DNA from: Lachnospiraceae bacterium
Lineage (GTDB): Bacteria > Bacillota > Clostridia > Lachnospirales > Lachnospiraceae
NCBI GenBank assembly: GCA_024681775.1
Contig: JAILAF010000022.1
Coordinates: forward strand, 80 to 64,079
Direction of reading: 5' to 3'
Length of the DNA: 64,000 nucleotides
In this document: positions 1 through 64,000 of the stretch, piece after piece
Numbering within the stretch: position 1 is the first letter of the stretch
Layout: the number at the start of each line of letters is the position of its first letter
Notes under the pieces: generated by a model
Databases searched by the model: none
Told to the model about the DNA's origin: nothing
What the model saw: only the letters and a program-made list of their open reading frames with translations
Program-made: the position numbers and the translations under genes

Positions 1-4
1 CGTT

Positions 5-775
5 CTATTTTTTCGATGTGGTAAAGAGGATGGCCATCTCTTCCATGGTAGCGCCGTAGGGAACCTCATAGGTGCCCACCCGGAGTTTGCGGCTGTACCC
101 GTGCTTTTCCAGGTAGGTGTCGAATTCGTCCGCGCTCTCCACGAGGCCCGCATCCTTCACTGCCTTCGCCACGGATTCCGAACCCATACCGCTCCTGATG
201 ACAATGGTGACGGTGCCTTCCTTCGGGAGGTCGTCAGGATCCTCGGTGGGGTCTGTGGGAACTTTGTCCGGGTCGTCGGTGGTATCATCCGGATTAACGT
301 TGGGGGTGTCGGTATCCGCATCGTCCGGGGTAGTATCCTCCGGGGTGACACCAGTGTCATCGCCGCCCGTACCTGTGCCGTCCGGGTTGCTACCTGTGTC
401 ATCGCCGTCCGTATCGTCAGCCGGGGCATCGGCATCTGTGCCTTCCGGATCGCCGCTTCCATCAGGTGCGGTAGCATCCGCGTCGGGGCTCTCCGCATCC
501 TGCGCATCCGTACCTGTATCCGTTCCTTCCGCAGGTTCTTCCTCTGCGCCCTCGCCGGCGGCATCCGCCGCGGTCTCCGCGCTCTCCTGCACGTCCACTG
601 CCTGAGTCAGGCTCATGTTTTCCGGATCCACCATGCCCAGCTCCAGGGCCCGTTCCCGGATCTGGAGATCCGTCATCTCCCCGGAGGAGAGGTGATGGGA
701 CAGGATGAGCATGAGGGCGGCCACAAGGATTCCGATCCCCAGGCCTCTTAGATAGTATCTCAGTTTTGTGCTCAA
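5..775 (-). CDS. Membrane-anchored protein with a long acidic linker and a C-terminal YceG/MltG-like small domain
   Basis: TTG start; N-terminal TM (GLGIGILVAALMLIL); D/T/P/G-rich linker; C-terminal VTIVIRSGMGSESVAKAVKDAGLVESADEFDTYL...LRVGTYEVP resembles the YceG N-terminal module; last gene of the fla/che cluster. Confidence 0.7.
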   Translation of the reverse strand: MSTKLRYYLRGLGIGILVAALMLILSHHLSSGEMTDLQIRERALELGMVDPENMSLTQAVDVQESAETAADAAGEGAEEEPAEGTDTGTDAQDAESPDADATAPDGSGDPEGTDADAPADDTDGDDTGSNPDGTGTGGDDTGVTPEDTTPDDADTDTPNVNPDDTTDDPDKVPTDPTEDPDDLPKEGTVTIVIRSGMGSESVAKAVKDAGLVESADEFDTYLEKHGYSRKLRVGTYEVPYGATMEEMAILFTTSKK

Positions 776-1605
776 ATCCCTTTCCCTCCGTGCAATCCGA
801 TGATGAGGTCCACTTCTCCCACGCCCATGCTCAGCTGCTTGGCGATGGAGACGCTGTCCATACCCTCCTCATGCATGACGAGGATCCGGCGATGGAGTTC
901 GAACTGGGGGAGTTCTTCCGCGCCTGCACCCGGGGCGTTTCCGTCTGCGGGAGCCTGGGGTGCACTGTCCGCATTCCGGGCGGGAGCGCCGCCTGCCTCT
1001 GCTTCCGCTGCAGCCGCCCAGTTCAGGGTCCGGACCTTCCTGCCGCCGGGGAGCTCCTCCACTGCGGGAGGGGTGTTTAAGACGCGGCCTGCGTCCACCG
1101 ATTTTCCGGAGAGTCCGGTGAAGGCGGGGGTAATGACTTTTTCCTGCTTCTCGGGTGCGGGGGCGGCGGCTTCTTCCGCGGCGGCCCGTACCTCCTCCGC
1201 CCGTTCCTCCATGACTCTGGCAGCTTCCCCCGCTTCATTCAGGGTCTGCTTTAAGGTCTCCTGCTTGTCATTGAGCATATCGTAGAGGAACATGACCTCT
1301 TTGTGGTTTTTGTTGATCTCATCCAGGACGGTCTCGGAGTACTCGTTCACGGCCATGATCTTCTCGTTGGAGATGCGCTCCAGACTGCGCTCGGTCTTCT
1401 CCCGGGCGTACTCCACGGCCTCGTCCACCACGTCGTCCACATGGCCCCGCAGCGCATCGATCTCGGTGCCGATGCTCTCCTTCACCTGCTTTTCCACCAG
1501 GGCGCGCACGTCCTCCGTGGCCTCTTCGGTGCGCACGGGAATGAGAAAGCCTGCGGCGGTCACCAGGGCTCCTATGATCAGTAATACGATTTCAAGTGCA
1601 GTCAT
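772..1605 (-). CDS. DUF6115/SwrB-like single-pass membrane protein
   Basis: N-terminal TM, coiled-coil body, C-terminal HTH-like GMDSVSIAKQLSMGVGEVDLII; 4-bp overlap with the next gene; position downstream of fliA. Confidence 0.7.
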   Translation of the reverse strand: MTALEIVLLIIGALVTAAGFLIPVRTEEATEDVRALVEKQVKESIGTEIDALRGHVDDVVDEAVEYAREKTERSLERISNEKIMAVNEYSETVLDEINKNHKEVMFLYDMLNDKQETLKQTLNEAGEAARVMEERAEEVRAAAEEAAAPAPEKQEKVITPAFTGLSGKSVDAGRVLNTPPAVEELPGGRKVRTLNWAAAAEAEAGGAPARNADSAPQAPADGNAPGAGAEELPQFELHRRILVMHEEGMDSVSIAKQLSMGVGEVDLIIGLHGGKGI

Positions 1606-1635
1606 TGGTTGTTAAATCCCCCTAACAAAACGACA

Positions 1636-1667
1636 CTGCAGGAAAGCAATGCATTTCTTTCCTGCAG
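1636..1667. repeat. Intergenic inverted repeat (hairpin)
   Basis: ctgcaggaaag-c-aatgcatt-t-ctttcctgcag; 11-bp perfect arms; no clear U-tract. Confidence 0.7.
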
Positions 1668-1669
1668 CA

Positions 1670-1978
1670 CTAGATCTTCAGATCAAATCCGGAGGACTGA
1701 CCCTTGATGATGACCCGGTCCTCGTCCTCCTTCCGCTGGCGGCGGCGCTTGCCCCCGTCTCCGGAATATTCATTGGCGCCCTTCTCGGAAGCATCCTGCC
1801 GCTTGTCGTTCCATCTGCTCTCGTCAGCGTGGACCACTTCGGTGGATTTCGCATCGTTTTCCTTCTGCGTCTCCTGCGCGATGGACAGCTGCTCCGCCTG
1901 GGGGCGATTTTCCTCATTTTGCCTGATAATACTGAAATCCTGCGATCTGGCGATCGGTGTGATCTCTAATCCTGCCAT
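1670..1978 (-). CDS. Small charged hypothetical protein of the flagellar cluster
   Basis: 102-aa ORF with GGAGG RBS; ends in a DLKI motif; co-oriented within the operon. Confidence 0.75.
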   Translation of the reverse strand: MAGLEITPIARSQDFSIIRQNEENRPQAEQLSIAQETQKENDAKSTEVVHADESRWNDKRQDASEKGANEYSGDGGKRRRQRKEDEDRVIIKGQSSGFDLKI

Positions 1979-1994
1979 CTGTACACCTCCCGGA

Positions 1995-3584
1995 TTATAG
2001 AGGAAGCATCTTCACGTCGCCGGCAACTTTGGCGAATTTACAGTAGCGGTAGCTGGACTGGATCGTCATGGACAGATCGCCGATGACGATAGTGGTGCCG
2101 GGATAGACCTCGCCGGTGACCCGGACCTCGGACTTCTTATCGGGATCAAAGATGGCGGAGAGCTCCTTGAGTTCCTCGTTCTTCGCAGTGAGTTCGTTCT
2201 TCTTCACCTCAATGGTGGCCACCATCTGCTTGACGTAGTTCAGCTGGTCCTCGGAGAAACGGGCGCCCTTGGCCTTTTTCTCCATGAAGTTCTGGACGAT
2301 GGGCTGGGCGTTCTTGATGACGGCTACGGTCTCCGCGATCTCCTTCTGGAGCATGGTGTAGCGGGCCTTCAGCTTGGGATTGGTACCCACCTCCACGATG
2401 GTGCTGGCGCCCATCTCCGCACCCAGGGTACGGACCTCCACCAGGGAGTCCGCCTGGACCTTGCCGCCGGTGATGAATCCGTGCTTGCCGGTGACGGTGA
2501 TCTCGGTTCCGGAGGTGACATTGCTGTGGAGGATGGACTCGGTACTGACGTACCCTTCCGCTTCCACGGTGGCATTCTCGATGAATTTCGATACCACATT
2601 GCCGCCGGCGATGAGGATGCCCTTGGACATGCCCTTCATGCCCTTGGAGATGATGATATTGCCGCCTGCCTCGACTCTGGCGCCTTCCACCACACCCTTG
2701 ACGATGACGTCACCCGTGGCCTTCACAACGAAATTGGTGTCGATATTTCCGTTTACCTGGACACTGCCGTTAAAGTCGATGTTGCCGGTGGCGGTGCCCA
2801 CGTTCTCTACTTCATAGACATTGGAGACGAAGACCTGCCCGCCCACCAAAGTGACATGTCCGTCAACATTGGAGATGAGGCTCAAGCGATCCTCGGACAG
2901 GGTGATATTGGCGCCGTGCTCTAAGCGGGCGCGCTTTACCTCTCTGGGCTTTAAGCGGTTGCCCTGGAGGTTCATGCCGTACTCGCCCTCATCCGCGGGG
3001 ATGATCCGGGCCAGGACCTGCCCCTTGGAGCAGGGTCGCACCAGGTTCAGGCTGAAGAAGTCCACGGTGCCGTCTTCCTTCACGTCGGGCTTCGCATCCA
3101 CGTTGGTATCGAAATAGTACTCGATCCGGGCGTCGGTGCCATGGCGGGGCGGCTTGCCGACCGCGATGGGCAGATTAAAGCAATAGTACCCGGCGCTGTT
3201 AAAATGCTGATCGATGATCTTGTCCTGGAGTCCGAAGCGGATATTCCGGAAAGGCATATCGTTTTTGAACTCGGCAGCGCTCATACGCTCTCCGGTATCG
3301 GAGGGCGGGAAAAAGCGGGCGAAGGCTTTCATGTTATCCTCGGAGACATTCAGGACATAGGTCTCCCGGATGGCGGGGCACTCTCCGCTTCCCAGCGGTA
3401 CCACCACTTCCTCGCCCTTATCCGCAGCTTCCTTCAGAACCTTCAGATCGTAGTTCAGATTGTGGGTATCCAGGTAGTTCATGACCTCCTGGATGTTGAT
3501 CCCCTCGCCGCCGTCCACGGGCGCAAAGAACTTGATCCCGTAGCCGTCCGACGTTTTTACGACCTTGAAAAACGCATTTTTCAT
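1995..3584 (-). CDS. fapA: FapA family (DUF342) flagellar assembly protein
   Basis: Start reassigned to MKNAFFKVV (ATG at 3584). Motifs VGKPPRHGTDARIEYYF, GTVDFFSLN, VENVGTATGNIDFNGSVQVNG and beta-helix repeats are typical of DUF342. Confidence 0.9.
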   Translation of the reverse strand: MKNAFFKVVKTSDGYGIKFFAPVDGGEGINIQEVMNYLDTHNLNYDLKVLKEAADKGEEVVVPLGSGECPAIRETYVLNVSEDNMKAFARFFPPSDTGERMSAAEFKNDMPFRNIRFGLQDKIIDQHFNSAGYYCFNLPIAVGKPPRHGTDARIEYYFDTNVDAKPDVKEDGTVDFFSLNLVRPCSKGQVLARIIPADEGEYGMNLQGNRLKPREVKRARLEHGANITLSEDRLSLISNVDGHVTLVGGQVFVSNVYEVENVGTATGNIDFNGSVQVNGNIDTNFVVKATGDVIVKGVVEGARVEAGGNIIISKGMKGMSKGILIAGGNVVSKFIENATVEAEGYVSTESILHSNVTSGTEITVTGKHGFITGGKVQADSLVEVRTLGAEMGASTIVEVGTNPKLKARYTMLQKEIAETVAVIKNAQPIVQNFMEKKAKGARFSEDQLNYVKQMVATIEVKKNELTAKNEELKELSAIFDPDKKSEVRVTGEVYPGTTIVIGDLSMTIQSSYRYCKFAKVAGDVKMLPL

Positions 3585-3612
3585 ACTCCATCCCCCAAAT
3601 ATATAGCTTTTT

Positions 3613-3870
3613 TGCCGCTTTGGCGTAGCCAAACGTGCAGTCGAAGCGAAGCTGCGCAGCCATTTGTGTGCCGCTTTGGCGCAGCCAAACGTGCAGTCGA
3701 AGCGAAGCTTCACTGCGTCACTAATGGCGCAGCCATTTGTGTGCCGCTTTGGCGCAGCCAAACGTGCAGTCGAAGCGAAGCTGCGCAGCCATTTGTGTGC
3801 CGCTTTGGCGTAGCTAAACGTGCAGTCGAAGCGAAGCTTCACTGCGTCACTAATGGCGCAGCCATTTGTG
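3613..3870. repeat. Tandem array of four alternating 56/73-bp hairpin units (two 129-bp super-units)
   Basis: Units 3613-3668, 3669-3741, 3742-3797, 3798-3870 share tgccgctttggcg(t/c)agc(c/t)aaacgtgcagtcgaagcgaagct and gcgcagccatttgtg. The long units carry an extra tcactgcgtcactaatg. Confidence 0.97.
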
Positions 3871-3871
3871 A

Positions 3872-4648
3872 CTAGTCCCCAGTAAATACGTTCATATAAG
3901 GTCCCATGACTTTCTTCATCTTCCCCAGCGCTCTGGTGTGGAGCTGGGAAATGCGGGACTCGGAGACCTCCAGCACATTGGCGATCTCCTTTAGGGTCAG
4001 CTCCTCGTAGTAGTAGAGGGTGATGACCTTCTGTTCCTTCTCGGTCAGGGTCTGCAGAGCCTCACCCAGCTTCGCGGTGAGCTCCTGTTTTTCGATGTTC
4101 TCTTCGGGCCCGACGAAGCGGGCGGTGGTGCTGCTTTCGGAGGCCGCTGCGGAGACATCGCTTCCGGAATCCATAAATTCATCCAATGAAACGAGACCGG
4201 TTATCTTCATGGAAGAGAGCCAGTCTACGTATTCTTCATCGGTTATGCCAAGCTCCTGCGCGATCTCCTCGTCGGTGGCCACATGCCCCTTCTCGGCCTC
4301 GATCTTTTTCATGGCCTCATCGATCTGCTTTTGCTTGTTGCGCACGGTGCGCGGGATCCAGTCCATCTTGCGGATCTGGTCCAGGATGGAGCCGCGGATC
4401 CGGAGGCTGGCGTAGGTTTCGAACTTGACGTTCATCCCCAGGTCGAACTTGTCGATGGCATCGATGAGACCGAAGATCCCGTAGCTGCACAGGTCCTCGT
4501 ACTCCACATTGTGTCCCAGATACATGGACAGACGGCCCGCCACCAGCTTCACAAGGGGAGCATATTCCAGGATCATCTTCTCCCGCAGCTCGGGGGATTT
4601 GGTCTTGTCATAATCCTCTATTAACTTGCGCCTTGCAGCATCATCCAT
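3872..4648 (-). CDS. fliA: FliA/SigD (sigma-28) RNA polymerase sigma factor
   Basis: EDLCSYGIFGLIDAIDKFD, FETYASLRIRGSILDQIRKMDW and ELTLKEIANVLEVSESRISQLH regions. Confidence 0.97.
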   Translation of the reverse strand: MDDAARRKLIEDYDKTKSPELREKMILEYAPLVKLVAGRLSMYLGHNVEYEDLCSYGIFGLIDAIDKFDLGMNVKFETYASLRIRGSILDQIRKMDWIPRTVRNKQKQIDEAMKKIEAEKGHVATDEEIAQELGITDEEYVDWLSSMKITGLVSLDEFMDSGSDVSAAASESSTTARFVGPEENIEKQELTAKLGEALQTLTEKEQKVITLYYYEELTLKEIANVLEVSESRISQLHTRALGKMKKVMGPYMNVFTGD

Positions 4649-4670
4649 GTGCCGGTTACTCCTTTACCCC

Positions 4671-4961
4671 TCACAGTTCTTCGGATGTATCTGAAGGCTC
4701 CCCTTCCCCGGAGGGACCCGCCACGGATTCTTCGGATTCCTTCTCGATGACGTCATCCGGCGGGAGGGCAGCTTCTTCGTTTTCTTTGTCGAACTTGTTG
4801 AGAAACCAAACGATCACAGTACCGATGCAATAAAACACGAAAAGAACAGCAAAAAGACTCCCCAGTTTTCCGGGGATGCTGTAATCCTTCAAAAAGGTGA
4901 TCACCACGGTCACTAACCCGGCGACCAGCATCAAGATCAAAGGTAAGCTTTTGCGGTTCAT
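4671..4961 (-). CDS. Small two-TM hypothetical membrane protein
   Basis: Start MNRKSLPLIL at 4961 with a TGATG overlap with cheD; two hydrophobic helices and an acidic tail. Confidence 0.8.
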   Translation of the reverse strand: MNRKSLPLILMLVAGLVTVVITFLKDYSIPGKLGSLFAVLFVFYCIGTVIVWFLNKFDKENEEAALPPDDVIEKESEESVAGPSGEGEPSDTSEEL

Positions 4962-5449
4962 CAGATGGTCTTTTCTCCCTTTCCTACAGACTTGATCACA
5001 TAATCGCCCGTCTCCGGGTAAAAGACCACGGTGCGGCCGTAATTCAAGCCGCAATCCTCCGAAAGGATTGGAATCTTCAGCTCTGCGAGCTTTTGCTTCA
5101 CGGCTTCCACGTTGCGCTCGCCCACCTGGATGTTGCCGGCCTTGGACTGAAATGCGAACATCATGGCACCGCCGGCGATCTTAGCAACCATTCTCCGGCG
5201 TACGGCGCCCAGGGCTTCCATCTGTTTGACCAGCTCATCGATCCCGGTATCCGCGAACTTTGCCAAGTTCATCTGGGCAAGGTTCACCGCGGTGGAATCG
5301 GGCAACATGATATGGGCCAGTCCGCCGACCTTATTGGTGGTATCCCGAAGTGCGATACCCACACAGGAGCCAAGGCCCAGAGTTGTTATTCCATTGGGAG
5401 GCAGGCAGGTTTTTAAATCTGCCATTCCAACTTTGATTATTTCACTCAT
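4961..5449 (-). CDS. cheD: Chemoreceptor glutamine deamidase CheD
   Basis: TLGLGSCVGIAL, GGLAHIMLP, KFADTG, AKIAGGA motifs; start MSEIIKVG. Confidence 0.97.
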   Translation of the reverse strand: MSEIIKVGMADLKTCLPPNGITTLGLGSCVGIALRDTTNKVGGLAHIMLPDSTAVNLAQMNLAKFADTGIDELVKQMEALGAVRRRMVAKIAGGAMMFAFQSKAGNIQVGERNVEAVKQKLAELKIPILSEDCGLNYGRTVVFYPETGDYVIKSVGKGEKTI

Positions 5450-5477
5450 ATGCACTTCCCTGTCAGTAATCCCAACG

Positions 5478-5517
5478 AGCGCATTTCTTCATCCTAAGAC
5501 GCAGGGATGCGCTTCGC
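5478..5517. repeat. Short intergenic hairpin element between cheC and cheD
   Basis: agcgcat (5478-5484)/atgcgct (5507-5513) arms; contains aagacgcag and gcttcgc, both seen in other intergenic elements. Confidence 0.55.
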
Positions 5518-5557
5518 CGGTCCGGTTATCCTGCAGTTGTCTGGTAGCTGGTAGTCG

Positions 5558-6181
5558 TTAAACAGGCATACCCAATGCGCCAAGGATCTTCTGATAAGAG
5601 TCGATATCGGGCACGAGGATAAAGTATCCGTCGATCTCCACCTCATCAAAGAACTGAGACTGGATCATGAGGATATTGTCTCCGTAGATACCGAACTCCA
5701 CAGCGGGTACGCTGAGGATTGCGCCGGCCATATCAACGGTCAGTGCCGGCGGGGAGGGATAAATGCACAAATTGGTCAGGGTGGACAGGGAGTTCAGGTA
5801 AGCACCGGTAATGATGTTACCGATCTCCTTCATGGCGGAGAGCTCCATCTCGGAGAACTCCTCACTTTCGGGATTGCCCATACCCATCATCACCTTGTTG
5901 ATCAGGTGCTTTGCACTCTTCTGCTCTACCAGGAACAGCATGCTCCCGGTGATATCACCCTCGACGCCGAGGAACACACCTACCATGATCTGTTCCTCGC
6001 CGCCCATGGCCTGGCCGACCTCGTTGAACTCTAGGAGCTCGACCTGGGGGACATGCATGTCCACCTTGGTCCCAAGCATCTGGGACAAGGCGGTCATGGC
6101 ATTCCCGGCACCGATGTTTCCGATTTCCTTCAGAACATCGAAATAGGTCTCTGTTACCTTCTCAAGTGTTAATTCACCCAT
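5558..6181 (-). CDS. cheC: CheY-P phosphatase CheC
   Basis: DVLKEIGNIGAGNAMTALS and SAMKEIGNIITGAYLNSL CheC repeats. Confidence 0.96.
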   Translation of the reverse strand: MGELTLEKVTETYFDVLKEIGNIGAGNAMTALSQMLGTKVDMHVPQVELLEFNEVGQAMGGEEQIMVGVFLGVEGDITGSMLFLVEQKSAKHLINKVMMGMGNPESEEFSEMELSAMKEIGNIITGAYLNSLSTLTNLCIYPSPPALTVDMAGAILSVPAVEFGIYGDNILMIQSQFFDEVEIDGYFILVPDIDSYQKILGALGMPV

Positions 6182-6194
6182 AGGAGATCCTCTT

Positions 6195-6701
6195 TTAATT
6201 GTCTTCCAGGTTGATGACGGACAGGTCCAGCAGGGAGATCAGCTGATCTCCGTTCTTGCCGACGCCGCTGACGTAGATAGGGCGATCGCTTCTGCCGTCA
6301 TGGGATACTTTTTCGATCTGGTCCACAGCGAGCTTTACGACTTCCTTGACCTCGTCGACGATGACGCCGACGCTGCCCTCCTCCGGATCCACTTTCAGGA
6401 TGAGGATACGGCTGTCTCTGGTGATCTCGTCAGCCTCCAGGCCCATCTTCAGGCGCAGGCTCATGACGGGAATGACTTCACCTCTCAGATTGATGACGCC
6501 CTTCAGGTACTCGGGTACCTTGGGGACTCTGGTCACATGCTGCATACGAACGATGTTGTCGATAAAGTTGATATCGATGCCGTATTCCTCATCTCCCAGA
6601 CGGATCACGATATATTGAAGCATTTCGGTAACAATCTTGGTCTCATCGCCGTCTGCGGGCAGATTGGCGAGATTTCCACTGGTATTAGATAACTGTTCCA
6701 T
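6195..6701 (-). CDS. cheW: Chemotaxis coupling protein CheW
   Basis: FRLGDEEYGI-like segment and TRVPKVPEYLKGVINLRGEVIPV. Confidence 0.97.
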   Translation of the reverse strand: MEQLSNTSGNLANLPADGDETKIVTEMLQYIVIRLGDEEYGIDINFIDNIVRMQHVTRVPKVPEYLKGVINLRGEVIPVMSLRLKMGLEADEITRDSRILILKVDPEEGSVGVIVDEVKEVVKLAVDQIEKVSHDGRSDRPIYVSGVGKNGDQLISLLDLSVINLEDN

Positions 6702-6714
6702 GAATTACTCCTCC

Positions 6715-8829
6715 TTATAACAAAGCGTTGACATCCAGGATCAGTGCAACTTCACCGTCGCCGAGGATGGTGGCACCGCTGATGAATTTAGCATGCTTGA
6801 TGTACTTGCCAAGGGACTTGATGACGATCTCCTGCTGGCCCATCAGCTCGTCGATGATGAGGCCGGCCATCTTATCGCCCTTCTTTACGATAACGACTAC
6901 CATTGCGCCGTCGTCGCTTGCTTTGCTTTCATTCTCAAGCACTTTGTTCAGGCGGATCAGAGGGATCACGGTACCGCGGAGGTTGATGACTTCCTCGTTC
7001 TGAACGTACTTGATGTCGGAGTTGTGAATGGTCTCGATGGTCTCGATGGAAGCCAGGGAGATGGCGTATTTCTCGCCGCCCACAACAACCATCAGGGACT
7101 GGATGATGGCCAGGGTCAGAGGCAGGCGGATGGTCCAGGTGGATCCCACGCCCAGCTGGCTCTTGACGCTGACTTCACCGCTGAGGGCTTCGATGTTGGA
7201 ACGGACCACGTCCAGACCAACGCCTCTGCCGGAGATGTCGCTGACCTTCTTGGCGGTGGAGAAGCCGGGCAGGAACAGCAGGTTGATGATCTCCTGCTCG
7301 TTCATGGTAGCTGCCTGCTCGGGAGTGATGATACCGCGCTCGATGGCCTTGCTCTTAACGATCTCGGGATCGATTCCGTTACCGTCATCTCTCACCTGGA
7401 TGATGACGTTATTGCCCTCCTGGAATGCATCCAGGAAAATGGATCCTACGGGAGGCTTACCGCGCTCTGCACGGACCTCTGCGCTCTCCAGACCATGGTC
7501 TGCGGAGTTACGCAGCAGATGCATCAGAGGATCGCCGATCTGGTCCACCACAGTACGGTCCAGCTCGGTGTCTTCACCGGTCATGTACAGCTCCATCTTC
7601 TTATTCAGGGACTTGGAAAGATCTCTGATCATACGAGGGAACTTGCTGACGGTGCTCTCGATGGGCACCATTCGAACCTTCATGACGGACTCATGCAGGT
7701 TGGTGGTAACGCTCTCGAGGTACTCGATCTGCTCGTTGAATGAAGCGGAGTTGGTATTGCCGGAAGCGTTGTTGCCGGTAGATGCGGAAACAAGGCTGTT
7801 CTTTGCAATGATCAGCTCGCTGACCAGGTTCATCAGGCTGTCCAGCTTCTCGATGTCCACACGGATGGTCTTGGTGGCGATGGGCTTGGATGCCTTCTTG
7901 TCGTTGTGTTTTGCGGGTGCTGCGGATGCAGCTGCGGGAGCGGGTGCGGTGGTGGCAGCGGCTGCGGGTGCTGCGGATACGCTTGCCTCCTCTGCAGCGG
8001 GTGCTGCTTCCTCTTCCACATCGGCTGTCTTGATCTTGTCGAAGTCAAGGGGTGCGCCGGTGACCTTGGCGATCTCGGAGACTGCGGATGCGGCTGCGAT
8101 CAGCTCCTCCACGGGAGCGTCGCTGGCAACCACCAGAGTAAAGTCGAGATCGAACTTCTCGTCCTCGATGTCCTGGGTCGGAGGATCGGATACCAGGATC
8201 TCGCCCTTCTCCTCCAGAGCCTTCAGTACCAGGAATGCACGGGCTGCCTTCAGCACGCAGTCCGCATTGATCTCGACGTTCAGACCGTAGACCTTCTTGC
8301 CGGACTTTAAGACTTCCTGCATCACACTGACCTGGCTCTCGTCAAAGGCGATATGGTTCCACTTCTCACCGTCTGCTGCGGAAGCGGCTGCCTCGGGAGC
8401 TGCCTCCTTGGGTGCCTCTGCTGCAGGTGCGGGAGCTGCGCCGCCCTTGGAATTACGGATCTCGTTCAGCTTCTTGATGATGGGCTCGTTGTCATTGGTA
8501 CCCTCATCGGAAGTGTTGCGGATATTATCGGTATACTCCTGGAGTGCATCGAGGCACTGGAACAGAGTGTCGATCATATCGGGCATCACTTTGATGGCGC
8601 CGGTACGGACGTCAGAGAACACGTTCTCCATGTCATGGGTCAGAGCCTGCATTCTCTTGTAGCCCATGGTGCCTGCCATGCCCTTCATGGAATGTGCGGC
8701 ACGGAAGATCTCGTTCACGGTGTCCATATCGTCCGGATTCTGTTCCAGATTCAGGATCTGCGTGTTGAGATTCTGCAAATGCTCGTTTGTTTCGTCGAGA
8801 AAGATCTCAAGATATTGGCTGACATCCAT
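6715..8829 (-). CDS. cheA: Chemotaxis histidine kinase CheA
   Basis: Hpt IFRAAHSMKGMA, P2 domain, HLLRNSADHG, DDGNGID, GRGVGLDVV, C-terminal CheW-like domain. Confidence 0.98.
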   Translation of the reverse strand: MDVSQYLEIFLDETNEHLQNLNTQILNLEQNPDDMDTVNEIFRAAHSMKGMAGTMGYKRMQALTHDMENVFSDVRTGAIKVMPDMIDTLFQCLDALQEYTDNIRNTSDEGTNDNEPIIKKLNEIRNSKGGAAPAPAAEAPKEAAPEAAASAADGEKWNHIAFDESQVSVMQEVLKSGKKVYGLNVEINADCVLKAARAFLVLKALEEKGEILVSDPPTQDIEDEKFDLDFTLVVASDAPVEELIAAASAVSEIAKVTGAPLDFDKIKTADVEEEAAPAAEEASVSAAPAAAATTAPAPAAASAAPAKHNDKKASKPIATKTIRVDIEKLDSLMNLVSELIIAKNSLVSASTGNNASGNTNSASFNEQIEYLESVTTNLHESVMKVRMVPIESTVSKFPRMIRDLSKSLNKKMELYMTGEDTELDRTVVDQIGDPLMHLLRNSADHGLESAEVRAERGKPPVGSIFLDAFQEGNNVIIQVRDDGNGIDPEIVKSKAIERGIITPEQAATMNEQEIINLLFLPGFSTAKKVSDISGRGVGLDVVRSNIEALSGEVSVKSQLGVGSTWTIRLPLTLAIIQSLMVVVGGEKYAISLASIETIETIHNSDIKYVQNEEVINLRGTVIPLIRLNKVLENESKASDDGAMVVVIVKKGDKMAGLIIDELMGQQEIVIKSLGKYIKHAKFISGATILGDGEVALILDVNALL

Positions 8830-8873
8830 AATTCATTCCTCCATTCCATTCCCCGAACACCGGAGAACTGTTA

Positions 8874-9956
8874 TCAGCTGTTTAAACCTACCTGCATGAC
8901 GATCTCGGCAGCGACGTTATCCAGAGGAACCACCTGATCGGAAAGACCCGCCTTGGCCACGGCTTTTGGCATGCCGTAGATGGTGCTGGTCTCTTCGTTC
9001 TGGGAGATGACATGAACCTTTTTGACTTCTTTCAGGTTCTTGATGCCCTCCGTGCCGTCCGCACCCATACCCGTCAGCACCACACACACGATCTTGTCGA
9101 ACTTGGAAGTCCGCAGCGATTCGTACATGTAGTTCGCACAGGGCTTAACGCCCTCACGAATGGGTTCGTCCGTGTAATGAATGGTGTACCCGCCTGCGCC
9201 GGACACGACATTCATATGCATTCCGCCCTTGGCCAGATATACCGTCCCGCATTCGAGGCGGTCGCCTTCCTGGGCCTCCACCACATGCACCTCACTCATG
9301 GAGTTCAGACGCTCCGCCAGGGAAGCGGTGAATCCTTTGGGCATGTGCTGCACCAGTACCACCGGTGCATCCAGATTGGCCGGGAGTCTGGGGATCACGG
9401 ACTGGAGTGCCTTCGGGCCGCCGGTGGAGCTGGCCATGGCCACGATCTTGCGTCCTGCGATCCTGGTAGAGGACTTCTGAAGGATTCCGATGAACTTCTT
9501 GTTCTCTTCCTTCTTCTCGGCGACTCTGGCAGGAGAATCGAATACCGGAGGACGGCTGATGACAACGCCGTGGAGGATCCGCAGGAAGTTCTGCTGGAAG
9601 ACTCCGTCGCGGCAGCTGTTTGCCGAGTCCGGCTTGTGAATGAAGTCCAGGGCTCCCAGTTCCAGCGCGTCCAGAGTGGTCTGTGCGCCTTCCTTGGTAT
9701 CCGTGCTGGCCATCATCACACGAACATGGATGCGATATTTGCGAAGCTCTCCCAGCAGCTGCAGTCCGTTCATCTTGGGCATGTTCACGTCCAGGACCAC
9801 TGCGTCGTACTTGTTTCTGCTGAGGAGATCGAAAGCTTCCAAACCGTTCACGGCCTGGTCTGCCACTTCGAAATCATCATCTGAATCGATTATATCACGG
9901 AGCACTCTTCTCATGAGTGCAGAGTCATCTACAAGTAAGATTTTTTTCTTAATCAT
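8874..9956 (-). CDS. cheB: Chemotaxis methylesterase CheB
   Basis: Receiver domain (LLVDDS, LDVNMP); catalytic SSTGGP, QHMP, LTGMGADG. Confidence 0.97.
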   Translation of the reverse strand: MIKKKILLVDDSALMRRVLRDIIDSDDDFEVADQAVNGLEAFDLLSRNKYDAVVLDVNMPKMNGLQLLGELRKYRIHVRVMMASTDTKEGAQTTLDALELGALDFIHKPDSANSCRDGVFQQNFLRILHGVVISRPPVFDSPARVAEKKEENKKFIGILQKSSTRIAGRKIVAMASSTGGPKALQSVIPRLPANLDAPVVLVQHMPKGFTASLAERLNSMSEVHVVEAQEGDRLECGTVYLAKGGMHMNVVSGAGGYTIHYTDEPIREGVKPCANYMYESLRTSKFDKIVCVVLTGMGADGTEGIKNLKEVKKVHVISQNEETSTIYGMPKAVAKAGLSDQVVPLDNVAAEIVMQVGLNS

Positions 9957-10012
9957 TTATAAACTCCTCCCACAAGTATTCTTCACCGATCCGTTTCTTT
10001 CGGATCCCCTCA

Positions 10013-10732
10013 TCAGCTCCTGCTGCGGTTTTTCCGCTCTTCCTCAAAGATGAACTGGATGATCTCCTCTCTCTGGGCTTCGTTCATATTGACATACTGG
10101 ACCCGGTGCTCGTAGGTGTCGGGACGGTTCTCCAGGGCGCGGACCGCCAGAACCTTGCCCACCACCTCGTAGTGCCGTCTCTCGCCGCCCTTCAGCAGAT
10201 CGTAGCTGCAGTAGAGCATACTGCCGGGCTCATATTTCTGGTTGGACATAAAGCGGAGTCCGCCGCCGGAGATGTCCACGATGACGCTGCGCTTGATGGG
10301 CATGTTGGGCTGCAGGATCATGGGATGGCTTTCTTCCAGAGACTTGATCTCCTCCTCCACCAGGGTGCGGGAGCACATCTCCAGCGCGCAGCTGAAGCGG
10401 TAGTACTCTCTGCGCTGGTACTTCCGCAGATTGCTGGTGAGTTCCACCACCACCAGGTAGAGGTTGTTGCTCTTGTAGCGGTCGATGACCGTGGCAAAGC
10501 ACTGGAACAGACCGGTCTTGGTATAAAAGATCAGGTTGAATTCCGCGTCCACGGGGAGCAGGATGAGCTTCGTCTGCTCCATGGGCATGAGGATCTCCAG
10601 CTGATCATCGGAAAGGATGGCCGAGACCTTGGAAGTATAGACCTTTCCGTCCTTGCCGGCCTTGGATCCCATGGCGTGTTCCACGCTGGTCAGGTCGACT
10701 CTGTCGCTCTCTCTGATAAAGTTCGATAACAT
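10013..10732 (-). CDS. PilZ-domain flagellar brake protein (YcgR/DgrA-like)
   Basis: c-di-GMP motifs QRREYYR and DISGGG, with an N-terminal YcgR-like domain. Confidence 0.93.
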   Translation of the reverse strand: MLSNFIRESDRVDLTSVEHAMGSKAGKDGKVYTSKVSAILSDDQLEILMPMEQTKLILLPVDAEFNLIFYTKTGLFQCFATVIDRYKSNNLYLVVVELTSNLRKYQRREYYRFSCALEMCSRTLVEEEIKSLEESHPMILQPNMPIKRSVIVDISGGGLRFMSNQKYEPGSMLYCSYDLLKGGERRHYEVVGKVLAVRALENRPDTYEHRVQYVNMNEAQREEIIQFIFEEERKNRSRS

Positions 10733-10797
10733 ACGCTTCTCTCTTTCCGCCTTCCACAGTTGTCGTTGGCAGTCGTTCTATTTTTATGACGCTTTCG

Positions 10798-11667
10798 TCA
10801 TTTTCTTCCGAGGATGTGTGAGAAAAATGCAGCCATACCTCTGTTCTGCACCGGCTTCTCCCCTTCTGTCTCCAGGAGCTGCTCCGCGATGCGCTGGTAG
10901 GCCAGGCTGGCCCGGGCTGCGGGATGCTGCAGGGAGACGGGCACCTGCTGCATCACGGCTTTTTGCAGCTGCACGTCGTAGGGCACACTGCCCAGATAGG
11001 TCATGGGGAGCTTCAGGAAGCGCTGCACCACAGAGTTCAGCTTCCGGAACAGGGTCTGTCCCTCTTCCTCCTTCTCCACACGGTTGGCGATCATGCGGAT
11101 CCTGGTCTCCTCCCGGCGGAATCTGGGATGGCGGCTCAGGGCTTTCAGCAGGGAGTAGGAATCGGTGATGCTGGTAGGCTCCGGCGTGGTGATGAGGAGC
11201 ACTTCGCTGCTGGCCACCAGGAATTCCATGACTGCGTCGGAGATCCCTGCGCCGGTGTCCACGATGATGATGTCGGCGATGGAGTCCAGCTCCGTCAGGT
11301 TCCGGATGATGTAATCCAGGTAATCACGGCTCAGGTTGGACATGCCGGCGATGCCGGAGCCGCCCGAAATGAAGCCCACTTCCCCGGGGCCCCAGGTGAT
11401 GATATCCTTGATGTTTTTCCCTTGATAGATGAGATCGTAGAGGTTGTGCTTGGGCACCGCCCCAAACATGATCTCAATGTTTGCCAGTCCGAAATCCGCG
11501 TCCAGGATGATGACGCGCTTTCCCATTTTCTTGAAATGAATGGCAAGATTGATGGCGGTATTGGACTTGCCGACCCCTCCCTTACCGCTGGTAATGGTAA
11601 AAACTCTCGCGAGAGGTCTGGCCTGCTGGCCCGCCTTTATGATCCGAAGAGATTCTGCCTGGTCCAT
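10798..11667 (-). CDS. flhG: MinD/FlhG family flagellar number regulator
   Basis: Start MDQAESLR (11667); deviant Walker A SGKGGVGKS, DADFGLAN, VDTGAG, TTPEPTSITDSY. Confidence 0.95.
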   Translation of the reverse strand: MDQAESLRIIKAGQQARPLARVFTITSGKGGVGKSNTAINLAIHFKKMGKRVIILDADFGLANIEIMFGAVPKHNLYDLIYQGKNIKDIITWGPGEVGFISGGSGIAGMSNLSRDYLDYIIRNLTELDSIADIIIVDTGAGISDAVMEFLVASSEVLLITTPEPTSITDSYSLLKALSRHPRFRREETRIRMIANRVEKEEEGQTLFRKLNSVVQRFLKLPMTYLGSVPYDVQLQKAVMQQVPVSLQHPAARASLAYQRIAEQLLETEGEKPVQNRGMAAFFSHILGRK

Positions 11668-11707
11668 GAAACAACTCCCCCGTTCCTTTCCCGATATGTG
11701 ATACCAA

Positions 11708-11802
11708 AGCATTCAATGCATGCTGCATGTGCGCTCTCTTATTGACTCGCTGCGCTCCTCAATAAGCATCGTTTCGCAGAATAAGTTTTCAACTTATTCT
11801 GC
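11708..11802. repeat. Cluster of intergenic hairpins between flhF and flhG
   Basis: cttattga (11738-45)/tcaataag (11759-66) around gctgcgc; perfect gcagaataagtt-ttc-aacttattctgc (11776-11802); catgc-t-gcatg. Confidence 0.85.
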
Positions 11803-13200
11803 TCCACTCAAGAGCAGCTTTACGGTCTTTTGTGCATTGAAGACTTCGATGTCATCGGGAACATTCTGCCCATAGGTCACATAGGAAATGGGCTTCCCGG
11901 AATAATCCCGGATATTGTACAGATTTCCGAGGCTGGAGGTCTCGTCCAGCTTGGTAAAGATCAGCCGGAAATCGGAAATGCATTTGTAATTGTCCACGAT
12001 CTTCTTCAGATCCTTCAGCTTGGTGGTGGCACTGATCACCAGGAAGTTCTGGGTCTCCAGGCTGTCGGGCAGGCTCTCCAGGTAGCTCTTCTGCTGCTCC
12101 AGGAAGAGCTCGTTCTGGTGGGAATGGCCCGCGGTATCCACGAAGATATAGGAGCAGTCCCGGAAGTCCTCGATGGCTGCGGAGAGCTCCTCAGGGCTGT
12201 AGATCACCCGGAAGGGCACGCCCAGGATGCTGGCGTAGGTCCGGAGCTGATCCGTGGCTGCGATACGGTAGGTGTCGGTGGTAAGAAGCGCCACCTTCTC
12301 CTTGTCATTGACGGAGAGGGAGGAGGCGATCTTGGCGATGGTGGTGGTCTTGCCTACACCGGTGGGCCCGATGAAAAAGATGATCTTGGGCGTGTGATCC
12401 GCGGGGGTGATGCCCTCGGATCTGCCGAAGCGGAGGATCATCTTCTGGTAGATGGAGCTCAGAATGTAGTCCATGCCGGCGTTGGAGGGTCTGCCCTTCT
12501 GGGATTCGTTGATGATCTCGTTGGCCAGGCGCTCATCCACGTCGTTGTCCAGCATGGTGTTGTACAGGAGGCGTAAGAAGCGCTCCACCTCTTTCTCCCG
12601 CAGCTCTTCCGCGGTGGGGGTATGGGGCTCCTCGTCCTTCTGCAGTCCTCTGGCGGCTTCCTCGCCCTTTTCCTGGGCGCCGGTCAGCACTGCCTGATCC
12701 GTATTGAATCGATTCTCCAGCAGAGTCTGGAGGGAATCCAGCTTCTTCTCGATGGTTTCGGTGAGCTCGTGATCTGCTTCCTCCGCAGGCTTACGGCCTG
12801 CGCTGCCGGTCCCGTAGAGAGCCCGGGATGCGGGATCAGCGGATGCGGATGCGGTGCCGGGGGTACCGGATGCCTTGCTCTCCGCGCCGGGCGCAGCACT
12901 CTCCGCCGGGGTCTTTTTCCCCAGGAGGCTTTCCTTACCGCCCTGGGCGGCCTCGTTTTTCTGCCGCTGTCTGGCGTCCTGCTCCTGGGCGATCCTCCGG
13001 AGCTCCCGCAGGGAATCCTGCTGCTTGTCCTCTTCCTCCAGTGCAGCCGTCACTTCCACATGCTTGGAGCGAAGGAATGCGAAGGGGCCCTTGGGCTTTA
13101 CCTTGCGGACGTTCATAATGACAACGCCGTCACCCAGTTCCTTCCTGGCTGCTTCGGTTGCTTCGATCTCGGTTTTTGCCACAAATTTCTTGATGATCAT
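11794..13200 (-). CDS. flhF: SRP-family GTPase FlhF
   Basis: MIIKKF start; GPTGVGKTTTIAK, DTYRIAA, VDTAGHS, TKLDET. Confidence 0.97.
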   Translation of the reverse strand: MIIKKFVAKTEIEATEAARKELGDGVVIMNVRKVKPKGPFAFLRSKHVEVTAALEEEDKQQDSLRELRRIAQEQDARQRQKNEAAQGGKESLLGKKTPAESAAPGAESKASGTPGTASASADPASRALYGTGSAGRKPAEEADHELTETIEKKLDSLQTLLENRFNTDQAVLTGAQEKGEEAARGLQKDEEPHTPTAEELREKEVERFLRLLYNTMLDNDVDERLANEIINESQKGRPSNAGMDYILSSIYQKMILRFGRSEGITPADHTPKIIFFIGPTGVGKTTTIAKIASSLSVNDKEKVALLTTDTYRIAATDQLRTYASILGVPFRVIYSPEELSAAIEDFRDCSYIFVDTAGHSHQNELFLEQQKSYLESLPDSLETQNFLVISATTKLKDLKKIVDNYKCISDFRLIFTKLDETSSLGNLYNIRDYSGKPISYVTYGQNVPDDIEVFNAQKTVKLLLSGAE

Positions 13201-13201
13201 G

Positions 13202-15250
13202 TCAGATAGTTACCATTCCCACAGATTGTAATTCTACGTTGGACTCCACCTCGCTGTATGAAACCACCACGAGATCGCGGTAGTAGTCCTCCGTCAGGCG
13301 CTTGTAATAGATACGAACGATGGGCGATGTGATGACGATGGGCATCTTGCCCAGGTTCTCCAGCTTCTGCATTTCCTTCCCGGTGGAATCGATGATGGCC
13401 CGGGACTTGGCGGGATCCATGTTGAGGAAGGCGCCGTTCTCGGTCTGCTTGACACTTCCCATAATCTCCTGCTCCACCTTTGGATCCAGGGTGACCACGG
13501 AGGTGGTCTCATTGGGCGGGAAGAACTTGGAGGAAATGGCGCGCTTCAATGCCTGCCGCACATATTCCGTCAGGATGTCGGTGTCTCTGGTAGTGGGTGC
13601 GTAGTCCGCCAGGGTCTCCATGATGGTGAGGAGGTCGCGGATGGAAACGCCCTCCCGCAGGAGGTTCTGCAGGACCTTCTCGATCTCGCCCAGACCCAGG
13701 AGCTTGGGCGTGAGCTCCTCCACCAGGCTGGGATTGGTCTCCTTGAGGTTGTTGAGGAGTCCCTGTACGTCCTGTCTGGTCAGCAGCTCGTCGATGTGCT
13801 GGCGGATGATCTCCGTCAGGTGGGTGGCGATGATGGACGGGGGATCCACCACGGTGTAGCCCAGGGTCTCCGCTTTTTCTCGCTGCCCCTCGGTGATCCA
13901 GATGGCAGGAAGATGGAAGGAAGGCTCGAAGGTGGGGATACCGCTGATCTCCTCCTCCACGAATCCGGGATTCATGGCCATGTAATGGTCAAAGAGGATC
14001 TCGCCCTCGCTGACCTGAATGCCTTTGATCTTAATAATGTACTGGTTCGGGTTCAGCTGGATATTGTCCCGCAGACGGATGATGGGAACGATGGTACCCA
14101 GCTCCAGAGCGATCTGACGGCGGATCATGACCACGCGGTCCAGCAGATCGCCGCCCTGGTTCACATCCGCAAGAGGGATGATGCCGTAACCGAACTCCAG
14201 CTCGATGGGATCCACCTGCAGGAGGCTGTTGACGTTCTCGGGCTGACGGATCTCCTCCGCCTCTGCCTCTTCCTCCGTCACTTCCTTCTCCACGGTGGCC
14301 TCACGGATGGTCTTGGCAATGCTGCGTCCCGAGAGGATGAAGGCACCGCCCAGTCCGATGAAGAGGATGGTGTTCAGGTCCGTGGCCAGTCCCAGGAAGC
14401 ACAGCATGATACCGACGATGTAGAGCACCTTCGGAATACTGAAGAGCTGCTTGATCATGGTATTGCCGAAGTCCGCATCCTTGCTGCCTTTGGTCACCAG
14501 GATACCGGTGGCCAGGGAGATCATGAGGGAAGGGATCTGGGATACCAGACCGTCGCCGATGGTGAGGATGGAATAGCGGTTTAATGCGTCTCCCACTGCC
14601 ATGTTTTGGGTCAGGACACCCATGGCGATACCGCCCACCAGGTTGATGGCGGTGATAAGCAGGCCCGCGGCCGCGTCTCCCTTGACGTATTTCACGGCAC
14701 CGTCCATGGAGCCGAAGAAGCTGGACTCTTCCTGGATCTTTTCTCTTCTGCGCTTGGCTTCGGCGTCGTCGATGGCACCGGTATTTAAGTCCGCGTCGAT
14801 GGCCATCTGCTTACCGGGCATGGCGTCCAGGGTGAATCTCGCAGTGACCTCGGACACACGCTCGGAACCTTTGTTGATGACCATGAACTGGATGATGATC
14901 AGGATGATGAAGACGATGACACCGATGATCAGGTTGCCGCCGCCGACGAACTGACCGAAGGTCTCCACCACGTTTCCGGCGTTACCGTCCCTGAGGATGA
15001 GCCTCGTGGAGGAGGTGTTCAGGGCGATACGGAACAGGGTGGTGAAGAGCAGCATGGTAGGGTAGAAGGACATATCCAGCACTTCCTTGCTGAACATGGC
15101 TCCGAAGAGGATGGTCATGGCAATGGAAATGTTGAAGGCAAGAAGGATGTCCAAAACGCCGGCGGGAATGGGCACGATGAAAAGGATGATGGCCAGCATG
15201 ATATAGGCTGCGACAAAGACATCATTTCTTGACATTGCTTTTAATTTCAT
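13202..15250 (-). CDS. flhA: Flagellar export apparatus protein FlhA
   Basis: ERVSEVTARFTLDAMPGKQMAIDADLN, FFGSMDGAVKYVKGDA, GDGLVSQIP. Confidence 0.99.
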   Translation of the reverse strand: MKLKAMSRNDVFVAAYIMLAIILFIVPIPAGVLDILLAFNISIAMTILFGAMFSKEVLDMSFYPTMLLFTTLFRIALNTSSTRLILRDGNAGNVVETFGQFVGGGNLIIGVIVFIILIIIQFMVINKGSERVSEVTARFTLDAMPGKQMAIDADLNTGAIDDAEAKRRREKIQEESSFFGSMDGAVKYVKGDAAAGLLITAINLVGGIAMGVLTQNMAVGDALNRYSILTIGDGLVSQIPSLMISLATGILVTKGSKDADFGNTMIKQLFSIPKVLYIVGIMLCFLGLATDLNTILFIGLGGAFILSGRSIAKTIREATVEKEVTEEEAEAEEIRQPENVNSLLQVDPIELEFGYGIIPLADVNQGGDLLDRVVMIRRQIALELGTIVPIIRLRDNIQLNPNQYIIKIKGIQVSEGEILFDHYMAMNPGFVEEEISGIPTFEPSFHLPAIWITEGQREKAETLGYTVVDPPSIIATHLTEIIRQHIDELLTRQDVQGLLNNLKETNPSLVEELTPKLLGLGEIEKVLQNLLREGVSIRDLLTIMETLADYAPTTRDTDILTEYVRQALKRAISSKFFPPNETTSVVTLDPKVEQEIMGSVKQTENGAFLNMDPAKSRAIIDSTGKEMQKLENLGKMPIVITSPIVRIYYKRLTEDYYRDLVVVSYSEVESNVELQSVGMVTI

Positions 15251-15279
15251 GCTGTCCTCCTTTCATCTGAAATGGGTAA

Positions 15280-16386
15280 CTAAGATACTCTCCCCTGCAG
15301 GCTGTAGACAAAGGCCAGGACCTCCGCCACCGCCTGATACAGCTCCGGCGGCACCATCTCGCCGATCTCCACATTGTGATAGAGCATACGGGCCAGGGGC
15401 TTGTTTTCCACCATGCGGATGTCGTTTTCTCCGGCCACCTGCTTGATCCTCTGGGCCAGATACCCCTCTCCTTTGGCCAGCACGTAGGGTGCTTCCATCT
15501 CTTCGGGGTTGTAACGGATCGCCACTGCATAGTGGGTAGGGTTGGTAATGACCACATCCGCTTTGGGGATGTCAGCCATCATACGTCTTCTGGAAGCCTC
15601 CTGCATGCGCTGCCGGATCTTTCCTTTGATCTGGGGGTCACCTTCGGTATTTTTATACTCGTCCTTGACCTCCTGCTTGGTCATCATCATGTCCTTGTGA
15701 AACTTCCATTTCTGGTAACCGAAATCCGCCGCCGCGACGATGATGAAGAATGCGGAGATGCGGATCCCCAGGTCGGATACCAGCTCTCCCACCAGGCCGA
15801 TGGCCTGCATCAGCGGGATATCGTAAAAGGAAAAGAGGACCATGTAGGAATCGCGTATAAAACTGTAGGAAATATAGAAGATCAGCCCCACCTTTACCAG
15901 GCTCTTGATCAGCTCCACGATGCTGTTCAGGGAGAAGATCCGTTTAAAACCTGACAGAGGGTTCATTTTGCTGAACTTCGGCTGCAGGGGCTTGGCGGTG
16001 GGATTCCACTGAACCTGCACCAGGTTTGACAGGAATGCGACCAGAAAGCCGATGAGCAGGACGGGAAGCAGGATGAGGATGATCTGGTAGATCATGCTGC
16101 GGAAGAGGAAAAACATGTTCGTCGCAGGCATCCTGCCTTCGTAGAACTTCGCATACTCGGAAAGGTCTCCGTAGACATACTTCATGACCCCGATGAACTG
16201 GCTGCCCATGCGGCCGGCCCAGAACTTCAGGATCAGAAACATGGCAAGGAGACACAGGCAGCTGGGGATCTCCTTACTCTTGGCTACCTGCCCTTCCTTC
16301 CGGGCGTCATCTAGTTTTTTCGAGGTAGGTTCTTCGGTCTTGTCATCCCCACCTGCAAAAAACTGGAGGTTAAATTTCCAAAGCAT
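15280..16386 (-). CDS. flhB: Flagellar export protein FlhB
   Basis: Start reassigned to MLWKFNLQFFA (16386, TAATG overlap with fliR); KTEEPT, EGDPQIK, autocleavage NPTH. Confidence 0.97.
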   Translation of the reverse strand: MLWKFNLQFFAGGDDKTEEPTSKKLDDARKEGQVAKSKEIPSCLCLLAMFLILKFWAGRMGSQFIGVMKYVYGDLSEYAKFYEGRMPATNMFFLFRSMIYQIILILLPVLLIGFLVAFLSNLVQVQWNPTAKPLQPKFSKMNPLSGFKRIFSLNSIVELIKSLVKVGLIFYISYSFIRDSYMVLFSFYDIPLMQAIGLVGELVSDLGIRISAFFIIVAAADFGYQKWKFHKDMMMTKQEVKDEYKNTEGDPQIKGKIRQRMQEASRRRMMADIPKADVVITNPTHYAVAIRYNPEEMEAPYVLAKGEGYLAQRIKQVAGENDIRMVENKPLARMLYHNVEIGEMVPPELYQAVAEVLAFVYSLQGRVS

Positions 16387-17168
16387 TACATCATTCCTTC
16401 CACAACGGAGGCCATCAATGTCTTGATCTCCCCGAAGATCAGCTCCGATGCCCGGGGCATCAGGGAGACGGTGAGAAACAATATCCCCAGACCCAGGATC
16501 ACCTTCAGCTGCATACCGATGGAAAACATGTTCATCTGGGGAGAAACCCTGGCGATGATGCCAAGGATCGCATTCAGCATCATGACAGCACAAAAGATCG
16601 GCAGGATGATCTCAAAGCCGATCAGTACGTAGTTCCCGAGGAAGCGGATCATGGATTGTGCGATGTGGTCCCAGTGGAATACCACGGCATTCACCGGGAT
16701 GAGCTTGAAGGAATCCGCCAGGGCCCCCAGCAGGTAGCGGTACATGCCGCTGGCGATGAGGATCATGGAGAATCCGTAATTGTACAATCCGCCGGTGATG
16801 GAGATGTTCATGCGGGTGGCGGGGTCCAGGATCTGGACCATGCTCAGACCGATCTCCATATCCGCGATGGTACCGGCAAAGGTCAGGATGGAGCTGCAGA
16901 TATTGGTGGCAAAGCCCATCAGCAGTCCGCAGATGGCCTCTTTGATCACGATGACGGCGTACTCCACCACCGATTCCGTGATCACGGCGGGGGCGGGGGT
17001 CAGCACCTGATAGAGCAGCATGGAGGTAAAAAAGGACAGGGCGATCCGCACCGGTCGCGGCGTGTTGTTCATGCTGAAAAAGGGCGCCAGATAGATGAAG
17101 CAGCTCACTCTGGTCAGGATCAGCAGAAAATATTCCAGGTCATAAACGGAAAAGGAATAGTTAATCAT
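16386..17168 (-). CDS. fliR: Flagellar export protein FliR
   Basis: Multi-pass membrane protein; PQMNMFSIG motif. Confidence 0.96.
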   Translation of the reverse strand: MINYSFSVYDLEYFLLILTRVSCFIYLAPFFSMNNTPRPVRIALSFFTSMLLYQVLTPAPAVITESVVEYAVIVIKEAICGLLMGFATNICSSILTFAGTIADMEIGLSMVQILDPATRMNISITGGLYNYGFSMILIASGMYRYLLGALADSFKLIPVNAVVFHWDHIAQSMIRFLGNYVLIGFEIILPIFCAVMMLNAILGIIARVSPQMNMFSIGMQLKVILGLGILFLTVSLMPRASELIFGEIKTLMASVVEGMM

Positions 17169-17440
17169 TATTTATGAACATAGTAGCTGAAGGTGTGCCA
17201 GAGCTCCTGTGTGAACTCCACGATGGAGCTCATCATCCAGTTGCCGAGAAACATCAAAGTCAAAAAAATGCCCAAAAGCTTCGGAACGAAGGTCAGGGTC
17301 TGCTCCTGAATGGAGGTGACCGTCTGGAAGATACTGACCAGGAGACCGATAGCCATGGACACCAGCAAAATAGGCAGAGCACATTTCAAAATGACATAGA
17401 GTCCGCTTTGGATCATGTCCGCAACCGCTTCGGTAGTCAT
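17168..17440 (-). CDS. fliQ: Flagellar export protein FliQ
   Basis: Start MTTEAVADM; GLLVSIFQTVTSIQEQTLTFVPK. Confidence 0.97.
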   Translation of the reverse strand: MTTEAVADMIQSGLYVILKCALPILLVSMAIGLLVSIFQTVTSIQEQTLTFVPKLLGIFLTLMFLGNWMMSSIVEFTQELWHTFSYYVHK

Positions 17441-17475
17441 ATGTGCTCTCCTCTCCTGCATATTTCCCCGAAAGG

Positions 17476-17528
17476 GCGGGGATCCCCCGCTCCGGCGGAT
17501 CAGGCCGGGGCGCAGAATTCATTCCGCG
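17476..17528. repeat. GC-rich hairpin cluster between fliP and fliQ
   Basis: gcgggg-atc-ccccgc (17476-90); cgcagaat-tc-attccgcg (17511-28). Confidence 0.55.
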
Positions 17529-17536
17529 AAAAGCGG

Positions 17537-18403
17537 CTAATAGAAGGTCTTCACCAGCTCCCCGATGATCAGTGACCAGCCGTCCGCAAGGACAAACAGC
17601 AAGATCTTGAAGGGCATGGAGATGGTCGTGGGCGGCAGCATCATCATACCCATACTCATGAGGGCCGACGCCACCACCATGTCGATCACGATGAAGGGGA
17701 TGTAGATCATAAAGCCGATCCAGAAGGCGGTCCGCAGCTCGCTGACCATGAAGGCAGGCACCAGGATGGAGTTCGGGATATCATCCAGACTCCCGTTCCA
17801 GTCCCGCTGGGCGATCTCCATAAAGAGGTTCACATCCTTCACCTGGGTCTGGGGATACATGAACTCCCGCAGCGGCTCCATGGCCAGCTTGAGGAATTCC
17901 TCCTGCTCGATCTCATTCTCCTGGAAGGGAATGACAGCCGTGTCATTGATCTTCTGGATGGTGGGCTCCATGATGAAGAAGGTCAGGATCAGTGCCAGAC
18001 CTACCAGTACCTGGTTCGGCGGTGCCGTCTGGGTATTGAGCGCTGCCCTGGTAAAGTGCAACACAATGAGCACCCTGGTAAAGGATGTCATCATGATGAT
18101 CAGGATCGGCGCTATGGAGATGAGGGTCAGGGTGATGAGGATCCGCAACGCACCGTTTAAGGATCCGTTGTCATCGTCGTAGGTCAGGGTGATCCTGTTT
18201 ACCGTATTCAGGGTATTCAGGTCCTCCGGCGTCTCGGCGGTGGCGGGGTCCTCGATCACGGTGGTCACTTCCCTGTCGCCGGTCTCATGCTCGATGGCTT
18301 CGGATGCCTGGACGGGAATTGCCCTTAACCACAATATGCCTACCGTAACCAGCAGGCATATCGCTTTTATGATATTTTTTCCAGTCAGCTTCCGTAGCCG
18401 CAT
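17537..18403 (-). CDS. fliP: Flagellar export protein FliP
   Basis: MMTSFTR, PPNQVL, AFWIGFMIYIPF, MGMMMLPP, KILLFVLADGW. Confidence 0.97.
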   Translation of the reverse strand: MRLRKLTGKNIIKAICLLVTVGILWLRAIPVQASEAIEHETGDREVTTVIEDPATAETPEDLNTLNTVNRITLTYDDDNGSLNGALRILITLTLISIAPILIIMMTSFTRVLIVLHFTRAALNTQTAPPNQVLVGLALILTFFIMEPTIQKINDTAVIPFQENEIEQEEFLKLAMEPLREFMYPQTQVKDVNLFMEIAQRDWNGSLDDIPNSILVPAFMVSELRTAFWIGFMIYIPFIVIDMVVASALMSMGMMMLPPTTISMPFKILLFVLADGWSLIIGELVKTFY

Positions 18404-18810
18404 GAATCGTCATCCTTGTCGCTGTTTCCATCCGCGCTGGAAAGATTATTGCTTTTCGCAGTCTTCGCCTTACCCATGGCCTTCTCAAAGAGTCCGGAAA
18501 AGGACACACCTGTAGAAGGCGCGGAAAGCTCAAGCTCTTCCGCAGGCACATCTCCCAGATAGGTAGACTGTTCCCGCGAAAAGACCACTGCTTTGTAAGT
18601 ACGGCCCACCCGCACGATGGCGATCCATTTATTACCTGCCACGCGCGCGGACTCGACCACTTCGATATTTCTGCCGACTCCCTGCGCTTTCTGATAGTTC
18701 GCGATCCATCTGGTGACGTAAGCCGTGACCGCCAATACCGCCACAAAGATGATGAGAACCGTGATCAGCTGCGCATAGGAATTGCCGCCGGGCTGGGATA
18801 TGAGAAGCAT
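18385..18810 (-). CDS. fliO: Flagellar biogenesis protein FliO/FliZ
   Basis: Single TM followed by the FliO-like segment NIEVVESARVAGNKWIAIVRVG; located between cheY and fliP. Confidence 0.85.
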   Translation of the reverse strand: MLLISQPGGNSYAQLITVLIIFVAVLAVTAYVTRWIANYQKAQGVGRNIEVVESARVAGNKWIAIVRVGRTYKAVVFSREQSTYLGDVPAEELELSAPSTGVSFSGLFEKAMGKAKTAKSNNLSSADGNSDKDDDSCGYGS

Positions 18811-18811
18811 C

Positions 18812-19174
18812 TTAGCCGATGACCTTCTTCACAGCCTCCAAAACGCGGTCTGCCTGGAAAGGCTTAACGATGAAGTCCTTGGCGCCTGCCTGGATGGACT
18901 CGATAACCATTGCCTGCTGACCCATTGCAGAGCACATGATGACCTTAGCACCGGCGTCCGCTGCCTTGATTGCCTTCAGAGCCTGGATACCATCCATCTC
19001 GGGCATGGTGATGTCCATCAGTACCAGATCGGGGCTGACTTCCTTGTACTTCTCTACAGCCTTGGCACCGTTCTCGGCCTCACCTGCAACATTGTAGCCA
19101 TTCTTGCTAAGGATGTCCTTGATCATCATCCTCATGAAAGCTGCATCGTCACAAATCAAGATGTTTTTAGCCAT
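18812..19174 (-). CDS. cheY: Chemotaxis response regulator CheY
   Basis: Single receiver domain: ICDDAAFMR, MDITMP, CSAMGQ, FIVKPF. Confidence 0.97.
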   Translation of the reverse strand: MAKNILICDDAAFMRMMIKDILSKNGYNVAGEAENGAKAVEKYKEVSPDLVLMDITMPEMDGIQALKAIKAADAGAKVIMCSAMGQQAMVIESIQAGAKDFIVKPFQADRVLEAVKKVIG

Positions 19175-19197
19175 AACTTTTTAATCCTCCAATGCTT

Positions 19198-20487
19198 TTA
19201 TTTTATGATCTCTGTTACTCTGATTCCGAAACTTTCTTCGATCACGACGACCTCGCCTCTCGCAACGAACTTGCCGTTGACCAGGACGTCGATGGGCTCA
19301 CCGGCAATGCGGTCGAGCTCTATGATGGTGCCCGGAGCGAAATTCAGGATCTCGGAGATGGACTTCGTGGTCCGTCCGAGCTCTACCGTAACCTCCAGGG
19401 GTACATCCATGATAAGGCCGATGTTCTCGCCGCCCTGTACATTGTTCAGCGCACCGTTGAAGGACTGGAAGGATGCGGGCTGGACATTGACGGGCTGCTG
19501 CATCGGCATGCCGTACATCGGCATCTGCATCGGCATACCCTGCATGGGCATACCCTGCATGGGCATTCCCTGCATCGGCATACCCTGCATGGGCATTCCC
19601 ATGTTGGGATCCATCGTGCCGGGCATGGGCTGCGTCATCTGCGCCGAAGGATCTGCGAAGGCTGTGGGCGCCGGCGCCGGAGCAGGTGTGGGTGCCGGTT
19701 CGGGAGCGGGTGCCGCTCCGCCTGTCTGCTGGTTGATGAAGGTCTCCACCAGCTTCCGGGCAAATTCCACCGGATACAGCTGCATGATGGTGGAGTCCAC
19801 CAGATCATCGCCGATCTGCATCCGGAACTGGATCTTGACGAAGGTTCCTCCCAGGAAGGGTGAGATCTCTGCTCCGGATTTGTACTGTGCCAGATCCAGA
19901 AGGGAGGAATCCGGAGGCGAGATGTCGATCATGGTGGCCAGCATGGTGGACAGGGACGTTGCCGCCGCTCCCATCATCTGGTTCATAGCCTCCGAGATCG
20001 CACTCAGGTGCAGCTCGGAAAGTTCTCCCTCCGTATTGGTACCGTCACCGCCCATCATCAGGTCGGTGATGACCTTCACGTCATGTTCCTTCAGCACCAG
20101 GATATTGGTACCGTCCAGACCCTTGGTGTACTTGATCTGAATGAAGACGCAGGGCTTTTCGTAGTTTTCGAGAATGGACTCCCACTTTGCCAGGGATACG
20201 ATCGGGGTGGTGATGTTTACCTTGCGGTTGACCAGCGAGTAGAGTGTGGTGGCCGAGGAGCCCATACTGATATTGGCTACCTCTCCGATCGCATCCTTCT
20301 CTACATCCGACAGCAGATCGTCTCCGCCGTCAATGGCGGGCGTGTCAATCAGGTATGCATCCTTGGGCGGTTCAGGTTGTGCAGCCATCGCTTCCGTATA
20401 GCTGCTCAGATCGGGCGCCTCATCTCCGGACAGATCCATGCCGCTTAGGAGGGCATTGATCTCGTCCTGGGATAGCATTCCATCCAT
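19198..20487 (-). CDS. fliY: Flagellar switch phosphatase FliY (CheC-like plus FliN domain)
   Basis: LSQDEINALL; DAIGEVANISMG and SAISEAMNQMMG; C-terminal SpoA domain DVPLEVTVELG. Confidence 0.96.
   Translation of the reverse strand: MDGMLSQDEINALLSGMDLSGDEAPDLSSYTEAMAAQPEPPKDAYLIDTPAIDGGDDLLSDVEKDAIGEVANISMGSSATTLYSLVNRKVNITTPIVSLAKWESILENYEKPCVFIQIKYTKGLDGTNILVLKEHDVKVITDLMMGGDGTNTEGELSELHLSAISEAMNQMMGAAATSLSTMLATMIDISPPDSSLLDLAQYKSGAEISPFLGGTFVKIQFRMQIGDDLVDSTIMQLYPVEFARKLVETFINQQTGGAAPAPEPAPTPAPAPAPTAFADPSAQMTQPMPGTMDPNMGMPMQGMPMQGMPMQGMPMQGMPMQMPMYGMPMQQPVNVQPASFQSFNGALNNVQGGENIGLIMDVPLEVTVELGRTTKSISEILNFAPGTIIELDRIAGEPIDVLVNGKFVARGEVVVIEESFGIRVTEIIK
19525..19599 (-). repeat. Five 15-bp in-frame repeats encoding (GMPMQ)5 in FliY
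   Basis: ctgcat(c/g)ggcat(a/t)cc x5 on the plus strand. Confidence 0.95.
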
Positions 20488-20490
20488 CTG

Positions 20491-21471
20491 CTAATCCTCC
20501 TCTCTGATCACTGACGTCACCTGGACGGCGTAGGAGTCGTCCTTGGCTCCCGGCAATGCAGTGAATTTCTTAATATTTCCGACAAAGACATCCATGTCCG
20601 AGTCTACCTTGGAATCGAGTCTGATACAGTCTCCCACCTGGAGATTCAGGAAATCCGAAACGGAGATCCGACTGTTGCCCAGCACCGCACGGATGGGGAT
20701 CACGACACGGCGCAGCATAGCCTCGATATTATCCTTATAATCATCCTCCGAACTATCCTGCATGGTAGAGAACCAGTACTTCGTGTTCAGCTTGTCCATG
20801 ACGTCTTCCAGGGTAATGAAAGGAAGACAGATATTCGTAAACCCTTCCACGTCGCCGATCTTCATGTTCAGGGTGATGATGGCGATCATTTCGCTGGGGG
20901 CGATGATCTGTGCGAACTGTGAGTTCGTCTCCACTCTGGTCAGCACCGGATTCAGATCCACCACGTTTTTCCAGGGCTCCCGCAGGAGCTGGGTGAGCAT
21001 GATCATGATCTTCTGCAGAATGGACATCTCGATCTCGGAGAAATCCCTGTTCCGCTCCAGAGGGGTCCCGGAGCCTCCCAGCATGCGGTCGATCATGGCA
21101 TATCCCAGATTGGTGGCCAGATCGATCATGACCGATCCCTTTAAGGGAGCGAAATCAATGATGCCCAGGATGACCGGATTGGACAGCGCGTTGGAAAACT
21201 CGCTGAAGGTAACGGTCTCGGAACTGGCAACGGAAATGGTGGCATTTTTCCGAAGGAATACGGGCAGGTTGGTGGATACCAGTCGTCCGTAGTGTTCAAA
21301 GATGATCTCCAGGGTCCTCAAATGCTCCTTGGAGAACTTGGTAGGCCGGCCGAAGTCGTAATTCTTGACCTGCTTTTCATCTGCATTGGATATCGTTTCG
21401 ACGTCCAATTCGCCGGTGGAGAGAGCCGCCAGTAGATTGTCTATTTCGTTTTGCGAAAGGACTTCACTCAA
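20491..21471 (-). CDS. fliM: Flagellar motor switch protein FliM
   Basis: TTG start; LSQNEIDNLL, YDFGRPTKFSKE, C-terminal SpoA domain. Confidence 0.97.
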   Translation of the reverse strand: MSEVLSQNEIDNLLAALSTGELDVETISNADEKQVKNYDFGRPTKFSKEHLRTLEIIFEHYGRLVSTNLPVFLRKNATISVASSETVTFSEFSNALSNPVILGIIDFAPLKGSVMIDLATNLGYAMIDRMLGGSGTPLERNRDFSEIEMSILQKIMIMLTQLLREPWKNVVDLNPVLTRVETNSQFAQIIAPSEMIAIITLNMKIGDVEGFTNICLPFITLEDVMDKLNTKYWFSTMQDSSEDDYKDNIEAMLRRVVIPIRAVLGNSRISVSDFLNLQVGDCIRLDSKVDSDMDVFVGNIKKFTALPGAKDDSYAVQVTSVIREED

Positions 21472-21509
21472 AGGGCTATCCTCCCTAGTTTATTTGGCTT
21501 CTCCTTGCC

Positions 21510-22028
21510 TTAGCCGAACTTCGCTTCACTGATGGTCACTTCGTAGATGAAATCGGACTTGTACTTGTCCTGGATGGCCTTCAGGATCTCTGCCCGGAGC
21601 TCATCCCTGTGATTCATGCAAAAGTCCTGGTTGTGGCCGCTGATGACATCGGTGATCAGACCCCGGATGACGCTGAAGTTGCTGGACAGCGCCTCGTGAT
21701 AGGTCTCGTAATCCTCGTGGGTCTTGTTCAGTGAAAGGGAAATATCGCAAACCATGTAGACCTGCTTGCCGCTCTCGTCGGCCATCAGAGGAACCGTCAG
21801 GGAATCTCCCAGCTCCACGACCTCGGTGTCCGCCATGGAAATGGCCGTCGCCTCTTCCTCTTCGGATCCGTCGGTGATGACCTCCAGGCTCATGACGGTG
21901 GCGATGGTGTCCACCAGTGCAGCAGTCCTGGTATTGGTGGACGTGACACTGATCATCATGATGGCGGTGAGCACGATGTTCACCAGGAGCAAAGCCAGTA
22001 TCACTATGGTAAGCAGATTCTTTTTCAT
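21510..22028 (-). CDS. fliL: Flagellar basal body-associated protein FliL
   Basis: N-terminal TM, about 170 aa, between motB and fliM. Confidence 0.85.
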   Translation of the reverse strand: MKKNLLTIVILALLLVNIVLTAIMMISVTSTNTRTAALVDTIATVMSLEVITDGSEEEEATAISMADTEVVELGDSLTVPLMADESGKQVYMVCDISLSLNKTHEDYETYHEALSSNFSVIRGLITDVISGHNQDFCMNHRDELRAEILKAIQDKYKSDFIYEVTISEAKFG

Positions 22029-22070
22029 GGAAATGGCTTCCTTTCGGGGCCTTGATGCAGGCTCGTATTA

Positions 22071-22898
22071 TCAGTTCTGGTTGTAGATACGGATCTCCAC
22101 ACGGCGGTTGCGGCTGCGGCCTTCCGCGGTGGAATTGTCCGCTACGGGGACTCTCTCGCCCATGCCGGAATGCTTCAGAGAGCTGGGGCTTAAGTTCGTG
22201 TTCTGGATGAGGTAATAGAAAACGGAAAGCGCTCTGGCGCTGGACAGTTCCTCATTGTCAGCGTATCTGGCGCTGTGCATGGGCACATTGTCCGTGTGAC
22301 CGTCGATCTCGACCTCACCCTCGGCATAACGCTCCAGGATCACGCCTACGCGGTCCAGAACGTCAAAGCACTCTTCCTTGAGCTCGGCAGAGCCGGAATC
22401 AAAGAGCAGTGCGCCCTTCATGGTAAGCAGCACATACTGGGCAGAGAAGGATACGTCGATCTGATCCGCCATATTGCTCTCTGAGACCGCCTCGCTGATC
22501 AGCTCGGCCAGCTCCTCGTTGGACTGGAGGTTAGCCTGTTCCAGCTCGTCGATCATCTCCTGGATCCCGGCAGGCTCCTGGTCGTACTCTTCGAAGCTGA
22601 CGGCATCCGACTCGGACTCTGCGGTCCGGCCCGTGCTGTTGATATATTCACTCAGCTCATTGAGCTGACTGACTCCGTTACTGATGAGGATACCGTCTCC
22701 GATGGAGGTGGCACCTCCGCTGAAGACGCTGAAGGTACTGTTCATGGAGGCAATGATCTCGTTCAGCTTTGCCTCGTCAATGGTGGACATGGAGAAGAGC
22801 AGCACGAAGAAGCAAAACAGCAGATTCATCAGATCGGAGAATGTCGACATCCAAGCCGGCGAACCGGCCGGGGGGGCATCTTCCTGCTTACGTGCCAC
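22071..22898 (-). CDS. motB: Flagellar stator MotB
   Basis: WMSTFSDLMNLLFCFFVLLFSMS with the conserved Asp; OmpA-like GHTD, LSSARA, NRRVEI. Confidence 0.96.
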   Translation of the reverse strand: MARKQEDAPPAGSPAWMSTFSDLMNLLFCFFVLLFSMSTIDEAKLNEIIASMNSTFSVFSGGATSIGDGILISNGVSQLNELSEYINSTGRTAESESDAVSFEEYDQEPAGIQEMIDELEQANLQSNEELAELISEAVSESNMADQIDVSFSAQYVLLTMKGALLFDSGSAELKEECFDVLDRVGVILERYAEGEVEIDGHTDNVPMHSARYADNEELSSARALSVFYYLIQNTNLSPSSLKHSGMGERVPVADNSTAEGRSRNRRVEIRIYNQN

Positions 22899-22900
22899 GC

Positions 22901-23695
22901 TTACTCACCCCCTTCTCCGTTGTCACTGGATGCGGAAGCGCGATCCTTAGGTGCCAGGAAGGACTTCAGCTTCTCCTCTATGACACGGGGGTTCTCGCCC
23001 GCCTGAATGGAGAGCAGACCCTCGATCAAGATCTCTTTCTGTGTCATCTCAACGGCATTGTCCGCCTTGAGCTTATTGGCCGTAGGGGTGGCTACCCAGT
23101 TGGCCAGCAGGGATCCGTACAGGGTGGTGATCAGAGCCACGGCCATTGCGGGGCCGATGGAGGATGCATCATCCATGTGGTACAGCATGTCGACCAGACC
23201 CACCAGGGTGCCGACCATTCCCCACGCAGGACCCATGGATGCCCATGTTTCCCAGAAACCTGCGATATTCTTGTGGCGGCTCTCGATGCATACCATCTCG
23301 GTCTCCAGGATGCCCCGGACCAGATCGGGATCGGTACCGTCCACCACCAGAAGGATGCCCTTCTTCAGGAAAGGCTCGTCCATATCCGCCGCTGCTTCCT
23401 CCAGGGAAAGCAGGCCTTCCTTACGCGCTACGTTGGACAGCTCGATGATCTTTTTGATCATGTCCGAAGTGTTGGCGGAAGGTGCCTTGAAGATCAGTGT
23501 CAGGGATTTCAGGCCCTGCACGAAATCAGCCATACTGTAAGAAGTCATGGTAGCAAAAATAGAACCACCCAGGGTGATAATGAAGGATGGAACGTCGATA
23601 TACTCGCTAATGCCGGCCACGCCTGCAGAAGACAGGATACCGAAAGCCAGCATTCCGAAACACATTATGAATCCAACGAGTGATGCTATATCCAC
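22901..23695 (-). CDS. motA: Flagellar stator MotA
   Basis: ARKEGLLSLE, GPAWGMVGTLVGL, AVALITTLYG, IQAGENPR. Confidence 0.97.
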   Translation of the reverse strand: MDIASLVGFIMCFGMLAFGILSSAGVAGISEYIDVPSFIITLGGSIFATMTSYSMADFVQGLKSLTLIFKAPSANTSDMIKKIIELSNVARKEGLLSLEEAAADMDEPFLKKGILLVVDGTDPDLVRGILETEMVCIESRHKNIAGFWETWASMGPAWGMVGTLVGLVDMLYHMDDASSIGPAMAVALITTLYGSLLANWVATPTANKLKADNAVEMTQKEILIEGLLSIQAGENPRVIEEKLKSFLAPKDRASASSDNGEGGE

Positions 23696-23724
23696 TGAAA
23701 CTTACCTCGACTTCCTACCGAAGG

Positions 23725-23913
23725 TCAATCGTCGGCTAGGATATCCTTTCTGTACGATTTTACTAAATTTTTCAGGTCTTGTCTACTTTCTTTTACGATT
23801 ATCTTGCGGCCTGTCGTAAGCGTCAAAACCGTGTCCGGCGTTTCTTCCACGAGCTCTAACAGGTGCGGATTTATCAAAATTTTAGAACCGTTAAGTCGTG
23901 TTACTTCGATCAT
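23725..23913 (-). CDS. flbD: Flagellar FlbD/SwrD family protein
   Basis: MIEVTRLNG...INPHLLELVEETPDTVLTLTTG...VKES. Confidence 0.93.
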   Translation of the reverse strand: MIEVTRLNGSKILINPHLLELVEETPDTVLTLTTGRKIIVKESRQDLKNLVKSYRKDILADD

Positions 23914-23987
23914 GGTTTTTCCTTCCCGGGCCCTTCCAAATCACCCCGCCGCGAAAAACGGTTTTTGTGCAATTTGACGATGCCCTG

Positions 23988-24026
23988 AAAAAATACGAAA
24001 CAGGGGGCAGAAAAATCTGCCCCCCC
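23988..24026 (-). terminator. Putative intrinsic terminator after flgE
   Basis: gggggcag-aaaaat-ctgccccc stem followed on the minus strand by tgtttcgtattttttc. Confidence 0.65.
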
Positions 24027-24083
24027 TATGGATGGATCAAAGGTCATTCCTTTGGGCATTATGCCCTCAGGCTAACTATCGGA

Positions 24084-25808
24084 TTATCTCTTCAGATTGG
24101 TCAGCTCCTCCAGCAGGGTATCGGAAACGGTGATGATACGGCTGTTTGCCTGGAAGCCTCTCTGGGTGGTGATCATGTCGGTGAACTCCTGAGACAGATC
24201 CACGTTACTCATCTCCAGAACGCCGGTAGACATGTAGCCGCCGCCGGAAGTGACGTCCACGCCGATACCGTCGAACTCGCCGGAGTTCAGGGTCGCGCTG
24301 TAAAGGTTATCTCCTGCCTTCTCCAGACCGGAGGGATTTGCGAAGCTTGCGGTAGCGATCTGGCCCAGGAGCTTCGTCATGCCGTTGTCGTAGCTTGCGT
24401 AGATCATGCCGTCCTTCTGAACGGAGACGCCGATCATGTCGCCCAGCATACGGCCGCTGCCCAGTCCCTTAGCGTCGCCGCTGGTAGCGGTAACGGTGGA
24501 GGTGCCGTTGTTGTTGTACATGGAGATGGCGGAAAAGTCGATGCTGATGGGGGAGAAGTTCTGGCTCACCGCGGACAGATCGAGGCCTACGTTGGTGCCG
24601 CCGCCGATGCCCACGAACTCACCGGTATTGGGATCGAAGCTCAGGAGCGCGCCGTTTACCAGGCTGCCGTCTGCCTGGAAGCTGGTGACGCCGGTGGTAG
24701 CATCCGTGGTTGCCAGGGTGGTCAGGGAGCCGTCTGCGATGTAATCTCTTATTGCCTTGTAGGTAGCGGGATCGGTGGAGGTATCGGCAGTGCACAGCTT
24801 CAGGAAATCATCGGTGGAGCCTTCTCTTCCGTATGCCTTTGCGATCACATCCAAAGCGTCCTGCACGGTCTTGGTGTCGTCGCCGTTTACGGTGTAGGTG
24901 CCCTTCAGGACTGCGGGATCGGTGAGATCCATACCGTTCAAGCCGGCGATGTCCACATAGTCGATAGTGCCGTCAGCGCTGGTAAGGCGGGTGCCGTTCC
25001 ATGCGTATCCATCGGTATTAAAGGTGACGGTGCTCTCCTTGGGAGCGAAGGTGTTCGGGGTACCGAAGGCATTGGGCGCTGCGGAGATATCCACTTCGTC
25101 GCCGTTGGAATCCAGCAGCTTGGCGAACTCCACGCTGTACTGGCCTTCGGTATCGGTGGTCTTCAGCACCAGTCTTGCGGTGTAGCTGTAGCCCAGTGCG
25201 TCGTAAAGGTTCAGGTTCAGGGTCTTGCCGGAGGTGCTGTTGACATCCGTGTCGTTCTTGTCCAGGATACCGGAGACATAGCCCTGGGTGGTTGCCTCAG
25301 GGGGATAGGTCATGTTGGCCGCGCTCATGATGCGCAGTGCGGACACATTGTCCATCTTGATCTCCATGGTCTCGGGATCTACCTGCCAGCCCATGACATT
25401 GTAACCGGTGGAGGTCATTGCCAGGTTGCCGGCGCCGTCCACGTAGAAGGAACCGTCACGGGTGAAGAAATTATCTCTGCCGTTGCTGACCACGAAGAAA
25501 TTGTCTCCGGTGATCATGATGTCGAAGGGGTTACCGGTGGACTGAGCGGAGCCCTGTCCGGTGATGTTCATGTTGATGGCGCCGGCTTTCACACCGAGGC
25601 CGATCTGCTTTGCGTTGGTACCGCCGACGCCGGTGGTGGCATTTGCGCCGCTGGCGTTCTGGGTGGTCTGGCTCATCAGGTCCGAGAAGGTGATGGAGCT
25701 GGACTTGTAAGCGGTGGTGTTGACGTTTGCAATGTTGTTACCGATGACGTCCATCTTGGTCTGGTGAGTCTTCAGACCTGCAACACCGGAAAATAACGAT
25801 CTCATCAT
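24084..25808 (-). CDS. flgE: Flagellar hook protein FlgE
   Basis: MMRSLFSGVAGLKTHQTKMDVIGNNIANVNT; C-terminal LEMSNVDLSQEFTDMITTQRGFQANSRII. Confidence 0.97.
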   Translation of the reverse strand: MMRSLFSGVAGLKTHQTKMDVIGNNIANVNTTAYKSSSITFSDLMSQTTQNASGANATTGVGGTNAKQIGLGVKAGAINMNITGQGSAQSTGNPFDIMITGDNFFVVSNGRDNFFTRDGSFYVDGAGNLAMTSTGYNVMGWQVDPETMEIKMDNVSALRIMSAANMTYPPEATTQGYVSGILDKNDTDVNSTSGKTLNLNLYDALGYSYTARLVLKTTDTEGQYSVEFAKLLDSNGDEVDISAAPNAFGTPNTFAPKESTVTFNTDGYAWNGTRLTSADGTIDYVDIAGLNGMDLTDPAVLKGTYTVNGDDTKTVQDALDVIAKAYGREGSTDDFLKLCTADTSTDPATYKAIRDYIADGSLTTLATTDATTGVTSFQADGSLVNGALLSFDPNTGEFVGIGGGTNVGLDLSAVSQNFSPISIDFSAISMYNNNGTSTVTATSGDAKGLGSGRMLGDMIGVSVQKDGMIYASYDNGMTKLLGQIATASFANPSGLEKAGDNLYSATLNSGEFDGIGVDVTSGGGYMSTGVLEMSNVDLSQEFTDMITTQRGFQANSRIITVSDTLLEELTNLKR

Positions 25809-25895
25809 AAGGCATTTCCTCCTAAAATTTTCTTAAGAGTGATCCTGGGGGCTCCTTCTGTCCTTCGGGAGTCCAACCCTCCATCCAGGTCCGGG

Positions 25896-26285
25896 TTAAT
25901 TGATCACTGCTCCGTTAATGTTGGTAAATACGTTCTCTCTGGCGTCCGCCGAATCCATGGCGGTGACTACCGTTCTGCTGGGTACGTTCACGATGAATGC
26001 CATGTTGTCGATCAGTACCAGCGATTCTTTGATCCCTTTCTCTGCCGCCTTGCTCGTTCCGTCGCTGAGGCGGTCCAGCTGATCTCCGGTCATCTCCATG
26101 CCCCGGTCGTTCATCCGGAAGGAAGCGTGCTTGGAAAAACGAACGCCTTCCCTGCTGCTCTTCTCCTCCAGGATCCTGCCGAAGACGCCGGCGTCGGTGC
26201 CGGTCTCCTCCCTCGCGGGAGCGGGTCTTCCGTAATTGCCGTTCAGCTGATAAGTGGAAAGGAATGCGCTTCTTTGCAGATCCAT
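25896..26285 (-). CDS. TIGR02530 family flagellar operon protein
   Basis: FSKHASFRM...KESLVL...AFIVNVPSRTVVTAM...VFTNINGAVI; between flgD and flgE. Confidence 0.92.
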   Translation of the reverse strand: MDLQRSAFLSTYQLNGNYGRPAPAREETGTDAGVFGRILEEKSSREGVRFSKHASFRMNDRGMEMTGDQLDRLSDGTSKAAEKGIKESLVLIDNMAFIVNVPSRTVVTAMDSADARENVFTNINGAVIN

Positions 26286-26314
26286 ACTGCTCTCCTTTCC
26301 CGAAGTAAATCCCT

Positions 26315-27052
26315 TTACTCCGCTGTGATCCCTCCGCCGATATCGTCATCGGTCTCGGGAACGGGCTGCGTATCGTCCGAGGTGTCATCGCCTGCCTCGT
26401 CCTCGGTGAGGGCTGCGGCTCTGAGCTCTGCAAGTCTTGCGATGTAAGCCTGAAGCTTATCAACGTTCTCCTGGGTCAGGAAGGACTTTTCGTAATCGGA
26501 CATTGCTTCGAAGATCTCTGCCATGGAGTCGATCTGGGTTCCGTTGCCGGAGATCGAGATGGTCGCGAGAGCGGGAAGCTTGTTGAGGCTGACAGTCAGG
26601 TCATATGCCTTGTCGTACGCCGTCTGGTATCCGGAATCCACTACGGTATCCAGATCCTCCAGGCTGTACAGGTTTTCCTTGATGGAGAGGTAAGGCTTGC
26701 CGCCTTCATATACCACGTAGTCCACCTTGCCCTGTACGTAATTGGTCTCGCCGGTAGCGGATGTGGTCTTGATGTAGACCTCCTGTCCCACCAGACCGTT
26801 GGCTCTCATCAGATCCATGCCGGAAGCCATGTTGTTCAGGGACTCGACCTGGGAGAACTGTGCGTACTGTGCGACATACTCCGTATTGGAGGTGGGCTCC
26901 AAAGGATCCTGATACTGCATTTGTGCCACCAGCAGCTGAAGGAAGGAATCCTTGTCCAGTGTGCCGCCGGATTTGGTATTGCTTAAGGAGGACTGGGAAG
27001 GGGTTTCTACCACTTTGCCGTCCACGATGCTCGCCACAAGTGCCATATCCAT
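26315..27052 (-). CDS. flgD: Hook capping protein FlgD
   Basis: LDKDSFLQLLVAQMQYQDPLEP...QYAQFSQVE. Confidence 0.96.
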   Translation of the reverse strand: MDMALVASIVDGKVVETPSQSSLSNTKSGGTLDKDSFLQLLVAQMQYQDPLEPTSNTEYVAQYAQFSQVESLNNMASGMDLMRANGLVGQEVYIKTTSATGETNYVQGKVDYVVYEGGKPYLSIKENLYSLEDLDTVVDSGYQTAYDKAYDLTVSLNKLPALATISISGNGTQIDSMAEIFEAMSDYEKSFLTQENVDKLQAYIARLAELRAAALTEDEAGDDTSDDTQPVPETDDDIGGGITAE

Positions 27053-27061
27053 GCTCCTTTC

Positions 27062-28642
27062 TTATGCTTTGTAATCCAGTGTATTACCGTTTGCAGCCAT
27101 CATCTCGGCTGCCAGTCTTTCTTCTTCGTCCAGATCCTCCAGGTCCTCATCGCTGAGCTGTCCGTCGATGCGCAGGCGTCTGGTTTTGGATCTTCCGGCT
27201 TCTTCCTGCTGTGACTCTCCGGGGTTGCTCTGGTTTAAGTTCTGGTCGAAGGCTCTGGTCTGTACGGTGACTTCGATGGCTTCCACACGGACGCCCTGCT
27301 CTTCAAAACGCTCTGTCAGCTGGACCATCTGTGCTTCGATCACACTCTTGACCTGCTCGGACTGTGCCACGAAATTGGCTGTGACCACGCCCTCGCGGTT
27401 GGAAATGTGAATCTGCAGGTTGCCGAGACTCTGGGGATGAAGCTGCATCTCCAGGCTGCTGAAGTCTTCCTTCACGTTCGTCCGGATGTAATCCAGGATC
27501 TGTCTCGCGATCTCCTGGGTCTGGGAGTAAGGCGCCGGTTCCGTGACGGGAGCGGTGGTATCGACCTGCGGTTCCAAAACCTGTCTGAAATCCGCTGCCG
27601 CATTTCCGCCTGCGTTCTGCTCCTGGCTCTCGCCCTGTCTGCCGCCCCTCTTGAGGAGTGCTTCGGCTCCCAGGGTCTGTCCCTGATCCGTCATCACCTT
27701 GCCGGTGATCCGTTCACCGTCCTCCGTCACTTCCGTGCGGCTTACGGTGGGAAGATCTTCTTCCTCATCCTTTGCTGCGGTGCTTCTGACAGGTCTGTCA
27801 TCCGCGGGAACCGCTGCGGGAAGGATCTGTGCCTGCGGGAGCACCTCGGTTTCGGCCACTGCCTCATCCGGCTGCTCCGTGAAGCTTTCCTGCATCTGTG
27901 TCAGGACTTCCTGAAGCTCTGCCACATTCAAGCCCTCGATATCAGTGGGCTGCTGCGCCATCTGCTCCAGCTGCGCTCCCAGTTCCTTGAAGATGGGGTA
28001 ATTCACCTCATCCGTGAGAAGCGCCAGGCTGTCTTCCACGCCGGTCGCTTCAAAGAGGAAGCTTGTGAGGGCTTCGGGATCCGTCAGATCCGATACCTCC
28101 AGGTTCATGTCCGTCAGGATCTGAACCAGTTCCTGGGGAGTGCTTTCCAAAAATTGACCTGCCTGATCGAGCAGCTGCGCACCCAGTGAAGTGAGTAACG
28201 CCAATGCCGCATCCATTTCGGCAGGACTCAGAATCCGTTCTGTATTTGCCTCGGACGTTTCTTCCGAAACGTTCGTATCCTTCGCATCCTTGCTCCGGGC
28301 CTCTTCGGCAGGCTTGCCGCTGTCTTGCTTTTCCGTCTTTCCTGTTTCGTCCGTCTTTCCCGTTTCGTCCGTCTTTTCCGTCTTAGCGTTTCCGCTGTCG
28401 GCGCTTCTGTCCGTATCCTTACCGGATCCGTTCACCGCCTTGCTGTCCGAAGCGCTCTCGCTCTTTTTCTCGGCGGGCTTCACGCCTGCGTCCGCATCGC
28501 TCTCTGCGGGTTTCTGGCTGTTCCAGATATCCTTGAAGCTGTCACCGGATCCCGTCACCTGCGGGGTGGGGGGAGCGGACTGGGGAAGATTGACGGTCAG
28601 GCTGCTGAGCAGATCGCCTGCACCCTTGATCGTAATGCCCAT
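27062..28642 (-). CDS. fliK: Hook-length control protein FliK
   Basis: Low-complexity N-terminal region; C-terminal FliK domain MQLHPQSLGNLQI...LTERFEEQGVRVEAIEV. Confidence 0.93.
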   Translation of the reverse strand: MGITIKGAGDLLSSLTVNLPQSAPPTPQVTGSGDSFKDIWNSQKPAESDADAGVKPAEKKSESASDSKAVNGSGKDTDRSADSGNAKTEKTDETGKTDETGKTEKQDSGKPAEEARSKDAKDTNVSEETSEANTERILSPAEMDAALALLTSLGAQLLDQAGQFLESTPQELVQILTDMNLEVSDLTDPEALTSFLFEATGVEDSLALLTDEVNYPIFKELGAQLEQMAQQPTDIEGLNVAELQEVLTQMQESFTEQPDEAVAETEVLPQAQILPAAVPADDRPVRSTAAKDEEEDLPTVSRTEVTEDGERITGKVMTDQGQTLGAEALLKRGGRQGESQEQNAGGNAAADFRQVLEPQVDTTAPVTEPAPYSQTQEIARQILDYIRTNVKEDFSSLEMQLHPQSLGNLQIHISNREGVVTANFVAQSEQVKSVIEAQMVQLTERFEEQGVRVEAIEVTVQTRAFDQNLNQSNPGESQQEEAGRSKTRRLRIDGQLSDEDLEDLDEEERLAAEMMAANGNTLDYKA

Positions 28643-28694
28643 GCAAATCCTCCTTTCGCATAGATTTGGGGGATGTGTCCCCTATACAAATCTT

Positions 28695-28722
28695 TTATCG
28701 GATGATCGCAGGGAAAACTTAA
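28695..28722 (-). promoter_or_regulatory. Putative sigma-28 (FliA/SigD) promoter upstream of fliK
   Basis: Minus strand TTAAG-N15-TCCGATAA, close to the SigD consensus TAAA-N15-GCCGATAA. Confidence 0.65.
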
Positions 28723-29600
28723 GAGTCGGGATCCATTATTTTTGTCAGTCGTGCCGCCACTTCGGAGTCCATGACGCCCATAATTTTGCCCCGGTCGTCG
28801 GCGTTCATGGCGGAGAGGATCCGGGCCGCCAGGTTCATGCCTGCGGTATCGGTCATCTCCTCAAAAATGGCAGCCGCCTGCTTGGGCTTCATGGAGACAA
28901 AGGCGTTGACGTAGTCCGTCACCTCCTTCTCCTCCTCCAGCTGGGCAACGACCTGCTTGTAGAGATACTCCGCCGTGGTGGGATCCATGCCTTCGTACCA
29001 CTTTTTGTATTCCTCGGCCCCCGGGCCGTTCTCGGCGTAGATCACTTCCTCGTAGAATTCCGTCCGGATCCGGGAGAATTCCACCTGTTTGTCCTCGAAT
29101 TCCTTCAGGCGCAGGATCTCCGCCTTCAGGTCCTCGATCTCCTGATCCTTGGCGGAATCGTTCACCTGATACTGCTCCAGACGGCGCTCCAGGTCCGCGA
29201 TCTGGGTCACAGCCTCCTGGAGGCTGGAGTAGCCGCCGTAGCTGTCGGGATCGTTGGTGATGGTGGTGCCGGACTTGGGCAGGATGAGGTTGATGACGGG
29301 CACATCCTTCAAAATGGGCGTCAAAACAGAGCTGCCGAAGCCGCCCACATCCAGCTTGACAATGACCACGATGACAGCCAGCCAGAGCACGACGATGAGC
29401 AGGGTGGCGATCATGGTGATAAAGCCGCCGCCTTCCTTGTCCTCGTCCAGCTCCTCTTCCTGCTTTGCGATCTCTTTGGCACGCTTCTTCGCCTCTTTTT
29501 TGGCGTCAGCCTGCTCTTTTTTCAGTTTTTTCTTCTCTTCTTTGAGCCGCTTTTTTTCTTCTTCGGCGGCTTTTTCTTCCGGCGTCAGTTCCTTAGCCAT
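28719..29600 (-). CDS. YlxF/FlbB-like (MotE/MgtE-N domain) flagellar membrane protein
   Basis: Charged N-terminus, one TM, coiled coil, C-terminal MKPKQAAAIFEEM...LSAMNADDRGKIM repeats; between fliJ and fliK. Confidence 0.85.
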   Translation of the reverse strand: MAKELTPEEKAAEEEKKRLKEEKKKLKKEQADAKKEAKKRAKEIAKQEEELDEDKEGGGFITMIATLLIVVLWLAVIVVIVKLDVGGFGSSVLTPILKDVPVINLILPKSGTTITNDPDSYGGYSSLQEAVTQIADLERRLEQYQVNDSAKDQEIEDLKAEILRLKEFEDKQVEFSRIRTEFYEEVIYAENGPGAEEYKKWYEGMDPTTAEYLYKQVVAQLEEEKEVTDYVNAFVSMKPKQAAAIFEEMTDTAGMNLAARILSAMNADDRGKIMGVMDSEVAARLTKIMDPDS

Positions 29601-29601
29601 T

Positions 29602-30048
29602 TTACTTATCCTTCTGTCCGTAGGTGTAGGTGGTGAGCTCGTCGATCACCTTGCTCTCTGCACGGTTTTCTTCCAGCATGTACTCGTCGAAGGCCTTCTC
29701 CCGGAGCTTCTCGTAGATCTTCCGATCCTTGATGGCGTCCTCCAGCGCCTGGCGCATCCGCTCCAGCGCGCTTTCCGCTCTGCGGACGCGGATCATCTGC
29801 GCGGATATGGCCTGCTCGTTCAGCTGCCTTGCCATGTGGTTGTCATTGATATCACGGAAATCCAGGACCCCGCTGCGCAGCTCCACGGCTTCCCGGTCCA
29901 GGGCCGCCTGCTTTTCGTAGAGCAGCCGTAAGGTCTCTTCCTCCTGGTCCAGTGCCTTGCGGGCGTCGGCGAAATTCTGCCTGGCCTGGGTCTCCATCTT
30001 TTCCTTGATCTCCAGGATGTTCTGGAGACGATAGCGAAATCTGGCCAT
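29602..30048 (-). CDS. fliJ: Flagellar export protein FliJ
   Basis: MARFRYRLQNILEIK; C-terminal EKLREK...ESKVIDE. Confidence 0.95.
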   Translation of the reverse strand: MARFRYRLQNILEIKEKMETQARQNFADARKALDQEEETLRLLYEKQAALDREAVELRSGVLDFRDINDNHMARQLNEQAISAQMIRVRRAESALERMRQALEDAIKDRKIYEKLREKAFDEYMLEENRAESKVIDELTTYTYGQKDK

Positions 30049-30061
30049 CCGGGGTCACCCT

Positions 30062-31402
30062 TTAGCCCTTTCCGTCGTCCTCAAAGAGGCCCTCCAGGAG
30101 GCCGACGCTTTCTTCAAAGGTGAATTTGTCATGGGTTTCCTGACAGAGGAAATCATTCACCGCACCAATCTTGGTAATGGCATAGTCGATGCTGGGGTTG
30201 CTGCCGCTCTTGTAGGCGCCGATGTTGATCAGGTCCTCCGCCTCGTTGTAGGTGGCCAGCACCGTTTTCAGGCGGCTGGCAGCCTTCTTGTGATCCTTGG
30301 AGGCGATGGAGCTCATACAACGGGAAATGCTCTGCAGCACATCGATGGCCGGGTAGTGGTTCTTGTGCCCCAGCTTGCGGTCCAGCATGATATGCCCGTC
30401 CAGGATACTTCTGGCGGTATCGGTGATGGGCTCGTTGAAATCGTCGCCGTCCACCAGCACGGTATACAGACCGGTGATGGAGCCTATATCGGACTTCCCG
30501 GCACGCTCCAGGAGCTTGGGCATCTCGGAGTAAACGCTGGGGGGATAGCCTCTGGTCACGGGAGGCTCGCCGCTGGCGAGACCGATCTCACGCTGCGCCA
30601 TGGAAAAACGGGTCAGGGAATCCATCATCAGGAGCACATCCCTGCCCTGATCCCGGAAGTATTCCGCAATGGCAGTGGCGGTCATGGCAGCCTTTTTCCG
30701 CTCCAGGGCCGGGCGGTCGGAAGTCGCCACCACCACGACACTGCGGGCCATACCTTCCTCGCCCAGGTCGCGTTCTATGAATTCACGCACCTCACGGCCA
30801 CGCTCGCCGATGAGGGCTATGACATTGATGTCAGCTTTTGTATTTCGGGCGAACATGCCCATCAGAGTGGATTTTCCCACACCGGAGCCGGCAAAGATTC
30901 CGATACGCTGACCCTTTCCCAGGGTGATGAGTCCGTCCACCGCCTTCACTCCCAGAGGCAGTACCTCGTCGATGATGGCGCGTTTCATGGGATCCGGAGG
31001 AGCAGCGTCCACAGGGCGCATCTCTCCCTCGATGACGGTGCCGTCCGTGGGGACGCCCAGCGCATTCACAGATTTTCCCAGGAGCTGGTCGCTGACCGGG
31101 ATCAGAAGCGGATCGTTCGTATTTTCTACGATGCTGCCCAGACCGATCCCGTCCGTAACACCGTAAGGCATCAGCAGGGTCCTGCGGTCCTTAAAGCCTA
31201 CCACCTCGGCCATGATGGGCTCCGGCGTCTCCGGCCCCTCGGACTTGGGGATGATATGGCACAGATCTCCCAGCTTCGCATCGGGCCCCAGGGACTCGAT
31301 GGTAAGACCTACCACATTCACCACCTTCCCCATTTTCTTGAAGAGGGTGGCATCCAGTACTCTGCTGTATTTGTTCAGATTGATCTCGGGCATCGAAAGC
31401 AT
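30062..31402 (-). CDS. fliI: Flagellar export ATPase FliI
   Basis: GIFAGSGVGKST, LIGERGREV, MDSLTRF, GEPPVTRGYPPS. Confidence 0.98.
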   Translation of the reverse strand: MLSMPEINLNKYSRVLDATLFKKMGKVVNVVGLTIESLGPDAKLGDLCHIIPKSEGPETPEPIMAEVVGFKDRRTLLMPYGVTDGIGLGSIVENTNDPLLIPVSDQLLGKSVNALGVPTDGTVIEGEMRPVDAAPPDPMKRAIIDEVLPLGVKAVDGLITLGKGQRIGIFAGSGVGKSTLMGMFARNTKADINVIALIGERGREVREFIERDLGEEGMARSVVVVATSDRPALERKKAAMTATAIAEYFRDQGRDVLLMMDSLTRFSMAQREIGLASGEPPVTRGYPPSVYSEMPKLLERAGKSDIGSITGLYTVLVDGDDFNEPITDTARSILDGHIMLDRKLGHKNHYPAIDVLQSISRCMSSIASKDHKKAASRLKTVLATYNEAEDLINIGAYKSGSNPSIDYAITKIGAVNDFLCQETHDKFTFEESVGLLEGLFEDDGKG

Positions 31403-31420
31403 GCGGCGTTTCCTTCTTTG

Positions 31421-32329
31421 TTAAGATCTGCTGTAGGACAAAAGGCGGAGCTTGGCGCCGAGCTCTGCGAGCTCCGTATCGATCCCGCAGTCAAAAATGC
31501 CGCCGTCGGTCTCGATCATGCATTCCCCTTCGCCCAGGGCCATATCCTCCACGATCTCCAGGACCGCGCCGGGCATGGAAATGATGTCCGACAGTTCCTG
31601 CTTTCTGGAGGAGACGTAATCGAAGCTGTCCTTCCCCACATGCACAAAGTAACTGCGGCTGTCCTCCACCCGCTCCAGGGTCCGGCCGATGAGGAAGGCC
31701 AGGATCTCCTTGCGGGATTTTAAGTCCACCCGGAAGATATGACTGTAAATGTCGGTGATGGCATCCACCAGCTTGGGCTCCATCTCCGACAGCATGTCGT
31801 TGTATTCCTGCTGCAGGGCCAGTGCTTCCCCCCGCATGCGCTCCATCTGCTGTTCCAGCTCAGCGTTCGCCCGCTGGGATCCTTCCTGATATCCTTGCTC
31901 TCTGCCCGTCTCCACAGCGGAAGCCTTCAGGCTCTCCGCTTCATTCTGCGCATTGGCAGTGATCTGCGCGGCTTCTGCATTGGCCTGTGCCAGGATCTCC
32001 TCCGCACGGGCATTGGCCTGGGCGATGATGGACTCGGCATCTGCAGCAGCCTGGGCGTTTGCCGCCTCCCGCTCCTGCATGAGCCTTGCCAGGGTCTCCT
32101 CGTCCGGTTCCTCTCCCTCCGCAAAGCCTTCCGGTGCGACAAGGGGGATAGCGTCCGGATCGATCTCTTCCGCCATCAGGCCGGAGACAAAGCCGCCGTT
32201 TGATCCGCCGTTCGCTTTTGCGAGGGCCGCCAGATCCTCAATGCGCTTTGCCACCAGTTCATTGGTGTCGATGACCCGCTTTTCCGCGCCTCCGATATTT
32301 ATGTAAGAGGTTTTCAGTAGATTAGACAA
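31421..32329 (-). CDS. fliH: Flagellar assembly protein FliH
   Basis: Probable TTG start (MSNLLK) with a GGAGG RBS inside the end of fliG; GxxxG repeats GREQGYQEG; C-terminal IETDGGIFDCGI. Confidence 0.9.
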   Translation of the reverse strand: MSNLLKTSYINIGGAEKRVIDTNELVAKRIEDLAALAKANGGSNGGFVSGLMAEEIDPDAIPLVAPEGFAEGEEPDEETLARLMQEREAANAQAAADAESIIAQANARAEEILAQANAEAAQITANAQNEAESLKASAVETGREQGYQEGSQRANAELEQQMERMRGEALALQQEYNDMLSEMEPKLVDAITDIYSHIFRVDLKSRKEILAFLIGRTLERVEDSRSYFVHVGKDSFDYVSSRKQELSDIISMPGAVLEIVEDMALGEGECMIETDGGIFDCGIDTELAELGAKLRLLSYSRS

Positions 32330-33347
32330 TGATCTCGTCTCCTCCGCCTCTGGAAATAACGATCTCGCCCGCATCCTCCAGTCTTCGGATGATGTTGACG
32401 ATCTTCTGCTGTGCTTCCTCCACGTCCTTCATACGGACAGGTCCCATGAAGTCCATGTCCTCCTTGATCATGACAGCCAGACGCTTGGAAAGGTTGCCAA
32501 AGATCGCATTCTGCACCTGCTCGTTGGCACCCTTGAGGGCGATGCCAAGGTCGGAATTGTCCACCTCACGCAGCACACGCTGGATCGCGCGGTCGTCCAG
32601 GAGCAGCACGTCCTCGAAGACGAACATCTTCTTGCGGATCTCGTCTGCCAGCTCGGGCTCTTCGATCTCCAGAGATTCCATGATATGTTTCTCGGTACCG
32701 CGGTCCACGGAGTTGAGGATCTCCACCACGGAGTCCACGCCACCGATGATGGTGTAGTCCTGATTGACCAGGCTGGCCAGCTTGGATTCCAGCACGCGCT
32801 CCACCTCCTTGATGACGTCGGGGCTGGTTCTGTCCATGACGGCGATTCTGCGCGCCACGTCCGCCTGTCTGTCGGGAGGCAGACTGGAAATGATCTGGGC
32901 CGCCTGCTGGGGCGCCAGATAGGAAAGGATCAGGGCGATTGTCTGAGGATGCTCGTCCTGAATGAAGTTGATGAGCTGGGAAGCGTCGGTCTTGCGGACG
33001 AACTCGAAAGGCTTGACCTGCAGGGATGCAGTGAGTCTGCCGATGACATCCAGCGCCTTCTCACTGCCCAGGGACTTCTCCAGCAGCTCTCTGGCGTAGC
33101 CGATACCGCCTTCCGCGATGTATTGCTGTGCCAGACAGACTTCGTAGAATTCATTGATGACCGCTTCTTTGACCTGGGGAGTGACGCTGCGGGTATTGGC
33201 AATCTCCAGGGTGAGGGTCTCGATCTCCTCCTCCTTCAGATGCTTAAAGATCCCGGCAGAGCGCTCCGGTCCCAGAACTATGAGCAATATGGCGGCTTTC
33301 TGTACGCCGTTGATCTCCATCTCGGAAGCTGATCCACCTCTGGCCAT
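32322..33347 (-). CDS. fliG: Flagellar motor switch protein FliG
   Basis: KAAILL, PFEF, EHPQTIALIL, GGVDSV, MFVFED, LGIALKG. Confidence 0.98.
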   Translation of the reverse strand: MARGGSASEMEINGVQKAAILLIVLGPERSAGIFKHLKEEEIETLTLEIANTRSVTPQVKEAVINEFYEVCLAQQYIAEGGIGYARELLEKSLGSEKALDVIGRLTASLQVKPFEFVRKTDASQLINFIQDEHPQTIALILSYLAPQQAAQIISSLPPDRQADVARRIAVMDRTSPDVIKEVERVLESKLASLVNQDYTIIGGVDSVVEILNSVDRGTEKHIMESLEIEEPELADEIRKKMFVFEDVLLLDDRAIQRVLREVDNSDLGIALKGANEQVQNAIFGNLSKRLAVMIKEDMDFMGPVRMKDVEEAQQKIVNIIRRLEDAGEIVISRGGGDEIIV

Positions 33348-33385
33348 GTTCCGTTTCTCCTTCTCACGCTTTGTCTACGTTACGA

Positions 33386-34987
33386 TCAGCCCCACTCGTC
33401 GGCCAGCCAGTTCCGCAGGAGGATGGCTGCAGCTTCGGGGTTCTCGTCCACGAATTTCTCGATCATCTTTCTGGTCTCGGACTTGGTCTCCACATCGATA
33501 TCCTCGATGGTAGGCTCGGGGTTGGACTGGAGCAGATCCTCCACGGAGATCTCCTCCGGCTCCTCCTGGGGCTTCTTGCCGGGGAGCATGTTCCGGAGCA
33601 CCACAAATGCCAGCAGGCCCAGGATCAGCAGGAAGAGCAGGGCGCTTAAGACCGTGGTCCAGCTGATGGCAAGGCCTTCCTTGTCGTAGAAAATGGGGGC
33701 TTCGTAAGCGATGATGGAAATATTGGCTGCCGGGAAGCCGCTGGCGTTGGCCACGGCCACCACCAGATCGTCCGTCACGGTCTGCCGCACCATATCGGAA
33801 TTGTTCAGCTTATACTCTTCCCAGGTGATGCCGTCCAGGAGTCCCTGGAGCTCCACGTCCTCCTGATGGACCGCCTTGTAGGAAATGGCGGCGATGGACA
33901 GGGAAGAATTGTTGTAATTGATGCTGCCTGCGGGAGTCACCTTATACTCGGCACTCTCGTTGGGCGCGTAATCGGTCTCCGTCTCGGTGACGGCGGAGGA
34001 GGAGTTGTCGTAATCACTGGTGACGTAGGTGGTGCCTTCCCCGTTGGAATCGGTGCCGGGGATGCCGCCCACGCCGCTCTCGTTCTCGGACTCGTAGTTC
34101 TCGTTATGGATGATCATACCCTCGGTACGGCCTTCGGGAGCGGAGTATTCCTTGACGGTCTTCTCGTAGTTGGAATAGTCCATGTCCAGATGGCTGGACA
34201 CTTCCACATTGTCGTACTGGTGGGTGCCGATCATGAAGCTCTTGATGGTATTGGCCACCTGGCACTCGGCCTGGGTCTGGAGCTCCAGCATGGAGCTTGC
34301 GATGCCGGCGGTGGAGTACTCATCTCCGCCTGCAAAGAGGAGCTCTGCGTTGTTGTCGACGATGGTGATCTTCGCCGTGGTGTCATTGCCCAGGGCGGTA
34401 GCGACGCATCTGGCCACATAGGCTGCATTGGAAGAGGTGAAGTACCCGTTGGTCTCCAGCTGCACATAGGCGCCGGCTTCCTCCTCCTGTGCGATGAGGG
34501 TGCCGTTTTGCTCGGGGATGGAAAGGGTAATCTTCGCACTCTTGATGGAATCGATGTTCTCCAGCATGCCCTCGATCCTGGACTCCAGGTAGAGCTGCTT
34601 CCGGAAGGCCCGCTCACTGGCGGTGGTGGACAGGGAGGATGCCAGGGCATCGTCCACGGTGAACTCATCCGCGACATAGCCGTCTGCGGCCAGTGCCAGC
34701 TCCGCCTTGGAAAGGGAGCCGGTCTCCACATCGATCTTCAGAGCGTCGGTGGAGATCTGGTAAGGGATGCCGTTGCTTTCCAGGATCTGCACCACCTGAT
34801 TGGACTGGGTGGTATTCTCGCAGGTCATGAGTCTGGTGTAACGGGGTCTGGAGACCACGTACACGATGACACCGAAAACAATGATGGTGAAGATCGTAAG
34901 GCCGATGATGATCCCCTTCTGCCTTCCGGTGAACTTCCCCCACCATTCCCTGATTCGATTGAGGATGTTTTGGATTTGTTCTGGCAT
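33386..34987 (-). CDS. fliF: Flagellar M-ring protein FliF
   Basis: Two TM segments flanking a large extracytoplasmic region; C-terminal ENPEAAAILLRNWL; between fliE and fliG. Confidence 0.93.
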   Translation of the reverse strand: MPEQIQNILNRIREWWGKFTGRQKGIIIGLTIFTIIVFGVIVYVVSRPRYTRLMTCENTTQSNQVVQILESNGIPYQISTDALKIDVETGSLSKAELALAADGYVADEFTVDDALASSLSTTASERAFRKQLYLESRIEGMLENIDSIKSAKITLSIPEQNGTLIAQEEEAGAYVQLETNGYFTSSNAAYVARCVATALGNDTTAKITIVDNNAELLFAGGDEYSTAGIASSMLELQTQAECQVANTIKSFMIGTHQYDNVEVSSHLDMDYSNYEKTVKEYSAPEGRTEGMIIHNENYESENESGVGGIPGTDSNGEGTTYVTSDYDNSSSAVTETETDYAPNESAEYKVTPAGSINYNNSSLSIAAISYKAVHQEDVELQGLLDGITWEEYKLNNSDMVRQTVTDDLVVAVANASGFPAANISIIAYEAPIFYDKEGLAISWTTVLSALLFLLILGLLAFVVLRNMLPGKKPQEEPEEISVEDLLQSNPEPTIEDIDVETKSETRKMIEKFVDENPEAAAILLRNWLADEWG

Positions 34988-35035
34988 GGTCCCTTCCCCT
35001 GCGTTTCGAAATATTTTACTCAGTTCCTAAAGTAT

Positions 35036-35443
35036 GAAAGACCACAGCTTGCTCAGGGCATGAAACATACATCGCGATTTAGCAAATGAGCGATTATGTT
35101 TTATGCACGGAGCAAGCGACACTAAGTTCAGAGTCTGCTTATGTCCATTCAGCTCATTTTCTAAACACGAAAGTCCGCAGCTTGCTTTGGGCATGAAACA
35201 CACATCGCGATTTAGCAAATGAGCGATTATGTTTTATGCACAGAGCAAGCGACACTAAGTTCAGAGTCCGCTTATGTCCATTCAGCTCATTTTCTAAACA
35301 CGAAAGCCCGCAGCTTGCTTTGGGCATGAAACATGCATCGCGATTTAGCAAATGAGCGATCATGTTTTATGCACGGAGCAAGCAACACTAAGTTCAGAAT
35401 CCGCTCAGTTCAAAAATGCAAAACGCTCATTTGCTAAATCGCG
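35036..35443. repeat. 133-bp tandem repeat (about 2.8 copies) with long internal hairpins and a terminal inverted copy of its 20-bp core
   Basis: Copies 35036-35168, 35169-35301, 35302-35405. Core cgcgatttagcaaatgagcg at 35073, 35206 and 35339; its reverse complement at 35424-35443. Confidence 0.97.
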
Positions 35444-35474
35444 TTTTACATTTATGAACTTCGCTGTGCTCAAC

Positions 35475-35810
35475 TTAGATCTGAATCTGCATTAACTCTT
35501 TATATGCCTCCAGCAATTTGTCGCGGATGGCCACGGTGTACTGCAGCGCGGTGGATGCTTTCTCCAGCGCGACGGTCAGGTCGTGGGTGCTGTCGGATTC
35601 GCCCAGGGCAAAGAGGATCTCCTGGTTCTCCGCATCGGACAGATAGGCATTGGTGGTCTGGATGTTGTCCAGGGCCGTGTTCAGGAAGGACTCGAACATA
35701 GTGCCCTCGGCCTTGGAGGAGTCGGCTCCCAGCCCGCGGACCACGCCGTTTGCGGAGGTTTTGTACAGGTCGGTCACGCCCTGCAGTTCTTTTAACAATG
35801 AGACGTCCAT
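35475..35810 (-). CDS. fliE: Hook-basal body protein FliE
   Basis: THDLTVALEKASTALQYTVAIRDKLLEAYKELMQIQI. Confidence 0.95.
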   Translation of the reverse strand: MDVSLLKELQGVTDLYKTSANGVVRGLGADSSKAEGTMFESFLNTALDNIQTTNAYLSDAENQEILFALGESDSTHDLTVALEKASTALQYTVAIRDKLLEAYKELMQIQI

Positions 35811-35853
35811 AGATTATTCCTTTCCCTTCGGATCGATGCCGTTAAGCGGCGGC

Positions 35854-36306
35854 TCAGCTGTTGCCCATGTTCAGACCGCGCTGTGCGATGGACTTGCTGG
35901 CGTTGAAGGCGGTTGCGTTGGCCTCGTACGCACGGCTGGCATCGATGAGGTTGGTCATCTCGGTGATGATGTTGACATTGGGATAGGTCACATAGCCGTT
36001 CTCATCCGCATCCGGATTGGAGGGATCGTAGACCATGTTCATTTCGGTGGCCTTGTCCTCGAAGACTCCCGCCACTTTCACGCCCTTGCCGGCGTAATTC
36101 TTGGTGACGGTGCCCAGCACGGAGCTGAAGGAATCCGCACCGCGGACGCCCTTTTCTTCAAAAACCACCACCTTGCGGCGGTAGGGTGACCCGTCCTGGG
36201 TCCTGGTGGAATTGGCATTCGCCACGTTTTCAGAGATCACATCCATGCGATATCTCTGGGCAGTCAGGCCGGAGGCACTGATGTCAAAAGATGTAAAAAT
36301 TCCCAT
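35854..36306 (-). CDS. flgC: Basal body rod protein FlgC
   Basis: SASGLTAQRYRMDVISENVANA, PYRRK, YPNVN, EMTNLIDASRAYEAN. Confidence 0.98.
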   Translation of the reverse strand: MGIFTSFDISASGLTAQRYRMDVISENVANANSTRTQDGSPYRRKVVVFEEKGVRGADSFSSVLGTVTKNYAGKGVKVAGVFEDKATEMNMVYDPSNPDADENGYVTYPNVNIITEMTNLIDASRAYEANATAFNASKSIAQRGLNMGNS

Positions 36307-36327
36307 AGCGTTTCTCCTTCGATCCCG

Positions 36328-36717
36328 TTACTTCATAACGGACTGCAGATTCTGGAACTCCTGGCTGATGCTGTTCAGCAGTCCCTGGTATTTGAGCTGG
36401 TTCTGTGCCAGATACACGTTCTCGTTCTCGATATCCACGTTGTTGCCATCGGTGCGGTAGGAAAATCCGCCGTAGTCAACGTAGGCTCCCACCTGAAGCC
36501 GGCGGAGGTTTACCTTGGAAACCTTCTCATCCATGGAAACGAACCGGGCGGAGCCCAGCTCTTTGGAGAGAACGGATTCAAAGTCCACATCCTGGCGCTT
36601 GTAGCCGGGAGTGTCCACATTGGCAACATTGTTTGCGATGCACTCATTTCTCAGCCAGGAAGCGTCTGCAGCCCTGGTGAGGACATTGATGTAATCAAAA
36701 GCACCTGTGTTGATCAT
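36328..36717 (-). CDS. flgB: Basal body rod protein FlgB
   Basis: Start MINTGAF (36717); IANNVANVDTPGYKRQDV, RTDGNNVDIE. Confidence 0.97.
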   Translation of the reverse strand: MINTGAFDYINVLTRAADASWLRNECIANNVANVDTPGYKRQDVDFESVLSKELGSARFVSMDEKVSKVNLRRLQVGAYVDYGGFSYRTDGNNVDIENENVYLAQNQLKYQGLLNSISQEFQNLQSVMK

Positions 36718-36764
36718 ATTACCGCCTTTCCGGATCTGCATAGTCTCCCACGCATACATCCTTA

Positions 36765-36792
36765 ATTATACTTATAAATCACCAAAATACAA
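36765..36792 (-). promoter_or_regulatory. Putative sigma-A promoter of the flgB operon
   Basis: Minus strand TTGTAT-N16-TATAAT. Confidence 0.55.
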
Positions 36793-36820
36793 TACCCCTA
36801 GTAGGTATATAACAGGTGAT

Positions 36821-36836
36821 ATACTATATCTTGTGG
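36821..36836. promoter_or_regulatory. NrdR-box-like palindrome upstream of flgB
   Basis: ataCtAtATcTtGtgg matches 13/16 of acaCwAtATaTwGtgt, including all core positions. Confidence 0.4.
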
Positions 36837-36900
36837 TCTTTCGAAAAATTTAAGAAAACCTTTCTGCATGTTTCACAATGGAAACCCGGAGCATTTTGGG

Positions 36901-36948
36901 AAAAATAAAAAGGATCTACTTTCGCTTTCGCTTCCGTAAATCCTTTTT
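36901..36948 (-). terminator. codY terminator hairpin with a GCGAAAGC-containing loop
   Basis: Minus strand aaaaaggatttac-ggaagcgaaagcgaaa-gtagatcctttttattttt. Confidence 0.75.
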
Positions 36949-36984
36949 CGCAGGGCGCCTGCCCTTCAAATCCGTTTTATTTTG

Positions 36985-37773
36985 TTACTTCAGGTTCTGC
37001 TGTCTCTTCAGCTCCTCGATCTCGGAGAAGACCACATCGTTCAGAACCTTGATGTAAGTGCCCTTCATGCCGGAGGACCGGGACTCGATGACGCCCGCAC
37101 TCTCGAACTTCCGCAGGGCGTTCACGATGACCGAGCGGGTGATCCCCACGCGATCCGCGATCTTGCTTGCGACCAGCACACCCTCCATGCCGTCCAGCTC
37201 GTCGAAGATGTGGACGATGGCCTCCATCTCCGAGAAGGAAAGGGTAGAGATGGCGGATTTTACCACCGCGATCTTGCGGCTCTCTTCCGCACTCTCCTCA
37301 CTGACGGCTCTCAGCATTTCCAGACCCACCACGGTGGTCCCGTACTCGCAGAGGATGATGTCGTCGATGTCATACTGCTCGTCCACCTTGTAGATGAAGA
37401 GGGTCCCAAGCCGCTCCCCGGCGATCTCGATGGGAGTGATGATGGCCCGGAAATGGTCGGTATCGGTCTTCTCGAATCCCAGGGTCCCCAGGTTCACATT
37501 TTCCTTCGTGGAAAGAATCCCCAGGAGCCGTTCGTTGAGCATGGGATCAATGAACCCGCCCACCTTCTGGTCCAGCAGCTCCGTGATGGGAGGAACGCCC
37601 TCCAGGAATCCCACTCCCAGGACCTTGCCTTTGCGGCTGATCACCAGAACATTGGACCCCAGGATGTCCCGCATCACCTTGCAGATGTCATTGAACACCA
37701 CCTTGCTGGAATTGTTGTTATGTAAGAGTTTGCCGATCTTTCTGGTCTTATCCAGAAGCTGTACACTGCTCAT
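36985..37773 (-). CDS. codY: GTP/BCAA-sensing global regulator CodY
   Basis: LLDKTRKI, GERLGTL, AISTLSFSE, wHTH ASKIADRVGITRSVIVNALRKFESAGVIESRSSGMKGTYIK. Confidence 0.98.
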   Translation of the reverse strand: MSSVQLLDKTRKIGKLLHNNNSSKVVFNDICKVMRDILGSNVLVISRKGKVLGVGFLEGVPPITELLDQKVGGFIDPMLNERLLGILSTKENVNLGTLGFEKTDTDHFRAIITPIEIAGERLGTLFIYKVDEQYDIDDIILCEYGTTVVGLEMLRAVSEESAEESRKIAVVKSAISTLSFSEMEAIVHIFDELDGMEGVLVASKIADRVGITRSVIVNALRKFESAGVIESRSSGMKGTYIKVLNDVVFSEIEELKRQQNLK

Positions 37774-37808
37774 AGTACCTCCCCGGTCATTCCGTCACAC
37801 CCAGGAAG

Positions 37809-37837
37809 AGTATAGCATAGAAAAATACAGCAATCAA
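37809..37837 (-). promoter_or_regulatory. Sigma-A promoter of codY
   Basis: TTGATT-N17-TATACT with an extended TGn motif. Confidence 0.75.
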
Positions 37838-37841
37838 TTAA

Positions 37842-37856
37842 AATTGACTGAAAATT
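37842..37856. promoter_or_regulatory. CodY box upstream of codY
   Basis: aattgactgaaaatt, 13/15 to AATTTTCWGAAAATT, 4 bp from the -35. Confidence 0.6.
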
Positions 37857-39934
37857 TAATCAACTTTTTCGGTAGTATTAGAAATTATGTGTCCACATTC
37901 TTTATTTGCGCACACCATTCGGTTTCCTTTTTCCACCATGTAGGAGCCGCACTCAGGGCAGCGTTCCTTCACGGGGCGGTTCCAGGACATGAAGTCGCAG
38001 TCCGGGAATCCCATGCAGCCGAAGTATCTGCGGCCTTTCTTGGACATGCGGATCACCACATCCTTTCCGCACTTGGGGCAGGGCACGCCGATACGCTCGT
38101 AGAAGGTCTTGGTATTGCGGCACTCGGGAAAATTGGGGCATGCCAGGAACTTGCCGTGGGGGCCGTACTTCACCACCATGTGAACGCCGCAGTTCTCACA
38201 GATCTCCTCGGAGACCTCGTCCTCGATCTTCACGTGCTCCAGCTCCTTCTCGGCAGCTTTCACGGCTTCGTCCAGATCGGGATAGAAATTGGCGATAACG
38301 GTCTTCCACTTTACGGTTCCCTCTTCCACGCTGTCCAGCAGGGTCTCCATATTGGCGGTAAAACGCAGGTCCACAATACTGGGGAAGGCCTGGTTCATCA
38401 TATCGTTCACCGCGTTGCCCAGCTCGGTGACAAAGAGATTTTTCTGCTCCTTGATCACATATCTGCGCTGCACCAGGTTGGTGATGGTGGGGGCGTAGGT
38501 GGAAGGTCTGCCGATGCCCTGTGCCTCCATCTCATGGACCAGCGCCGCCTCGGTATAGTGTGCGGGGGGCTGGGTGAAGTGCTGCTTCGGATCCAGGGTA
38601 AGGAGCTTTAACTTGCTCTTCTCGGAAATGGCAGCCTGGAGAGAATTGCTCTCCTCCTCTTCCTCGGTTTCGGTATAGACACTGCGGAAGCCGTCAAAGG
38701 TCACCCGCGCTGCGGACAAGGTAAAGATCTCCTCTCCCGCCTGGATGCGGACGGAGGTGGTCTCGTATTTTGCCTCTGCCATCTGGCTCGCCATGAAGCG
38801 CTTCCAGATCAGGGTGTAGAGGCGGTAGAGATCTCTGGGGAGCTGATCCTTCAGAGAGGAAGGGGTACGGTTCACGTCGGTGGGACGGATGGCCTCGTGT
38901 GCATCCTGGATCTTCTGTCCGGTCTTGCCGGCGGTCTCGGTGCTGCCCAGGTATTCCTTGCCGTAATTGGCATCGATGTATTTCTCCGCCTGCGTTCTTG
39001 CTTCGTCGGAGACACGGGTGGAATCGGTACGCAGGTAGGAAATGAGACCGACGGTGCCCTCGCCGCTGATCTCCACGCCTTCATAGAGCTGCTGTGCCAG
39101 GCGCATGGTCTTCTGGGTGGCGAAGTTCAGGGTCTTGCTGGCTTCCTGCTGCATGGTGGAGGTGGTGAAAGGCAGGGGGGACTTTCTGGTGCGCTCTCCC
39201 TTTTTCACTTCCTTCACGGTGAAGGCCTTCTTCTGAATGCTCTTCACCAGGTCTTCCACCTGCTTTTTGTTCTTCAGGTCCTGCTTGCCGGATGCGTTAC
39301 CGTAGTATTTTGCGGTAATGGGACGTTTCTGACCGTCCACCTCCAGGGAGGCGTCCAGGGTCCAGTACTCTTCGGGGACAAAGGCGTCGATCTCCTTCTC
39401 CCGGTCACAGACCATGCGAAGGGTTGCGGACTGTACACGGCCTGCGGATAGTTTGCCCTTGATCTTGGCCCAAAGGACGGGGGAAATGCGGTATCCCACC
39501 ATGCGGTCCAGAATACGGCGGGTCTGCTGTGCATTCACCAGATCCATATCGATCTCTCTGGGATGCTTTAAGGATTCCTTCACCGCTTTGCCGGTGATCT
39601 CGTTAAAGGTAATGCGGTAGGTGGGCTTCTCGTTCAGCTTCAGGGCGTAGTACAGATGCCAGGAGATTGCCTCTCCCTCACGGTCAGGGTCGGTTGCGAG
39701 GTAGACTTTTTCCGCCTTCTTCACTTCCTTGCGCAGATTGGAAAGCACGTCTCCCTTGCCGCGGATGGTGATGTACTTGGGCTCGTAATCGTTCTCCACG
39801 TCGATGCCCATGGTGCTCTTCGGCAGATCACGGACGTGGCCGTTGCTTGCCACGACCTGATAATTGTTTCCCAGAAATTTCTTAATGGTCTTCACCTTTG
39901 CAGGCGACTCCACGATCACCAGATATTTTGCCAT
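37856..39934 (-). CDS. topA: DNA topoisomerase I (type IA)
   Basis: VIVESPAK, ATDPDREGEAI, SAGRVQS, catalytic ISYLRTDS, two C-terminal zinc ribbons. Confidence 0.98.
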   Translation of the reverse strand: MAKYLVIVESPAKVKTIKKFLGNNYQVVASNGHVRDLPKSTMGIDVENDYEPKYITIRGKGDVLSNLRKEVKKAEKVYLATDPDREGEAISWHLYYALKLNEKPTYRITFNEITGKAVKESLKHPREIDMDLVNAQQTRRILDRMVGYRISPVLWAKIKGKLSAGRVQSATLRMVCDREKEIDAFVPEEYWTLDASLEVDGQKRPITAKYYGNASGKQDLKNKKQVEDLVKSIQKKAFTVKEVKKGERTRKSPLPFTTSTMQQEASKTLNFATQKTMRLAQQLYEGVEISGEGTVGLISYLRTDSTRVSDEARTQAEKYIDANYGKEYLGSTETAGKTGQKIQDAHEAIRPTDVNRTPSSLKDQLPRDLYRLYTLIWKRFMASQMAEAKYETTSVRIQAGEEIFTLSAARVTFDGFRSVYTETEEEEESNSLQAAISEKSKLKLLTLDPKQHFTQPPAHYTEAALVHEMEAQGIGRPSTYAPTITNLVQRRYVIKEQKNLFVTELGNAVNDMMNQAFPSIVDLRFTANMETLLDSVEEGTVKWKTVIANFYPDLDEAVKAAEKELEHVKIEDEVSEEICENCGVHMVVKYGPHGKFLACPNFPECRNTKTFYERIGVPCPKCGKDVVIRMSKKGRRYFGCMGFPDCDFMSWNRPVKERCPECGSYMVEKGNRMVCANKECGHIISNTTEKVD

Positions 39935-40023
39935 TCCCTGTTCCTCCGGGTGTGCCCGTTTCCGGGTTGTTCAAAAGTGCATATATCATTGATGACACGA
40001 ATTGCTCCGTTTCTTCGAAACTC

Positions 40024-40337
40024 TCGCAATTCTGCGAACATTCGGAATCCGCGAATTTACTGCGTAAATTGCTTCTTCCTCATGTTCGGGCGGGTCATAA
40101 ACCCTCAAAGCGATTCATGCAAGCATGATCGCATTTCGGTTTTTGCCCCTATCATCATATAGTAGAAATTGTTACATCGAGACAAGACTATACAACAAAA
40201 TTTTTTAGGATGCAAGTGCGGATTCATAATGCGTATCGCTCGGCGATACGCCCGCGCGAGCGCAGTGTTGCGCAGCGACAATTCACCATTCTGCGCGAGT
40301 CGCATCCATGCGGAGCAGTTATTTTTTGCATTTATGC
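40024..40337. repeat. Mosaic of short hairpins between tRNA-Glu and topA
   Basis: aatttac-tgc-gtaaatt (40054-70), gcgattcatgc-aa-gcatgatcgc (40110-32), gcgtatcgc-tcg-gcgatacgc (40231-51), tgttgc-gca-gcgaca (40266-80), ttattttttgcat-tt-atgcaaaaaaataa. Confidence 0.75.
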
Positions 40338-40367
40338 AAAAAAATAACCCGTACCTTTCGGTACGGG
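40338..40367 (-). terminator. tRNA-Glu terminator
   Basis: cccgtacc-gaaa-ggtacggg followed by ttattttttt on the minus strand. Confidence 0.9.
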
Positions 40368-40371
40368 CTCG

Positions 40372-40443
40372 CAGCTGGTAGGGGAATCGAACCCCTGTTT
40401 CCGCCGTGAGAGGGCGGCGTCTTAACCGCTTGACCAACCAGCC
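40372..40443 (-). tRNA. tRNA-Glu (anticodon CTC), CCA not encoded
   Basis: GGCTGGT/ACCAGCT acceptor stem; D-arm GGTCAAGCGGTTAAGAC; anticodon arm CCGCC-CT-CTC-AC-GGCGG; T-loop GGTTCGATTCC; 72 nt. Confidence 0.97.
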
Positions 40444-40485
40444 ACAACAAGTCGCATTTTTTAACGTCCTGCACGCGACTTGCTT

Positions 40486-40514
40486 ATATTACTATAGCAG
40501 TATAAAAATTGCAA
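40486..40514 (-). promoter_or_regulatory. Sigma-A promoter of tRNA-Glu
   Basis: TTGCAA-N17-TAATAT with an AT-rich upstream region. Confidence 0.7.
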
Positions 40515-40563
40515 GCACTTTTTCAATTTCTTTTTCCGTTTTCTTTCGAAAGCAGGAAAACCC

Positions 40564-43500
40564 TTATTCCGTGCCGAAAATATCGAAGATGCTGATCTGG
40601 TTCGACTCGGGCAGTTCCCCCAGGATCCCCAGACGGTGCAGGGTGTCCGCCACAGTCTGGGACACTTTGCAGCGCTCCTTGAAATCGTCCCTGGAAGTGA
40701 AGGGGCCCTTTTTTGCACCCTCCACGATGGAATCCGCCGCAGTCTCTCCCAGACCTTCCACACTGAGGAGGGAAGGCATGAGCTTCCCGTCCACGATCTG
40801 GAAATGGCGGGACTTGACCTTGAACAGATCAATGGGCACAAAGTCGAATCCCCGGGCATACATCTCCTGCACGATCCGCATGTCGCCCAGCTGCAGCTCC
40901 TCCTTGTTGGAAAGAGGCTCCAGCCCGGATCCCTTGTCCGCATCCCGGCGCATCTTGTAGCGCTTCAGCTCGCTCTCCAGATGGGCTTTTCCCTGGCACA
41001 TGAGTTCGTAGGAAAAGGCCTTGGCGCGAATGCTGAAGTAGGCCGCATAGTAGGCCAGCGGGTAGTGGATCTTGCAATAGGCGATACGCCAGGCCATCAT
41101 GACATAGGCTGCGGCGTGGGCCTTCGGGAACATGTACTTGATCTTCTGGCAGGACCAGATGTACCAGTCGGGCACGTTATGCGCCAGCATGTCTTCCTTC
41201 CAGGCGGGCCAGTTCTTGGCATCGCCCTTCGCCACCTTCCCCTTACGGACGGCCTCCATGATATTGAAGGACTTGGAGGGATCCAGGCCCATACCGATGA
41301 GGTAGGTCATGATGTCGTCTCTGGTACAGATGGCAGTGGAAATGGTGGCCTTGCCGGATTTGATCAGGGTCTCCGCATTGCCCAGCCACACGTCGGTGCC
41401 GTGGGCCAGACCGGAGATCCGGACCAGGTCGGAAAATGCCTTGGGCTGTGCGTCGATGAGCATCTGCATTGCAAAATCGGTACCGAACTCGGGGATCCCC
41501 AGAGCACCCAGTTTCGTGCCGCCGATATCGTCCGGGGTAATGCCCAGCGCATCGGTATTCTGGAAGAGGCTCATGACATCCTGACCGTCCAGGGGGATGT
41601 CCTTGACGGGATCCAGCCCCGTCAGGTCCTGGAGCATACGGATCATGGTGGGATCATCGTGTCCCAGAATGTCCAGCTTCAGCAGGTTGTGATCGATGCT
41701 GTGATAATCGAAATGGGTGGTGACGATGTCCGTGGACATGTCATTGGCGGGGTGCTGCACCGGGGTGAAGGAGTTGATGTCCTGCCCCAGAGGAAGCACG
41801 ATGATACCGCCGGGATGCTGGCCGGTGCTGCGGCGAACGCCCTCACAGCCCTTGGCGATCCGAGCCACCTCGCCCCTGCGCTTTACGATCTTTTTCTCAT
41901 CGAAATAATGCTTCACGAAGCCGATGGCGGTCTTCTCCGCCACGGTACCCACGGTGCCCGCGCGGAAGGTCTGGCCGGATCCAAAGATGACCTCGGTGTA
42001 TTTGTGCGCCTTGGACTGGTACTCGCCGGAGAAGTTCAGGTCGATATCCGGCTCCTTGTCTCCCTCGAATCCCAGGAAGGTCTCGAAGGGAATATCAAAG
42101 CCGTCCTTGTGCAGCGGCTCGCCACAGACGGGGCACACCTTGTCCGGCATATCCACGCCCGCCTTACCCGCGTAGGCCTTCACTTCGTCGCTGTCGAAAT
42201 CCACGTAATGGCATTTGCTGCAGTAATAGTGAGGGCTTAAGGGATTGACCTCGGTGATCCCTGCCATGGTAGCCACGAAGGAGCTTCCGACGGAGCCTCT
42301 GGATCCTACCAGGTAGCCGTCCTCCACGGACTTCCACACCAGCTTCTGGGCGATGATGTACATCACGGCGAATCCGTTGGTGATGATGGAATGCAGCTCC
42401 CGCTCCAGTCGCTCCACCACGATGGGCGGCAGGTCGGGGCCGTAGATCTCATGGGCTCTGTTATAGCAGATCTCCGTCAGGGTCTTGTCCGAGTCAGGGA
42501 TCACGGGAGGACATTTGTCCGGGCGCACCGGCGAAATGGTCTCGCACATGTCGGCGATCATGTTGGTGTTGGTGACCACCACTTCCATGGCCTTCTCACT
42601 GCCCAGGTAGGCAAATTCCTCCAGCATCTCCTCGGTGGTGCGGAAATAGAGGGGTGCCTGGACCTCTCCTTCCTTGTTGCCCTTGCCCACCATGAGGATG
42701 CGGCGGTAGATCTCATCCTGGGGCTCCTTGAAATGTACGTCACCGGTGGCCACCACGGGTCTGCCGAATTCTTTCCCCAGCTCCACGATCCTGCGGTTGG
42801 CATTCCTCAGATCGTCCTCGTTTTCGATGGAGGAGATCTTCTCATTCTCAATGAGGAAGGCGGCGTTGCCGATGGGCTGCACCTCCAGATAATCATAGAA
42901 CTGCACGTATCTGGCGATCTGCTCGTCGGTATTTCCTTCCACCACGGCGCGGTACACCTCTCCGTTCACACCGCTGCTCCCCACGATGAGGCCTTCCCGC
43001 AGCGCGTTCACGCGGCTCTTGGGGACCTTGGGGAAACGGTTGAAATAGGTGAGGTGGGACTCGGTGATCAGGTGGTAGAGGTGCACTCTTCCCAGTTCGT
43101 TTTTTGCAAAGATCACTGCGCGATGCGGGATCTTTTTGGCGATGGCGGAAGGGGTCTTGCCGGCCTTCTCGTTGATCTGTGACAGCTGTGTCATTCCTTC
43201 CTTCCGAAGCTGGTCCAGAAAGCGCACAAAGATCCAGGCGGTACACTCCGCATCGTCCACTGCTCTGTGGTGATGACCCAGGTCGATGTTCAGCGCCTTG
43301 GCCACAGCGTCCAGGGTGTATTTTGCATGTCCCGGGAGCTGGACTCTGGCCAGGGGCAGGGTGTCCACATAGGTGGGCTGCTGGGGATAGCCGAAGCGCT
43401 TGCAATGCTCCTTCAGGATGTTCACGTCGAACTCGGCATTGTGGGCCACCAGGACGCAGCCCTCACTGAAGGCCAGAAACTCCCGCACCGCCACGGTGGC

Positions 43501-45210
43501 ATCCGGCGCGTCCTTCACATCCTCATCCCGGATGGAAGTGAGGGCCGTCACCGCGTAGGGGATGGGCCTGCCGGGGTTGACGAAGGTGGAAAAACGGTCC
43601 ACCACCTTGCCGCCGGAGACCTTGACCGCACCGAACTCGATGAAGGTATCCGTGGTCACGGAAAGGCCGGTGGTCTCCACGTCAAAAACGACAAAGTCGT
43701 CATCCAGACTCTGCCCTCTGTCGTCGGAGACGATCTCCAGCAGATCGTCCACCAGATAGACCTCCGCGCCGTACAGGATCTTGAAAAAGTCCTGCCTATC
43801 GGGGCTGGGATCTCCCGCTTCCTTGCGTTTTTTCTTCTCGTCCTTCCAGAGGTCCTCCCACACATGGTTGGCCTCGGTGAAGCCCTGCACCACGCCGTTA
43901 TCGGTGATGGCAACGGCGCGATGGCCGAATTTCAGGGCGGTCTTCACCAGGTCCGAAGCATCGGAAACGCCGTCCATGTCGCTCATCTTGGTATGAAGGT
44001 TCAGCTCCACACGCTTATGAACCGCCATATCCCTGCGGGGCGTGCGGGGATCGACACTCTTCTGGATGCCCTTCACGGATCCGATGCTGAGCTCATGGTC
44101 GAAGGTGTCCATCTGGGGCGCACCGGTCAGCCGGACAAAGGCACCGGGCTTGATATCTCCCATGAGCTCCTTCACCTTATCCGTGGGAACGAAAATCTTC
44201 ACGCGGAAAGTATCGGTGAAATCGGTGATATCGAACATGAGGATGGTGCGCTCGTTTTTGATGTCCCGGGAATCCACGGCCATGATCTGGCCCTGGACCG
44301 TCACGATGCCGATCTCACCCACGATATCCTCCATGGGCGTGGCATCTCCCGTGACCTCGCGGCCGTAGATCACGTCAGGATTATCGGAATACTTGATGGC
44401 GCCGTCCTCCCGCCTGCCGCCGCCGGAGCGTCTGCCGCCGGAAAAGGCATAATCCGTCCTGGCGCGGTTTGCGGTGGAGCGGAGCTCTTTGGGCTTCGCC
44501 TCCGAAACGGAACCGGCGTTCGCTAGCTGCTTCGGCACCGTGTTTTTCGGTTCCTGCGCGCCCTCCGCTTCTTTCGCTTCTTTCGTGTCCTTCACGGCCA
44601 CGGCACCCAAAAGTTCCTCGCCACGGTCCTGTCCGTAGACACGTCTGGTGATCTCATCCACTCTCTGCTGCAGTCTGGGATCGACGTTGTCCTCCTTCTC
44701 GGACACCGCCTCGTGATAGACCACTCTGGCCTCCGCCTTGATGCCGCAGCGCTCCTGGAGGATCTTGTTCAAAATGGAGACCAGCTCGGATTCCTTCTTC
44801 CGGTTCAGGAAGGTGTCCTCCGCGTCGATCTGCAGCACGTCCTCCTCGGGGCAGGTCAGCTCCGCCTTCCGCAGCATCTGGTACATGAGGAAATTGTAAG
44901 CCTCGATCTCGGCATAAATGCTCTCCAGATACAGGTCCAGCAGATCCTTTACCTTATATGCTTCCGAAAGCATGAAATGCTCATGGATCCGGACAGAAAC
45001 GGGGGAGACCTTCTTCACGAAGCGGGCGATCTCCTCCTCGGCGGCCCAGATCTCCTCCTTGGGGATCAGATGGTCGCTGCACAGATACAGGCGCAGATTG
45101 CTCCTGCTCTTGTCCATGGTGATGCGCTCCACCTGGGTCCCGTCAAAATACAGTCTGGTCCTTTTCTTCATATCCAGATCGGAAAAAATATCAAAAAACG
45201 CCTTGCTCAT
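40564..45210 (-). CDS. polC: DNA polymerase III PolC-type alpha subunit
   Basis: PHP ELNLHTKMSDMDG; embedded exonuclease VVFDVETTG/HHRAVDDA; GSRGSVGSS; PDIDLNFSG; KIKYMFPKAHAAAY. Confidence 0.98.
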   Translation of the reverse strand: MSKAFFDIFSDLDMKKRTRLYFDGTQVERITMDKSRSNLRLYLCSDHLIPKEEIWAAEEEIARFVKKVSPVSVRIHEHFMLSEAYKVKDLLDLYLESIYAEIEAYNFLMYQMLRKAELTCPEEDVLQIDAEDTFLNRKKESELVSILNKILQERCGIKAEARVVYHEAVSEKEDNVDPRLQQRVDEITRRVYGQDRGEELLGAVAVKDTKEAKEAEGAQEPKNTVPKQLANAGSVSEAKPKELRSTANRARTDYAFSGGRRSGGGRREDGAIKYSDNPDVIYGREVTGDATPMEDIVGEIGIVTVQGQIMAVDSRDIKNERTILMFDITDFTDTFRVKIFVPTDKVKELMGDIKPGAFVRLTGAPQMDTFDHELSIGSVKGIQKSVDPRTPRRDMAVHKRVELNLHTKMSDMDGVSDASDLVKTALKFGHRAVAITDNGVVQGFTEANHVWEDLWKDEKKKRKEAGDPSPDRQDFFKILYGAEVYLVDDLLEIVSDDRGQSLDDDFVVFDVETTGLSVTTDTFIEFGAVKVSGGKVVDRFSTFVNPGRPIPYAVTALTSIRDEDVKDAPDATVAVREFLAFSEGCVLVAHNAEFDVNILKEHCKRFGYPQQPTYVDTLPLARVQLPGHAKYTLDAVAKALNIDLGHHHRAVDDAECTAWIFVRFLDQLRKEGMTQLSQINEKAGKTPSAIAKKIPHRAVIFAKNELGRVHLYHLITESHLTYFNRFPKVPKSRVNALREGLIVGSSGVNGEVYRAVVEGNTDEQIARYVQFYDYLEVQPIGNAAFLIENEKISSIENEDDLRNANRRIVELGKEFGRPVVATGDVHFKEPQDEIYRRILMVGKGNKEGEVQAPLYFRTTEEMLEEFAYLGSEKAMEVVVTNTNMIADMCETISPVRPDKCPPVIPDSDKTLTEICYNRAHEIYGPDLPPIVVERLERELHSIITNGFAVMYIIAQKLVWKSVEDGYLVGSRGSVGSSFVATMAGITEVNPLSPHYYCSKCHYVDFDSDEVKAYAGKAGVDMPDKVCPVCGEPLHKDGFDIPFETFLGFEGDKEPDIDLNFSGEYQSKAHKYTEVIFGSGQTFRAGTVGTVAEKTAIGFVKHYFDEKKIVKRRGEVARIAKGCEGVRRSTGQHPGGIIVLPLGQDINSFTPVQHPANDMSTDIVTTHFDYHSIDHNLLKLDILGHDDPTMIRMLQDLTGLDPVKDIPLDGQDVMSLFQNTDALGITPDDIGGTKLGALGIPEFGTDFAMQMLIDAQPKAFSDLVRISGLAHGTDVWLGNAETLIKSGKATISTAICTRDDIMTYLIGMGLDPSKSFNIMEAVRKGKVAKGDAKNWPAWKEDMLAHNVPDWYIWSCQKIKYMFPKAHAAAYVMMAWRIAYCKIHYPLAYYAAYFSIRAKAFSYELMCQGKAHLESELKRYKMRRDADKGSGLEPLSNKEELQLGDMRIVQEMYARGFDFVPIDLFKVKSRHFQIVDGKLMPSLLSVEGLGETAADSIVEGAKKGPFTSRDDFKERCKVSQTVADTLHRLGILGELPESNQISIFDIFGTE

Positions 45211-45213
45211 CTC

Positions 45214-46275
45214 TTACTCCAAATTCCAATGATCCAGCTCCTGCTTCAGTGCCGCCAGGAGCTCGCCCTCCGGCACCTTGCGGAGGATCTCCCCTCTGCG
45301 GATCAGGAGTCCTTCTCCCTTGCCGCCGCAGATGCCCAGATCCGCTTCTTTCGCTTCCCCGGGTCCGTTGACCACACAGCCCATCACGGCCACCTTGATA
45401 TCCAGGGGATAATCCTTCACAAGCTCCTCCACCTGTGTGGCCAGGGAGATGAGGTCGATCTGTGTACGGCCGCAGGTGGGACAGCTCACCACCTCGATGC
45501 CGCCCTTGCGCAGACCCAGCGTCCGCAGGATCAAGCGCGCCGCACCGATCTCCTCGCAGGGGTCCCCGGTCAGGGAGACGCGGATGGTATCGCCGATGCC
45601 CTGATGCAGGATGAGTCCCAGTCCGATGGCGGACTTGATGCTGCCGCTGCGGACAGTGCCGGACTCGGTGATGCCCACGTGCAGGGGATGATCCGTCTGC
45701 TGTGCCAGCAGTTCGTGGGCCTTTACGCACATCATCACATCCGAGGACTTGATGCTTATGACAAGGTTGTCATATCCCATATCCTCGATCATGGCGACCT
45801 TGTCCAGAGCGCTCTCCACCAGGCCCTCCGCCGTGACGCCGCCGTATTTTTCCACCAGGTGCTTCTCCAGAGAGCCGGAATTCACCCCCACACGGATGGG
45901 AATCTCCCGCTCCTTCGCCACATCCACCACCTGCTTTACCTTGCCCGCATCGCCGATATTCCCCGGGTTGATGCGGATCTTGTCCGCGCCGTTCTCCATG
46001 GCGAGGATGGCCATGCGGTGATCGAAATGGATGTCCGCCACCAGGGGGATATGGATCTGCTTCCGGATTTCTCCGATGGCCTTCGCCGCCTCCTCATCCG
46101 GAACCGTGCAGCGCACGATCTCACATCCTGCCCGCTCCAGGGCAAGGATCTGGGCTACCGTGGCCTGCACGTCCTGTGTCTTTGTATTGGTCATGGACTG
46201 GATCAGGATGGGATTCCCGCCGCCGATCACCCGGTCTCCGATCCGGACTGTCCTGGATAGATTTCTGTCTGTCAT
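45214..46275 (-). CDS. ispG: 4-hydroxy-3-methylbut-2-enyl diphosphate synthase IspG
   Basis: IQSMTNT, PLVADIHFD, RINPGNIG, GDTIRVSLT, SCPTCGR, AVMGCVVNGPGE. Confidence 0.98.
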   Translation of the reverse strand: MTDRNLSRTVRIGDRVIGGGNPILIQSMTNTKTQDVQATVAQILALERAGCEIVRCTVPDEEAAKAIGEIRKQIHIPLVADIHFDHRMAILAMENGADKIRINPGNIGDAGKVKQVVDVAKEREIPIRVGVNSGSLEKHLVEKYGGVTAEGLVESALDKVAMIEDMGYDNLVISIKSSDVMMCVKAHELLAQQTDHPLHVGITESGTVRSGSIKSAIGLGLILHQGIGDTIRVSLTGDPCEEIGAARLILRTLGLRKGGIEVVSCPTCGRTQIDLISLATQVEELVKDYPLDIKVAVMGCVVNGPGEAKEADLGICGGKGEGLLIRRGEILRKVPEGELLAALKQELDHWNLE

Positions 46276-46320
46276 ACTGCCTCCTTTGTCTTTCGCAGGG
46301 TACGAAAGGCAATTTTTATT

Positions 46321-46369
46321 CTACCACATCTAGATGGGGAATCGCATTACATACCACTAGTTATAGTGA
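46321..46369. promoter_or_regulatory. Tandem NrdR-box-like sites overlapping the ispG-polC promoter
   Basis: ctaCcAcATcTaGatg (46321-36) and ccaCtAgtTaTaGtga (46354-69), 33 bp apart. Box 1 overlaps the extended -10 TGgTAGAAT on the minus strand. Confidence 0.45.
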
Positions 46370-46557
46370 AAAATCGGAAATTCGAACAAAGTTTCGGGGC
46401 GAAAAATTGTGCATCTTTCATGGTTGACTTTTGCGACAGGCCGATTTTAGATAGAACTATCGATGCGGGAGATCCTCTTCTCCCGGTCCCCCCACTGAAC
46501 GAAACAGTCGCCGATGAATCATGAAAACCCATGTGCGCATGGGTGGAAAGGTTTCAA

Positions 46558-47823
46558 ATGTTTACTCTGTATGAAAAAGAAATATCCCGGGAGGAACGCC
46601 TTAGCGCCCTCTGGCTCTGCTCTATCCCCTGGATCGGGGGCGCCACCGTTTACAGACTGCTGGCAGAGTACGGGAGCTGTGCCGCCATCTATCATGAGAT
46701 GGAATCCAGAAAGGATGTGCTCCCTGTCAAAACCTATCGCACGCTGCTGGCGCAGAAGGAAGCGGTCCGCCCGGAGGATCTGGCGGAGCGGATGGAACGC
46801 ACCGGAATGCGCTTTCTCCTGCCGGGAGATCCGGACTATCCGGAACAGCTCCTGAACATCCCGGATCCCACCTACGGACTCTTTTTGCTGGGAAACCTGC
46901 CCCCGGCGGACCGACCCTCCGTGGCCGTCATCGGCGCCAGAGGGTGCTCCCCCTACGGAGCGGAAGTGGCAAAGGAGCTGGGCTCTGCTCTGGGCGCTGC
47001 GGGGATCAGTGTCATCAGCGGCATGGCGGTGGGGGTGGACGGACTGGCCCAGATGGCAGCCCTGGACGCGGGAGGCTACTCCTGCGCCGTTCTGGGATCC
47101 GGAGCGGATGTCTGTTACCCTCGTTCCAACCGAAGGCTCTACGAGGCTCTGCGGGAACGGGGCGGGATCCTCTCCACCTATGGACCGGGAACCCCTGCGG
47201 TGGCGGGTCATTTCCCGCCACGGAACCGCATTGTCAGCGGATTGTGTGACTTTCTCGTGGTGGTAGAGGCCAGACAGCAAAGCGGCACTCTCATCACCGT
47301 GGATATGGCACTGGAGCAGGGGCGGGAGATCTACGCTGTCCCCGGCCGCATCACGGACCGGCTCAGCGACGGCTGCAACGGACTCCTGGGACAGGGAGCG
47401 CAGGTGTACCTCTCCCCCGAGATCCTGATCCGGGAGTTGCTGGAGTATTCTGAGGGACGCACCGAGGGGGGCGCGGCAACGGGCAAGGCAACTCTGCTCT
47501 CAAATGCGCAGTCCGATCCAATGCATCTGCACGAGCTCGCAGCCAATGTCGGTGCTCGCATCCCGGCAGCGATCGATGAAAAATCCCGCCGCCGCAAAAG
47601 CTTCTCCGGCAGGGAATCCGCTAATCCTTACCCGAAAGGAACTGACCTGCATGTCATTTTTTCCATGCTGGACTTTACGCCCCAAACCCCGGAGGAACTG
47701 GCGCAGCGCCTGGAGGAAGCCGGTACGTCCCTTCCTCCCGAGACCATCCGCCTGAGCCTCATGAGTCTCCTGCTGGAAGGCACCGCCGCACAGGTATCAC
47801 AAAATTCATTTCGCAAAGCATGA
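46558..47823 (+). CDS. dprA: DNA-processing protein DprA/Smf
   Basis: Probable start MFTLYE (46558); VAVIGAR, VISGMAVGVDG, FPPRNRIVSG, SGTLITVDMALEQGREIYAVPG; C-terminal winged helix. Confidence 0.96.
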   Translation: MFTLYEKEISREERLSALWLCSIPWIGGATVYRLLAEYGSCAAIYHEMESRKDVLPVKTYRTLLAQKEAVRPEDLAERMERTGMRFLLPGDPDYPEQLLNIPDPTYGLFLLGNLPPADRPSVAVIGARGCSPYGAEVAKELGSALGAAGISVISGMAVGVDGLAQMAALDAGGYSCAVLGSGADVCYPRSNRRLYEALRERGGILSTYGPGTPAVAGHFPPRNRIVSGLCDFLVVVEARQQSGTLITVDMALEQGREIYAVPGRITDRLSDGCNGLLGQGAQVYLSPEILIRELLEYSEGRTEGGAATGKATLLSNAQSDPMHLHELAANVGARIPAAIDEKSRRRKSFSGRESANPYPKGTDLHVIFSMLDFTPQTPEELAQRLEEAGTSLPPETIRLSLMSLLLEGTAAQVSQNSFRKA

Positions 47824-47878
47824 TCATTTGAGAGAAATCTCATCCGCAATTTCTCATGTCACGGAGGAAGGAAAATCC

Positions 47879-49411
47879 ATGTACAGTTCGATCCAAACAT
47901 CCGCCCTTCTGGGCGTTGAAGCACTGCCTGTCCGCGTGGAGGTGGACATCTCCACGGGGCTCCCCGGCTTTACCATGGTGGGGAGCTTATGTCAGGAAGT
48001 CCGTGAATCCAAAGACCGGATCCAGGCCGCCATGAAAAACTGCGGGCTGGAGCTCCCGGCCTCCAAGATCACGGTGAACCTCTCTCCCGCCGACATCCAC
48101 AAGGACGGCACGGCCTATGATCTGCCCATTCTGATAGGGATCTTAAGCTGCCTCTCCTTCTTCCCACAGGAAGCGACCGAAGGGGTGCTCTTTCTGGGAG
48201 AGCTTGGACTGGGGGGCGAGGTAAAGAGCGTCCGGGGTGTCCTCCCCATTGTGCGAAAAGCCAGGGACTGGGGCATAAGCACCTGCATCGTTCCCGGGGC
48301 AAACGAACGGGAAGCTGCCGTGGTGCCGGGGATCCGGATCCGTTCCGCCACGCACATCAGGCAGGTGCTGGAATACCTGCAGACCGGGGCGGAGGATGCA
48401 CTGCCCGCGGCGAAGCCGGTGTCCGATGAGGAGGCCTGCGCGCCCGTTTCCGTCCCGGATTTTGCCGAAGTCTGCGGCCAGGAAAACGCAAAGCGGGCAG
48501 CCATAATCTCCGCTGCGGGATTCCACTCACTCCTCATGACAGGACCGCCGGGGGTTGGAAAGTCGCTGATCGCCAAGCGGATCCCCGGGATCCTGCCACC
48601 CTTAAATCTGGAGGAAAGTCTGGAAGTCACCTCGGTGCATTCCGTGGCGGGCCTCCTGCCCCCGGGTGTCCCTCTGATCCGGAACCGCATCTTCCAGGCG
48701 CCGCACCATTCTCTCTCCCTGCCCGCCCTCATCGGCGGGGGTGTCTCCCCCAGACCCGGCGCCATCTCTCTGGCCCACCGCTCCGTCCTTTTCCTGGATG
48801 AGCTGCCGGAATTCCAGAGAAACACCCTGGACAGCCTCCGGCAGCCTCTGGAGGATCACCGAATCCACATCGCAAGGGCCCGCTACAGCATCACCTATCC
48901 GGCGGATTTTCTCCTGATCTGTGCCATGAATCCCTGTCCCTGCGGCTACTATCCGGACCGGAACAAATGCAGGTGCTCCGAGACCCAGATCCGGCATTAC
49001 CTGGGCAAAGTCTCCGGTCCCATTCTGGACAGGATCGACCTGTGCGTGGAGCTGAAAGGGGTGGACCTGCGGGATATCCGAAAGCCTGCGGAAGGACTCT
49101 CTTCCGCGGAAATGCGCTCAGCTGTGGAGCGGGCCAGAAGCATGCAGCGGGAACGATACGCCGGGACCGGGATCCGCTTCAATTCCGACCTGTCCCCGGG
49201 GGAGATCGAGCGTTTCTGCGGTCTGGGACCGGGAGAGCAAGCCTATCTGGAGAGTGTCTATGACAAGATCGGCCTCAGCGCCAGGAGCTATCACCGCGTC
49301 CTGCGGGTGGCCCGGACCATCGCTGACCTGGAGGGGAGCGAGGCCATCGCCAGAAACCATCTCCTGGAAGCCATCTACTATCGCCCGGATCTGTCCTATT
49401 GGAAAGGGTAA
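47879..49411 (+). CDS. comM: YifB/ComM family Mg-chelatase-like AAA+ ATPase
   Basis: Start MYSSIQT after GGAGG; ITVNLSPADIHKDG, GPPGVGKS, PRPGAISLAHRSVLFLDELPEF, AMNPCPCG, SGPILDRID. Confidence 0.93.
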   Translation: MYSSIQTSALLGVEALPVRVEVDISTGLPGFTMVGSLCQEVRESKDRIQAAMKNCGLELPASKITVNLSPADIHKDGTAYDLPILIGILSCLSFFPQEATEGVLFLGELGLGGEVKSVRGVLPIVRKARDWGISTCIVPGANEREAAVVPGIRIRSATHIRQVLEYLQTGAEDALPAAKPVSDEEACAPVSVPDFAEVCGQENAKRAAIISAAGFHSLLMTGPPGVGKSLIAKRIPGILPPLNLEESLEVTSVHSVAGLLPPGVPLIRNRIFQAPHHSLSLPALIGGGVSPRPGAISLAHRSVLFLDELPEFQRNTLDSLRQPLEDHRIHIARARYSITYPADFLLICAMNPCPCGYYPDRNKCRCSETQIRHYLGKVSGPILDRIDLCVELKGVDLRDIRKPAEGLSSAEMRSAVERARSMQRERYAGTGIRFNSDLSPGEIERFCGLGPGEQAYLESVYDKIGLSARSYHRVLRVARTIADLEGSEAIARNHLLEAIYYRPDLSYWKG

Positions 49412-49449
49412 GCAGGTAGGAATGAGACGTTCCGCAAACAGAAAAACCA

Positions 49450-49458
49450 TGATATAAT
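49450..49458 (+). promoter_or_regulatory. Extended -10 promoter element downstream of comM
   Basis: Perfect TGaTATAAT in an otherwise unannotated intergenic region. Confidence 0.5.
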
Positions 49459-49516
49459 CCTGATCAAAGATGGATCCTCATGGTAACGGGGTCCCTGAAG
49501 CGGCCCTCTCGAAACA

Positions 49517-49636
49517 GTGACAACCAATGAGAAAGGGCCCGAGGAGGTACGGGAATTAAATCAGGAGATCCGCAAGCATTCCGACGGTCTCATTGATGAG
49601 ATCCTTCCCGGCAAGGAGAATGAAGCAAGGAAATAA
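49517..49636 (+). CDS. Candidate 39-aa small protein
   Basis: GTG-TTNEKGPEEVRELNQEIRKHSDGLIDEILPGKENEARK-TAA; below the ORF-track cutoff; no clear SD. Confidence 0.35.
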   Translation: MTTNEKGPEEVRELNQEIRKHSDGLIDEILPGKENEARK

Positions 49637-49664
49637 GTCTTTCCCGGCAATCAACAGGGAATAG

Positions 49665-49700
49665 AAAAAACAGGCAGCCCGGAAATCCGGACTGCCTGTT
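49665..49700. terminator. Terminator hairpin downstream of pilT, possibly bidirectional
   Basis: aacaggcag-c-ccgg-aaat-ccgg-a-ctgcctgtt with a T6 tract on the minus strand. Confidence 0.85.
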
Positions 49701-49721
49701 CTATTTCATAGAAAACGGTGA

Positions 49722-50777
49722 TCAGATCTTCAGCATCATGCCGTCGGGATCCTGAGCGAAATTGATGGCCTGCTCACGATCGATGGTGCCGTCGAAGTAC
49801 AGCTGCAGGATTGCCTCGTCCATGGTGATCATGCCCATCTTACGGTTGGTCTGCATGACGCTCTGGAGCTGGTGAGACTTACCCTCACGGATCAGGTTAC
49901 GCACAGCGTGATTTGCGTGCATGACCTCGAATGCAGCCACACGGCCTCTGCCGTCCATGGTAGGGATCAGCTGCTGGGAAATGACAGCCTCCAGCACGTT
50001 TGCCAGCTGCACGCGGATCTGCTGCTGCTGATGAGGCGGGAATACGTCGATGACACGGTCCACGGTGCTGGCTGCGCCGATGGTGTGCAGAGTGGACAGG
50101 ACGAGGTGTCCGGTCTCTGCTGCGGTGATGGCAACGCTGATGGTCTCGAAGTCACGCATCTCACCCACGAGGATGACATCGGGGTCCTCACGGAGGGCCG
50201 CACGAAGTGCGTTCGCGTAATTGTCGGAATCCAGTCCGATCTCACGCTGGTTGACCATGGACATCTTGTGCTGATGCAGATACTCGATCGGGTCCTCCAG
50301 GGTGATGACATGGGCATCACGGGAGTTGTTGATCTTGTCGATGATGGCTGCCAGGGTCGTGGATTTACCGGAACCGGTAGGACCGGTGACCAGCACCAGA
50401 CCACGCTTGCGGTTGTACAGATCCACAACGGAACTGGGAACGCCCAGCTTCTCCGGAGGGGGAACCACCGTGCCCACCAGACGGAAGGCCATGGCAGCGG
50501 AACCTCTCTGTTTGAAGATGTTCACACGATAACGACCCAAATTGGGAATGGAGAACGACATATCGTATTCTCCGCGCTCCTCAAAGCGTGCACGCTGGGT
50601 ATCGGTGGTGATATGCATCACAACATCCAGCGTATCCGCGGGCATCATTCTCTGATACTCTTCCATGGTGATCAGATTGCCGTTGACACGCATTTTGGGA
50701 GGAATTCCAACGGTGATATGCACATCGCTGGCGCCGGCATCTTTTGCTTTTCTAAGGACTTCTTCGATATCAAGCAT
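49722..50777 (-). CDS. pilT: Type IV pilus retraction ATPase PilT
   Basis: ASDVHI, GPTGSGKSTT, TLEDPIEY, NQREIG, ALREDPDVILVGEMRD, ETGHLVLSTLHT. Confidence 0.97.
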   Translation of the reverse strand: MLDIEEVLRKAKDAGASDVHITVGIPPKMRVNGNLITMEEYQRMMPADTLDVVMHITTDTQRARFEERGEYDMSFSIPNLGRYRVNIFKQRGSAAMAFRLVGTVVPPPEKLGVPSSVVDLYNRKRGLVLVTGPTGSGKSTTLAAIIDKINNSRDAHVITLEDPIEYLHQHKMSMVNQREIGLDSDNYANALRAALREDPDVILVGEMRDFETISVAITAAETGHLVLSTLHTIGAASTVDRVIDVFPPHQQQQIRVQLANVLEAVISQQLIPTMDGRGRVAAFEVMHANHAVRNLIREGKSHQLQSVMQTNRKMGMITMDEAILQLYFDGTIDREQAINFAQDPDGMMLKI

Positions 50778-51882
50778 TGTTCGTTTCTCCTTCTCCGGTT
50801 TTTTTGTTTGGATCTACATTCATGATGTACCGATTGTCCAGGGTCTTCATGATATCTTTCACCCACATGTCACTGTAGGCGTAAAGCGAAAGGTCCAGTA
50901 CCTTGTCATCCCGGAAGCAGAGCACGGTGGGCTTTAAGATGTTCTCCGTGTTCTCCGAGAGGATCAGGGCTTTCTCCCCTGTATTCAGGATCACGCTGAC
51001 CCCGGTAAAGAGGATTCGGATGGAATCGATAAGCGCCTGTACCACGTCCTTATCGTACAGGTCGGGATGATCCATGAAATGCTTGATGCAGGCAAGCTCG
51101 GACTCGCTCTCACCGCTGAGGCTCATGCCCGTCATCTCGTCATATTTGTTTGCCACGATCAGAACCTTGGCTCCGAGGATGGTCTTTCGCGATTTGATGT
51201 CCACACCGTTGCTGTAGTCGATGCGGTTCCGCAGGGCCTGGGTGCAGATGCGCTTCAGCGCGGGGCCCTCTCCGGAAAATGCCTGTTCGATGAGATCCAG
51301 CCCGTCGAACATGAGCTTGTTGTACGCTTCCTCATCTCCCGCCTCCGGCTTCCGTCCGTAAATGACGGGATTGTCGGAATTGATCTTACCGATGTCGTGA
51401 AGCAGCGCCGCGTTGACGGTGGTGAGCTGATCATCCAGTGCCACGTTCATACGGTGGGTGATCATGGCACAGAGGATCGCGGTGTTAAACATATGCCTGC
51501 AGACGAAATCGTCCCGGCTCCGCAGATTCTGATAGATGGTGACCTTGTCCTCCAGATGGCCGTACGCCCGCAGGATCTGGCTGGCGATGGTGGGCAGGTT
51601 CTTGTAGCGCTTTGTGGAAATGATCCGCTCCATCTCGTCCTGGAGCGTGGAAACCATCTTGATCTCGAAGCGTTCGAACTCCATATCCTCTTCGGACATG
51701 GGCGGAAGCGGTTCGGCAGGCTCCAGGATGTAGATCCCCAGGAGACCGAAGTTCTTAACGCTGTCGATGGCGCCCTTGGTGAGTTTGGAATTCCGCTCGA
51801 ACAAAAGCACGCCCGACTTGCTATAGATCGGTCTGGCCAGCCTCATACCCTCTTTCAAATCTTCCCATTTGACAAATTGCAT
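50770..51882 (-). CDS. Degenerate HD-GYP-like protein
   Basis: Start MQFVKWEDLKEGMRLARPIY (N-terminus typical of clostridial HD-GYP proteins); ALLHDIGK intact; HHE and GYP motifs absent and the AD motif reads AN (VANKYDEM); 8-bp overlap with pilT. Confidence 0.85.
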   Translation of the reverse strand: MQFVKWEDLKEGMRLARPIYSKSGVLLFERNSKLTKGAIDSVKNFGLLGIYILEPAEPLPPMSEEDMEFERFEIKMVSTLQDEMERIISTKRYKNLPTIASQILRAYGHLEDKVTIYQNLRSRDDFVCRHMFNTAILCAMITHRMNVALDDQLTTVNAALLHDIGKINSDNPVIYGRKPEAGDEEAYNKLMFDGLDLIEQAFSGEGPALKRICTQALRNRIDYSNGVDIKSRKTILGAKVLIVANKYDEMTGMSLSGESESELACIKHFMDHPDLYDKDVVQALIDSIRILFTGVSVILNTGEKALILSENTENILKPTVLCFRDDKVLDLSLYAYSDMWVKDIMKTLDNRYIMNVDPNKKTGEGETNNA

Positions 51883-51920
51883 AGAGCCCCCTCTTTGCAA
51901 TACATAAAATTCCAAAAAAT

Positions 51921-51950
51921 ATTATAAAGGAATTATCACAAAATCACAAA
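51921..51950 (-). promoter_or_regulatory. Sigma-A promoter of the HD-pilT unit with a tandem 8-bp repeat
   Basis: TTGTGA-N17-TATAAT; atcacaaa x2 at 51935-51950 overlaps the -35. Confidence 0.65.
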
Positions 51951-51985
51951 TAAAATCTAAAAAAATCGGAAAAACTTGTGAGGGT

Positions 51986-53128
51986 TCAGACAAAATCCCG
52001 GAGGACGTAGTTCTCCAGATCCATGCCTTTCTCCGTAAAACGCAGGAAACTCCGCCCGTTTTCGTCCTTTTCCGTGATCAAAAGCCCTTCTTTTTCATGC
52101 CGGGCGATGGTCTCCCCGTAGGCCTCCCGCAGGCCGGTCCCGAACTCCTCCGCAAAATCCTCCGCGCAGATCCCCCGGGTCAGCCGAAGACCCAGGATCA
52201 TCCGCTCGCTCATCCGCTCGTTTTTCGTCAGTATCTGCTCCTCTAAACGGGTCCCCGCAGGGTCTGCCAGATACGCCGCCATATCCTCTGTATGGCGGTA
52301 TCTGCATCCACCGAAATAGGAAGAGGCGCCCAGCCCCAGTCCCAGATAGGGCACTCCCGTCCAGTAGCCCAGATTGTGCCTGCATTCGTACCCGGGGACC
52401 GCGTAATTGGACACCTCGTACCGCCGAAGGCCCATTTCCCCCAGGAATCGCCCCGTCTCCTCATACATCTCCCGGTCCGCATCCTCCCCCGGAAGGGTGA
52501 GGGCTCCGCGCTGCACCAGATCGTAAAGCGGCGTCCCCTCCTCCAGGATGAGACTGTAGGCGGACACATGCACCGGGGCGGGATCCAGAGACCCCACCAG
52601 TTCCAGCGTTTTCCGATAGTCCTCCGCAGTCTGCCCCGGCAGAGCGCTCATGATATCCAGATTGCAATTGGTAAAGCCTGCAGCCGCAGCAGCTTCCCAG
52701 GTCTCCAGGAACTGCTCCTTCGAGTGGATCCTGCCGATGCGCCGCAGCTCCTCGTCCAGCCCAGACTGGAGGCCGATGCTCAGGCGGTTTACACCCATCT
52801 CCCGGTAAAAATCCAGTTTTTCCCCTGTGACGGTACCGGGATTGCATTCCACCGTGATCTCGCAGTCCTCCGCCAGCCGGAATCCCGCCCGCAGGGCAGC
52901 AAAGACCGGCTCCAGCTCCCGAGGCTCCAGAAGAGAGGGGGTCCCACCCCCGAAAAAAACGGAGGAGACCGTCATCTTCCGGCACTCCTCCGCATGCATT
53001 TCCGTTTCCTGCGCAAGAGCCCTGACATAGTCCTGCCTGGATCTCCCGTCCCCAAAGGACAGGAAATCACAGTACAGACATTTCCGCACGCAAAACGGGA
53101 TATGAAAATACAGTTCCACAGATTCCAT
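51986..53128 (-). CDS. hemW: Radical SAM heme chaperone HemW (HemN-like)
   Basis: LYFHIPFCVRKCLYCDF, FFGGGTPS, TVECNPG, NRLSIGLQS, YEVSNYA, HNLGYW. Confidence 0.95.
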   Translation of the reverse strand: MESVELYFHIPFCVRKCLYCDFLSFGDGRSRQDYVRALAQETEMHAEECRKMTVSSVFFGGGTPSLLEPRELEPVFAALRAGFRLAEDCEITVECNPGTVTGEKLDFYREMGVNRLSIGLQSGLDEELRRIGRIHSKEQFLETWEAAAAAGFTNCNLDIMSALPGQTAEDYRKTLELVGSLDPAPVHVSAYSLILEEGTPLYDLVQRGALTLPGEDADREMYEETGRFLGEMGLRRYEVSNYAVPGYECRHNLGYWTGVPYLGLGLGASSYFGGCRYRHTEDMAAYLADPAGTRLEEQILTKNERMSERMILGLRLTRGICAEDFAEEFGTGLREAYGETIARHEKEGLLITEKDENGRSFLRFTEKGMDLENYVLRDFV

Positions 53129-53153
53129 CTTCTGCGATTTTTCCTCACTCAGA

Positions 53154-54962
53154 TCATTTGTCCTCGTCCAGCTTCAGCACACTCATAAAAGCAGCCTGAG
53201 GGATCTCCACATTGCCGATCTGGCGCATGCGCTTCTTGCCCTCCTTCTGCTTTTCCAGAAGCTTCTTCTTACGGGTGATATCACCGCCGTAGCACTTGGC
53301 AAGCACATCCTTCCGCATGGCCTTCACTGTCTCCCGGGCGATGATCTTGCCGCCCACAGCCGCCTGAATGGGGATCTCAAAAAGGTGCCTGGGGATCTCT
53401 TCCTTCAGGCGCTCGCACATCCTTCTGCCGCGCTCGTAGGCGGAGTCCGCATGGACGATGAAGGAAAGAGCGTCCACCTCCTCGTGGTTGATGAGAATGT
53501 CCAGCTTCACCAGACTGGAGCGCTCATAGCCCTTCAGTTCATAGTCGAAGGAAGCGTAGCCCCGGGATCTGGACTTTAACGCATCGAAGAAATCATAGAT
53601 GATCTCATTTAAGGGCAGCTCGTATTTTAACAGCGCGCGCCCCGCCTCGATATACTCCATGCTCACGTACTTGCCCCGCCGCTCCTGGCAGAGCTCCATA
53701 ATGGATCCCACAAAGTCCTTGGTCACCATGATCTCAGCGTTCACAATGGGCTCCTCCATGTAATCGATCATGGTGGGATCCGGCAGGTTGGAGGGGTTGG
53801 TGAGGCTCATGCTCTCGCCGTTGGTGCAGTAGACATGATACACAACGCCGGGGGCGGTGGTCACCAGGTCCAGATTGTATTCCCGCTCCAGGCGCTCCTG
53901 GATGATCTCCAGATGGAGCAGTCCCAGGAATCCGCAGCGGAAGCCGAAGCCCAGGGCCACGGAGGTCTCAGGCTCGTAGTTCAGGGAAGCATCGTTCAGC
54001 TTTAATTTTTCCAGCGCATCTCTCAGGTCCGGATACTTGGCGCCGTCTGCGGGATACATGCCGCAATAGACCATGGACTGGACCTTCTTGTAGCCCGGCA
54101 GGGCTTCAGCGCAGGGGCGCTCCTCCTCGGTGACGGTGTCGCCCACAGCGGTCTCTCCCAGGTTCTTGATGGAAGCGGTGATGTAGCCCACCATGCCTGC
54201 GGAAAGCTCTTCGCAGGGGATCATCTGGCCGGGGCCGAAATACCCTACCTCCACCACATCCTCCACAGCGCCGGTGGCCATCATGCGGATCTTCGTTCCG
54301 CGGCGCACGGTACCTTCCATGATGCGGCAAAAAACGATGACTCCGCGGTAGGAATCGTAGAGGGAGTCAAAGATCAGCGCCTTTAAAGGGGCATTGGGGT
54401 CCCCCTTGGGTGCAGGGATCTTGTGTACGATGGCCTCCAGCACCTCGTCGATGCCGATGCCGTTTTTCGCAGAGATCAGGGGAGCGTCCTGAGCCTCGAT
54501 GCCGATGACATCCTCGATCTCGTCAATGACCCGCTGGGGCTCAGCGCTGGGCAGATCGATCTTGTTGATAACAGGGAACACATCCAGATCGTGATCCAGT
54601 GCCAGATACACATTGGCCAGGGTCTGGGCTTCGATCCCCTGAGCGGCATCCACCACCAGAATGGCACCGTCGCAGGCGGCGAGGCTCCTGCTCACCTCAT
54701 AGTTAAAATCCACATGCCCCGGGGTGTCGATGAGGTTAAAGACATACTCCTCCCCGTCCTTCGCCTTGTAAATGGTGCGGACCGCCTGGGCCTTGATGGT
54801 GATGCCTCTCTCCCGCTCCAGGTCCATATTGTCCAGGACCTGCTCCTGCATCTCCCGGCTGGTGAGCAGACCGGTGCTCTCGATGATCCGGTCCGCCAGG
54901 GTGGATTTCCCGTGGTCGATGTGCGCCACGATGCAAAAATTTCTGATTTTACTCTGATCCAT
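53154..54962 (-). CDS. lepA: Translation elongation factor 4 (LepA)
   Basis: Start [10 protein letters not shown] (54962); [41 protein letters not shown]. Confidence 0.98.
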
Positions 54963-54996
54963 AAAAGTCTTTCCGTTTCTATCTCTTAGTGCTATA

Positions 54997-55064
54997 ATCT
55001 CTGACGGTCGACCCCCTGCAGATTTGCAAAACGGGTCCTTCCGGCAGGGGACTCCCGCAGAGAT
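54997..55064 (-). promoter_or_regulatory. 68-nt stem-loop in the lepA 5' leader
   Basis: Nested arms atctctg/cagagat, cgg/ccg, cccctgc/gcagggg, starting just downstream of a TATACT -10 (55072-77). Confidence 0.55.
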
Positions 55065-55147
55065 ATCAGCAAGTATACATTCTAACATGAACGTGGCGAA
55101 TCCGAAAGCAAAATCATGAAGTTTTGCGTTTTTCCGAAAAGAATCTC

Positions 55148-55176
55148 TTGACAATCAAAAAGAAAGTGTATAGATT
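55148..55176 (+). promoter_or_regulatory. Sigma-A promoter of rpsT
   Basis: TTGACA-N17-TAGATT. Confidence 0.75.
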
Positions 55177-55255
55177 AATAGAGTATGTGTGCACCGGCTC
55201 CGTGTCGGCGGGTGTACATGCGGCTAACCATTTTGTAAGGATGGAGGTGTAAACT

Positions 55256-55519
55256 TTGGCTAACATTAAATCCGCTAAGAAGAGAGTTCTCGTCAGCAGA
55301 GCAAATGCAGAGAGAAATAAGTCGATCCGCTCCGGCGTGAAGACCGCTATGAAGAAGGTCTATTCCGCAGTTGAGGCCGGCGATAAGGCTGCAGCTACCG
55401 CTGAGCTTGCGAATGCTACCAAAGTGATCGAGATGGCTTGCACCAAGGGCGTTTACCACAAGAACAACGCAGCCCGTAAGCTTTCCCAGATTGCCAAAGC
55501 AGTAAACACGCTCGCTTAA
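55256..55519 (+). CDS. rpsT: 30S ribosomal protein S20
   Basis: TTG start after GGAGGT; MANIKSAKKR...HKNNAARKLS. Confidence 0.98.
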   Translation: MANIKSAKKRVLVSRANAERNKSIRSGVKTAMKKVYSAVEAGDKAAATAELANATKVIEMACTKGVYHKNNAARKLSQIAKAVNTLA

Positions 55520-55539
55520 TCTCTATACATAAACATTCT

Positions 55540-55574
55540 TAACGCCCCTTACCGTCATGAGGGGCGTTATTTTT
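55540..55574 (+). terminator. rpsT terminator
   Basis: taacgcccct / aggggcgtta stem followed by ttttt. Confidence 0.88.
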
Positions 55575-55585
55575 GTTCGCAACGA

Positions 55586-55658
55586 GCCAAAGATCCGACA
55601 TTCATGCTTGCATGAATGTCGGATCTTTGGCGACTGCGGTAAACCGAAAGACGCAGTC
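55586..55658. repeat. Perfect 46-bp palindrome plus an adjacent hairpin
   Basis: gccaaagatccgacattcatgc-tt-gcatgaatgtcggatctttggc (55586-55631); gactgcg...cgcagtc (55632-55658). Confidence 0.95.
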
Positions 55659-55676
55659 TTGAGGTTTGCGAAAAGG

Positions 55677-55730
55677 GAAAAAAATCCCGAACCCTCTCCC
55701 ATTGCGGAAGGGTCCGGGATCTTCTTTTTT
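55677..55730. terminator. Terminator hairpin of the Zn-ribbon gene
   Basis: A-tract, atcccgaaccct...agggtccgggat imperfect stem, T-tract. Confidence 0.7.
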
Positions 55731-55770
55731 CGGGGATGGAGCAGATCGGTGACGGAACCGGCCGCGCCGC

Positions 55771-56958
55771 CTAATTCTGCTTCGGCGGCAGGGGCTTTTT
55801 GTCCAGCCGCTTGGTAATGAAGCGGTCCGAGGACAGGTTTACCTTCACGGAACTGTCTGCCACATAGGTCATGGCCGTGGTTGTGTTGCCGCTCATTCTC
55901 TGACGCAGGTTCGTTCCCGCAAAGATACCGCCGGCGATAAAGAAACCGATGATGGCTGCGGGAATGCTGTTCATAGCAAAATACAGGATCAGAGCCAGGA
56001 CGATACCTGCCAGGGCGGAGCACAGGAGCACCTTCGTCTTGTCCACGGGGGTGTCGCCCACGATCTTGCCGGTCTGACCGTTGATGTAGAAAGGATAGTG
56101 CTGGTCGTGGTAGATGTAATCATACTTCCAGACGGGCATCAGGCCAAACTGCACATCCCTGGACTTCACATCCGTGCGGCGGTTCACCGCATTGTTCTCC
56201 TGATAATTGCACTCGGGGCCCTTGGAAATGGAGTCGTTCAAAATGGTGTTGGCACTGGACTCCATCAGCTTTTTCGCCCGCTCCTCCAGCGCTGTGGAGG
56301 ACTGGTTGTACTGCTCCGCATAGAAGCCGCTCAGCAGTCTGCTGTCATAGGCTACCGTATCGTCATAGTGAAAGGGCGCCAGCAGGTCCATGGTGCTGTC
56401 CGGCATCGCGTCGGAAGCATCCACGGGAAGCTTGCGGAAGTTCACGCCCAGATTTCTGTGGACGTCGTAGTCGGAACGCTCCGCATACTCGAACTTCTCA
56501 TCCTTCCAGGTTTTCACATGGGTGCAGACACCGTCAAAAATGAGCTCCGTGTCATAATCATAGAACCAGAAGGGCACATACCATCCCTGCATGCCGTCCA
56601 GCTTGGCATCGGACACCAGGTCCTTCGGGACGAATTTCATCTTGCCGAAGCGCTCCCGGATCTTCGTCTTTACCTCTTCCATGCCCACACGGAAGGGTGC
56701 GATCATCCTGGGCTGATAAGCACCTTCCAGACGCTCGTCCAGGATCAGATAGTTGTCACAGAACGGGCACTTCAGCGCGGAAGTGAACTTCTCCAGAGGC
56801 AGCTCGCCTCCGCAGTTCGGACACAACAACAGATTGGCCGATTCCGAAGGAATGTAAGGTTCCTCGCAATCCGTTCCTTCACAGGAAGGACAGAACATCG
56901 TTCCCTTCTCGGGACTGTAGACAGCGTTACCGCCGCAGTTCTTACAACGATAGATCAT
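55771..56958 (-). CDS. Double zinc-ribbon (TFIIB-like) membrane protein
   Basis: Start MIYRCKNCGG (56958); CKNC/CPSC and CPNC/CPFC; WYVPFW; LMPVW...INGQTGKIVG; two C-terminal TM helices. Confidence 0.85.
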   Translation of the reverse strand: MIYRCKNCGGNAVYSPEKGTMFCPSCEGTDCEEPYIPSESANLLLCPNCGGELPLEKFTSALKCPFCDNYLILDERLEGAYQPRMIAPFRVGMEEVKTKIRERFGKMKFVPKDLVSDAKLDGMQGWYVPFWFYDYDTELIFDGVCTHVKTWKDEKFEYAERSDYDVHRNLGVNFRKLPVDASDAMPDSTMDLLAPFHYDDTVAYDSRLLSGFYAEQYNQSSTALEERAKKLMESSANTILNDSISKGPECNYQENNAVNRRTDVKSRDVQFGLMPVWKYDYIYHDQHYPFYINGQTGKIVGDTPVDKTKVLLCSALAGIVLALILYFAMNSIPAAIIGFFIAGGIFAGTNLRQRMSGNTTTAMTYVADSSVKVNLSSDRFITKRLDKKPLPPKQN

Positions 56959-57057
56959 AAGCCTTGCCCCTTTCGTAACAAAATATTTAATCATATTTTA
57001 ACAAATCGGAAACGCCAAAACAATGGGCAATCTGAGCACAGGGGGAGCTGACACGGG

Positions 57058-57086
57058 TTGTTTATTGAATATCAGGTTGATATAAT
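57058..57086 (+). promoter_or_regulatory. Sigma-A promoter of the solute-binding protein gene
   Basis: TTGTTT-N17-TATAAT with extended TGn. Confidence 0.75.
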
Positions 57087-57116
57087 AGAGTCACTATTTG
57101 ATACGGAGGAAACTGA

Positions 57117-58349
57117 ATGAGGTTAAGACGCGTTCTTTCGAGTATTCTTACCCTGTCCATAGGCATATCGGTCCTCTCCGGCTGCGGAAGCGTTCAGAGC
57201 CAGGTCGATGCCACCCATACCAAAAGCTTAACGCTGGCGCTCCGTGACGGCACTTATTCGGATGTCATCCGATCCTGTCTGCCCGCTTTCGAAGAGCAGA
57301 CCGGGATCACTTGCGAAGTCGTTAATTTCTCCGAGGATGATCTGCACAATCTCCTTTTGGATGAGGGGGGCAGGAGTTCGCAATATGATCTGTGCATGGC
57401 GGATGCCTCCTGGACCGCACAGCTCTATGCCGAAGGGGTCGTCGCGGATCTGTCCGAGCTGGGATACAGCATCGACAATGATATCATCCCCGCCACAACC
57501 GCCATCTCCTACTATGGCGACCATCTCTATCTGGTACCCTATTTCGGCAATGTGACCGTGCTCCTCTACAACAAGGATCTGATCAAAAGCAGCGGCGTGG
57601 ATCTGAATTCAGACTCCTCCCTGGCAGATGTGATGGAAGTCGCCAAATACGCCGAGAGCATCGGAAAGGCCGGATTCCTTTACAGAGGCGACACCGAGAA
57701 CAATCTGGTGGTGGATTTCCTGCCGATATTGCTGGCCTACGGCGGCTGGGTCGTGGATGAGAACAACCGCCCTACCGTCAACACGCCGGTATTTGTGGAA
57801 GCCATGAACGCTTATCTGAATCTCATCGCCACCGGAGAAGCAATGGACAAATCCACGCTCATCGCATCCATTGAGAACGGGGAAGGCGCCATGGCCATCG
57901 GATGGCCCGGCTGGTACACTCCCACGGAGTTGTCTCCGGCGAACTACTGCTCCATCTCCGGCAAGCTGGATGAAAATTCCATCTCCTATAATGCCAATGT
58001 CTACGGCATTTGGATGCTGGGCATCTGTGGAGACAGTTCCAAAAAGGAAGCCGCCGCACAGCTCCTGACCTACCTGATGGATAAAAACGTTCAGAAAGAA
58101 ACCATCGCCATCGGCGGCGTCCCCTGCAGATATTCCAGTCTCCGTGATGAGGCAGTGCTGGCCCAGTACCCGCAATACGATGCCATCTGTGATGCGTTAC
58201 AGGGCGGAACCTATCGTCCCACGCTGGAAAAATGGCCGGAATTCTACACCATTCTGGGAAATGCAATGCGCCAGATCATAGACGGCGAGATCAGCGTGGA
58301 GAACGGCCTGAATCAGGCACAAAAAGAGCTGGAGAACACCATCCGATAA
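57117..58349 (+). CDS. ABC-type extracellular sugar-binding lipoprotein
   Basis: Signal peptide with lipobox LSGC; YLVPYFGNVTVLLYNKDL; GEGAMAIGWP; GIWMLGI; no permease genes adjacent. Confidence 0.88.
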   Translation: MRLRRVLSSILTLSIGISVLSGCGSVQSQVDATHTKSLTLALRDGTYSDVIRSCLPAFEEQTGITCEVVNFSEDDLHNLLLDEGGRSSQYDLCMADASWTAQLYAEGVVADLSELGYSIDNDIIPATTAISYYGDHLYLVPYFGNVTVLLYNKDLIKSSGVDLNSDSSLADVMEVAKYAESIGKAGFLYRGDTENNLVVDFLPILLAYGGWVVDENNRPTVNTPVFVEAMNAYLNLIATGEAMDKSTLIASIENGEGAMAIGWPGWYTPTELSPANYCSISGKLDENSISYNANVYGIWMLGICGDSSKKEAAAQLLTYLMDKNVQKETIAIGGVPCRYSSLRDEAVLAQYPQYDAICDALQGGTYRPTLEKWPEFYTILGNAMRQIIDGEISVENGLNQAQKELENTIR

Positions 58350-58366
58350 AGCGATAACCCTTAAGA

Positions 58367-58407
58367 CATGAAAAAAGCTTCCGGTTTTCACCGGAAGCTT
58401 TTTCATG
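58367..58407. terminator. Bidirectional terminator between the SBP gene and tpiA
   Basis: aaaaagcttccgg-ttttca-ccggaagcttttt between convergent genes. Confidence 0.92.
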
Positions 58408-58417
58408 TAGCAGAATC

Positions 58418-59167
58418 TTACTGATAGTTGACGATCTTGCCGAAGTCGGGCTTCAGGCTCGCACCGCCTACCAGGCCGCCGTCGATGTCGGACTGTGCGA
58501 ACAGCTCGGCTGCGTTGCCTGCGTTGACGGATCCGCCGTACTGGATACGAACGGATGCTGCGGTAGCATCATCATAAATCTCTGCGATGCAGTCGCGGAT
58601 ACCCTTGCAAACCTCCTGTGCCTGCTCGGTGGTAGCGGTCTTGCCGGTACCGATAGCCCAGATAGGCTCGTAAGCGATCACCATGGAAGCAACCTGATCA
58701 GCGGAAACGCCCACCAGATCGGACTTGATCTGGAAACGGATCCAGTCCATGGTCACGCCCATCTCTCTCTGCTCCAGGCTCTCACCGCAGCAAAGGATGG
58801 GGGTCAGTCCTGCTTCGAAGGCCTTCTTGACCTTCTTGTTCAGCAGTGCATCGTCCTCCTTGAAGTAATCTCTTCTCTCGGAGTGGCCCAGGATGACGTA
58901 CTGAACGCCTGCATCCTTCAGCATTGCAGCGGAGATCTCTCCGGTGAATGCACCCTTCTCCTCGAAATACATATTCTCAGCGCCTACGGCAACATTGGTG
59001 CCCTTCACAGCTTCCACAACGGGAATGATGTCGATGGCGGGTACACAGTAGACTACATCAACGGAATCGCTCTGTACGAGGGGCTTCAGCTCCTCGGCAA
59101 GCTTCACTGCCTCGCTGGGAGTCATGTTCATCTTCCAGTTGCCGGCTACGATCTTTCTTCTTGCCAT
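58418..59167 (-). CDS. tpiA: Triosephosphate isomerase
   Basis: Start [14 protein letters not shown] (59167); [31 protein letters not shown]. Confidence 0.98.
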
Positions 59168-59194
59168 ATTTTTTCTCCTATTTTTCTCGATATC

Positions 59195-59324
59195 TACGGA
59201 TTTCTTCGCTTCGCTTTCGAAATCCGTACGTTTTCGCAATATCTGTTCCGCCTTCGGCGGGATATTGCTCAAACGTTTCGTTCGCCAAAGACGCAGTATC
59301 TTCTGCTAGCAGAGATACTGCGTC
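59195..59324. repeat. Three consecutive hairpins between pgk and tpiA
   Basis: tacggatttc/gaaatccgta around ttcgcttcgc; gcaatatc..ccgcc-ttc-ggcgg-gatattgc; gacgcagtatc(t)tctgc-ta-gcagagatactgcgtc. Confidence 0.9.
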
Positions 59325-59344
59325 CTCGGCTCACTTTATATCGC

Positions 59345-60568
59345 TCATTTATCATCTGCTGCAGCTACGCCAGGAAGAACCTTGCCCTCAAGGAACTCCA
59401 GGGAAGCGCCGCCACCGGTGGAAATGTGGCTCATCTTGTCGCCGAAGCCCAGCTGGTTGACAGCTGCTGCAGAGTCGCCGCCGCCGATGATGGTGGTGGC
59501 ATCAGTCTCTGCCAGGGCCTTGGCCACTGCGATGGTACCTGCAGCCAGAGTGGGATTCTCGAAGACGCCCATAGGTCCGTTCCAGACTACGGTCTTGGCA
59601 GACTTGACAGCCTCAGCATAGAGAGCCTGGGTTTTAGGTCCGATGTCGCAGCCCTCACGGTCTGCAGGCATCTTGTCGGCATCATAGACCTCGGTCTCAA
59701 CAGGGGCATCGATGGGATCAGGGAAAGCAGCGATGGTGACGGAGTCAACGGGAAGCAGCAGCTTCTTGCCCAGCTTCTGCGCCTTATCCATCATCTCCTT
59801 GCAGTAGTCAAGCTTCTCATTGTCTACCAGGGAGTTACCGATCTCCATTCCCTGTGCCTTCAGGAAGGTATATGCCATACCGCCGCCGATGATCAGGGTG
59901 TCGCACTTCTCCAGCAGGTTGTTGATCACGTTCAGCTTGTCTGCAACCTTAGCGCCGCCCAGGATGGCAACGAAAGGACGAACGGGATTCTCAACCGCAT
60001 TGCCCAGGAAGTTGATCTCCTTCTGCATCAGGTAGCCGACCACATTCTCGCCGCCCTTTGCGGTGATGAACTTGGTAACGCCTTCCACGGAAGCGTGTGC
60101 TCTGTGGGAGGAACCGAATGCGTCGCAAACATACAGGTCAGCCAGATCAGCCAGCTCCTTGGAGAACTCCTCGCCGTTCTTGGTCTCCTCAGCGCCGCGG
60201 AAACGGGTATTCTGCAGCAGGACCACATCGCCTTCCTTCATAGCCTCGACAGCCTTGGTAGCTGCTTCGCCGGTCACGTTGTAATCAGCGACGAAGACGA
60301 CTTCCTTGCCCAGCTTCTCGCTGAGTCTCTTTGCAACGGGTGCCAGGGACTCGCCCTCGTTGGGGCCGTTCTTCACCTTGCCCAGGTGAGAGCAAAGGAT
60401 CACCTTGCCGCCGTCATCGATCAGCTTCTGAATGGTGGGCAGAGCTGCAACGATTCTGGTCTCATCGGTGATCTCACCGTTCTTCAGAGGTACATTGAAA
60501 TCGCAGCGGACGAGAACTCTCTTGCCCTTTGCGTTGATGTCATCTACAGACTTTTTGTTTAATCCCAT
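59345..60568 (-). CDS. pgk: Phosphoglycerate kinase
   Basis: [54 protein letters not shown]. Confidence 0.98.
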
Positions 60569-60596
60569 AATGATCTCCTTATGTATTTTCTAACTT

Positions 60597-60626
60597 AAAA
60601 AGGGTCCGGTCCTCGGACCGGACCCT
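60597..60626 (-). terminator. Terminator/attenuating hairpin between gap and pgk
   Basis: agggtccggtcc-tc-ggaccggaccct followed by tttt on the minus strand. Confidence 0.8.
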
Positions 60627-60648
60627 CATAGGTCTGTGATCAGTCAGA

Positions 60649-61662
60649 TCAGCCAAGCTCAGAGAAGTACTTAATGGTACGAACCATCTGAGAGGTGTAG
60701 CTGTTCTCGTTGTCATACCAGGAAACAACCTGAACCAGGCTGTTGCCGTCGTCCATCTTGCTGACCATGGTCTGGGTAGCATCGAAGATGGAGCCGTAGG
60801 TGGAACCAACGATGTCGGAAGAAACGATCTCATCCTCGTTGTAATCGAAGGACTCGGTCTTTGCAGCCTTCATAGCAGCGTTGATGCCTTCCTTGGTAAC
60901 CTCACCCTTCACAACTGCAACCAGGATGGTGGTGGAGCCGGTAGGGGTAGGAACGCGCTGTGCGGAGCCGATGAGCTTGCCGTTCAGCTCGGGGATAACC
61001 AGGCCGATAGCCTTTGCAGCGCCGGTGCTGTTGGGAACGATGTTGATCGCACCTGCACGGCTTCTGCGCAGATCACCCTTTCTCTGAGGACCGTCAAGGA
61101 TCATCTGGTCGCCGGTGTAAGCATGGATGGTGCTCATGATACCGCTCTTGATGGTAGCCAGATCGTTCAGAGCCTTAGCCATGGGAGCCAGGCAGTTGGT
61201 GGTGCAGCTTGCTGCGGAGATGATCTTGTCTTCCTTGGTCAGCGTGGTGTGGTTAACATTGTATACGATGGTAGGCAGATCGTTGCCGGCCGGTGCGGAG
61301 ATAACAACCTTCTTAGCGCCTGCATTGATGTGCGCCTGAGCCTTCTCCTTGGAGGTGTAGAAACCGGAGCACTCCAGCACTACATCCACGCCAAGCTCGC
61401 CCCAGGGGCAATTGTTGGCATCCGGCTCTTTGTAGATCTTCAGAGTCTTGCCGTCAACCGTGATGGAATCTTCACCTGCGCTTACCTTGTCAGCCAGAGC
61501 ATACTTACCCTGAGAAGAGTCATACTTAAGCAGGTGAGCCAGCATCTTGGGGCTGGTCAGATCGTTGATCGCTACAACTTCATAACCCTCAGCTCCGAAC
61601 ATCTGGCGGAATGCGAGACGGCCGATACGGCCAAAACCATTGATTGCTACTTTTACTGCCAT
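60649..61662 (-). CDS. gap: Type I glyceraldehyde-3-phosphate dehydrogenase
   Basis: [44 protein letters not shown]. Confidence 0.98.
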
Positions 61663-61693
61663 TGTCAAATTCCTCCATAATTAAAGATATAAG

Positions 61694-61748
61694 TGTGAAA
61701 CCTTTTCACATCGCTTGACATTATAGCGGAAATAAGTCTTTATTTCAA
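61694..61748 (-). promoter_or_regulatory. gap sigma-A promoter with a downstream palindromic operator
   Basis: TTGAAA-N17-TATAAT (61748-61720); TGTGAAA-cct-TTTCACA at 61694-61710. Confidence 0.75.
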
Positions 61749-61895
61749 GATGAAAATGTACGAAAATCTGATAAAATACGCCCTCGGTTTACCATAAGTT
61801 GTTAATAAATTCCGTTATCGAACTCATATCCGGTTCAGACAACGGCTCCCACGTTGATCGTTATGCTCTTTCAGAGAACCGTTACCCGCCCATCA

Positions 61896-61958
61896 TGAAG
61901 ACAAAAGAACCGTCCCCTTGTCCTCACTGAAGACAGAAGGACCGTCCCCCTGTCCTCA
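61896..61958. repeat. Pair of 31-bp REP-like hairpin repeats (period 32)
   Basis: tgaagacaaaagaaccgtccccttgtcctca and tgaagacagaaggaccgtccccctgtcctca; stems GACAA/TTGTC and GACAG/CTGTC. Confidence 0.9.
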
Positions 61959-63311
61959 TTAAAGCTGCTTCATGATGAGATCAACAGCGGTCTCCATAGC
62001 CCTGTCACAGCCCTTTCGAAAATCCGAAAGGGTGACTGCCACTCTGACATCCGGCGAGAAACCTTTATTGTATATGTCTTCTCCGTTCTGCGCGAGGCAG
62101 CGTCTGGTACAGATGCGGTAGCTGCCGCCGCTTTCAAGCGGCACTATGTACGGCTGGCCGGAGGTTCCCGCCGTGTTGCTCCCGACAAAAAGCGCATTGG
62201 TGTGCATTTTCATGACGTCTACAAAATCTTCCGCAGCGGATCCCGTATCGCTGTTCATAAGCACCGCGACCGGGCCTTCCAGTTTCCCGGGAGCATTGTT
62301 CTGCACGTTGTCGCTCTCTCTCTGAAAGCAGATATGCCTGCACATCCGGTAGGATTTCAGACTCCTCTCGTCCCAGTGCATCTCCTCCGCATTCTCCGGC
62401 GATACCTTTTTGAAGTCTTCCCTAAACAAGCCCCACGCCTTATATGTAGGCTCATAGATCTGCGTCTCGGCGAGACAGCTCTCGAACTGCCCGGAGATAA
62501 ACAGGGCAGCGACCGCATCCGCATTATTGCTGTTCCCGCCCTCGTTTCCGCGGACATCGATGATATAGCCTTTTGCTCCGCGCAGCCCATCAAACTTCCC
62601 ATAGATCTTTCCGGGAACCGAATCGTCCATAAAGGTGGTGATCGTGATCATCGCGATGCCGTTCTCCGTGAGCCTGATCCTGACGGATTCCTCATCAAGG
62701 ATCATCTCCCCGGGAATGGTCTGGGGTACCGGCAGGCCGGAAGCATACCATTTTATCCCCGAAGCGTCGGTTCTCCGAAAGCCTGCGTCGAACAGTTTTC
62801 CGTCCTTTTCAAATGTCAGAAGCACTTCACTGCCGGCCTTTCCGTATAAAAGCTCGATCACTGCCGCCTTCGCGCAGGCTTCCTCATTCCCATGCCAGAT
62901 ATAAGGGTAGCATTTTTCGCGGATATGATCCCGGATATCCACGCCGTCAAACTTCTTCAGCACACTGAACATCGGGATCGTGTCTTTATACTCTTCCGCG
63001 ACACTTAATACCACATACTCTTCTTCGATCTTCACAAGATAAAGCGGGAGCATCGAATAGTATTCCGCGCTCTGCCGGACATCCGCCGGAAAGCTGATCC
63101 CGGTATGCCCGTCACCGAGCAGATTTAAAAAGCGTGCAAGCTCCCGATAGTATTCGTATACATCCGAAGCCTCAAGCACCCGCGGGAGCGCTTTTTTATA
63201 CTCCCCGTCCCAATCGACACTCACCCTGTCCCAGAACGCGAAATTATACTCTGCATCCTTCCAGATCTTTGACAGCTCGTAGATTTTCTGTTCGTCCGAA
63301 ATCGTTCTCAT
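61959..63311 (-). CDS. S41 family peptidase without a signal peptide
   Basis: Start MRTISDEQ (63311); IIDVRGNEGG, TGSAAEDF (catalytic Ser region), VGSNTAG, GFSPDV. Confidence 0.88.
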   Translation of the reverse strand: MRTISDEQKIYELSKIWKDAEYNFAFWDRVSVDWDGEYKKALPRVLEASDVYEYYRELARFLNLLGDGHTGISFPADVRQSAEYYSMLPLYLVKIEEEYVVLSVAEEYKDTIPMFSVLKKFDGVDIRDHIREKCYPYIWHGNEEACAKAAVIELLYGKAGSEVLLTFEKDGKLFDAGFRRTDASGIKWYASGLPVPQTIPGEMILDEESVRIRLTENGIAMITITTFMDDSVPGKIYGKFDGLRGAKGYIIDVRGNEGGNSNNADAVAALFISGQFESCLAETQIYEPTYKAWGLFREDFKKVSPENAEEMHWDERSLKSYRMCRHICFQRESDNVQNNAPGKLEGPVAVLMNSDTGSAAEDFVDVMKMHTNALFVGSNTAGTSGQPYIVPLESGGSYRICTRRCLAQNGEDIYNKGFSPDVRVAVTLSDFRKGCDRAMETAVDLIMKQL

Positions 63312-63313
63312 AT

Positions 63314-63577
63314 TCAGGCCTCCACCAGTTCCTTCCATACTGCTTCAAACACCTGATCCGTATCAAAATCCGGTGCAAAACGCCCCGCGATATCACAGAT
63401 CAGCTGCACCCTTATCTCATCCTCTTCCACCTCATCCGCAATCTGCGGAACGTCCTTGCCTCTGCGAAGCTTTCTGCAGATTTGATCGATCAAATGGCGT
63501 TCTGATCCTTTCTCTATTCCTTTCTCTATTCCTTTCTCTATTCCTTTTTCCATAAAGATCTCTGCAAATCCTTCCAT
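63314..63577 (-). CDS. Candidate intragenic small protein (Rpn-S-like, 87 aa)
   Basis: Perfect SD AGGAGGT (63591-63585), 7-nt spacer, in-frame ATG at 63577 (MEGFAEIFMEKG...). Confidence 0.6.
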   Translation of the reverse strand: MEGFAEIFMEKGIEKGIEKGIEKGSERHLIDQICRKLRRGKDVPQIADEVEEDEIRVQLICDIAGRFAPDFDTDQVFEAVWKELVEA

Positions 63578-64000
63578 TGTTTTTACCTCCTCCGCGACCT
63601 GTGGTCTGCTTTCTATATCTACGTACTTTTTTACTGCTTCCGTCTTTCCCGCATTTACACTTTCGATATACTCAAATACACTGTTTTCAGGAACCTCACT
63701 GCCCAGGCGGACGAACACGACACTCATCAGGTCATAGTTTTCCGCTGCATCCGGCGTATCCCCGATCAGATCCCGTTTCTTTAACTCTATGAGACTCACG
63801 CTGTTCTGCAGTACTTTCGGCACATCCCGTACCATCACCCAGATGCTGTAACACTTCTCCAACGCCCCATAGTCCGTCACATGGGTACTGTAGGAAAGCT
63901 GCGAGCACAATTCCCTTGCCACATAATATACCGCCCTCTTTTCCGGCGGATATGACTTCTTCGCACCCTTATCCGTCACATAGTAGCGGTTCTGGATCTC
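63314..64000 (-). CDS. Rpn/YhgA-like PD-(D/E)XK nuclease family protein (5' end outside the window)
   Basis: Frame open to the window edge: EIQNRYY...RAVYYVARELCSQL, CYSIWV, YDLMSVVFVRL; C-terminal (EKGI)n repeats. Confidence 0.85.
   Translation of the reverse strand, partial: EIQNRYYVTDKGAKKSYPPEKRAVYYVARELCSQLSYSTHVTDYGALEKCYSIWVMVRDVPKVLQNSVSLIELKKRDLIGDTPDAAENYDLMSVVFVRLGSEVPENSVFEYIESVNAGKTEAVKKYVDIESRPQVAEEVKTMEGFAEIFMEKGIEKGIEKGIEKGSERHLIDQICRKLRRGKDVPQIADEVEEDEIRVQLICDIAGRFAPDFDTDQVFEAVWKELVEA
63506..63553 (-). repeat. 12-bp tandem repeat encoding (I/M)EKG x4
   Basis: tcctttctctat x3 plus tcctttttccat. Confidence 0.95.

What the first reader, a model, noticed from the sequence alone, without database searches (positions are those of the whole stretch)
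63314..63593. Gene-within-a-gene: perfect SD and ATG predict a small antitoxin inside the Rpn nuclease
Seen: GGAGGAGGT-aaaaaca-ATG in frame at 63577, just before the (EKG)4 repeat, giving an 87-aa C-terminal protein with an HTH-like end (GKDVPQIADEVEED). Known: enterobacterial Rpn/YhgA-like PD-(D/E)XK proteins were reported to be toxic anti-phage nucleases neutralised by small proteins translated from internal starts in their variable C-termini. Inference: the same nested toxin-antitoxin architecture in a clostridial homologue.
Basis: partly seen in the sequence, partly recalled or inferred. Interest (0 to 1): 0.7.

Follow-up and report, generated by a model that had tools for sequence, protein, structure and literature searches.

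The report
Small gene nested in Rpn-like nuclease
The end of a nuclease gene from a rumen Lachnospiraceae bacterium carries its own conserved ribosome-binding site and start codon for a separate 87-residue protein, the published "antitoxin inside a toxin" (Rpn) layout, so it is a well-supported new example of a known system and not a new kind.

Summary
On the minus strand, GGAGGAGGT (63593-63585), 7 nt, then an in-frame ATG (63577) open an 87-codon ORF ending at the host gene's stop (63314). It has the strongest SD pairing of 361 internal in-frame ATGs in the window.

In 74 homologues (28-67% identity) the same column is ATG 56 times, Val 15 times (always GTG), Leu once (TTG) and Ile (ATT) once, directly followed by ATG. 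The two codons that supply the SD are always GAG and AAG, against 41% elsewhere in these genes. That points to selection on an internal translation start, not on protein sequence alone.

The "(EKG)4" is really a perfect 12-nt, four-residue unit (EKGI) x3.5, starting at residue 10 of the small product. Its copy number differs between alleles of this locus. These features match the RpnL/RpnS nested toxin-antitoxin of Zhong et al. 2023, who also tested a Clostridioides difficile gene.

- The nuclease core lies mostly outside the window.
- The family misses curated Rpn/PDDEXK_2 cut-offs.
- Toxicity, neutralisation and phage defence are untested.

Verdict: new member of a known kind. Interest is moderate to low.

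The parts
63314..64000 (-). 3' part (codons ~115-338 plus stop) of an Rpn-like PD-(D/E)XK nuclease gene (the long form). Its 5' third lies beyond the window end.
   Evidence: ORF and translation. It is 95% identical to the full-length 338-aa P0001. Weak PF12784 and TIGR01784 hits.
63585..63593 (-). Internal Shine-Dalgarno sequence GGAGGAGGT, encoded by Glu-Glu-Val codons.
   Evidence: Strongest anti-SD pairing of 361 internal in-frame ATGs in the window. AGGAGG is conserved at the same spacing in about 82-85% of homologues, with GAG 55/55 and AAG 28/28 at the SD codons. Predicted unpaired in the local RNA fold.
63575..63577 (-). Internal in-frame start codon ATG, 7 nt after GGAGGAGGT (8 nt after the AGGAGG core).
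   Evidence: In 74 homologues the column holds ATG 56, GTG 15, TTG 1, ATT followed by ATG 1, and one alignment gap. It is one of 12 invariant columns in a 64-protein alignment.
63314..63577 (-). Nested ORF for the 87-aa RpnS-like small protein (predicted antitoxin), in the same frame and with the same stop as the long form.
   Evidence: Gene callers call equivalent small ORFs P0121-P0124 elsewhere. P0121 is free-standing, with an in-frame stop 15 codons upstream and its own SD.
63506..63547 (-). Perfect 12-nt tandem repeat x3.5 encoding (EKGI)3-EKG. It starts at residue 10 of the small product and is copy-number polymorphic.
   Evidence: TRF. One unit fewer in L084 and in sheep-gut contigs X2/X3. 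L091 and L083 carry other counts.
63317..63505 (-). 63-residue helical tail (SERHLIDQICRKLRRGKDVPQIADEVEED...). It is an exchangeable module found on other N-terminal domains and as stand-alone ORFs.
   Evidence: AF2 pLDDT 90-95 over residues 30-80. The same tail is present in P0010, P0015, P0018, P0019, P0048, P0037 and P0121-P0124.
61959..63311 (-). Neighbour, not part of the system: an S41 peptidase gene starting 3 nt after the rpn stop, with its SD (GGAGG, 63323-63319) inside the last rpn codons.
   Evidence: Pfam PF03572 at E 4e-26. It lies downstream only in same-locus alleles and in none of the other family loci.

Best explanation
The gene at 63314..>64000 (minus strand) is a divergent Lachnospiraceae member of the Rpn-like PD-(D/E)XK nuclease superfamily, and it encodes two products in one frame.

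Ribosomes starting at the gene's own start, which lies outside the window, make the roughly 340-aa long form: a nuclease core, a long helix carrying the four-residue repeats, and a helical tail. Ribosomes recruited by the internal SD GGAGGAGGT start at ATG 63577 and make an 87-aa short form, which is the repeat helix plus the tail.

By analogy with E. coli RpnL/RpnS, the short form would pair with the identical repeat helix and tail of the long form and block its nuclease activity. The number of EKGI repeats would set which short form fits which long form.

Status of each step:
- Shown here: the anatomy, the codon-level conservation of the internal start, the repeat polymorphism, and the modular or stand-alone occurrence of the tail.
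- Inferred: that two products are actually made.
- Inferred by analogy: that the long form is toxic, that the short form neutralises it, and that the pair defends against phage.
For: 1. Anatomy: SD, 7 nt, then an in-frame ATG, giving 87 codons. It ranks 1 of 361 internal in-frame ATGs in the window for SD strength. The SD and ATG are unpaired in the local RNA fold.

2. Family-wide conservation in a fixed alignment column of 74 sequences at 28-67% identity: ATG 56, Val 15 (always GTG, against 33% GTG for Val elsewhere in these genes), Leu once (TTG), and Ile (ATT) once, directly followed by ATG. Codon -4 is Glu GAG in 55/55 (41% elsewhere). Codon -5 is Lys AAG in 28/28 (41% elsewhere) and Gln CAG in 12/12. 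SD energy is -9 kcal/mol or stronger in 82-85% of these sites, against 1.5% of 856-1158 other in-frame NTG codons of the same genes.

3. The start lies 11 residues before the first repeat Gly in 53/65 genes.

4. The repeat is a perfect dodecamer and varies in number among alleles of this same locus (L083, L084, L091, and contigs in runs X2/X3). This matches the published RpnS signature (PMC10400941).

5. The E. coli rpnA internal start, which was validated by mutation, has the same build: AAGGAG encoded by Lys-Glu, 6 nt, then ATG.

6. The tail occurs as stand-alone small ORFs (P0121, P0037) and on three other N-terminal domains. Each of those has a single strong SD+ATG just before its repeats.

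7. Nuclease identity:
- Relatives hit TIGR01784 'Rpn family' at E 7e-9 to 6e-5, and RpnA hits it at 5e-47.
- RpnA residues D11, D63, E82, Q84 and R94, all defined by mutation (PMC5350276), align with family-invariant D19, D91, E115, Q117 and R136.
- The full-length AF2 model (pLDDT 82) best matches McrC, NotI and BamHI.
Against: - No expression data resolve two products. Metatranscriptome contigs cover both sides of the internal start at about 2x only.
- No sigma-70-like internal promoter was found on the gene's strand.
- Curated family cut-offs are not reached: PF12784 scores 21.5 bits against a cut-off of 27.4, and P0001 has no TIGR01784 hit.
- Profile-profile comparison with RpnA is not significant.
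- The 87-aa model has no significant PDB match, and no RpnAS entry is among the 50 matches listed. There is no DUF4351 hit.
- The visible genomic neighbours are housekeeping genes (S41 peptidase, gap-pgk-tpi, lepA, hemN), not a defence island.
- The 5' third of this copy is outside the window. The close allele L083 has an in-frame deletion that removes the catalytic Asp (D91), and L001 has a nonsense codon at position 9. Integrity of this copy's toxin half is therefore unknown, although the window-type allele L091 is intact where it can be seen.
Confidence: 0.72

Rival explanations
1. The small protein is made from the internal start, but it is not an antitoxin. It would be a required subunit or regulator of the long form, like Cas11d made from inside cas10d, or an autonomous HTH-type DNA-binding regulator.
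For: The conserved internal start shows a second product but not its role. The best structural matches of the tail are LuxR/GerE-type HTH domains. Zhong et al. themselves cite the complementary Cas10d/Cas11d case. The locus is not in a visible defence island.
Against: The HTH matches are not significant (E about 0.9). The repeat-number polymorphism and tail swapping fit a specificity-tuned inhibitor, as shown for E. coli RpnC. Natural alleles with a broken long form but an intact small ORF fit a toxin under counter-selection.
Confidence: 0.15
2. The SD-like sequence and the Met are conserved for reasons other than initiation. For example, they could form an internal SD-like ribosome pause site between domains, together with a structurally required Met. 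Only the full-length protein would be made.
For: SD-like motifs inside genes can slow elongation (general knowledge). The motif sits at a domain boundary, just before the long repeat helix. There is no direct evidence of a second product for this gene.
Against: A pause site needs no start codon at fixed spacing. Yet every substitution of the Met keeps a start codon: Val is always GTG (15/15) and Leu is TTG. Free-standing small ORFs begin at exactly this Met with their own SD. The homologous E. coli and C. difficile sites are proven starts.
Confidence: 0.06
3. Chance or decay. This particular copy is a degenerating remnant of a mobile element, and the SD-ATG has no present function here.
For: The 5' part is not visible. 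Close alleles carry an N-terminal deletion (L083) or a nonsense codon (L001). The gene family is patchy and recombining.
Against: The visible 687 nt are an intact ORF. The SD, ATG and tail are identical or at most 1% diverged across four alleles of the locus. The window-type allele L091 keeps the catalytic FDVHV...LHIDLEIQ stretch.
Confidence: 0.07

Closest known systems
E. coli RpnA-E / RpnP2 long and short forms (RpnL/RpnS), Zhong et al. 2023, PNAS (PMC10400941)
   Same: - In-frame internal SD and start in the C-terminal third; compare rpnA AAGGAG-6 nt-ATG at M244.
- The small product is a long helix with four-residue repeats (one hydrophobic plus three charged or Gly residues) starting 8-20 residues after the Met, here residue 10.
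- Repeat number varies between strains.
- Stand-alone copies of the small gene exist.
- The N-terminal domain carries the D...ExQ...R residues that are essential in RpnA.
   Different: - The nuclease domain is far diverged: nearest Pfam model PF12784 PDDEXK_2, not PF04754, and below curated cut-offs.
- hhalign against RpnA is not significant.
- The tail is unrelated in sequence and is predicted as a long helix plus three short helices, whereas RpnAS is a three-helix bundle. No significant PDB match was found.
- No internal promoter was found.
- No functional data exist for this gene.
Clostridioides difficile rpn gene tested by Zhong et al. 2023
   Same: It comes from a member of class Clostridia, like the Lachnospiraceae relatives found here. 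It has an internal RBS and start giving an RpnS, shown in E. coli and lost on RBS/iTIS mutation, and its four-residue repeats vary between strains.
   Different: The host family is different (Lachnospiraceae from rumen and gut, uncultured). Sequence relatedness to that particular gene could not be checked, because the paper's supplement is not held.
YpaA/RpnESs and DUF4351 (PF14261) stand-alone small Rpn proteins
   Same: The tail of this gene also exists as free-standing small ORFs with their own SD (P0121 in L082). P0037 lies 43 nt downstream of a 311-aa gene.
   Different: PF14261 did not hit the 87-aa product, even at E up to 1.
Cas11d made from an internal start in cas10d (type I-D CRISPR)
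   Same: A small C-terminal product is translated from an in-frame internal start of a larger defence gene (cited in PMC10400941).
   Different: There the small product is a required subunit, not an inhibitor. There is no repeat-length specificity and the protein families are unrelated.

Membership tests
Rpn nested toxin-antitoxin (RpnL/RpnS) | N-terminal Rpn/YhgA-type PD-(D/E)XK nuclease domain (PF04754 / TIGR01784 / COG5464) | tested here: inconclusive
   - The window holds the gene only from E115 onward.
- Orthologue P0001 scores PF12784 at E 2e-4, below the cut-off, and has no TIGR01784 hit.
- Relatives P0013, P0008, P0009 and P0006 hit TIGR01784 at E 7e-9 to 6e-5, also below the cut-off. 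RpnA hits it at 5e-47.
- hhalign against RpnA is not significant, but D11, D63, E82, Q84 and R94 align with invariant family columns.
- Foldseek's best match is McrC, at E 0.028 and probability 0.91.
Rpn nested toxin-antitoxin (RpnL/RpnS) | In-frame internal translation start (SD plus start codon) in the C-terminal third | tested here: met
   GGAGGAGGT, 7 nt, then ATG at 63577. Conserved at the codon level in 74 homologues, where substitutions are only GTG or TTG and the SD codons are always GAG and AAG.
Rpn nested toxin-antitoxin (RpnL/RpnS) | Four-residue repeats (one hydrophobic plus three charged or Gly) beginning 8-20 residues after the initiating Met | tested here: met
   (EKGI)3-EKG begins at residue 10. 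The 12-nt unit is present x3.5 at 100% identity. The criterion is taken from PMC10400941.
Rpn nested toxin-antitoxin (RpnL/RpnS) | Repeat number varies among strains of one species | tested here: met
   At the same locus (S41 peptidase gene downstream), the window has 3.5 units, L084 and the X2/X3 contigs have 2.5, and L091 and L083 have other counts.
Rpn nested toxin-antitoxin (RpnL/RpnS) | The small product is an all-helical domain whose long first helix carries the repeats (RpnAS crystal structure) | tested here: inconclusive
   The AF2 model has a helix at 14-38 plus three short helices, with pLDDT 77 and residues 1-19 at low confidence. No significant PDB match was found, and no RpnAS entry is among the 50 matches listed. 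phmmer against PDB found nothing.
Rpn nested toxin-antitoxin (RpnL/RpnS) | Internal promoter or TSS giving a short transcript | tested here: inconclusive
   The consensus scan found no sigma-70-like site on the minus strand in 63577-64000. The metatranscriptome contigs are uninformative.
Rpn nested toxin-antitoxin (RpnL/RpnS) | Two products are made; the long form is a toxic DNA endonuclease; the short form binds and neutralises it; the pair gives phage protection | not testable with these tools
   This needs expression, toxicity, binding and phage assays.
Rpn nested toxin-antitoxin (RpnL/RpnS) | Enrichment in defence islands (a supportive feature, not a defining one) | tested here: not met
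   The visible side holds an S41 peptidase gene, gap-pgk-tpi, lepA and hemN. The upstream neighbour in allele L083 has only a weak DUF7601 hit.
Pfam PF12784 PDDEXK_2 | Score at or above the gathering threshold (27.4 bits) | tested here: not met
   P0001 scores 21.5 bits and the window fragment 16.8 bits. More distant relatives (P0006-P0009 and others) carry precomputed PF12784 hits.
Pfam PF14261 DUF4351 (stand-alone RpnS-like proteins) | Profile match of the small product | tested here: not met
   No PF14261 hit at E up to 1 for the 87-aa product.

The most novel reading that the evidence does not exclude
The repeat helix, the tail and their own SD and start codon would form a self-contained cassette. 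Recombination at the 12-nt repeats would exchange it between very different Rpn-like nuclease domains.

What was seen that fits this:
- 80-95% identical nuclease parts carry unrelated tails.
- One tail sits on four mutually unalignable N-terminal domains and also occurs as solo ORFs.
- Alleles with a knocked-out long form keep an intact small ORF. These could persist as orphan antitoxins that neutralise incoming or paralogous Rpn toxins.

This would extend the Rpn model from repeat-number tuning to whole-module swapping.
Probability: 0.3. Interest if true: 0.5.

Novelty: new member of a known kind. Interest (0 to 1): 0.32.

Why it matters
It shows that the nested-antitoxin layout described for E. 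coli Rpn proteins also holds in a large, poorly annotated family of Lachnospiraceae 'hypothetical proteins' from rumen and gut. Standard profiles (PF12784, TIGR01784) do not capture this family.

The support is synonymous-codon evidence, a purely computational test that could be reused to find other genes-within-genes. For annotation, one gene call here hides two products.

For biology, the natural series of alleles differing by single EKGI units, the swapped tails and the broken long forms are ready-made material for testing how repeat number sets toxin-antitoxin specificity. The finding does not change the concept.

Tried and rejected
- The homologue search with the 63-aa tail alone returned only 4 proteins, because of the word-index limit for short queries. 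The tail's true spread is therefore underestimated.
- phmmer of the 87-aa product against PDB sequences found nothing.
- Foldseek of the 87-aa model and of the full-length model gave no match at E <= 0.001. No RpnAS entry is among the 50 matches listed for the 87-aa model, so fold-level identity with RpnS could not be shown.
- hhalign of the family profile against RpnA, with 9 and with 69 sequences, was not significant. It was used only for residue correspondence.
- The promoter consensus scan found no internal promoter on the gene's strand.
- Metatranscriptome contigs from bovine and sheep gut were laid on the locus. Coverage was about 2x on both sides of the internal start, so they say nothing about a short transcript.
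- PADLOC gave only a weak 'putative invertase' candidate-model hit.
- The supplement of Zhong et al. is not held, so no direct comparison with their C. difficile sequence was possible.
- I considered the S41 peptidase gene, which starts 3 nt after the rpn stop, as a system component and rejected it. It is downstream only in same-locus alleles and in none of the other family loci.
- I considered whether the window copy shares the N-terminal deletion of L083. This cannot be decided from the window. The window-type allele L091 is intact over the 113 nt that it extends beyond the window end.

Full report
**Observation**

The feature lies on the minus strand. GGAGGAGGT occupies 63593-63585, followed by aaaaaca (63584-63578) and ATG (63577-63575). 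The ATG is in frame with a long ORF that enters from beyond the window end and stops at TGA 63316-63314. The nested ORF is 87 codons:

MEGFAEIFMEKGIEKGIEKGIEKGSERHLIDQICRKLRRGKDVPQIADEVEEDEIRVQLICDIAGRFAPDFDTDQVFEAVWKELVEA.

Tandem Repeats Finder gives period 12, 3.5 copies and 100% identity at 63506-63547, that is (EKGI)3-EKG starting at residue 10 of the small product. Only 228 codons of the host gene are in the window.

**Is it more than chance?**

I took 43 long ORFs of the window as proxy genes and scored pairing to the anti-SD upstream of each of their 361 internal in-frame ATGs. The site at 63577 ranks first, at -13.1 kcal/mol against -10.7 for the next. Only 5 of the 361 have GGAGG at -16..-5. 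In the predicted local RNA fold the SD and ATG are unpaired, and the region is not unusually structured (z = -1.6).

**What the gene is**

- A protein search with the 228-aa fragment found a 95%-identical full-length protein, P0001 (338 aa), and 560 proteins in all at E <= 0.001; the 120 best listed are mostly 300-400 aa, many with precomputed PF12784 (PDDEXK_2) hits.
- P0001 itself scores PF12784 only below threshold (E 2e-4; 21.5 bits against 27.4) and does not hit NCBIfam TIGR01784, the 'Rpn family' model.
- Relatives P0013, P0008, P0009 and P0006 hit TIGR01784 at E 7e-9 to 6e-5, also below the curated 52-bit cut-off. E. coli RpnA hits it at 5e-47.
- Profile-profile comparison of the family with RpnA is not significant. 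In that alignment, however, the RpnA residues whose mutation abolishes or alters its phenotypes (D11, D63, E82, Q84, R94; Kingston et al. 2017, PMC5350276) fall on D19, D91, E115, Q117 and R136. Those five are among only 12 invariant columns of a 64-protein alignment.
- An AF2 model of P0001 (pLDDT 82) has an alpha/beta core followed by a 43-residue helix and three short helices. Its best PDB matches are PD-(D/E)XK enzymes (McrC at E 0.028 and probability 0.91, then NotI and BamHI), none significant.

I conclude that this is a distant relative of the Rpn nucleases. It is not a member by curated thresholds.

**Comparative test of the internal start**

A scan of one genome per species returned 80 loci, almost all Lachnospiraceae from rumen and gut.

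Fixed-column test. I aligned the region from the conserved YSIW motif onward and read the codon in the column of the window's Met in all 74 alignable sequences (28-67% identity to P0001). This involves no selection on codon type. The column holds:
- ATG 56 times;
- Val 15 times, every time GTG, although GTG is only 33% of Val codons elsewhere in these genes;
- Leu once, as TTG;
- Ile (ATT) once, immediately followed by ATG;
- one alignment gap (L066), which is a GTG preceded by AGGAGGT by inspection.

The Val cases fall into about eight sequence-distinct groups. If those are independent events, the probability that all are GTG is about 1e-4 (my estimate).

SD codons and energies. These counts come from a second scan. 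For each of 65 genes it took the NTG codon with the strongest SD pairing within 30 codons upstream of the repeat. That choice leans towards strong SDs, but it picked the same aligned position (11 residues before the first repeat Gly) in 53 of 65 genes, and the upstream sequences read in the unselected column show the same AGGAGG.
- Codon -4 is Glu GAG in 55 of 55, never GAA; GAG is 41% of Glu codons elsewhere.
- Codon -5 is Lys AAG in 28 of 28 (41% elsewhere) or Gln CAG in 12 of 12.
- Together they spell (A/C/G)AGGAGG(T/C) 8 nt before the start.
- SD pairing of -9 kcal/mol or stronger occurs at 82-85% of these sites, against 1.5% of 856-1158 other in-frame NTG codons of the same genes.

Selection at synonymous positions, together with start-codon-preserving substitutions, is what an internal translation start predicts. 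Protein-level constraint alone does not predict it.

**Fit to the published system**

Zhong et al. 2023 (PMC10400941) showed the following for E. coli rpn genes:
- They make a small C-terminal protein, RpnS, from an internal start.
- RpnS binds and inhibits the toxic full-length endonuclease, RpnL.
- Both forms share a helix with four-residue repeats, one hydrophobic plus three charged or Gly residues. The repeats begin 8-20 residues after the initiating Met, vary in number between strains and set pairing specificity.
- Stand-alone copies of the small gene exist (DUF4351).
- A Clostridioides difficile rpn gene also yields an RpnS in E. coli, and this depends on the predicted RBS and start.

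The validated rpnA site reads AAGGAG-agttta-ATG, with the SD encoded by Lys240-Glu241. That is the same construction as here.

The repeat criterion is met (EKGI, from residue 10). Strain variation is also met. Contigs L083, L084 and L091 are the same locus, with the same S41 peptidase gene starting 3 nt after the stop, and they carry different repeat counts. Two sheep-gut metagenome runs carry a contig with exactly one 12-nt unit missing at 63506.

**The tail as a module**

- The 63-residue tail recurs as gene calls of 79-87 aa (P0121-P0124).
- In L082 the small ORF is free-standing, with an in-frame stop 15 codons upstream and its own SD, AAGGAGGG.
- P0037 (133 aa) lies 43 nt after a 311-aa gene.
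- The same tail is fused to three other N-terminal domains (P0010, P0015, P0048). Each has exactly one strong SD+ATG just before its repeats.
- Conversely, L001 and L002 share 80-95% DNA identity with the window gene up to the repeats and then switch abruptly to an unrelated tail.

The AF2 model of the 87-aa product (pLDDT 77) has an uncertain N-terminus, a helix at 14-38 carrying the repeats, and three short helices. Foldseek finds only non-significant LuxR/GerE-type HTH matches. 'HTH-like' therefore remains a weak suggestion, and identity of fold with RpnAS is not shown.

**State of the long form**

The 5' third of this copy is outside the window. Allele L083, the closest to the window over the visible part, has a clean in-frame deletion of about 290 nt that removes residues about 9-105, including D91. 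L001 has GAA>TAA at codon 9. In both, the internal start and small ORF are intact. Allele L091 has the window-type sequence and is intact through FDVHV...LHIDLEIQ. The window copy may well be intact, but this is unknown. Broken long forms fit counter-selection of a toxin, but they also fit ordinary decay or assembly error.

**Context and expression**

- The visible side holds an S41 peptidase gene (its SD lies inside the last rpn codons), then gap-pgk-tpi, lepA and hemN. This is not a defence island.
- The S41 gene accompanies only this locus, so I do not count it as part of the system.
- No internal sigma-70-like promoter was found.
- Rumen metatranscriptome contigs touch the gene at about 2x on both sides of the start and decide nothing.
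- There is no second family member in the window.

**Conclusion**

An internal translation start for an 87-aa C-terminal protein is very likely: about 0.85 for the start itself, and 0.72 for the full RpnL/RpnS-like mechanism. The toxin-antitoxin and anti-phage roles are inference by analogy.

This is a new, divergent member of a kind already described, including in a member of the Clostridia, so novelty is modest. The codon-level evidence, the natural repeat-number series, the tail swapping and the broken long forms are the useful additions.

Noticed in passing
L001 and L002, compared with window 63314-64000: The nuclease parts are 80-95% identical to the window gene up to the 12-nt repeats. 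The sequence then switches abruptly to an unrelated C-terminal tail (SEQKRKEMNDLISWLIGQ...). This suggests recombination at the repeats.
   Followed up: partly
L086 codon 242, L087 codon 258, L088 codon 214: The window's tail module sits on three other, mutually unalignable N-terminal domains. One is weakly PF04754/YhgA-like. Each carries exactly one strong internal SD+ATG (-11.0 to -12.4 kcal/mol) just before its repeats.
   Followed up: partly
L083 (about 1591-1640) and L001 (about 342-365): Close alleles have a disrupted long form but an intact internal start and small ORF. L083 has an in-frame deletion of about 290 nt that removes residues about 9-105, including the catalytic Asp (D91). 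L001 has GAA>TAA at codon 9. Assembly error is not excluded.
   Followed up: partly
window 61959-63323: An S41 peptidase gene starts at ATG 63311, 3 nt after the rpn stop, with its SD (GGAGG, 63323-63319) inside the last rpn codons. This implies co-transcription. The pairing occurs only at this locus and not at the other family loci.
   Followed up: yes
window 63406-63457: In sheep-gut metagenome contigs (runs X2, X3), depth jumps to 35-63x over the stretch encoding IADEVEEDEIRV, against about 10x on either side, and contigs branch there. The tail segment is therefore shared by several genes in that community.
   Followed up: no
window 63314-64000, compared with L084: Divergence is mosaic: 8.3% in the nuclease part, 4% in the 120 nt before the internal start, 0-1% in the start, repeat and tail, and 4.9% in the S41 gene. 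This suggests recent exchange or a sweep of the tail region.
   Followed up: no
window 63317-63700 (protein residues 109-171 of the fragment): There is a weak PADLOC hit to the candidate-system model PDLC01084 'C3a178 putative invertase' (E 1e-4), a 90-residue profile covering the internal start and repeat region. P0010 and P0013 also hit it.
   Followed up: no
window 32447 (minus strand): This is the second-strongest internal in-frame SD+ATG in the window (TCAAGGAGGACATGGACTTCATG, -10.7 kcal/mol), 41 codons before its ORF's stop. Sites at 47879(+) and 52975(-) may simply be true gene starts inside stop-to-stop ORFs.
   Followed up: no
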